Assembly: GCA_040954595.2 (NCBI GenBank)
Contig: CM082595.2
Location: 6,350,137-6,414,136, forward strand
Source: Balanoglossus misakiensis
Lineage: Eukaryota > Animalia > Hemichordata
DNA length: 64,000 nt
Direction of reading: 5' to 3'
The notes under the pieces were generated by a model. That model was not told where the DNA came from. It worked only from the letters and a program-made list of their open reading frames with translations, and did no database searches. Below are positions 1 through 64,000 of this stretch, piece after piece (the first letter of the stretch is position 1; each line of letters opens with the position of its first letter). The position numbers were made by a program, and so were the translations under genes.

Positions 1-769
1 TAGAGACGAATCGTGTAGGAACGGGAAAGAAACCCATTTTTTGTCTCACGATGTGACTTGAACAGCGTGACCTTTAAGAAAACGTAGACGAAGTCACGAT
101 TTTTTCGACCGACCTAACATGTCATCGACACCGTTTCAGTTGCGCTAATGGCCAAGGTCACTGAGCAAGAAGGTGGCATACAAAATCACGAATGGCCGCA
201 TTCCATAATCTTGGGGGGGGGGGGAATTTCCACTTTAAGGAAAACAACTTTGAAGTCCTTTACCGAACATACAACCCCTACAGAGAATATATTAATGGAA
301 TTGAGGCAAATTGGTGAATTCGGAAAAGAAAGTTTGTCATTCTGTACATAAGGATGACGACGTGAACAGTAATTAAAAAAACAAATTCCAAAACATGGGT
401 TTTCGGCCTGCCTGGGAAGGCGATACATTTCCAGATCAGAGATTTTGCATCGAAACAGATATTACAACCTGATGAATCCTTCACGTTTTGCCAGTTCTCT
501 AACTACTTCTGAAGGCTTTTTGCTTGAAACTTATTTTGCGTCATAAGCTCAATTTGGCAAGAGAAATCTGTGACACATTTCGTAAGATTATACTGTTTTC
601 TGTCTCAGACCCCTTAGTTTGACTAATTTTTCGCACCTACTGCCTATCCAGGGACATTATAATTTACTTGCCAGTAATCATGAGTAACTAGTAATCATGA
701 TACTATGAGCATGATGTAACATTATAGGACTTGGACCCACAACCAACGGCATCTATTTACGTGGTAGTA

Positions 770-945
770 CAGTCAAACCCCTGTTAGTGGCCACCCTTAT
801 ATAGCGGTCACCTCTATATATTGGCCACTTTGTTACAGTCCTTTTGCAATTCACATTGTTAATTAACCTCTATATAAAGGTCACCTCTCTATAAAGGCCA
901 GTTTAGGACAGTCCCTTGACTGGTCACTATAGAGAGGTTTTTCTG
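770..945. mobile_element. Tc1/mariner-type MITE (CAGTCAAACC termini), copy 1
   Basis: TA|CAGTCAAACC...GGTTTTTCTG termini with internal CCTCTATATA/GGTCAC sub-repeats. Homologous, in inverted orientation, to 18386-18547. Confidence 0.7.
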
Positions 946-3237
946 TTGTGGACTTTTGACCGTAGCCCTTGCAAATCTTACGGTTTTCCGTATAAGTTCC
1001 ATGTATATTTGCCACAGGCTGTTCCACAGCGCAAGCGTGAACTTGAAGGATACACGCTCAAGCTTATGGTGACAGGCTGAAGCAGGAAACAGACCACTGT
1101 TGTCAGTCAGGCTGCCTAAATTCTCGGCTCTCTTTTGCGAACTTTTCCTCTCGCAATGATGGTACCTAGGATAGTGTGTACACATTGTCTCGCAAGTATC
1201 ATCCATCTCATCTAGTGCGTGGTACAGCTGTCTAATTTGTTTACTGGGACTGCAGCAAACCATGCCTGACTGTGTCTCTTTTATGGGGCACGTCACGTTA
1301 GCTGGCTGATAGAATAATAACGCCTATCCATATGAAGCCAATTGTGCACGACCAACCCAGTCTAATGGTCGTCACTGGGTACCTGCTATTGAAACCACTG
1401 CTAGGATTTTCCTGGCATTTCTATCAACTTACCCCAAGGGCTTGAAAAACGCGCTGTCTACTGTGTGGGGTAATTGTCACGTAGCTTTTGCGCGCAAGAC
1501 GGAATAATAGAGTTCCGGATGTAAGAAATCACGATAAAAACAGCGCACGTCCAGAAGGATCCCCGCGACTGTTCCCCTTTTTCCTCTGTCGGCGGGAAGC
1601 GCAGCCGGCATTTGTGCGGCAAAGGCCAATTTCGGCGCTGGCGAAATGTGAAGCGTCGCCGTAATGAAAGCAATAATAACTCTTATGTATCGGTCCCAAA
1701 CACATGATGATTTTGTCTGCAATTTTCCCAAGAATGATCAAAAGGAGACTCGTTGATTGCATATCTGACGTATTACTTGGCAATCCCAGGGTGTTGGACA
1801 TCGCCTATGCGAGGGAACACTGATTTCTTCAGTTCACTGGGTGGGAAGTGGCGATAATCACCAACCAGATGTTGGCTACCCGCTATCAGTAGTAACTCAC
1901 GTTTCTTTAATTAAAACAATTTGGCAAGTAACCAAGGTCTTCTTCCTGTTAACCACGAAAGCATTAATATTCATTTCCGAGTCAATTATTTTAGTTTGTG
2001 TCCTAGTTTGGATACAGAAAAGACACTGGCGAAATTTTAGTTTTAACCTCGAAATCAGTCAATCAATCAACCAATCAATCAATTTGTTGATACTCTGTCT
2101 CTACATAGTTTAGATGTAAGAATATTTTAAGGGACTCATATATGTTTTATCAGTAAAACCTCAAGGCATATTACTTAGATATGGCTTTCTCAACTAAATT
2201 TGATTATTGCCATTGAAATTGTACCAACATTGCAATTTCAAAGAGTGTTTTTCTGCTTGTGCCATTTTGAAAGTAGTTCCAGGTACGACAAACACCTACG
2301 TGCCAGAAATGGAAGCAAAGTTTCCGTAGCAGAAAGAATAGGTATGCGTGTGTTTAGAATAAAGCATGGCATATGGGAGAATCCTAAAAATATCAATGCA
2401 ATGTTTATTATCAGCAGAAATGCACCTCCGAATGGTTGTAAACTCAGGCAGGCGTCACGAATAAATCATACTTCTTGATGATGAATACTAATTAGCATAT
2501 TACAATATATCATAATATTATTATTAAATGATTTCCCTTAATAAATTAAACGCTTGAACAGAAAGGTATATTTCATTAAAGTTAAACTAAATGCATGAAC
2601 AATGTTTTGTATTTTTACATAAATTGAAATTAAACTTTTGGTGGAGTATAGTGTTATTGAGTTCAAAAGAAACAAAAGAAAGGGTGGAGAAGCCAAGAAA
2701 ATTGGAGGAACTGTAGACTTTTAGATTTAACTTTGTTAACTTTGTATATATATAGGTGAAAACACTACAACATACTTGACATAAGCGGAAAAGAGAAATC
2801 AAATTAATAACATTCCATCTTCTAAAAATAGGTCCCCGTGGTCTGTTTAACCGAATGTCAGCGACAACGTAGAAGTTTGGAGAATATTTGCATTGCAGCG
2901 TATCGTGGTTAAGTGTCCTTTGCGACCACACAGAAGATGATGTACCTGTCATTATTTATATCGCCCGTGGGGTAGTTTTACGAGTAGTGTTGTGTACCGA
3001 TGCCGGAAGAGTGTAAAACTTGGTTAGAAGTGGCTTGCGTTCATCACTCACATCCCCTTTTCTATAAAATACCGAAAGTACCCTTGAGGCACTGACAATT
3101 TGATATATGCGAGGATGGGGATGTGAACACTATATCTCTATAAATCATAAAGAAAACATCATTCTGAACTTTCTCAAAATTTTACGATGGACACCTGCCA
3201 TTCATTTATATTGGCAGATCAAATTCATGCTTTCGCA

Positions 3238-3522
3238 CTAACTATGCTATAATGTATAATATCTGCTATAATGGCATCACAGTACCACCTGCATAACAGT
3301 CATAATCAATGTAGATTCTCATAAGACCCATAAATCTGCATTAATTCTTTGTATACACCAAGAGTTATTGTCACGTACATGTCATTATTTACAACTACTA
3401 ACCATGTTATAATGTATATGACATAATAGTACCACCTGTATAACGAGCGTGATCAATGTAGATTCTCCTGAGAGCCATAACTTTGCATTAATTATTCATA
3501 TACATTATCAAGAGTTATTGTC
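3238..3522. repeat. Degenerate tandem duplication of a ~130-150 bp unit
   Basis: Two copies share tataatgtata, agtaccacctg, atcaatgtagattctc, tgcattaatt and caagagttattgtc. Confidence 0.75.
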
Positions 3523-4510
3523 TTTAAGCAGGTAATATTTTAGGGAAGACAGTGAAAGCAAACATAAACAGCGAGAGTCAGGACACCATAAACAAAGCAG
3601 AAGGGAAGTGCTGTGTGAAAGCTTCAATTGCCGTACATGCAATTTGCCAAGGAGTATAAAAGTTGCCACGAATCTCGCAAACACGCGCCTCCATTACAGA
3701 GAAAGTGATGTCAGGTACTGTATGTGCTGCTCTTGCATCTTGTCCTCGAGAACTGCTTCCGGAAGCGCCGGCTCATTAACCTCGCCGTTGGCATGAGCAA
3801 CGGCAGCGCAACGCACGTTACTTCAGTTTTAGGAGCCTTGTTTTTTAACCGGAAATGTGTTTTGCTGCCTTGAAAATCACATGAAAAATGATCTGTCATA
3901 TTCATATTAGTCCTTGCATATGATGACTTACAACTATTTTGTGTGGGCCGATGAAAATAACCCACCCAAACAAACAAATGTAAACGAAAAGCATATGTTC
4001 TAATTGTCGACAGAACTTCTGACATCATTTTGACACCATGAATTTTCTAGGGTAAACATCCCCTGCCTGTGCTATGCCCATAATCTTTAACTACCGACCA
4101 GAATCCATGGGAAAAAATCAACACGGTGGACATATCACAGATCAGGGAAGATCGTAACTCGGCTAAGTTGTCAACACCCATTTAATAAGATCCATCAGCC
4201 AAACGCCAAAGCCATCTTGAAACCTTATTGACTATGCAAATAAATCAGAGCGGAATCTCAATCAGTTTTTCTTCGACGCATCACGACAGCCGACTGTCAG
4301 GTCAACTCGAGAATTCCCATAATGGTTACTGAAATTGCATCTCCTTGATGACACCCCTGTGACTGTACCAATCAGTCGTGGAAATGAGTACCTCTTCAAT
4401 GGGAATACCTAGGGAGTCACATCAGCGTTAATTTGCACTGTCCTCCGCAAACACAAACGCCTGCATTTAGGTAGCTTCAATCACAGATGAAATAATCTCA
4501 AATCAAGCTG

Positions 4511-4684
<174 letters not shown>

Positions 4685-4765
4685 TGGTATCAATGCCTTT
4701 CTGTCTACACGTAGGTAAAGACAGACAGACAGATGGACAGCCAGATTAAGTCGGAAAAACAGGCA

Positions 4766-4766
4766 G

Positions 4767-4815
<49 letters not shown>

Positions 4816-4819
4816 CATG

Positions 4820-4857
<38 letters not shown>
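4766..4857. repeat. (GATA)n microsatellite
   Basis: Read directly from the sequence. Confidence 0.95.
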
Positions 4858-4859
<2 letters not shown>

Positions 4860-6044
4860 TCAAGTTTGATTGTTTGGCTACAGCTAATTTTATCTAGCAA
4901 GTTGTGCATTTTTTTCTGTTAAAGCAGGGTTAATTTGTAACTGAATCTCTGATGCTGGATATGTGCGGCAAAACAAAGAGGCTCACAGACCGAAAAAGGC
5001 AACATTTGATCGGTGATATTTTTTTTATTGAAAAGTAATCAGGCACCTTTTTGACATGTAATCAAAGGAGTGTTGTTTCCGTATCACTAGAATTATGATT
5101 ATGGTAATACCCAGCTTCATATCCTAATATTACTGTTTGTGCAAATGATCCATTAGCAGACAGTGTCTCCCGCGGCAGAACTATTTGACGCCAATTAAGC
5201 TGATGAAAAAAAAATCTACAGGTGAGGTTATGGTTGATGATGATTACCTCGGCTGTATACAGAGATTGTGAAGAACACAGAACCAGGTGGATTTTCATTT
5301 CATCCCAAAAATAAAATCAGACTTAAGTCCATTTACAAGAATGCATGAAATGAGTCCAAAGACTGAAGTTCTGATAAACAGGTTGTTGTGAGCTTGCAGT
5401 AGAAAGCGGCTACAAGATCAGCTTCGACGAGGAACACGATATACATCTATTGTTGCATCGGAGTAACCCGAGGGAGGTTGTAAACTATATTTATCAATGT
5501 ATATACATGAAATCGAATGCTGTTACTAATTTATAAATTGATCAAACTGACTTGTTTCCTTTTCTCCTTCTTATGGACAATATTGCTAATGTACATCTGA
5601 GAGTTAGATATTGTCGTGCATTTCCATGAAATTAATATTGATGTCAATTAAGAAATAGCCGAAGTGAAATGGAAAGTAGACATTATTGCTGATATCATCG
5701 GAAGATTCATATCAATATATTTTATCTATAATTGCTAATGCTGGTTAAGATATTCAATACCAACCAATTTCTATAGAAATTGGAAACAAATTTCTCCGAA
5801 AAATGTTCTAACAATATGCAAGATGAAAAATACAAATCGCCGTGCCATCATTAACGAATAAGACGATCTGGTGATTCAGTGTGTGATATTACATGTACCG
5901 GGTATATCTGCTTGCCTGGCAATTACATTTAAGAGGACTATTTAGATTTTAACATGGGATATTTCACCAACAGTAGGGGATTCTCTCTCGGAACAAGTTT
6001 TATGGTTAAGCTTTTCAACTATTATTTTCACAAATTCTTGAAGC

Positions 6045-6086
6045 AAAACAAACAAACAAACAAACAAACAGACAGACAGACAGACA

Positions 6087-6129
<43 letters not shown>

Positions 6130-6142
6130 ACAAACAAACAAA
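6045..6142. repeat. Compound (AAAC)n/(AGAC)n/(AAAT)n microsatellite
   Basis: Read directly from the sequence. Confidence 0.95.
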
Positions 6143-6612
6143 GACAGAAAACTTAACACAGATTATATTTTTCTGGTGTATATAAAGGCACTCTGGCAAC
6201 AAGTTTACTCAGTTATGGTATACATAGTGTGAGTCAACAAGTAGGCAAAAGTGACTTTAACGGAACAAACGCAAAAAAAAATCAATGCAGAGAAACCCTG
6301 ACCTTTAATATCTTCATATAAACGGATCAATTCAACTTAATATGCTGAATTTATCCTTCCTATTTTGTGAAACGTAATCTTTGGAATATCAAAATGCACC
6401 GAGGCTAACTAATCATGCACTGTCGTAGTTCTTTCCTTTTAAAAGAAAGTCAAATGGGGCCATTAGTTCACTTTAAAAAAGTACCTGTAATCTATGTACT
6501 GCCGTAGAACTTGAATGCACATTATGTCTCATGCCCCCTCAGCAACTGAAAACCACTAATTACTGGTATTCACTCTATGAAAATCACTAGATTTAACAAG
6601 ACATATATGAGC

Positions 6613-6972
6613 AGAGAAAAAAGGTTAAAACGTTTAAATATTATCTTCACTGAACATCAGTAATTAGAGACAATTGTATGAAATTCGCATCCACGATATT
6701 AGGTATGGTGACTGACATTGAACCATACATGCAGCTAGTAGTTTTCCATTACGAGCGGCTATAGGCATTATGGGGTAGTTGTCAAGCAAATTACTTTGTT
6801 CAGCAAAAGTTATTGAGACTTAGAAGTTCACATTTGGGGTGTGGTATGCAATAAAGTGATAGCTAGCTTTCGTTATAAAATTGGGAGGCTCAGTATACAC
6901 TGGTTGCGTGGTGTGTTTAAAATGTGTACGATCAGAGAAAAAAGGTTAAAAAGTTTAAAAATTATCTTCACT
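6613..6972. repeat. Dispersed 40-bp direct repeat (about 6613-6652 and 6933-6972)
   Basis: cagagaaaaaaggttaaaa(c/a)gtttaaa(t/a)attatcttcact occurs twice. It sits inside short inverted matches (cctgtaatctatgt at ~6484 and acatagattacagg at ~7062). Confidence 0.6.
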
Positions 6973-7812
6973 CATCACCTCAGTTGCTGCAACTAGGATG
7001 AGCTTTCAACTTTCCTCCGAGTGAGTTTCATCATGACAAGACAAACAACACGCGCGATTTAACATAGATTACAGGATATTACCAGAAAGTGCACACGTAA
7101 ACATTATTTACCGATTATTCTTACATACAGCTGAAAAGGGCAAATCCACAAAGTTGGCTATCATACCCTCAAACCACTTACACGCTTCAAAACACCGAAA
7201 TCATGGACAAAGCTTGAGTTTATGCTCTAACGAGTCTAAAATTAATAGCATTGTTCGTGTAATCTGTTTTTCCTCCAATATTTAAACGCCCATGTGATTT
7301 TTGGGTGTGGATATAACGCGAGATCGGCACTGCAGGTGAAATGTCTGAAATATACATGTTCCCTTATTTACATTTTTCTGGCTTTGATGCTGTAATGACG
7401 TTAATTACAGGGGAAAGTGAGCGTCACATCAAAGATGCCCTGTGCGGTAAATACATGGGGACGTCAGCTGCCTTAGTGAATCCTTATTGCGGCGAATGGA
7501 GAATTCGAGTCAAAAACGCGGATAAATTTCACTGATGAGACCATATACATGTACTATCAGGAAAGTTTGTTTTCTTGAAAAGATATCCTTGCCTCCAGGA
7601 TATCCGATCCGGCGATTCACATGACAATTATTCGTCGGCGAAAGCCAACAAATTACGGTTGAAACACAGCCCCGGGCGCCTTCAGTGAGAGAGAGAGAAG
7701 AAAAAAAAATGGGAAAACGGGCGTCGCGGGTAATTCCCAGGAGGTTGAACACCGTGGCGTTGTGTGATTATAGCCGATTGATGTTTGGAAGTGATTTCTT
7801 CATTTAACTTAC

Positions 7813-7946
7813 CGGGTCAGAGTCAACCCGGCACATCCTTTAAACGTAGCGTCATTTGCGATATACATCTCTTGCCCTGTTGCCACACTTGATACCCAAG
7901 GAAACGAAATCTTCATATTTTTTAAATATCTCTTGGATTGACGAAA
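7813..7946 (-). CDS. Candidate exon FRQSKRYLKNMKISFPWVSSVATGQEMYIANDATFKGCAGLTLT(R) of an unidentified small gene
   Basis: Acceptor tttctataatgttttcttctag and donor CG|GTAAGT. One frame is fully open, with in-frame ATGs (first at 7916). Confidence 0.4.
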
Positions 7947-10900
7947 CTAGAAGAAAACATTATAGAAATGATGAAAATGCCATTTTCACTGTTGATGTCA
8001 TTCCAAAAGTCTGTGTGCTTTCTGTGAGTTTTAAACATTAAAGGGGAAGGGATGTAATTTGAACTAGACACCATCGGCATATCAGTTATCATAGATGGAT
8101 GTTCAACTATCTACCTTAAAATATTTGCATCAGCAGAGGTTGTTACCAACAACTCGGATATGCTATCAACAAAATGACTGAAGAACATAGCATGCCCATA
8201 AACATTCTGATATTAGCCGCGCCGGGATAGCGTGTATAAAACGTAAAACATCTGACCCACCAGAACGACGTCTTGTTGTGACAATGACAGAATCACTCTA
8301 AGACATGTTATTGATTGTGATGAAAGCGTACAACTGCTCCTCAGCTTCACTGGCACTTATTATTACTGCCTGTCGCTGGGTTTGAATGATGCCCAAGAAG
8401 TGCCCCTGTACCCGAAAAAATGAGAGATTGGAAGACCAGGAGAACTAGAGGCTTTAAAACTGATTTAAGCGGAAATCAAATTTCACTCTGTTGCCTGCAG
8501 GTTGCACTTAAAGTTTGATCATAGTCTTTTGATGCAATTATGGAAAGATATTAAACTCTATAAAGTACTCTAGCTTTAAGCATATTTGTCTTTGCTTGTC
8601 GACTGTACAGTACACTACCGTCCTCTATTATTTGACTTGTTTGAATAGAACACCAGACATCAGAAATATTGTGTCAGTATTCATCTTGAACTTGAGTGCT
8701 TAATATCAGAGTTCAACAATGTTTTAATCTGGTTGTTTGGTAGGCCGTTTGATATGTTTAATCTCATTGTTTTCCATGGCAAGACCAAGATACATGTATG
8801 TATATGCAGTTTCTATCCTCTGCTCGAATCTATACTTCCCATGCATACAGGCAGAGCAAAGGCTTATATGATAGTGAAAGCTTATATCCAGTTGTTAGCA
8901 TGTTACTCAGAAGATCACGTTATCAGTCAATATGAACTAGCTGTGTACTTATTAACGGGTCAAAGGTTTTGCTGTATGACATGTTCAGGGTTACTTTTGT
9001 CATGTTAGTCATCACCTGCATTCTTCTGTGTACCGAGAAATGTCAAATTGTTGGTTCTGAGAGATTCAGGCTGTTTAATCCATACATGACGACCCAAGAA
9101 ATAACAAATAAACTATTTGAAGCTACGCACAGCACGTAATTGACATTGTCTCAGTGGAAACATATAAGCAGATAGACCCCTCATTTGGAACATGCAGTAT
9201 ATTTCCTATACATGAATTTACCACTTGTGTAATTTCACGGCCTGTGTAAGGTTATGTGTTTCCTGGGGCCAGAAAAACAATGAACTGAAGAGAATACTGG
9301 GTCCACATAATCTTGTCTTCACATGAGCATGGTGGCGAATGTCCATCATTCCTTTAAATTGTGAAAGTTGGGGTTTAAACACAAGTAGAACCTTATATAC
9401 CACTGCGCTTTTTGGTTTTGTATTTTAATGTGTCTTTGTAGATTCCTGGAGTTTATTTGTAGTTTGTTGAGACGTACTGTGCCAACTGATGACCTTAATG
9501 GAGTTCAACAACGATCACATTCAAGTTATATTTGTTAAAGACTTCCTTATCACCTATCATTTATCAAATCCCATCATATATTGCAGAGTCAGGTGACATG
9601 TACCCAGTCATTGAAGTGTTTGGCCAGTTTTCTAATCGTATAGGTGATCATTCAAACTAACTATTAGGTGGGTTTAAGGATGGTGATTAACATTATATGA
9701 CCTGCTCTTTTTGAAGTACTTATAGAGATAGTTAAACCTTTAAACAGAGTCACTACTAGAAAAGAATAACCGTGGGTTGTCAAGAGCTGAATTTATCGCA
9801 CTAAAAGTGAAGCATGTGGATGACAAAATAATATAAATGTCATGCACTCATTGGTTCAATTAATGATGCAATTGCGTGAGTACACAAATCAGCAGGAACA
9901 CCCGTACCATTACTAGTAGAAGCACATACAGCTTTAGTGGTTCTGAATCATTGCTATTATGTTGTGTACGTTCAGAAACATGACTATCATGCTGTGTACT
10001 TTGGCATGGTGATTGTTTACGGCATTCCCATTGACGTGAGTTCCTCAATACAGCACAAAATTTTACATTTACCGACATTCAAGTCTAGTCTTGTAGGTGT
10101 ATCGATTATTGGTCTGTGTATTGATCAATTCTTTATAAAAGGTCATCGATTGGTGAGTGGGACGATTATTTACATCTGTATGGCAATTGATTATTGGTAA
10201 GGACGACTGCTCCCAAGTCAGATACAAGGTCTTGACTAGTGCCAGGTCGACAGTGATCATTGATGAAATGCGTCGTACTCAGGTCGACATAACTGTCAAA
10301 CTATCAAAATGATCTTTTTTTGTAATTGTGAACATTTTAAATAAACTTTTCACGTATTGAGAACCGTGAAAATGAGATTAAGAATTTTGGGTTGAACTCA
10401 TCTTGCAAACATTGTTCTTAATGACAGTGTATGATGGTCGTTACCTGTCCTTTTAATTTTTAAGCGAGTTGCAAATGCGAAGTTTAGGGTAACACCCCCC
10501 GGTGAAATAATCCTGTCACCGAGCGTGCAATATGCGTAACAAAACATTTTTGCTGACGAGCACAGACTGAGAGATAGATAAAAAACACGCTTGACTTATC
10601 TCACGCTGTCGTAGTACCCTAGGTCTCCCAGACTGCTTAGACGTCATAATAATCGAAGATGTGCGTAAGGTTTTGCTTATTTGACGTCTATTGAGTTCAA
10701 AACCCAGACAACAATCGGTCTTCGGGTACTTAAATTAGGTGGACTGTGCACCATAATTAAAATTTCTCCGAGAGCAACTTCGGTCCCCTCCTTGCTTTGC
10801 GCCATCAGCACTTAATTTCAAGGGCAACTTTAATGTCAGTCATTTGGGATCTGAACAAATGTCATATGTGAGTGTCAATTTTAAGGTTTGAAGTTTCCGT

Positions 10901-11432
10901 CTGTAATTTCATTGGGCAGTATCAAACTATGTACAAAGTTTTACCGTGTCCTTGAAGATGTGATGCTGATAGTATGAGCACGGTGGACGTGTTTCTCAAT
11001 TCCCTGTTTTTGATTTTCCATCGCCTGCAGGACTGCGAACGGTTCGTGTTTTCTCTTCATTTCACTGACAATATCCGACACACATTTTCGCTCTACTTCA
11101 CGTGTTATGCACACGATAAGTCCGACGGGGTTGAAAAGATGTCACGACAGAAGGATGTAAAACTTGTATTTCGTTCGTACAGCCTCTAGCTGTCTAGCTG
11201 TTCTCGTGAAAGTACCTCAACACCACAGGGCGCCCAGCTCCTAGTGACATGTCCAATTTCTGTGCAGCTTTCTTTTGTTACTCAATTATTTTGTCAATGC
11301 ACAAATAAAATATTCATCTACCTGTGTATATACAATAACCACTCTTTGCAATTTACCGTTTACTGTATTGCAAAGGCAATAAATACCAGTGAAGTGGTGT
11401 GTATGCTAAGAATAAAATATGGAAATGTCGGG

Positions 11433-11458
11433 TATGTATGTATGTATGTATGTATGTA

Positions 11459-11555
<97 letters not shown>

Positions 11556-11640
11556 ATGTATGTATGTATGTATGTATGTATGTATGTATGTATGTATGTA
11601 TGTATGTATGTATGTATGTATGTATTTTATGTATGTATGT
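11433..11640. repeat. Compound (TATG)n/(TG)n/(TCTG)n microsatellite
   Basis: Read directly from the sequence. Confidence 0.95.
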
Positions 11641-14600
11641 CCATCTGGTGGCTACCTATGTCTTGCCTGTCTGTCTCTGTCTGGTCGGATCTTTGCTTCC
11701 TTCTCTGGTTAGATGGCAAGCTTGCTGTCTGCATTGAAACTTGACATTTGCATAGGTCACAATATGATTCATGCGGTGAATGTCAACGTCCAGAATAATT
11801 ATTGACACGCATGGATGTAAACAACATATTTGCAATCTCTTATATTTGTATTTTCATTGTGAATTCCAATTTACTCTTGACGCACGAATATATCCCGGGA
11901 AACGGCCTGTAGCAAACATAGAGCACTGTCTTTGTTCAGGGTGCTGAAATTGACACGACATGGAAACATACATATCTTTACATCGTGTCATGCATGGTTG
12001 TTTTCGCCATGCGATCATGTGTTTCTTCCGACCTTTGAAAAATCAAAAACGCTTCATGATTTCTGGTTGAAATCTGAGCATTGGCACGTCTTGGTAACAC
12101 CCTTCAAAACTGTATCTGCAATTTTTTCTCCGCCCTTCCAATTGACTTTTATGATGCTATGGACTTCTAGTCTATAAATAGTACCTAAAAAGATAAGAAC
12201 ATAAAGAAAATCTGAAAAATCTGAAAAGTTTTTAGATAATTGACGGAAAACTACAATTTTTTTAGATCGCCACTTTTGTATACAGCATACTTGTTTTTTT
12301 CAGGAAATTCAGAAAAACTGGGAGCGCACAATCGCAGTTGTCATGCGAGCATGATGTTCTACAAACAAGCAATGTTCGCAAAATTCTCTTTTTTCTTTCG
12401 TGTCTGGCATAGAATTATCAACATGTCTGGTTTGTGTTTGTGAGTGGCTGTTTGAAGTATCCTTCAGAACAATGTATGTTCTGGAAAAGTCTGGGAGAAG
12501 TCTGCTTTTTGAACACCAACGCACAGTTTTGAATGTAATGTACAAACTGTAACTTTCCACTAAAATGCTATGGTTCTAAATACAGGAAGGTCCTGATACT
12601 TTGGAAATACCTGAGTACTGTCTAGTCGTGTGTTCACAGTATAATAAGTAGCATGTAGTTCCCTGTTCAGTGGGTGTGTTCCTGGTAACATGCAGCAATA
12701 ATTAACCTTTTGGATGAAACTCGTCTGACTCTGTGCATCATTGATGATGTAAACGGCGATAAGGATCGACGGGTGCTTTCTCTCAAACTGTTAATGACAC
12801 ATCTCGTTTAAGCATCATGCACAGTTGTATCGCTTCTAGCATTATAGTGTATAAAATTTTGGTAATTGTTTTAGCGTGGGTGTTGATGTTTCATGCCAGT
12901 GGGAGTTTTGTGCTGAAGATTTTATATTGATTTGATTCCCCAAGAAAGTTTTTTTTGCCATAATTGAAAGTTTGCCGCCAAAAACTTAAGTACAAATGAC
13001 GTTCAGGTGGTATAAATATTTAAACTGTCATTTTCCCACAGAGGCCACCCTGAACAGGCTTCCTAGTGAATAGTACATACCAGCCAAGACGACTAGACTA
13101 GATTCATTGGGTATTTATCATGAACTTAAAGGTCTTTACCGCACCAGATTAGATCATGTCACAGCTTTACGACATAGTACGAATGTCAACTCTCTGCCCC
13201 AGCCTGATAGATTGGTTCGGATTGAACACAGCAGAAACGAAATCCAATTAGGGAAAGCGTATGTTGATTACAGATCCAAATGACTCGAATGGGTACAGCA
13301 AAAGAAAGAAGGTCCTGCACGATATGGTTCATGTACGATGTATCCAAACTTGTTGTGAACTTGCTTCACGACCGCCGAGGACACTCATTGAAAATAATAA
13401 AAATTAAAATGCTCATCGCAAACTTAGACTCTTAAATAACAATTATGTTTAAAAAAGTGAAAGTTTTAGATTGGAAATGTTAACCGACAGGCTGGGAGAA
13501 CGAGCTATGGTGGAAGATTCTATCAGATAACAGGAGCCAGAGCACGAAAATCGTGGTATCCATGTTTGTTCTTGCACGATGACATCTGACTGAGCTTTAA
13601 CTGATCAGATAATCTCAATTTTTGATTGGGAACATACAGCGTGTTCTGGCATATGTGAACGATGACTTTGATCCAAATCCACAAACGTACTTATAAAGTG
13701 TGAAGTAAATATTAACTGTTGTACAACAAGACTTTGGTGACACAGGGAGTGGTTTTAGATGGAGCTCATAGGGTTATGTTCAGTCTGAAAATGTTCAGTT
13801 AATTAAGATCCGTCTTTGCGCTCGACAGACAAGGCTGCAACCCGAATCTCCTGAAAACTGAGAGTGTGTTGCTAGTCAAATTACATTTAGCTTAGACGAA
13901 GAGGATAAGCCCAGTGACTGTGCTTGAACGATGATAGTGTCGCAGGGCAAGGACTTCTCTTGCGCTCATTAAAGTAACTGTTGCTTGTTAACACATACTT
14001 GTAGTTCAAGATCTACACTTATTCTTATTATTCAAGTGGCAAGTGAAGTAAGATGGAGGAACTAGTTTTCTACCATCTTCACAAGTGTTTTGTCTGAAAC
14101 ATCCTGTCATTGCTTATGAGTTCAAAATTCGAAGAAATCTCAATTCGCGTAAAACATCTTAACACTGCATAGTGAACTTTTCGAATCTACTTAATATCCT
14201 GTATGTTTCACAACATGCTATTGTCTTGTTTCCATCGATACACTTTATAACACGTCCTCCACATACTTCGCACTTCCTAAGGTTTCATTTCACATAATGG
14301 GATGTTTTGCATATGCCAGCGGAGATGGCCGTTAGAAATGTCCGAACGTTTTCACCGAGATATGATGTATGTCAAGACCCGTGTGTCAGTACAAGATAAA
14401 GGCAAAATCCCGGGGAACCCATATGCCAGTGTTTTTTATCCATCAAGATGTTGGTCGTTCCGATGCCCACACACGTCCATCATCATTGAAACATTTCTTT
14501 ATTCGAAACAACGTTGGGGCAAATACGTTGCCTCTGGTGTTTTGTACTCCAAGAAACATTTGGTATTACTTGAACACTGACTAGGTTTGCAGTTTACTTC

Positions 14601-17078
14601 GACATTTCAAATCTTGTTACATCACAGTGGTTGTCTGATGTCAATTTTAGCTGAACAGAATGCAGGCTAGATGGCATTTCTTGGTGTTCACGTCAGTAGC
14701 ATCACATTTCTCACATCTTGGGTGTTTACATCCATCAAGTAATTTAAGAAAATGTCTTCATCATTTTATTTCAGTTTGGTTATTTCCCAAATTAGACAGG
14801 CAAACATACACAGATAGACAGACAGGGAAGACAGGCAGGCATGCAGACAGACAGACATTGAGACAGTCACTGACTGCAGACACTCATAGTGGGCGTTTGT
14901 CTTAATTTGCATACTGGTAGGTGCATGTATGTGCTCTTCAACATGTACTGGGAACTTAAAGTAGGAGTTTTTTGAATTTGCCCAGAGCTGTCGCCGAACA
15001 TAAGAGTGTTTAAGACGTAGTCGTGGGTATAGTAGATGTTATTTAGCGTAGTTACCAGACTCAACATCATAGTTGCCTTCAGCGAAGCGAAGGCGAGTGA
15101 TATAAAACCGCTTTCGATGGAACACGAATACCGACAGATAAACCTTTTCATAATGAGGGCCTTGGTTTTCCCCGGGGGGAGCGGGCCAAATTTTTTTTTC
15201 TGCCTCCAACAAAAAGGTAAAATGTTCAGAGGGATGGACATTAGGAACTCCGAATACCTCACAAAAAGCACGAATCTGGCTACTTGTTGGGGTTTAATTG
15301 CGACCATCCACCTTTCACTTGATATCCGGTTCCAGGCCGACGTTACAGGCAATTTTGGATATCCAACTTTAATTATGATGGCAGATGTTTAAGAAAACTG
15401 TTCCCCATACACAACATCCGCAAAATTATGCGTAATTGGTACTGGAAAGAATCACGACTCCGAACAAAGTACAAACCATGCGAGGTGACCTCAATTTCCC
15501 TCTTAATACGATGTGTAAACTTCTTGGGGGTATGTACGTGTAATGGTATAGTCAGCTGAGTTGGAATAATTGTCTTTACGCGATCTGGTTTTAGCAACTG
15601 GAAACGGTCACGCATTTACTGTACATGATTATGTTCTATATGATATACAAATCGCACACAAACAAATAAAATATTTATGTATTGTGCGGACAATACAGTT
15701 TGGAGTAAAAGTTTAATCTGTTTTAAATTTGAAATCCAAGGGATATTCGTTTCAACTCTTGGTTGAATAATTTATGGCACATCTGAGAAAACTTGCGGCA
15801 TTGTGACTAATGACTTCTGCTTTTTAATCAAGATACCATGATCATGCCAGTGATGCACCACAATAGACCAGGTCACCAAACAAAGAGATGTAAGATGTAC
15901 AAGTACATGAATTTCCTTCAATGCCGTCTCGCATGTCTTAGAAAGGTATCTGTTTTGCATGGTGCTATACTGACAGAAATTTAGCCAAGAAAAACCCAGA
16001 TTTTAAATTGTTACCACTCAACCATTTCAGATCATATCACAAAATAAAGTGCATAATTGTATTGTTTACAATGTATTTACAATGTAATTGTCACAGTGTA
16101 TTGTTTTTATCGCCATTAATGTATAACTGTTTAGTTCAGGAGCCTGACTTCACAGACCTTTTGTACAAAACCATATTCTATAGTGATGAAAAACAGGGTC
16201 TTGTGTGATAATTTGACTCTACTATGAGGCATGTTTGTTACATAATGATATAGAAGGAAGTGAGGGTGTTTATAGCAATATAGTTAGTATTGTTGCAACT
16301 GGCCATGTAAGCATGATCAAAGGAATTGGCTGTCATTTTGGATCGTATCGTTGAACATTGACATTTACATCCACCAACTGTGAACAGAAATGTTTCAGGC
16401 GTGCCCGACTAAGGGTCATAGAAAAATGAAAACACTGTAAAACACAGTGTTGGTTGTATCGGAAGCATCTTGTTTGTGCTGTATTAGTCGTAGTGACATA
16501 TTTTTTAAAGTATTTTTTTGCATGGTCACCTGTATGCGCTGTGATTATAATATGTCTCACTGTTATCTCTTATCTGTTTTTCTGCCTTCTGTACCAAGGC
16601 TAATGGTAGTTAAACGTCCACTGGCATGAGATTATGTCATTATGACCAACCTACCACCCACATTTATGGTCTTGTGCACTCTGAAATGTCTTTGGCCTTC
16701 AATGATTACAGTGACGTGCTATCTTTATTCCATTTACAATTATCAAAAGGGAAAAGTCATGGAAAATATCCAACCATTTAAACGTCTGATACTAAGGTTG
16801 ACATTTATACCAATCGCTTTTATTTAATAATGTATATCTTAATGTAATACAAAACACCTGAGCCATTGAGTTTTACTGTCGTAGTGAAGATATAATGAAT
16901 TATTGCTGCGTGGATGTAATTATAGTCTAAGCTTTGATGCTGGCCAGGGATCATCATGTTCCACATATATCTATTTCCCTCGCCGTACGCCCCCTGGCAC
17001 TTCTCACATCGAATAATCAAATATCACCACATATGGCTCCCATCTCCTAGTTTAACACTGCAATGCACTGTACTACAG

Positions 17079-17129
17079 TACACCACACCACACCACACCA
17101 CACTACACCACACCACACCACACCACACC
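17079..17129. repeat. (CACAC)n pentanucleotide repeat
   Basis: Read directly from the sequence. Confidence 0.85.
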
Positions 17130-18385
17130 GCAGGGGACCATGTGAGCATCACGGTTAACATAGCCAAACCGTTCCCAAAGCACCTTACATCTACATTCAA
17201 AAAGATAATACATATTTTATTCGTGCTTGCTTTTTATACTTACAAATACAAAGTCTGACCAAATTAATGCATTTACATTCTTCTTTTGGATACAACTTTC
17301 TTTCACTGTAGTAACACTATTTTTGATTTTACTCAACACAAATTAAACCTACAGCCAGGTATCATGGCAAACTGTGACAATAAATTAAGCTTTATATTAC
17401 AGCTGATATATACTGGCTGTGTATAAAGTTAGGTCACTTGCTGTGCATTTATATGTAGACAAATGCAGTAATCATTCATTGAGAGAACAGTTAATGCGTT
17501 ACTGGAAAAAAGGATTTGCTTTCATAAATTTAGCCGGGTTATAATGACCGGATAATCCGGATTCTTCCGGGACATCCCGTGAGGGCGTTGTCATTCGGCT
17601 AATAATCTTACTGCCTGTATCAGTCATATGTGGTTGATTATACGCACACTTCCAAATGTTCGATATCTTGGGGAGGTAGCTTATGTTCAGGCATCATGAC
17701 TTTAAGAGAAATATGTTTGCAGGGTATTTTATTTTAGATGTGTTATTTTTGTAAGAGCTTCTAAAATCGTTCTGCTTGGTTGCTTTCATTCATAGGAAAA
17801 GAATACACGCATATGGCAGTTATTTCAAAAAAAGAAAAATGTGCTGAACGAGGCGATGTGTATAAAATTTTCATGTAGAGTATGGCTTAAAATGCAAACT
17901 TCAATACTATAGTAATACCATTTAAATGTCAGGTGGACAGCTGAAGGGTGGAACGCGCCTCACTTGTCAAATGTCAACATCCGACTTCAGGAGTCGGTAT
18001 TTGGCCGGAGGAGAACGTCGAACTTTCAGTTTGTCGCCAACGGCCAAATCTTACTTGCTCGATATTTACTCTGGAAAAATTAGATGACCTGTTTTTCCCG
18101 CGTTCTATTTCAAGTAGCTGTGCTATTCGACGAAAATTTTGATTATGTTGTGCGTCGTTTCTCAAAAGATTATTCTTGCAGGTTGGAGTGGTATGATGTA
18201 TTCTAATATGAGTTCTCATTCACACTTGTTTAATTCCACTTATCAACGTTCGTGAAACAATGTCAGCGCTTGGCGACGTCAAATATGGCCGATTCATCAA
18301 TGGTTTCCCAGTCTCAGGTTATACATATATGTATATCTCAGTGTTGATGAACAGCTGGTCAGTTTTGAAGCCTTCCAACATTATA

Positions 18386-18547
18386 CAGTCAAACCTGTCT
18401 ATAGTGGTCAGTCAAGGGACTTTGCTAAACTGGCCTTTATAGACAGGTGGCCTTTATAGACAGGTCAATTAATGTACAGGTTAATTGCACAGGGACTGTA
18501 TAAAAGTGGCCACTATATAGAAGTGGCAAGTAACTCGGGAATGACTG
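18386..18547. mobile_element. Tc1/mariner-type MITE, copy 2
   Basis: TA|CAGTCA...TGACTG|TA. Shares sequence with the copy at 770-945 (both translate as NLSIVxSQGTxLNWPL). Confidence 0.75.
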
Positions 18548-20533
18548 TAGCTGCAATTATATAAAAATACCAATACCAATACTAACATTACATTGTTGAA
18601 ATGAAGTTGTGCAGTTATTAAACTCGAACATCCCATGAAATGAATACAATCATATACATTTGCTGCTCCTGGGGATTTAACCGAAATATAATACCATGGT
18701 GAAAGTATATTTGAACCACTAAAACAGTGCGATAAAATTCATCGTTCCTTCAATTCCACCCACATATGCACCATATTCACAGAGAATATTGACCTTTGAC
18801 CTGTTATAAATTGTAATTGCAATGAAAAGTGCACAGGTGCAGGAATGAATCTCTATTTTTGTTATTTATGTATTTTATGTGTTTATTTATTTGTTTAGAT
18901 TGATTGATTTATTCATTCATTTATTTCCTCTTTAAAGTCAAGATATTGCAGAAACATGTCATTCGCCCCTCCTCAGTTTTGAATTCAAGAAGCTTTCGGC
19001 AAATTGATCATCTGTATCCATAGCCCTGATAATTTTCAAATGAAATGATATACATTTCATCGTTACCTGAGAGCTTTCAGTAGATTGAAGACGACAGAGG
19101 AAAAAGGCAATCGCAAAATGTGTACTTTTCCTGTGATATAGGTAATCAAGTATCCCATCAGTGTTTAATTCTGTTTGTTACTAATATCGCCTGACAAGAT
19201 TAGAGATAAAAAGAAAACTGCATGACCCCCCAAGAGAGTAGTTATGACATCACCCCAACTGATTTCCCCCATCTTAACCTTCCCCGGCATTCGTTACAAC
19301 AACAAATAGTATCCCTTACTGCAGGCGTCAACGAGGAGCCGTGTGTTAGTTCTATGTGCGCGTTGTGAACGACCGCCATGGGAACCATTGTTTCCTGGCA
19401 TTAATCGAGTCGTCTAGGGTGGAATCTTCGTTTCAGCTCACACAGGCAGTTTTTTTCCTCTGAATGGCATCTCTGTTAACCACTTCGAGTGGCTGTACCT
19501 GGCCACAAGGTTAAAGGTATACAGTCACCTCCAATATACAAACGCCCATATATGGCTGAAATGAAGTATTTGAGGGTTCAGATGCTAGCACTCTTTTTTT
19601 TGCGTGTGCCACCCACAGAAAATCAGTGATTGGCCAGATCTCAAGTGTACCATGGTAACCGTAGCTAAATTTCCATAGGTGACCGTATACCTTTAATAGA
19701 CCATTTTACCGAACTCCACAAGACCTTGTGAAATCTCTCGTGTCTAGGCAGTTTATATGGGAGGACATTCTTATGTTGTCCTCGATAAACAACACTGTGG
19801 CCCACCGTGTTAAACGCACAGAAGTCAAATTGTTTGGGGTTAAACTCTGCGCCCATTTTAGTTTCATACAAAACTTGTATTAATCCACAGACTTAAACTA
19901 CTTGGCTAGCAACATGTTCTATGACGATTAGTCCAGTCTCGCGAGATCTCTCAATGCGAGATCATCTATTCAAGCAACCCCTATACTAATTTATTTCCGA
20001 AACCTTATGTCTGCGCTTCTGGAAAATTAGTCTTTAGGATGTCACCGTATTGAAGTTATTCGAGCCATCACAGATGCGATCGTATACGCTTTGTTGTCTA
20101 CGGTTTGCCAAAATTGCCGAGTTCGTACAAATCCCTGACTTTGAATGGGTCGGTGGACATTTTATCCTGTCGGGTAAGGATGCACGCACTCTGAAGGTTT
20201 ATTGCTTATTGCATCCATGTTAGGACTGAGAGATTGATTTTGGATTAGCAATGAATCTGAAATGTGAGTCGCATTGTAGTGGCAATGTGGTTGTCACAAG
20301 TGGCCTATGATACTTTTGCTGAGTAACCTTGACAGCGTCTATCCGAAAGGCACAAAGTTTGACAGATATTGTACATGTCATTCACGCCAAAATGACTAAA
20401 GCGATTGTCAATACATAAAGCCATTCCGTACTTGCATATCTGTACCAATGTTTACACCAGGCATCTCTGTCGTGGACTCATTACTGTACTTGCACTTATT
20501 GGGGCTCGATGAAACAATTACCAATGAATGTAC

Positions 20534-20772
20534 ATTCATTCATTCATTCATACATACATACATACATACATACATACATACATACATACATACATACATA
20601 CATACATACATACATACATACATACATACATACATACATACATACATACATACTTCATTACATACATACAAAGTACATACATACATACATACATACATAC
20701 ATACATACATACATTCATACATACATACATACATACATACATACATACATACATACATACATACATACATAC
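20534..20772. repeat. (CATT)n/(CATA)n microsatellite
   Basis: Read directly from the sequence. Confidence 0.95.
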
Positions 20773-21533
20773 AGCGATAATTCAATCCCCCCATCCCCAC
20801 TGTCAATTGAAAGTCTCCTTCAACAAAGATATTTTGTGTAGAGACATCTCTCCTCCTTCCCCAATCACCATAGTGACCGCAGGTATCAGCGTAGATTTAT
20901 GTCTACAGATATTCGGAAAGCGGTGTCAATTAAATGTCAGTCCGTGTGCTACCCATTAGGGAACATTCGCCCCCGAGCGAAAACATCAAAATTCACTTTT
21001 TAACGGTGAATCGCAGCCACAAGGTTAATCCACTAAGAACCACAAAGAGGCATTTCCTTTTCATCCAAGACCCATCATTTATGTTGGTGTTATACCCTCA
21101 ATTGTCGAGTATCAATTTCCTTGACTCTCTCATATACAACTAAGATAGATTAGGCATCATTCTATTTGATGCCCTAATATCATTAAGTTGGTTTGTTTTA
21201 CTTGCATGAGAAGATTGTCCATGATATGTATACTGAGAAATGCGTGGATCAGATAGTGATCGCATGTATGATGGCATTTCGCTTTATCATGTCCATGATG
21301 CGATCGGCTGACTCAGATGTTGGGTAATTTGCAGTATGAAGTTATTTCCAATTTAAAGCTATGTGCTTTGTACTTGTGAAAGAAGAGTTATATGATAAAT
21401 ATCTTTTAATCTAAAAAAAGAGAAATGTAATGCTTCTGTTAACATGCCATTCAAAATTAAGATATTGGAAACGATATATGGAATGTTGTGGGTGTGTGAT
21501 TTTGCACTTTAGGGGATTTTAATTGTAATAGTT

Positions 21534-21578
21534 ATCATCATCATCATCATCATCATGACCATTATTATCATCGTCGTC

Positions 21579-21625
<47 letters not shown>

Positions 21626-21640
21626 TATCATCATCATCAT
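21534..21640. repeat. (ATC)n microsatellite
   Basis: Read directly from the sequence. Confidence 0.95.
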
Positions 21641-23752
21641 AAGTTCAAAGTGTAGCACTTGAAATATGATATCCGGAATGTTTAATGTAAAACATGTCAA
21701 TCAACGACAGAATTTCCTTTGTAGATGACCTCATTAGAAATACTGCTTCTATGCCCTTTACAATTGTGACGTCTCAGCTATAATTTTCTCGCGAAACCTA
21801 AGAAGTTTTCTCTCTTGAAATCTACAAAACATGGCTGAATCTTCTTGTTCTTTCCATGGACATTTTATGTTACTTACTTACTACCAACTTTGGATGCCGA
21901 ATTCTTCAGCGATAGTGTGGTACACTTCCTTGGTGACGAAATTGTCTAGCCTCACGGCGTTTGGCTTAGATATTTGTTCCTATGAATTTATTTCAAAAAG
22001 TCCTGCTTGTGAAAGCACAAAAGTACAGTGTAAGGTGTCAGGAGTGTTAGTATACTGTATCTGCAAACTTGAACCAAATCCTTGTGTGGTGCTATCTGGT
22101 ACAGTGCTGTCGCTAGACAGAAAACATTCATCTTCTTCAGAAATACCCTGCAATGAAGTAGCTCATCCTTACACAGAAAGGTGTGAATCACACACCTAGA
22201 TGTGTCTTTATAGTTAATCACACCATCACTCAACTTTATCCACAGGATTAGGGACAAGTAATGATCTTGAAGAGCAATATTGGGATTGTGAATTATAAAA
22301 TCCTGCATTTTAGGCGATATCAGATAATCCCTGCCTGTTGATAATCCGTAATTTAATTAAAAGGAACTGCCACAAGGTTTTTTGTGATTTCACTATAGGC
22401 TCGAACATGTAAGAGGAACTACAGGGCGAGGTCTTCACTTTTGTCTTAAAGCAAATCACATCCATACCCTCATTGTATGCATTTCAGCATGCATGCATAT
22501 TTTGGTTGTCATTACTTGAAATAGGATGTTTAATTATGTTCGCGCACTATGGTGATTTTCTGATGATATTTATTTCTAATTAACAAACATAATGTATACA
22601 TAAACCAGCAGACAAATTATCATAAAAGAAAATATAAAGATTTGAAAAGGCAACTTCAAAGTTTTTTTTAAACTTCATGTACTGTACACTGAGAAATTTG
22701 GTTTCTTGTCATTCCATGCGCTAAAGTAAATAGTGTCTTTCTTTTCCAATGTGTTATTAATTACTTTACATTTGGTTCTCTTTTGGTCGTTTACTGCTGT
22801 TTGTATTTCTCATACATGTACATGTTTGTCTTATTCTCAACACTGTTAGAGAAGGTGTACTCTTATCTTCAATGTTCACATATTTTGAAATTCAGTTAGT
22901 TTTCGGTTTGGTTATAATTAACTGGAGGAATCCCAGAATTCAATCAATAACAAGTGGCCAGATGATTTGCATAATTAACGGAAAAAGAGAGATTATTGTC
23001 TCGTTTCTCTTTCTTGTAACAGGATCATTGCTTGTAAGCCTGGGGGAGTGCAATGACTAACTACACGGCAAGAGTCTGAAAACCTAATTTCATTGGATGT
23101 AACGAGAAACAGCCCGCTTGCCTCGGAGCAGTAAATAAAAATAATGATTATGTGGTCCCCTGGCAAACACCTGCACAAGTGTGCATTCGGGGGGAAATGT
23201 GTTTTATTTTGGTTTGCGTCGTGGTTTCCGGTGCGAGGAGTAGGAGTCATTTTTCACTAACTCGGTTGACATGAAACATATGTTGGTGCTGTTTGTAGGA
23301 GGAATGAAAATGAGTATTCACACGCAACATGTTTTCTGTTCTTGACCACTATGTAATATTGCAGCAGTCAGCCTTAAAAGTAGTACCAAAATTGAGAAGC
23401 GTACGCATAGTGTCAAAGCGTATTGATACATTAACAGTTGTGTGTGTGCAGGACGATTTGTCGCCTGCCAATTGATGCGGCCAAGTGTCGTAGTGCACTT
23501 TGACAGTACGTTTGCACCCAGAAAGCACCCTGATATTTTGACATTTATGTCACTGGTGACAGAGCTGTAAAAGCCCATGTAAAACAGAAAAATTGCAATT
23601 GTACATTTTTTACTTAGTATTAATTTCAAACTGAAGCTACTGCCATGTTGTTGTTATACTCACTGGGAGACTTTTGTCTGAATGGTTGTACACTTGCATA
23701 TGAAAAGAAATAAGTTAACCAAAATTGACAAACTTATTATTAAAATACCATA

Positions 23753-23852
23753 ATACATACATACATAGATACATAGATACATACATACATACCGGTACAT
23801 ACATACATACATACATACATACATACATACATACATACATACACACACACAC
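23753..23852. repeat. (CATA)n/(CA)n microsatellite just 3' of the gene A stop codon
   Basis: Read directly from the sequence. Confidence 0.9.
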
Positions 23853-24302
23853 AGAGTTAAATGCAGACATTGTTTGTTAGAGACAAATTTAAACTTCTGC
23901 AATGAAATTGTACACTTTAATCTATAAAAATGATATCGTTCACAAGTTAATCATGCATATTGAAAGAAAATCCACCCTAGACAAGATATATGCCACTTCC
24001 TAATATTCCCAGAAGTCCGTCCTGAAAGATTACTAGTGAGATAAAGGGGTTTCAAAACTATCTGTACAGCATTCACCAATACGTACAAATAACAAAAAGA
24101 AAATCAAAATCGATATCTGTCATAAGATTAACACATTTAAAACAGTTTAGATTAGACAGGATTGCTCTCAACTTGAACTTGCGAATGCAAGTCCTTTTGA
24201 TAAAAAATAGACGAAGTATTGTCTTCGAGTCACTATTAATTCGAAATTTAAAAGGTCATCGTCTCTGTAAAACTTCAATATGGCTTCCCATGTATCCCAG
24301 CA

Positions 24303-24352
24303 CTACCAGCAAATGTTCTTCCAGAAAAGTCGACACGCGTTTGGCGCTGGAC
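24303..24352 (-). CDS. Gene A coding exon 3: mature peptide (G)PAPNACRLFWKNICW-stop
   Basis: Acceptor ttttctctaacatttcag|GT with a ctaac branch-like motif. Phase 1 matches exon 2. Two Cys flank FWK, and TAG is at 24303-24305. The spliced CDS is 147+103+50=300 nt, giving 99 aa. Confidence 0.88.
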
Positions 24353-24966
24353 CTGAAATGTTAGAGAAAAATTTTTTGTTACATTTCAGGGGTCTGATAA
24401 AAATGTGGTACCACTGGCGTTGATAATGTTGAGGGCGATGCAGAAAATGATGTTGATTATCATCAACATCATCATCACATCCCTTATGACGCTGAAGAAA
24501 ACGTCAAACAGCATGATCTAAAACATCTAACATATGGTTGTTTTTCTGTACATGTTCACAACGTAAATGGAAACACCACCTGAAAGAAATCAGCAGTTGT
24601 CATTTTCTGCTGCACAAGTACACAGCACAGGTTGTCTTTTCAGCTTAGCCCTTACTAAAGGTTAATTGTTTATGTATCAAATTGCAATAATGTTGAGTGC
24701 TTTTCGTATTGTACCAATAAGTATATGGCACTGATGGACGCGAACACGATCAATTAAAACCCTTTACGACAAGTATACAGCAGTATACAGCCAAAAGAAG
24801 ATCTTGAAAATCTGGACAATTGTGTTGGATTTCTTCGTCGTGTCACGTATTTTTTATACGTTCGACAGAACCTACTCCTCCATTCACAGATGTATTGGCA
24901 CGTCACGGCAGCCGGGCTTGCGGAGGCCACAGTTGGCGTCATCGGCGGGGAAATGTTGACGTTTGC

Positions 24967-24974
24967 TGACGTCA
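24967..24974. promoter_or_regulatory. Full CRE (TGACGTCA) within a cluster of CRE-like half-sites in intron 2 of gene A
   Basis: Exact palindrome, with nearby CGTCA/TGACG half-sites at ~24900-24965 and TATAAAA on the minus strand at 24852-24858. Confidence 0.4.
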
Positions 24975-27205
24975 TTCGAAGCCACAGTTTCACGATGAAT
25001 GAAATGTTATTCCTTAAAGTGGACAGGGGAAAGCAACACGAATTTGGTGCCAATATCCGGCATTGGAACTTGAGTAAAGTGTATTCCTGTCGACATTCCG
25101 AGCAGTAGGAGCTTGGGAGGTTCTGTCTTGACTAGGTGTACATGAAAGATTCCGGCATTACCTTCCAAACAAATTTTCAGAAAACTTGAAGTCATCCAAT
25201 CCCAAATTCACATTTACGGAATATTTGATTTCAGAAAAGAAATCAGGATGCTTATTATGCAATTGACCATTTTAAAGACAGGGCCATGTATATAAGTTGA
25301 TTATGACCAACAGACCAAACAATTTAGCCTGTATTGTCTTCTTTGCGGGTAAATAAAAGCTTTGACACAACTCTTAAAGGGAAAAGATGCAAAATAGCTT
25401 AATGCACTTTACTGGTTGTTTGTTGTATTGAAAAATATCACAGCAAACATATCACATTTTAGTTTACGACTTGCTACATGCTGAAGGGCTACGAACAGCC
25501 GAGTCCTCTAACAGTCATTGCAGCATTATAAGAAAACACTTGAAGGCAGCCAACGTTGAGCTTCTCCTTCATAAACACACGTACAGTGCCGGAGTGGAAA
25601 TATTTTTTCACAGTACGCGGTAATAGCGTGCTATCGGGAAGGTTAAAATCCGGGTCATTTTAACTCATTTTAAAAATCTAGAATGCCCAAAAACAAAGCC
25701 ATTTAGAGAGTGGAATCATGTAATTAGATTATTGAATGATGAGTCTCGCCATTCCAAATCTTTTTGCACGATCGCCTGTGGCGGTTCATGCCTAGCAAAA
25801 AAATCATCGCTGTTAAGACTTTATTTTGCAATAATCGGTTTTTCTATGTAAGTGCTTGACAGGAAGGCCGTGTTTGGAATCGCTTAGAACAACAAACACG
25901 TCTTCTGCGAGACTCATTGATTATAATCGCATCATACCATACTTTGTGTTGTCTGGTTTTTGCTGTTCATGGCCGTATATGTTTGAAGCGTCGATCACCG
26001 GGCGGACATGCATGCGAATATGTAAAATGTTTGGAAAATTCGGATCTGGATAGCTTTGCATGAATTTTCGTAGTTATGAGGAATGTGTAGGTTGAACTGC
26101 CTGTTATTTGAAGCACGGAACTCTGATCAATAGGTTGTCAATAAAGAGCTTTCATGGAGATGTTCCAGTATAATACGTCTTGTCCTATTTTACTATTTTA
26201 GCAGGCGAGACTATATCTGCTTCCGTGCTTAAAATATGTTCCTCTTTGTAAGCTTCATCTATGGACCCATAATTTATTCGATATCCTTAGTGTAACATAC
26301 AGGAAACTGAACAAGCTTGCTTTAAATAGATATTATGCAAACACGGCAAATTTCCGAGCCGTCAGTAAAGTTGTCTTCCTTTGACGAAAAATACATGAGT
26401 AAATCTACTTGTAGCTTTATGACTTTGGGTACATTTATGGTGGTTTAAGCTATCTCTCCTTCCAATTGAAAATATAATACTAAGCAGGAGGTTCCAACAA
26501 ACGAGGGTTTAGAATCTGAACACAGCGACAGGGCTTGGACATCGGGGGGTAGCAATTTGGAATACTTTAATTTCAAGATTAACAAACACCCATGTACTAA
26601 TCATTTAATTAATGACTGTGAGGCTTGTTCATACAAATTGCCTTCATGCTTCTAGGTGAAATTTCTGAAAAAATAACCAAATTCAGTTTTTGGCTCCATC
26701 TTTCCGTCACTTCAAAATCATCACCCTGTAGTCACCAAAGCTTCGTGTTTAGTTTGTCTCGTCATGCTGAGCTCTTGGCGGCCCGAACGGCAGTATTCCA
26801 ACTCTACGATAAAACATTCACCCTTTAAGCTGAGAACTCGACTCGAGTCATGATCAGCTCACCTTGAAATATACATTAAATATTAGGAATTTTATGTTTC
26901 TCTTGTTATGGCGCCCTCCAGAACAAAAGTTTACATGTCAGTGATTCTTTTATTGTATGTGGGCCTATCTCGGGCGAGTTCCCAAGATGACGCCTACTTC
27001 TTTTTCGAGTGACGTCTGCAGTTTGGAAAATTAATAAGTGTGTCTAAATCAAGCGAAAAAAAATAGTTTCTGACCTTTAAGACTGATGAATACCCCCAAG
27101 TGAACTGTGACAATTAAATTTCCACACGAAACGCAAAGGTAGTGGCATTGAAATCATATAAAAATATCAACTGTCGATTTCCTCTCCCCTTTTATTGAGC
27201 CTTAC

Positions 27206-27308
27206 CTCTTTTTGAAGCGAATGGTTTTCTATCGACCAATGAATCATCTTCTGTTCGTCTGAAAATACTTGGCGGAAGAAATACTTTTCTGATAATTTCT
27301 TTGACAAC
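27206..27308 (-). CDS. Gene A coding exon 2: VVKEIIRKVFLPPSIFRRTEDDSLVDRKPFASKR(G)
   Basis: Strong acceptor ttctctttccatttccttcag|GTT, open in phase 0 (matching exon 1). Ends in the dibasic site AAA AGA G|GTAAGG (phase-1 donor). Confidence 0.85.
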
Positions 27309-30300
27309 CTGAAGGAAATGGAAAGAGAACGGGCAATAGTGTTATTAACTGGGCTTATAGAGGGCGCAACTTGCGTTTCCCAACAGATAGGCATCTGGAG
27401 ATTGTTCAGGCATTCGCTGTTTCGACTCATGGCCATGGGGGCGCACTATACATGCTGCCTGCCTGTCGAAAGCCCAGCTTTGAGTGCTATACTTTATTAA
27501 TAAGTTATGTTATGTTCTGAAATGTGGATTTAGAGTTGTTGGAACGAGCAAAATGTTAACCGTAAACGTAGTTGGTTTCGAATCTCCGACGAGCACGGAG
27601 TTGTTCGGTAGATGTGTATGCAGAGCAGTTCCGTACTGCCTGTGCGTCAGAACACACTCAGGATTAACGCTGGCTTAGGAGGCGTACTATGAAAACGAAA
27701 GGGATCTGAATTATGAGGGCCCTTGGCATTTTGATCTTGCCGTGGCTGGATAAATGCAAATGTGTATTAACTGCCAGCTTGTGTGTCATTCTGTCAGTTA
27801 ACTTGTCATTCGATAGAGCATTTCATATAACTCTATATTGCTTGTAAACCGCAAAGAAATAAATTCCAGCCATGACGGAACACATACAGAAAATTGTTTT
27901 GCACTAGTACTGTATTTCGAGTTCATTTAGTGTCATTGGTAAGGTAGAGTACGTTGTCCATGCAGTCTTGCATTAAGTGTGCTTCACACATTCTGCCGTT
28001 CCGGATGCCAAAATCACCATCTTCCGATACAGATAGTGTGGCCTCATCCCTGTCTCGAACTTGAAGTTATCTGTTAGTGAGTTTGGTACCATCTCCACTT
28101 TGGCCTCTTTAAATAACAGAATCACCACTCATGCCTGATTTTGCTACATTTTCATTATTTTCTTTCTGTCACGGTCATCATAATGTAAAAATATAATTAA
28201 AAATAAAATTCCTGGCCAGTATTGATGGAAGTACAAGAGGACAGGGCCCTTAAAAACTCAGCCAGAATCAATATCGACATTTGACATATTCTATCATGCA
28301 AATTACACCATGATATCACAGTAGGACTTCCTCCAACGAGAACAAAGGCACAAATATTTTATGCTCAAGAGGGCGCTTGCACTATTCAAGGCGATTTCGG
28401 CCAAATTTCAAACTTTCAGATAAGTTTGTTGATCTCATGCCGATACTTATTTACCTCACCAGGAAAACCTATAGTTTTGTTTTCCTTCTCAAAGTAGTGA
28501 TTAGCTTCTGCACTGTTTTATGTTTAAAAAAATAGTGGTTCTACATCTAGATTGCAAATCAAATTTGTAAGCGGCCCCTAGTCCGACACGAATGTTAAAG
28601 TGATTTACGAGATTTTTCGCAGTTACTACAACAGTGACGTGGAAGAAATAGCAGTCATGTTGTACAAGTTACGAAACGTACATGGAAATCTCTCTGGGAC
28701 TCGCATTCTGGACGACTCTTGTGCTTAAAATTGATGAACTTCAATATCGGAAATTTGTCCCTACGAGACATACCAGTATAAATCTTGCATATGTTAAACG
28801 TATGTTAAACGTATGGTCCCTGTTAATCCTTCTTAAATTAATATGTGACGTTATATTATATGTTACAACATGGTTTTATTTTAGTAAATTGTTTTCCATG
28901 GTGTGGTGTCGTGATTATATAAGGAAGACTGGATCTAAGGCTAAGTGATTTCTGTTATCAAGCTCCACATTATATAATTCGTTATGCCCAAAGTTTTGTG
29001 ACGCACTGTTAATCTGTCGGTGCTAAAGCTTTTCGATTAAGGTTATCCTCCGTATGGGGTACAGTGGCAGTGCACTATGGAGCGATAAATAAAGCGATGA
29101 TCTGGCAACTTAATCGGCAAAGCCATCTGCCCATGCGCATTATAAATGTTGGCAATGTCGTGACTAACGTTGTTGGACGTAAAGTACCCGCATGAAATTA
29201 TCTCTCGCCCCGAATATTAAAGATATGAGCATCATTCTTTCACTCCATAGATAAGTTCGTGTCACTTCAAGGCCCTGACGTATGTTATACACCTGCAGTC
29301 CTGCCCGGGTCTGCCTTGCCGACGTCCGGGAGGACGGTTCCACTAATATCCGCCCAATTTCCTATTGAACTTCCAGGCATTCGAGTTCCCAACAACCGCC
29401 GCCTTGAACAAGGCAACTATTCATCACTCTGATTGACAGCTTCATCGATAACCTGAACCATAAAATTTCATGTCGTGCCAGAATTTATCTACAAGGCCGA
29501 CAACCAAACCAGTAAATAAATTATTAGCAATGTCGAATATTGACAGAAAGTAATATCTATGATGTACAGGTAAGAGCGAAAGGGCAATTAGTGTAGAGAA
29601 TGGAAGGAATCTGATCGTTTGGAGTTTGAGTGGGTAAGATTACACCGCGATGACGAGCTATGTTTTTTTGCCACAGCATGCTTCCCGCCAATTTCACTTT
29701 CTTGGACGTCTTTGATTTCACCTTCAGCAACATTTCATATACTCTTAGTATACACTGCATATTTTATTTCTTGCAGTGATGGCAAGAACCAAAATTCGTT
29801 TCTGCAACACCTGAGGTTTACAGGAAAACAAGCAATGTGCAATAATATCATAGAATTCAGTGGATTCATACAATGTGTCCAGATATTACAATTGTTTTAT
29901 ATGAATATTTAAATAAAATAAAATGCATGTGTACAGAAATTGTATCATTCAAAGAAAAGCATTGAAATGACAAAGTGTCTTGAGCCTTTGTAACACAGTT
30001 TCATACTCATCCAATAGTCGCCTTAGAAAAAAGTATTCATTATCATGTGACACATTTAACTGATTAGTTACAACTGCGCGGATATAATGACTAAGCGTTA
30101 AAAAATTAAGTCTATTGGCTGCCCCTTTCATTAGTAAAACCCATAAGTAGAAAATGTCTTTTAAGAAATCTAAACATTATGTTAGTGCAGAAATGGGCTG
30201 TTTCCTATTCGTAAAAATCACTGGTGTCTATGTACTGTAATCTACAATAGTGCTTCGAACTTTTTGTTGTTTAAATCGTAAATCATTTAAATGGATGTCT

Positions 30301-33300
30301 CAAATTTCTCTGGTTTCCTGAGTACACTCATGCATTGCTCTGCCTCCTCATGCGCCGTGTCAATTGCTGTTTTTAGAGTGGACATTGTGGATAAAACAAA
30401 ATGACAACAATTTCGTGTTTGTGCCGATGCTCAGGTGTCTGTTCGCTGAACCAATTCAGATGTAATAAAGATTTATTCGCAGCGGATAAACGACAACATG
30501 TGCATTGTTCCCCAAGGGCACTGAAGAAGTTCTCTGTTCTCGCGGTTGTAATTGGATAAAAGGGGATGGTAATCGCCCGTCGATACAAATCCGATGGCTA
30601 TCACAATCTAGTGTTAAGATAATAGGCACTTAAACAGTTTCAGAGGTCACCGACCTCTGCGTTTGTAGAATGCTGCAGATCTGAATATCTTAAGATAGAG
30701 GTTGTATATTTTGTGTACCGTGTGTAAAACGTGACTTTGTGGGTCTGGCTTTTCACCTTCGTAGCAAAGTGCAGTTATCACATTTCATAGCCATGACCCT
30801 GCCTAGCATAATTTGCATTTGCTATCCCATTGGTGACGTGTCTGAATGACGTGTGGAGCCATCTCCAGTGCTTGTTGCTACCAGTGGTTAACGATTAATT
30901 ATTCATAGGCTGTCCCCCGGGACCTTAAGACTTAAGCGTTGAGGTGTGTCACACATGTTGAAGCTGGGATGGCGTTACGTAATGATACTAGGGAATTTGG
31001 GAAAAAATTGAACTGATTTGAATCAATCATTCTTTTATCAACTCACTTTTCAAAACAACAGCATGTGTGCAGCACCTGCATGGATGTTGTTCTAACCGAT
31101 GAAAAAATCCCGTCGACAATGCTATATATGCATCCGAAAAAATATGTTGAAAATAGCACAAGGGTACTGATATATTGCAGTACGCAAATTGATCACGGCA
31201 CATGTCAGACAAGGAAATCTAGCTCTCAGTTTCATGTACTTAGTGCCATCCAGACTTGGGCATCTTTACTTTAACTTAACATTCTAGAAGGGACTCAGGT
31301 AAACGAAGAGTTGACTAGAGATTCGGACAACGGCACTAAAATTTAGGAACTCGTAATAAATAATAGAAGCAATGACAAAGTCAGGCAGTAAAGTTTTTGG
31401 GAAATGTACTTGTTCTGTAAATCTTTATATACTGTGATTTGTTGAAAGATGCAATTATGTGACTGTTTTAGAGATGACTCGAATGATTCACAGTTTGCAA
31501 ACTGACAAGTCTTGTAATCGACTTGGAATCCCCAACTTTTCAGATGTTTCTACTTTTCAACGTGTATGGGTATATCTCAAAATGTGACTTGAAAGGTAAA
31601 AAGTTAAAAGGAACAGACAAGAATCAGGGGCAGTGATTTTCCCTTTTCCCTGAAAACCGCGCTGGTGACCAAGAATGGATCCATAAACTATGGCAATGAA
31701 GCTAATTCCATCTCCGACTGTTGAAAACCTAGACACAGCTCCATGTTAATTTTCCTTTAGTACTATTTTGTAGTTTAGAGCAGAAAGTATCAGGCAAACC
31801 CTTCCTTGGCGTATCACACAAAAAGACACAATGTCATCTTTTGGTTTGATAAAACGCAACATAGAATCCTGTCCCACCGTCAAAATATCTCAACCTTTAT
31901 GACTACTCAACACATTCACTCAATGTCCATAATGAGCAATACTAACACCAGGCAGATCGTTTCAACACTAAAGCAAAATGTTTTGTCTGTGGACGTCAGT
32001 CCAGTGACCGCAAATCCTGCCATGAACATTAAGATAGGATAGACGATAACTTGTTCGTAGTGAATGGTCGGAACGACCACTCAGGCTCAGATAGTTCATC
32101 ATATGACAAGACTCGCACACTAAAGGCGCGATAATAATGTGTTCATGCACAGACAGATTACCGGTAAACATTCAGCTGGCTTGTCAAAAAGATTAAAGTG
32201 GTCTAAATATCAACTAGACAATAAAGCCCTAGTTTGTCAACGCCTTATCGACCTGCTGACTGGCTACCTTTTGTTTGGACTGAATCTTCTATTGATCGAT
32301 AGAAAACATCTGTTTCGTTATTATTTTCTTAATCCTCGAATTTATGACGCCATAGTACTGGCAATGAAATCTGATGTAAAAGATGAATATGCGTAAGCCT
32401 AAAATTCCATTATATGACACGCAAATGGTTTTTATGGACATATGTCTGACTTACATTACATCTTATATCTGACTTATGTTGCTTCTTTTCCCTCTGTTAG
32501 TTGAATGAAAGATGGTGCCTAAGCAAGATGTATGTTGTTTTCTTTCATAAATTACTGCAAGTGCAGTCTTGCTTCCCCAAACAATTTCGATGTTTCTTTG
32601 CAAAGACGCTCCACAGTGAAAATGGACGTGGCGTTTAGCTCGTTAGTGGTTTATTTTTGAAGTAATATCTCACAAATACCATGACCATACCAATGTCAAC
32701 TGCAAATGTCAAGAAAACAACATGCAATGCAGATTGTTTGCGTATTGCACCAGAATGGGGCACAGCATTAGACACTGGTAATAAGTGAAAAAGGTTTCTT
32801 GTAGAAATGAAATAAATATATCCCAGTAAAACCTAGCGAAGTGAAAAATGTGGAACAACGTAAGATTACCAAGGTACATAATTGAATGTCAATTACAACA
32901 TCTGCACAGTGGAAAATGTCAAATTCATTTGACAAAAGTTGTTGACGGACGAAATGATGTGGCAATCATGTACCCCCTTTGAATCCTTTACTTCTCTGTT
33001 CTACGTTTTTCCAAAATGCATTGGAAACATCATTTTATCACGAGAATAGAGAGATTGACCGAATTCAGTCCTATATATATATCATCTGTGGCATTTTGGC
33101 CGTTCTCCAATTTACTTCTGTGTGACATTCATATCATTCAGTGATAGAAGGGCGATACACACTGATTGACTGATCTAAAATCTTGTCTACAAAATCGTGT
33201 AGAAACAGTAACACAAACTCCGCAATGTCCCATGGCAATTCAAAACTCAATTTAACAGATGACTTATGTGGTATGACTTGTCGAAAACTGCGTCAACTGT

Positions 33301-36300
33301 TGTATAAATGACATATATTTGAGCTCTTTTTGGTTGTATAATAAAGTTTTTCACAAGTTAAAACTGTACTACCTGCAAATATGACAGTTACTAAAGGTTA
33401 TATGGACTAAAATACATGTTATGCCCCAACAGAAACGTATGAAAGTCAACGTATATATTTTGTACATCTGAACGAAAGTTATTGAGTCTGTGTACATCCA
33501 AATCTCGTTCTGTTGTCTAACATCAATGCAAATGCAACGTAAAGTACCGCAGTACTTCCTGAATCATTGTAGGCGGTGGTAATGGCGTATTAACGACTTT
33601 AAGTAACTTTAAATAAATCTCCATTGCTCGTAATGATGAACTAAGCAATGAGTCTGCTCTTGTTTTATTAGAATTCCGTTCTGAAATACTCAAGGTTTTT
33701 AAAGCAAATTGATGTGTTCATCTACTTTGACATAATAAGTGTCGTTTAAACTAGTTGGAATGTGAACCACGCATTGTAAATAAATTGTTCCGTTAAGTAC
33801 TATATTTACACTGAATGTAACATATGATGTCAGTGAACTTTACACATGGATGTGTCTATGACAATATGTTTAATTATGAAACAGTTTGTCATGGCCTGCA
33901 TTAATGTTAATAAAACAACTTAACAAGTCAACTTTATGAGTTAAGAAATGGACAGGGAGAATGTTCTGATGCGTCACACGAAGGGAAAAAGGGGTTTAAG
34001 AACACTGTACCATTGAGACTTCGTGTCGGAATCACTATCGTTAGTTTTAATGTGACATTTGGGCGAGCGAATATTTCACGTGTTCATGCAGATTTGGGAA
34101 TTGATAATGTCTATTTCGAGGCTATCAGTGCATACACAGTGGACTCATCTTGGAGGGGGGGGGGGCAAAATGAAAAGATATGAAAGTGATCTTACTCAAC
34201 TGCTGGGATGTTTTTGTCAAATTGCTTGACGTACGATGGCGATGGTAAAATGAGATTAAGAGGCGGATTAGCTCGACATCGGTGTAGGGTAAGCCAGGCG
34301 TACTGTATCATGGTTTTCAAATAAACACAATCTCTGGGCTTCATGTATTCATGTAGCTTAGACTTTACCAAAAAGTTGTTTCCTGAGGAAATGTTAAAAT
34401 TAATAAAGACACTATCTCGAACCTATATTCTTCTCCTGAATATCTTGATAATTATTCAAATTCCTGAATATGTAGTACCGAAGAATAGGACATCACCATT
34501 GCAATTTTGGCAACTGTTTTTTTCGAAAGTGTTTTCCTACTTCTGTTTTCTCATAAAGGGGAATACATACTGTGACAGAAAACATTTTGACAGGTAATTC
34601 ATACTATGATAAGAATTTTCGAAATACTTTATGCAATTCAAATGCATTTTCATATCGTTGAGTACCATTAAGATTGCAATCATTTTTTTCTAGATGGGAT
34701 CAGGTTATGCTTCAGGATAGAACTGTTTGTCTTTTCTATGGAGCAAAAGTATGTTTGTACTCATAGATACAAGCTTGAATTTAACAGTCATGTCGATATT
34801 TCAAGATGTCCTTAATTTGTTGCTTACGGTTGTGGCATTGATCAAAATGACAAATACTCCTTGATGTCATTCAACAAAACGTATTGTTCCGTCGAGAAAA
34901 GCACGCTTTTACTTTTAGAATCAAAACTCTATTCCCGATGGTATGTTAAAGGTTCAGGTTCGAATCCAGAGTGGTCCATGTAAGAAAAGTGAATCAATAC
35001 ATTTCTAGCTTTTAAACTCAGTTTTCCCATTTCAGCGATTCATAGAAACATTTAATATTTATCACACAGAGCGACCTTGTTTCCCATGATTTTAAAAGAA
35101 CGGAATATAAGAACAATTTTCTTTGGTCGCATGATTTTAGAATCATATCCTGATAGACATTCAGTGCTATTGTATTCATGTGGGAGATCGTCAAATGACC
35201 GATGGAAAATGTCAAAACAATTTGCACAAAACAATACTCATCTGCACAAGGGAATATCCCGTTTAAAATTGTCAGTGAAATCGCACCAATATATGTTCAT
35301 TTTCTCAATCGATTTCAGTGCCTATGTTAAACTTATCACTTTTGTAGCATTAATCAATATCAGCAGCAAGCCAATAGTACGATACTCAAATACGTTGCAA
35401 ACTGATAAATTTTCTGTCTATTTTTCGCCATGCTTACATTATGCCGTTATGATTTACAACATGATTTGATTACTGAATGGGTCCTAAATTTGATTGTGTC
35501 CAATTGTGTTTAGTCAATACACATTATTTGCTGTCAAAGTATTGATTATATCATAATACCATGATTAGATGCGTTTTGTTGATATTCTATGACCCCCACA
35601 TGTTCAATCAAACAGAAACTAAGTTAATGAATGCCAATTATATAATGGTAACTGGCATGAAAACTTGCTGCTTTTCTTATAATAAAATCACCAGTTACAA
35701 GAACATTACCTTTTTACTTCGTGAACTTGGATGCCATTGAAAGATACACTGAAGGTATGAATACCTTCCCCTCCCAACAACCACCCCGCATAAGAGAAAC
35801 TAACATCCGAAGTGTCATTTATGATATACGCCATAAAATTAGTCTGTTATGCATTGAATGAAGAACTTGAATAGTGACAATTTCCGTGCAATTTACACCT
35901 TATAATTAGGTTATTCGACTCTGCAATGAAAACATACTACGGATCATGGGTTGCTGAGGTATATTACAAATTAATGGGGATTTCCATTGTTAAAATGCGT
36001 GATCTCTTAATCGGCCAATTAAACATCAATGCGTACCATAAAAATTAAAATATTAAAATTACATCAAAATCCGTTCAGCCATTTCTTTGTTAGGCCTACA
36101 GTCGACGTTCTCCTAAACCCCTGAATTTTAAAAACAAAATTGTAAGACTGTGTGTAGCTTTATTAGGCAACTACTGTGAGATTGTGTAAATTCGTTTTAG
36201 TTTAAACAATATGCTCCATCAGAGCTGCATGTATCGTATTGTGATCGGAGAAACAACCAAAAAAGTTTTTGAAGGCAAATGTGGCTGTGTTAGGTGATTT

Positions 36301-36768
36301 GCCTTGTTGTTGAACGATTTGATGAACTTCATTATTTAGAATACTGCTCTGTCTAACACCTCAAATTCTGTCCTGTCAGCGGTTATATACCTATACTATG
36401 GGGATCATACATCTCACTGCAATATCCCATACCAATTTATCACATTTTCTAGAATTTCAGTTATTATTCCAAAAGTTGACGGCTAATATTGCGTAAAAAT
36501 ATCATGTCCTCAAAACTATTTCTTCATCGGATTAGACTACGTAAATGAAGTACATTGAACAATCTTCAGTAAGAAGGAAGAAGTACTATGGCCAATACAT
36601 ATTTGAAAAAACTGTAATTCACTTGTCGAGATCTTTGTATGGGTTGATTCGACTACAAACTCGTTAACTTTTCCAGTATAGTCATTTTGGTAACCATTGT
36701 ACGGCAAACACAAATGCAATCACATGTAGTCCTTGGAAGAGGCAAAAAAAAATCACAGAAAAACCAAC

Positions 36769-36915
36769 CTGTTCATCTGGATCTTCAATACTTGTGTCAT
36801 CTGTGAATTGCTGTGAAGGCTGTGCGAGTGAGTAACTTTCACAGCAGCCGATCACGACAAACACCGCCAGCAGAGCACCCAAGATCACAACACACGCTGA
36901 ATTCATCCTAACCAT
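36769..36915 (-). CDS. Gene A (somatostatin/urotensin-II-like neuropeptide precursor), coding exon 1: signal peptide plus acidic spacer MVRMNSACVVILGALLAVFVVIGCCESYSLAQPSQQFTDDTSIEDPDEQ
   Basis: ATG at 36915 lies ~107 nt downstream of TATAAA. Hydrophobic signal-peptide core. The exon ends CAG|GTTGGT (phase-0 donor at 36768) after 49 codons. Confidence 0.85.
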
Positions 36916-37021
36916 TTAGACTATTGACGACTGCTCTCACTTATAATAGTTTAGCCTGGCTCTCTTCTGACAGGTCCGCTTCACAACCACCTTCTCTGTC
37001 CCGGCAAAAAAGCAGGGGCTC

Positions 37022-37027
37022 TTTATA
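37022..37027 (-). promoter_or_regulatory. TATA box of gene A
   Basis: TATAAA (ggTTATAAAga on the minus strand) ~107 nt upstream of the ATG. Confidence 0.65.
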
Positions 37028-37044
37028 ACCAACGGGGTGTGATT

Positions 37045-37058
37045 GTTGCCACGGCAAC
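37045..37058. promoter_or_regulatory. RFX X-box in the gene A promoter
   Basis: GTTGCCACGGCAAC matches 13/14 positions of the palindromic X-box GTTGCCATGGCAAC and lies 17 nt upstream of the TATA box. Confidence 0.7.
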
Positions 37059-40000
37059 CATGGGTGATCTTCAATGCTATGATCCTAATCAATTATGGAT
37101 GAATATGCTCGGCCCATGCCATCAACTTCGGGACTCGTGGGAGGGCCGACTAGTGTTTCTGTCTTTCATGCGTACATCCTGCGACGCATCAAGGAAATGC
37201 GTTAATTGCCAAACAAAATCAAACACGTGTCTAAAAGTTAAGATGGGGGCGGAATAACCATTTTTTAGGAGGAGGCAAGTCTTGAAACGTCCAAAAAAAA
37301 TGCTGACGAATTTAACCACGCGAATTGAGAATTAACATCTCTTTTTGGTGAACAGTTCATTAATCGAACCACCTGTATTAGAATGGAGACAAATAACTTG
37401 TGCATACCTCATATTTTTAGAAGAAAACAAAAACTATTCCTCCAATCCTATTATACGAAACCTTCAGCAAAAAGAATGCTTTTTGCAAATTATGGCCGAT
37501 TCCTATGAGTTTTCCTGGACAGTTTAATGCTACGAGTACATTCCCTTTTTTCTGGACGCACGGACTGCTATATTTTCTACTGACTGCATGTCATTTTTGA
37601 ATTAAATTTTTTCAGCTTTTGTATACAGGTACAGATGAGATACATAGACTACCGTGATATATCAACCTGACAGACAAATTAGCTAAGATTGACGCGGGCA
37701 TTTGTAGCCCGGGCAAATATAAATTCTGGCTTATCAAAAATTGGATCTAAGTTTGAACGCATTAGTGATATATGTAGCATTATTCCGGTATACACTCAAA
37801 ACTGGCAGTTTGCAAGCATCCTATCTCTCGGTGAACCTAGATTGCCAATGAAACCTTGTCAGTTTTCGTGATAAATGTTTTTTCAGTGATGCAGATCTAC
37901 GACGTGGCCTTAATGCACGACGCTGGTTCATATGCCAGGACTTTTGTTGCTTGACAGTTTGCATGCATAATTAATCAATTACATAACGAGACAATGGTCA
38001 GCAATATCACACTCTTGTTTTGCGCACGTCGATGTTTGCAACTAAACTCCTGGGAACAGAAAACCATGTAGAGTAAATGCAACAACTTTATCCTGTGTAA
38101 CCATGTAGACGTATTAAGTCACTCTTAGTCACTCGTTTCCTGTAGTCCATATACATGTACACGTACCCATTGATAAACAGTGCACCAAGCAATATAACAT
38201 GTTCAGTAAATTGGCAGTGCTTGTCGACTTAGTCATAGACTACAAGAGTTTCCTTGCAATCGAGGGAAAAATGTAACATTACCTTACGGGACACTTGTAG
38301 CCTCGTTACTTTAAATTTATTGCGCAAAAACGATGCGCATTTGGCATGTCACTTTTTACATTGATATTTTGCGAAGCTTTACATGATATATTCGTTTCAT
38401 CTTTACATCTATGTCTTATCAATTGAGACTAGCTAATAACTTACTGGTGCAACATACGGATTAATTTGATTTGATAGGATAATCTCTTCAAGGATGACAG
38501 CGCATCCTGGCATTTCTTTATCTTCCTTGCCATAAACAACACGGTGGACTCGATTTGAAGAAAATTCAAAACTTCTTAAAGATTCCGGATTGGACTCTTC
38601 AAGTCATTGGCGAGCGGAATCGGTCCATGAAGGTGTAGTCGCTTTATTTAGTGTGTATGTCTCAGTTTGTCTATCAGTTTACCCGTTTTCCTTATTTCAC
38701 CCCGTTCTGAAGCTGAGGCAACACAGAGTTCAATAGTGAGAATCTTTAACCATAGGAGTTCAAACGGAACATGCATTTGTAAAGGCGCGTTTTCAACCTG
38801 GCCGTTCAAGGCAAAACGACACCTGCGGTCTGTCATACGTCCGAATGCCATATATCCTCTTCCTGTAATATCCATACCATGCATACGACAGGAACACGGG
38901 CACCCTCTGACAATAGAGCTGGAAATAATAGCAAAACAATACCTAAAAGAAGTATGATGAAAAGCGATTTGACAAAGATGAGCGGTGAATGGTTTTTTCC
39001 TAAATTGTCCTGGCTCTTAAATTCTAAATAGAAATAAAAATTTCGTTTCCGATCTTTGACTTATAATTTATTGTCCTTTCGCGACAAGCGTTATTCTGAA
39101 AATTCTTTAGTGTGTTGGGTGTCTTATTGAAAGCATCGTATGAGACCCGCTTGAAAATCTTCATTCAAAGACGGATATAGGAAGAGGACGGTTCACAATA
39201 GGGTGTGTACGGGTAGCAGATGTAAATACGAATTTTCAATCGGCCGAGAAAGATGAAACCGCAAATAATCAATCAATGTTGCGTACTTGCTTCGCGAACG
39301 ATTTGAGGATAGGATTACAACGCCTTAAACTGCAACCCGAATTGGCAGCATGCAACGCAGATAAAAAAAATTGTTCCTGCGACAGAGTGGGAACTTGTGC
39401 CCCTTCTGTTCTAAAAATCACTAAAAAACAAAACTAAAAATAAAACAAAGACAAAAGAAGTGAGTATTCGTAAATGGAACGTGACACTACTTATACGAAC
39501 AAAATATAGAAATGTCTGCCTTTTTGCGTTGTCATAGAAACGGACCACAAGGAACAGGTTTGTGTCCGTCACCATGTTTTCGTTTCGTTGATTCTAACAA
39601 ATCATAGTTCTGTACTGCTGCATTCTTAGAATCGTGAAAGCACACTCACTAATTCTTTTGGTTTGTGACTTTGTCACATGAAATCACATGACTCTCGTGA
39701 ATGTGAGCTCCTGCAAGCTTTTGTCTTAACTCAGTTCAGATTTCGTCTAACAGTGAAATGATAAAGAGCACATCTAAATGAGTGGGCGTAAGTAAACTTA
39801 AAAAATGTTAAATCGATCGCACCATAAATATCTACCTAATGCTTGGGAAAACACAAATGGCACCCATTTCTTTCATGCTTAAAGCAGACACTTTTTCAGT
39901 CCTCCAAATAACTTCAACCCCAAAAAGCTTTTGCTTTATCTTTAAGAGTGCCTAGATTATTCCACATCTTAAGTCTGATCTGTTTTGCTGTGTTCGCCCA

Positions 40001-42546
40001 TTCTCTTGAACAAGCCGAAAAGTTAAGTGTCTTACATTTGTCTACATATGGAGGATTACAGATAGTGCATTAACAGTAAACAAGCACAAATATGGGTTCA
40101 ATTTCTCACTAGATTTCTATCAACATTCTGGCGGCATACAAACTGAAAAATAAATATATGGTACTTTACTTTTACCAAGAGATCAGATATCTCACTAATG
40201 CTGGGGCTCCCATTGATGTCATAATCAGTGCTACCAATCTCTGTTATCTCTCTTCCCACACCCTTTAATTGGACGCTGTGATTGATCCTGCTCGAAGTTG
40301 AAGTGTTCACATTAATAATTCAAGTAAGATTATTTCAGTCTCAGATTGTATTTTTCGCAAACTATGTCTGTTTACAACCAGTATTCTTCATCTAATGTAC
40401 TGTTAGGGGTAATACCTCATAGTCATTCTGTGTGTTTATAAAAAAACCAAAAGGATTGGTGGGTTCTTTTATGGGTAGATATTTCTAGTTTCATTGTCTG
40501 TTAACTGGCAGCCAGTTGACTACTGCATGCTGTTAGCAAATTGTGATTTTCAGTACAATCCGATCAGCGGGTTATTAATTTGGTTTTCAAGACACCTTCA
40601 ATATGACAAAGATAGAGAATGGTTTAAATTAGCAGCATTTTTAATGAGTGGATTTCCACATCGAGCTAAATTAGCTAAATAAACATGCTGGCTAAAACAT
40701 GTGTATTTTCGATTCATGGCACATGGTGTCCAAATCCTTAAATCGCTTTGCACCTGCTTATTGGTCGGATATGTCTCATTCTCTGCACCATTTCACAAAG
40801 CATTTCCCTCGATTACTTGGTCGAATGATTGGCAGCGATTTCCACAAGCTGTGCCGTTGCATGCACAGCTGTAGTTATGATAGTTTAAGTCTTAGTCTCT
40901 GCCATTATTATTTTCCATAATTCTGTCATATCTGCATATTTCTTATTTACATAAACCAGGCCGGTTATTTTATTCTTGTAGTGCATTTATGTAGTTTTAT
41001 GTTAAAGGTGTGACAGTATTTTAATAGATCCTTTAATTGCGAACAAATTGCGCGTTTCCTGGTGTCCTAGTATCTTATGCAGTAGATCAATCTTGTGTTA
41101 CTGAAGACCTCAAACTAAATTATGTGAATGAATAATGTATCATTGATAAGTTGGGAAATGATAATGTCACAGTACGACAGGCCTTACTTGTGCACACGGC
41201 ACTGTAATCGGTCAACAATATGTTTTCCTTTATCTGAAAAAGTACTGCTTCCCCACAATAAGTAATTTAAATCATTCTTCACAAATTAACCTTGGCTGAT
41301 ACAGCTAGAGCGACACCACTTAGTTAGTCAATTTCACCAGTGAATGTTCGTATATTCAAACTATTGTCAATGACACCACATGCATACTCTGTACACAAAC
41401 ATGTTTGACTGTTCGTCTAGGTATACAAGTCAAGGTTCGCAAACATTACATATTTACATTCCTTGGCCATGGCAAACAATTTTCAAGATTGTACACAACA
41501 GCCATATGGGTGACATGCACATGAAAGTAATTCTAAATATTACATGCTCATTTTTCACTGTCATATATCTCATCAGTGACAACTTGATGAACCACACAAA
41601 CTATACATGTTCACAAATCTAACAATCTGACCTTCAAGGTTCTAATCCTATAAAATACAGGTCGATTCAACACAGCCAATGGATGCATTGTAAGCCCCAA
41701 ATAGCCTTTTTGGTATTATATCATTAGAAATAACTTCCATTATTTATATCAATCTTCAGAAGTATCAAAACAAGAATTTAAAAGCAAACATAATGTCCAC
41801 AGCATTTGAATCATAGTACTGAGAATCCCTTAAAAATCTAAACTGTGGGCTTCTTCAATCTAAGCACTATACGTCCTGAAACACTTGCATACAATACTAC
41901 AACACCTCATTTCATATCTAATTGACTAGCTTTGATTTTTAATTAAAATAGATGCAAAATCCATGTTTGCAGTATTGAACAGAGCCATCCACATATCTTT
42001 CAAATGGCACACACAGGCGTGCCCTTAGAAAAATATAATTGTATCTTAGCCTTTACTTAATTTGCCATCACCATTCGAGAAATACCTAATGTTAACATTG
42101 ACTTAAACACATAAACAAGTAGCAGTAAATGTCCAAATTTAATTCCCCAGGAAAGATGCCAATTCGTGAGGTTTTAGGGGTTTGTTATCTTTATATAACA
42201 TGGTAAATTATTGGCACGTAGGGGTTTGGCGACATTTATATATGGATACAGATTCTTTTCATTCATCCCTTGGTGACTACAATCGGGAATTACAATCTTG
42301 GGGCTGTTGGGTCTTTCAGTATTGATCCTGCGGGACGGTGAAAACAAACACTGCATAACACATGTGCGGCGGGCTTTCCTTCCCGCCGCAAAGTTGACGT
42401 AATTTGAGAAGAAGTGCGGTCACCGCTTGGTGTCTGTGGTATGTTTGAATTAATTCAACAGGATAGGTTAACGCGATGTCGCACGAGGGAAGTGGAAGAT
42501 GCACATGGGATTTCACAACTATGGACATATTCAGTGAATTTAGTGA

Positions 42547-42724
42547 TACATACATACATACATACATACATACATACATACATACATACATACATACATA
42601 CATACATACATACATACATACATACATACATACATACATACATACATACATACATACATACATACATACATACATACATACATACATACATACATACGTA
42701 CGTACGTACGTACGTACGTACATA
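42547..42724. repeat. (CATA)n then (CGTA)n microsatellite
   Basis: Read directly from the sequence. Confidence 0.95.
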
Positions 42725-45700
42725 AACCTTGTGCAGTGTTCAGTTATGCAAAAATGGTTTAGTGTTCAACTCATCCATGGGAATGTATAATTGGTCTCCA
42801 AAAGAAAGTGTTCATAAATAGTATTTGCATCTTTCCAATTGACGTTATTAACAACAGTGAATATTGCAGACGCGCAATTGTCTATGGACACCACATGAGA
42901 ATCAAACTTAACCATGTGAGACCCATGTGACCTTTGTGGTGTAATCACATGTGCAATTAGTGATGCAGTGCACGCCACACAGTCCATTAAACACACAACG
43001 ACAAGTTACTGAGGGGTGGAAGGAGCACTCGACAGTTACATCTACTGAAGGATTTATGAAATACATTAACATTGCTGAAACATGTCAATGAAAGACTCTG
43101 ATCCCGAACAGGTCTCATGCAGACTGACAAAACTTTGTAATAACTGAAAAAAAAACGTTTCTTTAATTTCTCTTTTTGGGTTTTGTATGTCATACAAATT
43201 GAGCCCTCATTTCTGTGTAGACGGCAGCACCGTGATGAAGGAAAGGGAAGTCATATCCTATTAGGACATATATCCACCTCGAACATCAAACCTTTACTCA
43301 TACTTGACTCAAGATAACATTAGATTATTCTCTCTTAAAAATGAGAGTAAAACTTAGAGGTCACATTGCACAATTTTGAAGTAGAGAGCCAAATTGTCAC
43401 AAATTAAAAATTAAAAATGGCCACCATTTTCTGTGTTAGTTCTATGGAGAGAAAAATGAAAGTAGCGATATTTTTATGTAGAAAGACGATGGAAACACTG
43501 TTTTCTTCTTTGTCTTCAAAATAATGCTCGCACACTTTAGTGTAGCAAATAATTGACAGGTTTCGCAGTCTATCGTTTTTTCCCCCTGAAAATCTGTACT
43601 TATAGTTATGTAAGCGGGCCAATACAGTTTGCATTCTATCATGTGATGGAACCCTCTATGGTGCGATTATGATTCGGTGGCTGGAATATTGCAACAAACC
43701 CTTCACGTCTGAAAATAACCATAAGAAAGGTCATACGCTCCCTTGACAATACACATATTACATTTACTTTTATGTTTGAATAGTAGAAAATGAAATCTTG
43801 GAAGTTTTATTATTTTACCTCGACAAATATACCAGCTCATGTGTATGAGAAAATCTTGTTCTAGGCAAAATGATGCATTAAAAAAACATTGAGTGTGTGA
43901 TATAACAGTTAATCAAATTTATACCAGACTATACCTTCCCGTATCAACTTGCATAAATATTGTTTGAAAAAAATTATAAGAAACTTAAGTATAATACTGT
44001 ATGTTCTCAAACCAAGACCAACTCTCTTGTTGCTCATTTGACATGAGATGCAGTCTGTCTGCGCGGATTCAGCACTATCATTTTACGAAGAATGGGTTGA
44101 TCTTCTAAGCACATAGGATGTGTACCGATAGCTCTTTTACTTCGCATTAAGACACGCATCACGGTCACTGTGGCTGAGACTAAATGCACCAAGAGATTAG
44201 CGAGGGAACATATGCTGAGAAGTAGCTATACGGCTTAAGTAATGCGCAAAGGAGGGTCTTTGCTATGGAAATGACTCCCTAGCTGTCCGTCAGATTACAG
44301 TATAAATCGAACTACTGGACTATGGTGAGATAGTGTGGAGAGCTATGCTCGTCGAGTTTTTACCTCCCTGGGCTTTCTGTGTGTGATTTATATCCCCGGC
44401 GTGGCCAAGGTGCTATTTATTATGTTATTATCTGTTTTTCGTCGAGAGGAAACATGTCTTATTGGTAAATTAAAACTCCCAAGACTCCAAATATGAAGCA
44501 GAACTTATTCAAGTGTGTTTTCCAATTGTCACCGACGAGCGATCAGTCACCACTGTATTAAAAGAAGCTTGTGAAATCCAAGACTAGAACATCCCACGCC
44601 CTTAACAAAGAAATATGACTCAAATGGTACAAGCAAAATTAAGATGCGACTTTATGTTAAATCTTGTTTATTGAGGAAAATGTTCATCAGTACTTGTTTA
44701 CAATAGGGTCATCTAACAGGAACTTTAAAATAACTTTGTACCACTTTCACAGAGGCAACATTTCTACCTACTTTACATTGAATCTGCTAACGCCTTATTT
44801 GAATATTCGGAGAGTGTTTATAAACTAAACAGAGTGCAAAGTTTCACGTCGAGGTAGAAATGACAACTTGTCATCATCCCAGACTTATGGACCAGATAAT
44901 GTGCAGCATTTAGGTAAATTGTTCGATGTAAATGATGCCTTGGTATAGAAATAATCATCACCTGTGCAGTACCGTTCAGAAGTACCATTCGCTGCCTCAT
45001 ATTGCCCTCCTAATGATTTAAAGCCCCTATATCTGCCAAATTTAACATATTTTTCCACAGTAAAATATTTCAAACATATTCCCTATCCTCTAAAATCCTC
45101 ACCATTAAGCCATATCACTTGCATTTGCATCAGTTTGTCATCTCTTGGCGACGCTACCATGATAGCTGCATACTGTTTGTATGTAGGCTGTTTAAATCGG
45201 TGCGGCACCATTTTAATACATAGCGTGTTCATATTGCAACATGCAGTCACAATCGGGCATTGATAAGGTGTTCATGTATACATATCAGTAAGCTTATTTA
45301 CATGCACCAATTTAAGTTGGAAAATAAAATCATGAAAATAATGCAAAAAGTGGCAGCTTTAGAGGCTTTAAATTTACTAAATGCTGCTGCATCAGCAATA
45401 AAGAAGGTCAAGCCAACTTCCTTAGTTCCTGAGCCATATACATAATGAACATGATAAATGAATGTGCGTGTATACGAAATATGATGCTGGTAGATAGTTA
45501 ACACAACTGCCAATCGCATATAGGCACAGTAGCTATTCAGTTAGACATTGATAATGATAACGCTGGTTGAAATGCGGCTTATCGCAATGGGCCATTAGAA
45601 TCGTGACAGTGATATGTGATTGTAACTTATCATAAAGGGAAACAGTAACTTGCATGGTAACTTATGCTTGTAGTACTTATAGCTGAATGAGATACATGTA

Positions 45701-48700
45701 AAAGCATGAACGATGTGATAGAATGCCAAGTGTAGGTGCTGTCGAGAATTTTATAGAGCTACTTGTATCAAATATTATTTGTTTTCTTTAGTTTGGTTTG
45801 TTTTAGCGGTAGGTTTATTCCTTTATTTATTTCGGTAAATCAATGGGCCAGAGTCCAATTTGCAGTCAAATAGGCCATTGATTTTGCCTGTTATAAATGG
45901 TGACTGTTGCATGTAGCGTTGACGGATGTATGATGTCATACTAACAAAATACCAGGATGTAAGGTCAGCCGTGGGTCACGAAGGTGGCCTATACGAACAA
46001 GTCTGTTTGAGCAGCTATTTTGACATGACGGATTTCGCAACATTCGTTTCGACTATTGCAGCGATGCACTGGGAGGCGCCAAGGCAATAACATATGCCAA
46101 ACTATTTTGGAACAGCATTTTTCCCGCATCGGGCGAAAACACAAAGTGTTCTCCGACACATCGATGGTCTACTGGCGTCAAAATAATCCCACCTCACGCG
46201 AGTTGCCAGATACTACGTACTATGCCATTATGTTTTTGTGTGAATGTCACACACAATGTGTTAGTCAGTGCGACCATCCAGCTGACCCCCGATTACGCAT
46301 GTTAAACCATCATATTCAGAATGTAGTATTCGATTTGATTCCTTTACAACAAATTAGGGTTTTTTAGGGGCCCTATCACAACACCTAGGCACTGAATCAG
46401 CTCTAACAGGATTTGTCTTGTCCTTGTGCAAAAAACTCATATATGTGTATATGCAGCAATGTTACATTGACTTTCTAGAGAACAAAATGATGAAACCTAA
46501 CTGGCTAAACCATTTCCCTCCTTTTTAGACACACATGACGAGAGATCAACATTATAGGTTACCACTTTGTTTCTCGCTCACTGTACCAATATAAAATGGC
46601 ATAAAATGTTAAGTAAATCGACTGACCCTCTTACAAGCTATAGATGTGCTTTAATGATACTTCAAACAATTGACGTCATATGATATTAAAATCAAGGGCA
46701 TTCTTATCTCATTTGGATCATTGCATTTGTGCTCACTTTCGTATTTGACGTATTTTTCGTCAACTTCACAATAACTTACATTGTCATTAACGCACTTGCA
46801 CTCCTACATAGACTTTAGCGCTTATACTTGAAGATTTCATTCAAAGATAAATACTGCAGGAAACAGTGATTTTTAAGTATTACGCCCACTTTAAACATTC
46901 CCATGATTGCATACGTCACAGATCATGTGAAGAATAAGAGGCCATATTTGTAAAGTATACATTACTAATGTATACTATAGTCTGCTAAACAGCTTAAACA
47001 TTGCCTGAAAATGTGATGAGAGTATGTTGGTGACCTACTGCATGACGCATGATCGAAGAATTCTAATTGCCAGATAACTGTTTTAAGCAGAAATTGTGCA
47101 ATCCACGAAAACCATTTTTTTTATTGATTTATTGATTTCTCAGAGAAATACAATGCTGTGATAGTGACCGAACAGACAGAGTTTTTAGTTGTCGTTTGCC
47201 ATTGATGCAACGATTATATAAATGTTCTAAGGTTTATTTTCAAACATTTTTCATTTCCCGAAAACTGCTGGAAAGATGTGTCGATAACTTTCAGATGAAA
47301 TGACGAATTTATTTCACTAATTTTTATGGGGTGATGTCATCAATTTAATCGGTTTAAAACCAGGAAGCTGCATTTCATGGAACTCGACACTCTTTAACTA
47401 TGACGTTAGAGTTCATGAAATTCCTACATTCACAGGAAATTAATATTTTCAGCGGGGGTGACAGATTCCAAAAAAAGGTTGAATGTAATACACAGTACAC
47501 AACCCACACAAAAAACATACACTATAACTGTTGTACTTTTACCATGACAAATCTGCCGTGAGTTTGGTCGTCACTGATGCAAGGCTGATGTAACTACTAA
47601 AATTGAGGTTGTTTCTGCATGTTATACGGCGGCTTTGGCTGAATTTTACTCGTTCGGACAAGCAGAGTGCTCCATTTGCCGATGTATACAGTGAAAAGGC
47701 GCGTGACGAGTGTGCCAGTGAGTTCGCATAGTGTGGGGTCTTTTAACATGTGAGGAAATTTCTTCAAATCGAAGAAGGTTGTAACAGAGTTTACTATGTA
47801 ATATTTTTGCCGCTGTAGACATGTCTTCACCACTCCTCAACATCCCATTCATACAAGTCTTTCAGCCAATAATTATACCCACATGAGCAAAATGTTGTAT
47901 TGGTCCAGGTCGGTCTTTATTTTCTTTGTTTCCATAATGTGGTGCCTAAGCTTCGAAGAATAATATTCAAAACTATAATTTCTCAATACAAGTCATGTGA
48001 AAATGCAAAAAAAACGGTAAGGCAGCACTTAAAATTGAGTTGTTTAATATCAACACAGAAAAGGCTTAAATAATACTTACAACTTGAATTAGACTCATCA
48101 AATTAATCTAGTAGAAAGAGTCCCAAGGCTAGCTACATATTTACACAAAATTCGTAGCAGAGATAATGTTTGTATTATCTGGCTTTGCCAAACACCCACA
48201 TGCCGTCTTCTCCCAAAAACATAAATGTACAGTTTTTATTTTCAAAAATTCCATAGTCGATTTGATGTGTTTCCGATTGCAAAACAGCAGAAAGTCACCT
48301 TTTGACGTCACACTGCGTATTATGTTCGTCATCGCAGTTTCTTCCCCGGCATCTTGTTCACTCCTTTATCGTGACCTTTATCGATATAAATTATGTAGCT
48401 TTGCTATTAGAATTGCCAATTTTCTGAAGACACCATTCCTGATTATTGACATTTCCTATCGAAATATGTGACAAGAGGAAAAGGAAGTGCGAGGCGGAAA
48501 AATTCTCATACAGTCTTCGACAAAAGGTCTCTACTGTGACTGCATGAAGTTCAAACTATGATTTATCACTACATATGGCAAACGCGTTATCTTTGTTTTT
48601 TTAGTGGCATAGCCACTCTGACTTGGGCGTGGTCAATGACTCCACAGAAACAGATCACGGAGGTCATCAGGGGATATTGTTCATATTCATCATTATGTTA

Positions 48701-51451
48701 AAGAAACATTTGAACCGGCAACTGAGTCAAGAGAAGTTACATGACTGGTAGCTGTTCACCTCAACACCAAGCTCATCTTAACCATCGAAAACGTTACAAA
48801 TATCCACTGTCAATACTGTTTATACTATTTAACTGAACCTCCCTGTAAAAAACGAGCTAAATATTGATATTATCCCAGTAATTTTTCAAGCATTTCATTT
48901 TAGTCCATTGTGACCGAATCCTGTCCATAGCTTCAGTCGCCAGACTTTTGTCACTAGATTTTTTATAACAGTTTTAATAATGTATGACTTGCAAGTGTCC
49001 TTGGAAATTCATTCTATGACTATACTAGTATAACACAGCAGCTCATGATATGTGGACATGGGCTCTTGCAGTAGTCAATGTCATTTGAGTCTGCTCAGTG
49101 TTAAGAATAACTTCAATATGAAGAAAGGCAATAGAGTTCCTGTCCTATATGACATCCATGCAGAGACTTATACATAGTGATAACTTAACACCATGCGACA
49201 CGATGTCTAGGGTCTGCAACGGAACAGAAAATCGACTGTCGTCCCTGAGGGGCTAAGGTGATCCTTGTCAGAGAAACTTCCATGAAGAATTGATGAAACA
49301 ATTTTATTTGTCAGATTAACTTCTGTAATATTCAGAATATGGTCAAAAACCTGATATAACGTTAAACGGAATGTTGTCTCTTTGAGTTGGACTTTGCTGA
49401 AAACAATGCAAGGCATTTTATAGAGTGAATACTATTGTATTTCCAACATTAGCAGTTCACAAAGAAATAATATAATATAGGAAAAAATGCACATAAGCAA
49501 TATAAATAGCCTGAAACACGTCCACGATAAAAATCAGATCGCACATTGCTGTGACGTCACTGTTTAACCGCTTATACCAAATACTCTACGTTAAAATGAA
49601 GTTGTTTGGTCTTTTATGAAAGTTTCTTGTCAACTGAAGCTGAGTCATTGCTGACGTAAAGTATAACCACATAAATAGCTGATTGAAGTCGACTTATCTT
49701 GTCTGTTTGACAATTGTCTAAGCCATACCATGAAGTTTTATTCTGGACATTATTTCAGTTTGTTAAATAAATGATCATGCTCTTGTTAAAAATAATAGCA
49801 TCGTCGAAGTAAGGCATGGCCATACATTATTCCATACAACTCTTCAAATTTTATTCGCTTGTACAGATACACACCACATCGTTATATTGCACATCTGTGG
49901 GCATGGAAGAGTTTTTATATCCGCTATGATGATGGGCTAGAGAATTGTAGACTCTGACAGTGGTGGCGCTCTTTTCTATAATTAGACTGTGAGTAGTCTG
50001 GTTATTTGCATCCAGGCAGTGACGCATTTTATGATTCATGGACATTTTCTTTCAATTTACATGTTGATTTGTTTGACACTGGAAAAGAATCGTAGAAAAT
50101 TATACTAACTTATGCATTAAAACATCCTCATAGCCTCACTTGAATGTAGTCACCTGCATTGAGCTGGGGACAGAAATGTATATGTATGTTTACTAGACAA
50201 AGTGAATCTTACCCGGCTAGTACTTACTTCAAATAGCATAAACATGGGGGAAACGCTGGCAGGATGTTTTCAGGTCTAATACGGGCACACGCACACAAAA
50301 TGTATGACATCAAAGGTAGATTACACTAGCGAAAGGTAGAACTATGTTTCTGCAAGGTCTACCTTGCAGTAGTTATCTGTCTGGGGCCATTCAGACTAGT
50401 TGAACTTAAATGGTTATAATGCACAATTCAGTAACACAAAACATAACAATGCAGAGAGCTATATTTTAACAGATATGAAAAGTGATTGAAGCGAGAGTTG
50501 GCTATCTTATTGTTCCCCTACCCTCAAGTATAAACACAATTTAATGCCTGTGGCGTTTATTGATTCATTAATTCCTACAACATGCATAATTCGTCAACCA
50601 TGGATGTGCTCAGTCCAAGAATACACCTGTGTTTACGTAGGGTACCATGCCTTCTTGTCAAATACCATGAGAAACTCTAGCCTGGCCGACGAAAATGGTT
50701 CCATATGGTCTCGGTGGGATAAATTTAGATTGTTCGGTGTTGAAAGCACGTTGTTACAATTCATTATGCCTCACTTTACCCGATCGACATTAAGAGCCAA
50801 CACGTGCAGTACCATCTATTTCATCAATGTAAGTAAATGCTACGAATATTTGTGTGATGCAGACGGAGAGAGAGGAATGTGGATATTATCCACACTGTCA
50901 TGCAAGCTAGTATGTTTTGTAGTTTCAAAAGGTCGTTATTACTTTCTGTAATGGTCCTCTGACAATTACAACACAATTCCTTGTAAAATGGAAGTATTAT
51001 TCCTTTTCGTTTGATGCATCACGTCGTTTCTGCAAACGTTTGTTTAACCAAAGGACAGGAACATTGCTCTTGAAATTGTTACATTGTATTCACCAGACGA
51101 CAGGAGGTTGTTACTTAGGTTTACTGTATATGTCTGACGTTTTGCATTGATGCACTTGGGTACGGTGGCTTTTGAACTGTCTCACAGACTACAATGCTGT
51201 AGGTCTGCACTAAAAGTGTTGTACATATTATTTGCCCGCAATTAAATTTCTGTTCTCCAAAACTTCAATATGTTGTTCACATCATGGTTATTTCCAAACC
51301 AATTTCTTTGGAATTATTGCCTATGCCTAAATGTACATGTATACTTTTTGGCCATGCTTCCTTCATATCATTTGATTGTTAATTTATAGCAATATGGCAG
51401 GTTACGTCAGTCGTCTATTTTTTGTTTATAGTTGACTGTGTTCTCCGGAGG

Positions 51452-52210
51452 ATGAATTTGATATATGGAGCTGTACTGCTGGTGGCATTGTCACATGTCG
51501 CTGTGTACACTGCACCCGTGAATGACGAACTGCAGTCCATGTCTGATAGTATGCGCATGCTCTTCGGCGAGAGAGTCGGCCAGATAAAAGCAAAGCTGCG
51601 ATTGGCGAGAGACGTCGCACCCGATGCGGACGCCCGTCTGTCGGCGGTGATTGACTCCATCAACGAAATCTCAGATTCGTTTGATGAGTTGAGCCGGGCC
51701 GGCCGAGAGGTTGGGGCTCAGGAAGAAGAACAAGAAGGCACAGAGGAACCAGAAGAAGAAGAATATGAAGGCACAGAGGAACCAGAAGAAGAAGAACATG
51801 AAGGCACAGACGAACCAGAAGAAGAAGAACATGAAGGCACAGACGAACCAGAAGAAGAAGAACATGAAGGCACAGACGAACCAGAAGAAGACGAAGGCAC
51901 GGAAGAACCAGAAGAAGACGAAGAATATGAAGGCACAACACTGGAACCAGTAGGAACACCAGAAATCCACGAGCACTACTTTGTATATCCGACTATAGAA
52001 GATTTTGGGCCCCACATACCTACACCGATTCGAATCGTAGTTATACTGAGAAAATTCTATAGCCTGCTTCACTCCCCTGCCGGCTTGTTTCTAGCAAGGG
52101 AGGGTGAACTGGAAGACCTGCTGGAGTTTCTGCTTGAGGCTGTTGAAAATGTACGCGAGACTTTCGAAGATCTCCAAGAGGACGGCATGGGAGATTTCCG
52201 CCATTGGTAG
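51452..52210 (+). CDS. Secreted, highly acidic protein (252 aa) with EGT(E/D)EPEEEE(H/Y) repeats; granin-like composition, function unknown
   Basis: Longest ORF in the window. ATG at 51452 follows the acceptor ctatttttttgtttatag (exon starts 51432). Signal peptide MNLIYGAVLLVALSHVAVYTA. RxxR sites RLAR and RAGR. AATAAA at 52461. Confidence 0.88.
   Translation: MNLIYGAVLLVALSHVAVYTAPVNDELQSMSDSMRMLFGERVGQIKAKLRLARDVAPDADARLSAVIDSINEISDSFDELSRAGREVGAQEEEQEGTEEPEEEEYEGTEEPEEEEHEGTDEPEEEEHEGTDEPEEEEHEGTDEPEEDEGTEEPEEDEEYEGTTLEPVGTPEIHEHYFVYPTIEDFGPHIPTPIRIVVILRKFYSLLHSPAGLFLAREGELEDLLEFLLEAVENVRETFEDLQEDGMGDFRHW
51734..51937 (+). repeat. Coding minisatellite, ~33-nt unit GAAGGCACAGA(G/C)GAACCAGAAGAAGAAGAA(C/T)AT, about 6 copies
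   Basis: Direct tandem repeats in frame within the acidic protein. Confidence 0.9.
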
Positions 52211-52460
52211 CTTGATGATACCACTGTATATTGATAAGTAGATAATTGGAGTTTCCAATTTCTAACCTGCCTCATTGATTTACAGATATATGACGCACAT
52301 GTGGTACAAAAACTAGGCTTCTGGTTTGACTCAATGCACGGAATGATAAAGTAGCTGTTTTTCGCTATATTTTGCTTTAAAGTGGTTTTAGTATAAGTGT
52401 ATAGAAGATAATGAATTTTAATCTTTAATGGGACAAAACAAACAAAATACAGATTATGCG

Positions 52461-52466
52461 AATAAA
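52461..52466 (+). terminator. Polyadenylation signal of the acidic protein gene
   Basis: AATAAA ~250 nt after the TAG. Confidence 0.55.
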
Positions 52467-54270
52467 TGCGTTGGTCCTTCTGGTTGTAGGGTTCCCTGCA
52501 GTCCTGATTCTTCTACGGTCTGTGATGCACACATCCCTCAACTCTAAGCTACGGTGTTCCAGCACCCTAATTAATTAAAATTACTAAAGCTCTGCACTCT
52601 CTATATAGTTCACATCCTTGTCAGGGTGTTGAACATTTACATGCAGCAGCCAGTTCAAACCCTATTGTACTCATGTATCAGAGAAATTGGTGCACTGCTC
52701 TCTAAAATTCTTAAATCGGTCTTCTGGTATAGTACTGACAATATTTAGAAGAAAAAGGGACAGGATAACTACCTGGGCTTAAAGGCAAAATAGATTATTG
52801 TTTTCGTGAACTACTGTCTGTTTACTCTTCATCAGTTTGTCTATCCATAGACTTCGTTTGTGACAGCTGAAATTGGTAGACCATGTAACTTAAAACCAAA
52901 CAAATATTCTGTCACCTAAGAATCACAGATTGTATGGGCTGTCACAACCCTCAAGTGTATGTGCTCTAATTATGCGTCGCCGTTAAAACCATATGCTGAA
53001 GAGTTTCCGCTCAGCCCATACGGTGGCCACAAATAGAAAATGGCTAACAGTGGCTGGCGGTTAGAGATAGATGAAATTTTATTATCTGCTGGGGAAAATA
53101 CATTCTGCAAAGTATTAATCAAATGGGCGGGAATGTATATGTATTCTGATTATATTGTTTGGAATCACCATTGAATACAGTTGCTGTAATTATTTTACCA
53201 TAGTATGTGTAGTTGCACACTTCTTTTTATTGCTGTAACTGTATAGTAACAGTTATTGACTATATAATGTGAAATTTCTGGATTGAACCTTATCACCAAT
53301 AAATATAGCTATGCCATTATCATTGCGCAATGGAATTCTCTGTGTCTACTGTACGCAATCACACAAATAAGACCAGAAGGGGTACACTCAATGGGAGGTG
53401 CTGAATCATGGCTAGCGATGTGGATAGTATTTGTTCTGAGGAATCTGATGAGATTGTCCACGTAATTCTTCATCACATTCGCCTTTAGCACACCACTTCC
53501 TAACAAAGTGCATTGGTCCAGGTCTTAACTATAAACAATTCAAAACATAAACGACACAGGGGGACATACCTGTATTTATGGCCATAATGGTTTATGTTTT
53601 ATTTATAGAAACCAGGGAGATTGTTTAGTTTAGGCTCGTATGTGCAAAGTAATATTCATACCTTTAGTCGGTGTTATGACAGATGTTATCACTAAAATAA
53701 TTTGTGGCCGCATGTTTGCCGTATGGTTTCGCAATCCACTACCATTAATATATGGAGACTCGAATTTCGCTTGTAAATACATTGTCCACATGGTGGTAAA
53801 ACATCTAAGCATATACAGGTGTGATCAAACACTAACGAAACCACAAAGTCACCTAAAACCATTTGTCTGTCTGTCTATCTCATTGTCTACATACACTGTA
53901 TCTATCAATCCATCTATCCATCCATCCATCCATCTGTTCATACCTACCTGCATATTCATGTGTTTTCTCCTCAATGAAAATAACACAGAAGCAGTAAAAA
54001 CGAAAGAACCACCATATACTTATGACGTTAGGTAGTGGCGCTAGGTATTTCCAGTTTATAACTGTGCCCTTTCTCATTGGAATTCAAGACATAAGGCAAG
54101 ACTCACCGAGTTAAATTTCGACGACAACTGAGAAATCTGTGTTCAACTCACTGCACTCTGGACATATTGGCAATAATTTGGTTGAGTTAATCATAGTGCA
54201 TAATATTGTTCTCACGTTCATGGCATTCTAGTACAAGGCTATGAGCATTGTCCCCATATAGATGTGTGAA

Positions 54271-54276
54271 TTTATT
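54271..54276 (-). terminator. Candidate polyadenylation signal of gene B
   Basis: AATAAA on the minus strand ~375 nt after the stop codon. Confidence 0.45.
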
Positions 54277-54648
54277 GTTCGTGGTAGTACATAAATTGCC
54301 ATGCCACATGCTTGCATTGCTTTTACAGTATAGTTTAATGTCTATAAAATTAATGTACACTTTCTTAGTAGTATTACAATTCTAATTAAAGGTAGGCCAT
54401 CATCTTACAAATGAATTCGTACCCTGGGTCGGGCGTGGTGTTCGAAAATGTGAATTGGTTCAGTTTCTTTAGTTTGAATAACACTGACAGCAGTGCACTT
54501 CATGGAAAGGGCAGTGTCTGTACTCAAGTCCGGAGGGTTAACTTCAATAAATTAGGGTGAGGGTTGGCAGCTCCTTTGTTGAAATTCAACCTGCTTCTAT
54601 TACACGGCAGTCATCAAGGATCAATCCAAAACACAACTCACAGGGCGG

Positions 54649-54677
54649 CTAGCGACCCGTTTTCCAGAAGAGATCTC
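54649..54677 (-). CDS. Gene B coding exon 3: (R)DLFWKTGR-stop, predicted mature peptide DLFWKT-amide
   Basis: Acceptor tattattttcacattgcag|GA. C+GA completes KR, then GAT CTC TTC TGG AAA ACG GGT CGC TAG. The C-terminal Gly-Arg is an amidation signal, and LFWK is shared with gene A. The spliced CDS is 291 nt, giving 96 aa. Confidence 0.82.
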
Positions 54678-56078
54678 CTGCAATGTGAAAATAATACTAA
54701 TTGTCATTAATTATGAAAGTTAAACACTCAGTGCATCACGATAGCTTTCTGACGATATCCATTTCCTTGTAGCTGATGCAGTGCCACGATTTGAAACATT
54801 CCGAAACATGCCGGCGACATATTCCGCGCCAAAATGAAATATAATCCCAGTAAGGCACCGTATGGTATTTGTATCGTTTTCTAGAAAAAACGAGTGGGAA
54901 TTGCTTTCGTAGAGTCGTGTATAGGAAATATGACACTAGTGCTGTAACATTATAGTTTACCAAATATGTTTTGCCGTATACATATTTCCACAAATGGAAT
55001 CACCCAGCATATTGCAACATTTTAAAACATTTACACCAAACACGTTCGATGGGAGTACCCCCTCCCCCCTCGGGAATTTGCTGTGGTAGGTCTACTCGCG
55101 TTACTACGTTCTCAGAGTAAGCATGCTAATTTTATTTTCAGCGTTTTGCAGGCATGCAAAGAATAAATGAACATTTATCAATTCTCTGTGAAAACCAAAA
55201 ACACCAAAACGTCAATAGCTGCCGTGACGATTCGTACCACAACATTGCAGCATTGTAGTGGTACAGGTTTGAAAAATTCCAAATTTAAGGGAAAATGGAC
55301 ATTGATTTTTTTAAGCTGAAGGGAACCTGGGCGGTAAATATTGTTAAATATAAACAATAACTTAAAGTAGTTTGAAAGAAGTATGGAGGAGACTTCATAA
55401 TTAACATATTTGACAGGTGCAACACATAATTTGTTGGCCACCTGCGCTGCACAAAGTGCTTTTGTTTCGTCGACAGTTTCAAAAGGAAATTGCTCAATGC
55501 AGTGCGGCGAATTCTGTAGTGTGCTTGAATTATAGACGAGTAAGTGTTGGTCACATGACACTTAAGTTAAACAACAGATAGCGTCTCCTTCGCAAACAAT
55601 ATAGCAAGTGTTAAGGAGAACGTTGACATTTGACATTTAATTGCACTTCATGAATTCCAAAGAATCTTGAGGAAAATTATTTCGGAAATTACATTTCCGA
55701 TTTCAGAACGACAGTACAGGTTGGCACGGGAAAATATTTAAACCTTTTTCTTTGCAGGGAGGGTGCATTATGGACATTGTTTGAGACAATTACTGGGGAA
55801 AAGTCTCAAATTAAAATGTTCAGCCGAAGGAAATAAATGCTTTTATTGGTTGCATGTCCGCACGTGTACATTTGTCGGTAGCAAAATCACATCAGTATTA
55901 ATAAGGCATGTTTACGGTCGACAACATACATCTCTATTAAAAACGTTAAACTCAAGATTCTGTAAATTTACAACATGATCAATCATGCAATGTACTAGCA
56001 TATAATGGTGTATCTAATAGCTTTACGAAGTAACAAAAATAGTGATTGTTTTGGTGATAATACAGGTTTTGAACTCAC

Positions 56079-56243
56079 GCTTGTTCAGGATTTCATCTTC
56101 ATCGTCCAAGAGTGGTGCCTCGATACCTTCAACTTCGATTGCTGTCTCCAGAGCAACCAGGTTTTCGGCCAGATCCTCTGAAAGTCCACGTATGAGCTGC
56201 ACCTCTTGCCTCAATGATGCCACGGCTGCACTGAAATCTTCTC
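56079..56243 (-). CDS. Gene B coding exon 2: acidic helical pro-region EDFSAAVASLRQEVQLIRGLSEDLAENLVALETAIEVEGIEAPLLDDEDEILNK(R)
   Basis: Acceptor cctgttatttcag|GA, phase 1 in and phase 1 out. The donor AAG C|GTGAGT splits the Arg codon of a KR site. Overlaps ORF-track entry 56023..56223. Confidence 0.88.
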
Positions 56244-56436
56244 CTGAAATAACAGGGCATATGGAGGTGCTATTGTGACCGTTTTCTCACAGAATCATGG
56301 CGTGAATCTTTCCCAAATCTCTTTCCATCATTCAAAATCTCTGAATCTAAAAGTTTCTTTTGAACTATGTTTGTGCTAGATGTTCTCACTTACCGGGGTA
56401 CTTATAAAAATTCTCATATAGATGGAGAGGAGTTTA

Positions 56437-56516
56437 GAGACAGAGAGAATGAGGGAGAGAGAGAGTGAGGAGGGAGGGGGGGGGAAGAAAGAGAGACAGT
56501 GAAAGAGAGAGAGAGA
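56437..56516. repeat. GA-rich low-complexity tract in intron 1 of gene B
   Basis: Read directly from the sequence. Confidence 0.85.
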
Positions 56517-56665
56517 TGCTAAATTGAGTCGATGACTTTAAAATGACATGATAGCAATGACAAGACAAGATGTTTTAGACAAGGAAACACAGTTTCGATG
56601 ATAGGAAACCGCATCCAATCATGGCTTTGAAAAAATTACTAGCCACAATTTCATTTACCACTTAC

Positions 56666-56762
56666 CAGACAGGACTTCTCGTTTTGTTTTTGACGTTGCA
56701 AATGTTGACGTTACACACAGTGTGCTGATAATCCAGCAAACAAGCAGTTTTGACGGCCCCAT
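56666..56762 (-). CDS. Gene B (LFWK-amide neuropeptide precursor), coding exon 1: MGPSKLLVCWIISTLCVTSTFATSKTKREVLS(G)
   Basis: ATG at 56762 lies ~89 nt downstream of TATAAA. Signal peptide is followed by KTKR. Canonical phase-1 donor G|GTAAGT. Confidence 0.85.
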
Positions 56763-56850
56763 CTTTTCACGAGTCTTAGCCTAGGTTTCCTTAAAAGATG
56801 CTTAGGGCATTAATTCTTCAAAAGAGACACAGAAATGCAAACGACCAGCC

Positions 56851-56856
56851 TTTATA
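56851..56856 (-). promoter_or_regulatory. TATA box of gene B
   Basis: agTTATAAAgg on the minus strand, ~89 nt upstream of the ATG. An octamer ATGCAAAT is at 56961-56968. Confidence 0.65.
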
Positions 56857-57710
56857 ACTTACTACAGTAATGAGTATGGTAATAACTAATGAGTGACACG
56901 CTGTGTTCAATTTGTAACTTATTTATGCAACAGGGATTCTTTTGTTCTAAATCACTTCACATGCAAATCTGAATCGCCAATGCGACTTAATTTCAGCTGA
57001 ACAAAACACCTTTTAATCATTCTATAGGTTATCAGGGTGTTATAATTATCAATAATTTAAGTGTAGGGTTTCTCCAGGTGGAAATCATAATCAATGCACA
57101 ACAGTGTGCAGAATTATTTAAAAGATAATTTCCACTTTAGCCTTCTTGAAAATCATGAAAATCTGGTTGTTTCCCCTTGCATAAATATGGGCGTTAAATC
57201 CAATAGTAACAGCGGAGGTGTAAAGGAAGAATCATGAAAGTTGTCCCCCTCCCCCCTTATTACCAAAAATCTCAGCTTTTCTATATTGTATACATGTATA
57301 TATCAAGGGCTGATTATTTAAAACAAAACATAGATTACTTCGTTTGAAAAGGGCATGCTGGTGTTTTCCTTCATACAAGCGTTATTTTCGTCACGTGTTC
57401 ATGAATTGAAATGTGTTTGTTTGTTTGTGATGAGTAAAGTCTCGTCACCTGGTGGGTTTTGAAAAAGCACCAGGTGCATGATCCTCTAAAGAATGCTCGT
57501 CTAAAGGGGCTTTCTTAGTATTGTCTGGCGGTACCCCCAGGTAGTTCGTAAAAATAAATATGGCATATAGGAGGTCAGGAGCGTGGTTTAACATTATAGC
57601 GATGAACAGGTGTATTTTCACGCCTTCTGTAGTTGATATGTGACTTTCCGTGTACAAGTGTGACATCCTTTAGCTTGACAGGCAGCTTTCCATCCTACTG
57701 TGTGAGAACT

Positions 57711-57810
57711 ATGCGAGTTTCAGTGACGCAAAACCACCCTGACGCATTTGGCAGCGCATTTGCAGTTAGTGGCCTGGCGGTGGAGGGGAAGTCCGAACGC
57801 CCGAGGTCGA
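57711..57810 (+). CDS. Candidate first coding exon of an unidentified gene divergent from gene B: MRVSVTQNHPDAFGSAFAVSGLAVEGKSERPRS(S)
   Basis: GC-richer segment with ATG at 57711 and a canonical phase-1 donor A|GTAAGT, compatible with the exon at 60981. Confidence 0.4.
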
Positions 57811-59570
57811 GTAAGTACAGTATCAGGAGGTAGAGAGCAGAACAAGTTGTCCAAAATCCATGAAAATGATCTTGTAAAGTCATGTCACCGAACGAAACAC
57901 ATAGTCAATAAAATTGTCATCTGGAGATAACAATAGGCCATGTTATGACCCTAGAATGACCTCCCATCTTGGTTGGCAGCAGCATACATCATTTGCATCC
58001 TTATGTAACAGAGAAAATTCTGTTTTTGTCCTTGTAGAACTAGCTTCAATGATGCACAAATTCAATAATATGTGGTTGTTTGTATACTAGAGTTTAAACT
58101 CGAAATGGTATATTCATGCAAACGAAATGCCAGGATGTACATGTGGCCATTTCCAAATTCTGTGGTCATTTGGTTTACATGTATGGCAGTCTAGCGCCCC
58201 CATGAGACGCTTCGAGCAAACTTGGCTTGGTGGCATTATTCACGTGCCGTGTTCTGTAGATTAAAATGAGCGATTGATCTGGTATTTAATAACATTCATG
58301 TGCCTATGAATTCCAGTTTTGTTAGTATTCTGATTCGTGTCTTAATGTGGATTTTTTTCAAAAAATGTCATCATCACTTTGTTACACAGAACGTCTCGGC
58401 AGTAAGCGACATTTGATCACTGCTTTGGTAGAGACAGGGTTGGGAATGATAAAATTGCAGACAACTATATTAACTGGACACACCTTATTTGCTACAAAAC
58501 TTCACTTGTTAGTATAAATAGCGCCACCTACAGCCAGTAGTGATAGACACATGTGTTTCATTTTTTATTCCTCTGCAAAACAGCTGGGCTTATGTCTGTG
58601 TTATACGGCACCACACCTAATTAATAAAATACGAGATTTACAGTGTTGTTCTTCCTTTGATAAGCTTGTGGGCACAATTTTCATGTTAATTAGTCAAGTA
58701 GAAGACCTTTTCTTTAACACTGTCAAAATATACTATTGGTAAATATTTAAGGTTCTGGAAGATCATCCAACGTACGATTTTTAGCTTAAGTTTTGTTACC
58801 CGTTATTGACACAAAGCCAATTTTTCTTGAGTCACACAGCACATAATATAAGAGAAAAAGTTCTGAGTAGTGTGAGGGTTGATATTCACCAAAGACGAAA
58901 TGCAAAAACTACAAAGAATAATTTCTGCATGGCAAATGAAATAGTAAAGTGCTGTTACTTGCTGCCTGGAAAGTGCACAGCAGCCTATAAAGATGCACAG
59001 TTGGGTGAAAGTAAACGTGACTAATTAGTTTGTTGCTTGTAGTTGCATGAATAGTATGCAACGTCGCCTTTCAGTTCACGGACAATGCACATCGACTTGA
59101 GCTCTTGGCGTTTAATCTGTTATAATGTCTTCCTGCCATGGCCTACAAAAATGCTCAATGAAAGGCTGTATCTGTCAGGCACGTGGTGGTCTAGCTACAA
59201 ACGCTAATCAACGCCCAAGAAACAAGTTTCACGTCATGCAATTTGGCCTGAGTTACGGTTATGTATATGAGACATATCATTTGATTGGATGATTGCCATC
59301 GAGTGGGGATTGAAATATCTCTTCGATAATCAGTGAACGTGTATGCATGGTTTCCCCAACGTTAAAAATAACTAGAATTCGAACTTAGACATTTCACTAA
59401 AACCCAGTAATCCATTAGCATTCACATGAACTATCTAACTTTATTGTTAGTTCCATCAACATCGAAATTGCGCTACTGTGTTCAAATGTCATTTATGAAC
59501 TATATATTGTTCCTGCTTTAATTCAACTCCAATTTTCTAAAACGCATGTTCAAATTACATGCTTTCACTC

Positions 59571-59819
59571 CAGTCTGATTAAAAGTAGATGTCTCTAGCA
59601 CGGCGACTTACACGGTAATATCTGGTGCTGTTGCCTTACACTACATCTGACCAAACCCCCCATAGAATGTTGCGTGCATATCTCACATTCCAAAACAATC
59701 TGATTGAAATCAGATGTAGTATACAGCCACATCTACACTTGTAGTATGGACAACAGCACCAGAGAAAACTGTGTAAGTATAGACATCACTGCATTCTACA
59801 TCTGACTTTAATCAGATTG
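59571..59819. mobile_element. Foldback/MULE-like MITE with long degenerate inverted arms and a 9-10 bp target-site duplication
   Basis: The arms share tctgattaaa, agatgt, acttacac and tctggtgctgttg in inverted orientation. The direct repeat ctttcactc occurs at 59562-59570 and 59821-59829. Confidence 0.6.
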
Positions 59820-60508
59820 ACTTTCACTCAAACCTAAACATGATGTTTGTGGGGTGAATACAATCAGATCAACTCATTTTATTACACTTGGGTTGTTTTC
59901 AATGAGCAAGCGAGCAAATTCTCTGTGAAACTTAACTGACTGTAACATTGTCAGGGTAAGGTAATATAATCTGTAGATTTAACCCTTTTAGGCATAAACC
60001 ACTATATAGGAGTAAAATTGGGTATGTAATCAGTAATGTCTGACATAATAAGAACCAGACACACATTAAGCAGCGAGTGATAACATTGCCTGGAGGATTA
60101 AATGGTCAAAATAGCGTGAAACTATACGTCTGCAAGTCAAGACATTTTGGAAATTCGGAACTGATGTACCCATAATGGAATGGTTCATCAGTTAACAGCA
60201 AGTCAGGAAAAATACATTCACAGCCAGTGATTATAATAACCATACCCTAATGATATTTTAACAGGTTAGAAATGTATGTGCCATATATTTTACACTCCCA
60301 ACGAAGCCCTTGGTATGAACAAATATCAATATTGCCCTTTGCTGGTACATTGTATTTTCTTATATCATGACTGTTTTAGTTGAATTTGGAACACATACAT
60401 GCACCTGTGTAATTTGTATTGTGGATTGATTAAACATTAAACATTTTGTTTGATATCTAATACCGGTATGTGTGGTTGCTATTGTTTTATCAACTGTCCT
60501 GGCTGTTA

Positions 60509-60512
60509 ATGG

Positions 60513-60543
<31 letters not shown>

Positions 60544-60572
60544 TGAGGTTGTGGTGTGGAGGAGGAGGAGGA
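60509..60572. repeat. (GAT)n/(GGT)n/(GGA)n compound triplet repeat
   Basis: Read directly from the sequence. Confidence 0.85.
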
Positions 60573-60980
60573 AGTTCGGGTATTGGTAATAGTAGGACTG
60601 GTGGTTTGAAAATAACCCTACCATGCCATCGATGACCCAAAGATCAGACGTGACATGGCTCAGAATGGCATGATCTGCTGCATGGTCACCTTAAAGTAAA
60701 AAAAAAAACAGAATTACCCCGGGGGCGTAGTCAACCTTTCCCCCTCATGGGGAAAGATGACTTGAGTTAATGGCACTTACAGGTACAAATTACGTCGTGG
60801 GCACACGAAAGATAACACTTGTAATTGAGATGCCGTGGGAAAACTAACCAGCAGCACTGTAATCATACTGGCATTGTTGAGATCAACCGACAGATCCCAT
60901 ATTTCTAAAATGTTTTACGTGAATCTGTTGTCTCTTTTCATTTTATGACTTTCATGTGTGTTTCATTTATTTTTTTTCAG

Positions 60981-61079
60981 GCGTATCCTTCAGAACCAGA
61001 GCACAACACTTCGCTGGAAAACCAACCCTTGGTACGATTTTAACGAAGTCGGATCAACAAAGACACCCACACAGTTTAT
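60981..61079 (+). CDS. Internal exon (99 nt) of an unidentified gene; phase-1 reading (S)VSFRTRAQHFAGKPTLGTILTKSDQQRHPHSL
   Basis: Very strong acceptor tttcatttattttttttcag and donor GTAAGT. Length is a multiple of 3. Two frames are open, so the reading frame is uncertain. Confidence 0.55.
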
Positions 61080-61145
61080 GTAAGTAAGATATGCATTACG
61101 TACGCGGGGAGGGATCCAATAAGACATTGCACACAATGTAGTTGT

Positions 61146-61356
61146 TACTGTAAAACACTTTATTTTCGCGAGCAATAAATTTTTCGCGAAATACGCGAGA
61201 GCCAAAATAGCGTGAAAATATAAAGTCGTGTAATTTTTTTTGAAGATACGATGCAGTGAATGAAATAAGAGAATGCAAAAATTAATACTCGCTACACAGT
61301 GGCCTCTCTCGATATCTCGAAAATTTTAACTCGTGAAAATAAAGTGTTTTACAGTA
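61146..61356. mobile_element. TA-flanked MITE with perfect 22-bp terminal inverted repeats
   Basis: tactgtaaaacactttattttc ... gaaaataaagtgttttacagta, with internal TTTTCGCG sub-repeats and no coding capacity. Confidence 0.85.
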
Positions 61357-64000
61357 TTTTGTGCTACACTGTATACATGTATCATGGTAAACAAGGTGTC
61401 GCTACTTTTTGTCACATTCCAATAAGCTTCTTTAATTAATATACATTGATACATTTGAACAATGCCAATGGTGTGTGTGTAAACAGAAAGTCTAGATAGA
61501 AAAATCCTGGAGCGGTTCTGGTATAAGCAGTCCTTTCGAATGAGTAAGACATTCATTCAGACGAGAAAATCAGCAGTCGGTTGCCTACGAAGAAAACAAA
61601 ATACAATATCCGTTTCAGATATATTCACAGGTGCGATGAGCAGATTATGCCCGCGTTGTACATTTCCGAAAAAAAACAGTGGTTTGGGGAAAGTCTGCAG
61701 TGCAAAGATACCCCCTTTGAGTTTGAACCGCATTAATATGATGACCGACGCCATGCAAATCCCAAAAGCTTCCATACGACACCAATATGTCTACTGATCA
61801 TTTGTTGTACATGTGACAGGCGCGTATTAGGCAGACCACTGCATATACATTCACAATGTGTTGGGCCTTTGGCCGGATGAAATATACATGATGTATTTTA
61901 ATCGACGGCTGCATAGGTGGGGCATGGCGACAGTGGTTTGTCCTAACACCATACAATATAATACAATACATCAAAGCTACAGTTCATGAGGAAGTGTCCC
62001 TACGGCGTGAATTTGTGTAAAATCCAAGTCGCGCTTAAAAGCGCACAATGCTGATATCATGACTTTTCTCTGCTGCCCACAGCCATTGTTGGTACTTTCC
62101 CAAGAAAGTCTTAGTATAAGAGATTGTAATCACCGAATTCTTACATTCAGTGAGTAATCTGCTTTTTTTTCGGTGGCGCATCACCGGCACAAAAAAAGCC
62201 ATAGCGCAAATCAATCTCCAAGACAAGAAAGTACAGATAAGCTAATTCGGTGGAGACACCGCTGGTGGCGCTCTTTCGGGTTGCCAAAGCGAATAACCGC
62301 GCTTGATTCTCGCAAGAGGTTTTGAGTTATCTCCTCCACTGCTGGCATTTCTTAACTCAAGATATGTTGGTGTGTGTGTGGGCATTGTTCACCACAAGCG
62401 AGAAATGCAAGTGACTCTGGTGTGGTTAGATTGTTGTTTAACACCCAGCCTTGTGCACTTTTGCCTGTCCAGTCTATAAAATTGTAGCAATAACATGGCG
62501 CGTTAGTTCCAACGTGCATTTTTTATCTAAAATTGTTATATATTAAATGTTATAGTTTATATTTGTTAAATGTGCGTACTTGGTATCGGTTCCTCAGCTA
62601 TATATGTAATATTTTGTGGCTAAATATCGGATATATTGACATATAAACAAATGAATAACATGAGGCCGTCAATCACAGCCTTATAATTATGCAAATGTTT
62701 AACATTCTGTTTACTTTCTCTGAAAACTTAATGCATAAATACCACGGATGACGTATTGACGTTGTTATCGAAGGCATTGTATGTTTTCTTGGCCTTGCGT
62801 GTTTTCAGCAGAACCACGGAAACTAGGAAAGATTAAAGACTAGGTTAGAAAAAAATTAAGGTAGAGCAAATGATTTAGCCAGACAACGGTGCAAACAACA
62901 ATGAGAAGCTTCTTCGAAAGTTATGACGCTTACTGAGTTTGCCACTAGTGATGATGGGTGTGTTGATCTGTCACGAGTAATTTTATGGAACCCTGTAACA
63001 CTGTTTTCCTCCGTAGAGATCCAACTTTAACACAATGCTCAATGGGTTTGGACCAAACTTGATGTGAGAGTGTTAAAAGTAGACAGCAACAGCTTATTTT
63101 AAATTCCGTTAAGGGTATATCAATATCTTCTTTCTTTTAATCCTCGAAACGTGTTCAAACGTCAATGTTGATTGTTGTGAAGTAAAGGTATGCATAACCC
63201 TGTATTTTTCTTGTTTCAAGTAGTTTGACCAATCACGTGACAGGTATGTTTCCAGGATGTACTGAGGATTTGATTATTGGTCAAATATCGATAGTGACAT
63301 ATGGGATTGAAGTTCATGTGATTGCTTTAAGTAAAATTCCATTAGGCCATCCTATAATTTACATGTATGCACTATTCTTGAAGCGAAGACAGCTATCCGG
63401 CGTAAATCAAAAGCAGTACTATCCCGCTGAAAACTTTAGAGTGATTTTAAGAGTCAGGTTTTAACACTTTGTCCGTGCTTCATTTTTGTCGCTTGCGTAC
63501 AGATTCCCTAGGCAGTAAAACAGAAATGCAATCAAACGAGTGTGATGTGTGTACGGCAGGGTTGGTCGTGTGCCTTCACAAATCAACGTGGAAGTTAAAC
63601 TGGGAAATTGTTTTTGGATTGTTTGAAAACAACAAGCGGGCAAACACAACCTCAGTGTGCATGCCGACATATTTCTTTAGCTTCCAAAATGGTTGACTCC
63701 ATGTTTGAATTCAGTTAATGATGGTGGCCATATCAAGCAAGGAGTAGGCATCTCATTCCTTTTCGCTTCCTTCTTATTCTCTCAAGGGCCAATACCACAT
63801 AACAGACGAGATGAACCACGACCTTTGGTTAAAGGGGCATTTGTTATTCATGGCTGACCCTTTTATCACCATATATATCTGTAGAAATACCCACGTCAAG
63901 GTATACGGGCCTTCAAGAAGGAATGAGGGGACTCGGAGGCTTCTAAACTTTCACAGAGATGTGTTTTGCTGCAGTATTTTTTCTCTGGTCACGACATACT

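Follow-up and report, generated by a model that had tools for sequence, protein, structure and literature searches.

A conserved three-exon acorn-worm gene encodes a predicted DLFWKT-amide precursor with a somatostatin-like core motif

The window, by which we mean the whole 64,000-nucleotide stretch of Balanoglossus misakiensis DNA that was analysed, holds few genes and many tetranucleotide repeats. Long tracts of TCTA/GATA and TATG/CATA/TACA (4512-4857, 11433-11622, 20549-20771, 23796-23843 and 42547-42694) are the source of most of the spurious long ORFs within it. When the 290 most coding-like of the 967 stop-to-stop ORFs (at least 35 residues) were compared with Pfam, only six weak matches were obtained, none at the curated cut-off, and no recognisable neighbour that might anchor synteny was found among these 290 of 967 ORFs. 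We found a gene made up of three minus-strand coding exons (97 + 165 + 29 nt), which upon splicing of the window join into one 96-codon frame followed by TAG; translation of the joined exons yields a precursor of 96 residues that ends in KR-DLFWKT-G-R-stop. The features of the gene, in the order in which they are transcribed, are the following:

56851 to 56856, minus strand: TATAAA, candidate promoter about 90 nt 5' of the ATG, by motif match only
56666 to 56762, minus strand: coding exon 1, 97 nt, with the ATG, the predicted signal peptide (residues 1-22), KR at 27-28 and the start of the pro-region
56244 to 56665, minus strand: intron 1, 422 nt, GT-AG, phase 1, splitting codon 33
56079 to 56243, minus strand: coding exon 2, 165 nt, with the acidic, heptad-patterned helical pro-region and then an acidic linker
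54678 to 56078, minus strand: intron 2, 1401 nt, GT-AG, phase 1, splitting codon 88
54649 to 54677, minus strand: coding part of exon 3, 29 nt, with the remainder of the Arg codon, the peptide, Gly-Arg and TAG
54658 to 54675, minus strand: predicted mature hexapeptide DLFWKT, its release predicted from the KR and G-R-stop on either side
54271 to 54276, minus strand: AATAAA, candidate polyadenylation signal about 370 nt past the stop, by motif match only

The donors of introns 1 and 2 are GTAAGT and GTGAGT, and the acceptors are TTTCAG and TTGCAG. Exon 2 (56079 to 56243, minus strand) ends with Lys and the first base of the Arg of the second KR, such that intron 2 cuts the Arg codon of the very site that immediately precedes the hexapeptide. 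The N-terminus of the precursor is hydrophobic and its pro-region acidic, with basic sites at KR 27-28 and KR 87-88. The hydrophobic core of the signal peptide is drawn from the hydropathy profile alone, and cleavage probably occurs after Ala22, as judged from the -3/-1 rule together with hydropathy; Ala22 is common to the protein from Ptychodera flava described below. The only cysteines of the window precursor, at positions 9 and 16, both lie inside the predicted signal peptide, and the mature part is cysteine-free, as had been proposed. The predicted DLFWKT amide has a calculated MH+ of 808.44, and nothing in the analysis favours D-Trp.

Two further open stretches lie close to these exons. 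Directly past the TAG, a further 20 codons can be read in frame (54586-54648, minus strand), three of them for Cys, up to a Gly-stop end; the first Cys comes seven codons beyond the FWK Lys, a spacing equal to that of the closing Cys of starfish ArSS2. As the P. flava frame meets a stop one codon further on and no partner Cys lies upstream, this Cys-bearing stretch is probably due to chance, although it may be a relic or a read-through form. On the opposite strand, 2.4 kb downstream of the neuropeptide gene and convergent with it, a single ORF of 252 codons (51452-52210, plus strand) has a signal-peptide-like hydrophobic N-terminus, an Asp/Glu content of 30%, some seven acidic repeats in tandem and one RK site, and looks like a secreted acidic protein from its composition. 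It gave no Pfam match at cut-off and no letter-for-letter match in the protein collection, and its residues 1-92 were without a homologue among 137 candidates.

A short terminal exon of this type is common by itself, as six candidates in the window fit the pattern of YAG, phase 1 and a G[KR]-stop end. Thus, the gene model needed support from outside the window. We ran phmmer with exon 2 by itself as the query (60 residues, five of them read from intron 2, and without exon 3) against 1.84 billion representative sequences, with a threshold of E<=0.001, and obtained two matches. One of these is XP_070560581.1 of P. flava (E 1.9e-6, 53%), an 'uncharacterized protein' of 101 aa with the tail KR-DIFWKT-G-RR and no cysteine at all; the other, P0003 (1919 aa), is repeat-rich and was taken as a compositional match. 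The window precursor and XP_070560581.1 are identical at 48 of 96 positions overall, with identities of 12/33, 28/54 and 8/9 in exons 1, 2 and 3, respectively, and their global alignment scores 219.5, where 1000 shuffles reached 43 at most.

The placement of exon 3 was similarly well determined. The last nine residues of the P. flava protein scored 42 at 54675 on the minus strand, the top of 127,942 six-frame positions (runner-up 27), while the best scores of the same nine-residue tail in 30 shuffled windows were 20-35. Moreover, when 430 AG acceptors in 48000-56078 were scored against the P. flava tail, 54677 reached 51 and the runner-up 17. The acceptor at about 55185, named in the original prediction as the splice that could overturn it, scored 2 compared to 51 and is excluded as an exon-3 alternative. 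That an orthologue should keep the tail had also been set as a condition beforehand, and P. flava does retain FWKT followed by Gly and basic residues, with Leu replaced by Ile. Because the P. flava orthologue matches the window gene even in exon 3, which lay outside the query, we conclude from these sequence comparisons that the three-exon gene is real and conserved in P. flava. The extent of identity in the pro-region also suggests that the window is acorn-worm DNA. The prediction of a hidden minus-strand precursor in three exons, with canonical GT-AG introns that match in phase (1 and 1), is thereby upheld by its orthologue.

The two precursors have the same architecture and FWKT-G-basic tail and are Cys-free outside the signal peptide, but the P. 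flava peptide has Ile in place of Leu at position 2 and one Arg more at the end. They also differ at the upstream basic site, which is KR in the window precursor and R-x-x-R in P. flava, with only the Arg aligned. The proposed layout of KR, acidic helix and KR therefore holds in the window, but its first KR has no dibasic counterpart in P. flava. A word-index search with exon 2 gave no candidate relative, and one with XP_070560581.1 returned only itself among 16 candidates. In scans of metagenomes, the exon-3 pattern had 0 matches and a second pattern scan had 456, none of which was confirmed; the gene is known from two species, that of the window and P. flava.

Our best explanation, which we consider fairly probable, is that the precursor is secreted and cut to linear DLFWKT-NH2, likely acting via a somatostatin- or urotensin-II-type receptor. 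The general features of amidated neuropeptides are present, namely a predicted signal peptide, a basic site and a C-terminal Gly with a basic residue, and are kept in the orthologue. By standard prohormone biology, the signal peptide would route the precursor to secretory granules, a prohormone convertase would cut after KR(87-88), a carboxypeptidase would remove the final Arg and PAM would turn the Gly into an amide, while the helical pro-region likely aids sorting or packing. Both PC2 and PAM are expressed in Saccoglossus, according to passages of PMC10508912.

With respect to the receptor, SS/ASTC-type receptors such as the acorn-worm XP_002731809 occur in hemichordates, where no ligand precursor has been found for them (PMC8851493), and receptors of the UTS2R type are listed for Saccoglossus and sea urchin in part of the supplement to PMC7536072. 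Since the WK motif is critical for activation of SST1-5 and UT, as stated in sections of PMC9048919, the most likely target of the peptide is a receptor in the SST/UT clade. By analogy with the pharmacology of this family, Trp-Lys would enter the pocket of an orphan GPCR of the UTS2R or SSTR/AstC-R type, Leu/Ile-Phe would give hydrophobic contacts, and the C-terminal amide likely takes over the protective role of the ring. In favour of such a target, urolinin, a linear peptide, is reportedly an agonist at the urotensin receptor; against it, ring-opened urotensin II analogues generally have much reduced potency. The predicted DLFWKT amide is a strong candidate ligand for acorn-worm somatostatin-/urotensin-type receptors.

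FWKT corresponds to residues 7-10 of somatostatin, and the original prediction was of a somatostatin-family member that had lost its ring. SSRPs have four traits in common, as set out in portions of PMC9048919: the peptide carries WK, occurs once at the C-terminus of its precursor and has a cysteine loop, and the pro-region is interrupted by an intron of phase 0. In deuterostome SSRPs, an aromatic residue precedes WK. We found WK after an aromatic residue (FWK in both species) and one copy of the peptide at the C-terminus of the precursor. There is no cysteine pair around WK in either the window precursor or XP_070560581.1, and the phase-0 pro-region intron is absent in the window gene, in which both introns are phase 1. 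With the Cys pair and the phase-0 intron missing, the loss of a ring in a somatostatin-family member is not established. Nor do the FxP hallmark of Allatostatin-C and echinoderm SS1 peptides, or the cysteine loop that carries it, occur in the precursor.

Placement in the somatostatin family, as proposed, is likewise not established, as the precursor is without a significant profile or feature link and its layout is nearer to urotensin II/URP than to somatostatin proper. Pfam gave no match at E<=10 for XP_070560581.1 and no family for P0001 or exon 1, and there was no somatostatin/urotensin family member among the two phmmer matches obtained with exon 2. In an Atlas feature search, nine of the 10 rows listed were peptide-hormone precursors (DH31 at 0.86, UTS2B second at 0.85, then myosuppressin, PDH, CCK and others, all under the 0.9 bar) and the tenth was Frey; with the C-terminal half alone, neither UTS2B nor somatostatin was listed. 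The UTS2B row speaks for the family as no more than a lead.

Regarding gene structure, a phase-0 first intron is assigned to SS/ASTC genes and phase 1 at the equivalent place to UII/URP genes in passages of PMC7536072, and the whole mature peptide of frog and zebrafish urp2 lies in the last exon, according to part of PMC8354755; UII/URP genes are also credited with a phase-0 intron in sections of PMC9048919. The window gene has an N-terminal phase-1 intron and a last exon with the whole peptide, which are traits of the UII/URP branch, albeit of low specificity and compared by description. Judged by these traits, its exon layout leans nearer to vertebrate URP genes than to somatostatin genes. 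Phase-1 introns near the signal peptide are common in secreted proteins, and thus the phase-1 match to UII/URP is a weak one.

Three other groups of peptides were considered and rejected. Echinoderm NP18 (LFWVD) has a different tail and a cysteine-rich C-terminal region, and the published passages on starfish Arnp21-25 do not match the precursor. A corazonin-type peptide follows the signal peptide, and corazonin-type peptides that end in WKxG-amide were ruled out by this position.

We considered that the gene might encode a genuine amidated neuropeptide from a family that is unrelated and specific to hemichordates, with FWKT due to chance or convergence and a receptor from beyond the somatostatin/urotensin clade. 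Convergence is possible when the shared motif is 3-4 residues long (PMC8851493), and such an origin would fit the lack of a ring, of a phase-0 intron and of significant precursor similarity; moreover, Phe and Trp are frequent in short amidated neuropeptides, and many family motifs were available for a match. In contrast, FWK(T) is improbable by chance, with expectations in a random hexapeptide of ~1e-4 to 6e-4 for FWK and ~5e-6 to 2e-5 for FWKT (under assumed residue frequencies, and before any correction for the many motifs that could have matched), the exon layout is URP-like, and orphan receptors of the clade exist in hemichordates without a known ligand. We therefore regard an unrelated family as unlikely, if still a serious contender.

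As to the origin of the gene, we think it most likely descends from the SSRP family of genes, closer to the urotensin/URP branch, and has lost both cysteines; their absence would account for its having escaped homology searches. The gene resembles an SSRP gene and its product likely acts as one, but common descent is probable rather than proven, and we have not filed the gene as an SSRP member. The fullest form of this interpretation, in which a hemichordate member of the somatostatin/urotensin family, the first natural ring-less form, is a URP-branch linear amide that activates an acorn-worm UTS2R or SSTR-type receptor, is held tentatively, at slightly under an even chance.

The pro-region has features of its own. 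Between about residues 34 and 71 there is a heptad pattern, with hydrophobic residues at 9 of 11 a/d positions in the window precursor and 11 of 11 in that of P. flava, and a single-sequence model of XP_070560581.1 consists of one helix at 33-99 (mean pLDDT 78.6, pTM 0.39). A PDB search matched 38 sequences, of which most were heptad repeats of coronavirus spike proteins aligned to residues 33-65; the three alignments inspected scored 11-17 bits per single stretch, and we set these matches aside as generic coiled-coil likeness. The pro-region is 52% identical between the window and P. flava; conservation of the heptad-patterned part encoded at 56128-56241 (minus strand) is unusually high for a spacer, and the pro-region may itself act in sorting, oligomerisation or signalling.

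If the main product were instead a helical pro-region peptide (about residues 29-86), either a coiled coil or a long helical hormone, with the hexapeptide second, then the 52% identity between the two species and the clear heptad pattern with its modelled long helix would be accounted for; for comparison, frog and fish Urp2 precursors are 22-29% identical, with nothing appreciable outside the peptide, as given in part of PMC8354755. However, the tail is conserved more strongly (8/9), P. flava lacks the upstream dibasic site and the amidation signal is on the tail alone, which leaves this idea improbable. A wrong gene model, or a precursor that escapes the predicted processing (one that is non-neuronal, uncleaved or unamidated), seems highly improbable, as the independent P. 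flava RefSeq model has the same three-part architecture and keeps the KR and the G-R. Even taken together, these two lesser alternatives have a small chance of being correct.

Full-text searches of the literature for LFWKT, IFWKT and related FWKT-amide forms returned no description of an invertebrate neuropeptide, as judged by title, and topic searches returned no hemichordate somatostatin or urotensin precursor, as judged by titles and listings. There is no FWK or WKT in passages of PMC4772807, PMC9793003 and PMC6188537, no FWK in passages of PMC13311285, and no Saccoglossus, Ptychodera or FWKTG in part of the supplement to PMC9048919. Thus, consistent with the expectation that the peptide had not been described before, we found no description of this conserved acorn-worm neuropeptide precursor in the literature searched.

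A hemichordate precursor of the somatostatin/allatostatin-C type was named in 2022 as an open gap (PMC8851493), and the gene offers a concrete candidate of six residues. If the peptide activates such a receptor, then nature can dispense with the disulfide ring, a feature described in every family member that has been compared to date. Our preferred reading, if true, would also give a reason why the ligand was overlooked, inform the timing of the split between the urotensin and somatostatin branches and provide receptor pharmacology with a minimal linear template of natural origin. If the peptide is URP-like, a split of urotensin and somatostatin before the chordates would be favoured, which is the less likely model in the sections of PMC9048919 that discuss it. 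If no such receptor is activated, the product would still be an undescribed conserved acorn-worm neuropeptide.

Finally, the gene can be set beside known systems. Protostome SSRP-like genes of annelids and molluscs have WK, three exons and a second intron of phase 1 where the mature peptide begins, as here, but differ in their four-residue cysteine loop, phase-0 first intron and extended termini, according to portions of PMC9048919. Vertebrate somatostatin-14 and cortistatin and starfish ArSS2 have FWK and a single C-terminal copy in common with the window precursor, whereas their disulfide loop of 10-15 residues, lack of an amide and one phase-0 intron have no counterpart here; the FWK of ArSS2 is followed by Gly-Arg, a further likeness. 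The URP peptide has a disulfide ring and is non-amidated, while the window peptide is linear and predicted to be amidated, and the URP gene has more exons (five in frog urp2), with a phase-0 intron included (sections of PMC9048919), compared to the two introns of the window gene. The FWK core and the single short C-terminal peptide after a basic site belong equally to vertebrate UTS2B/URP and urp2, as described in passages of PMC7536072 and PMC8354755.
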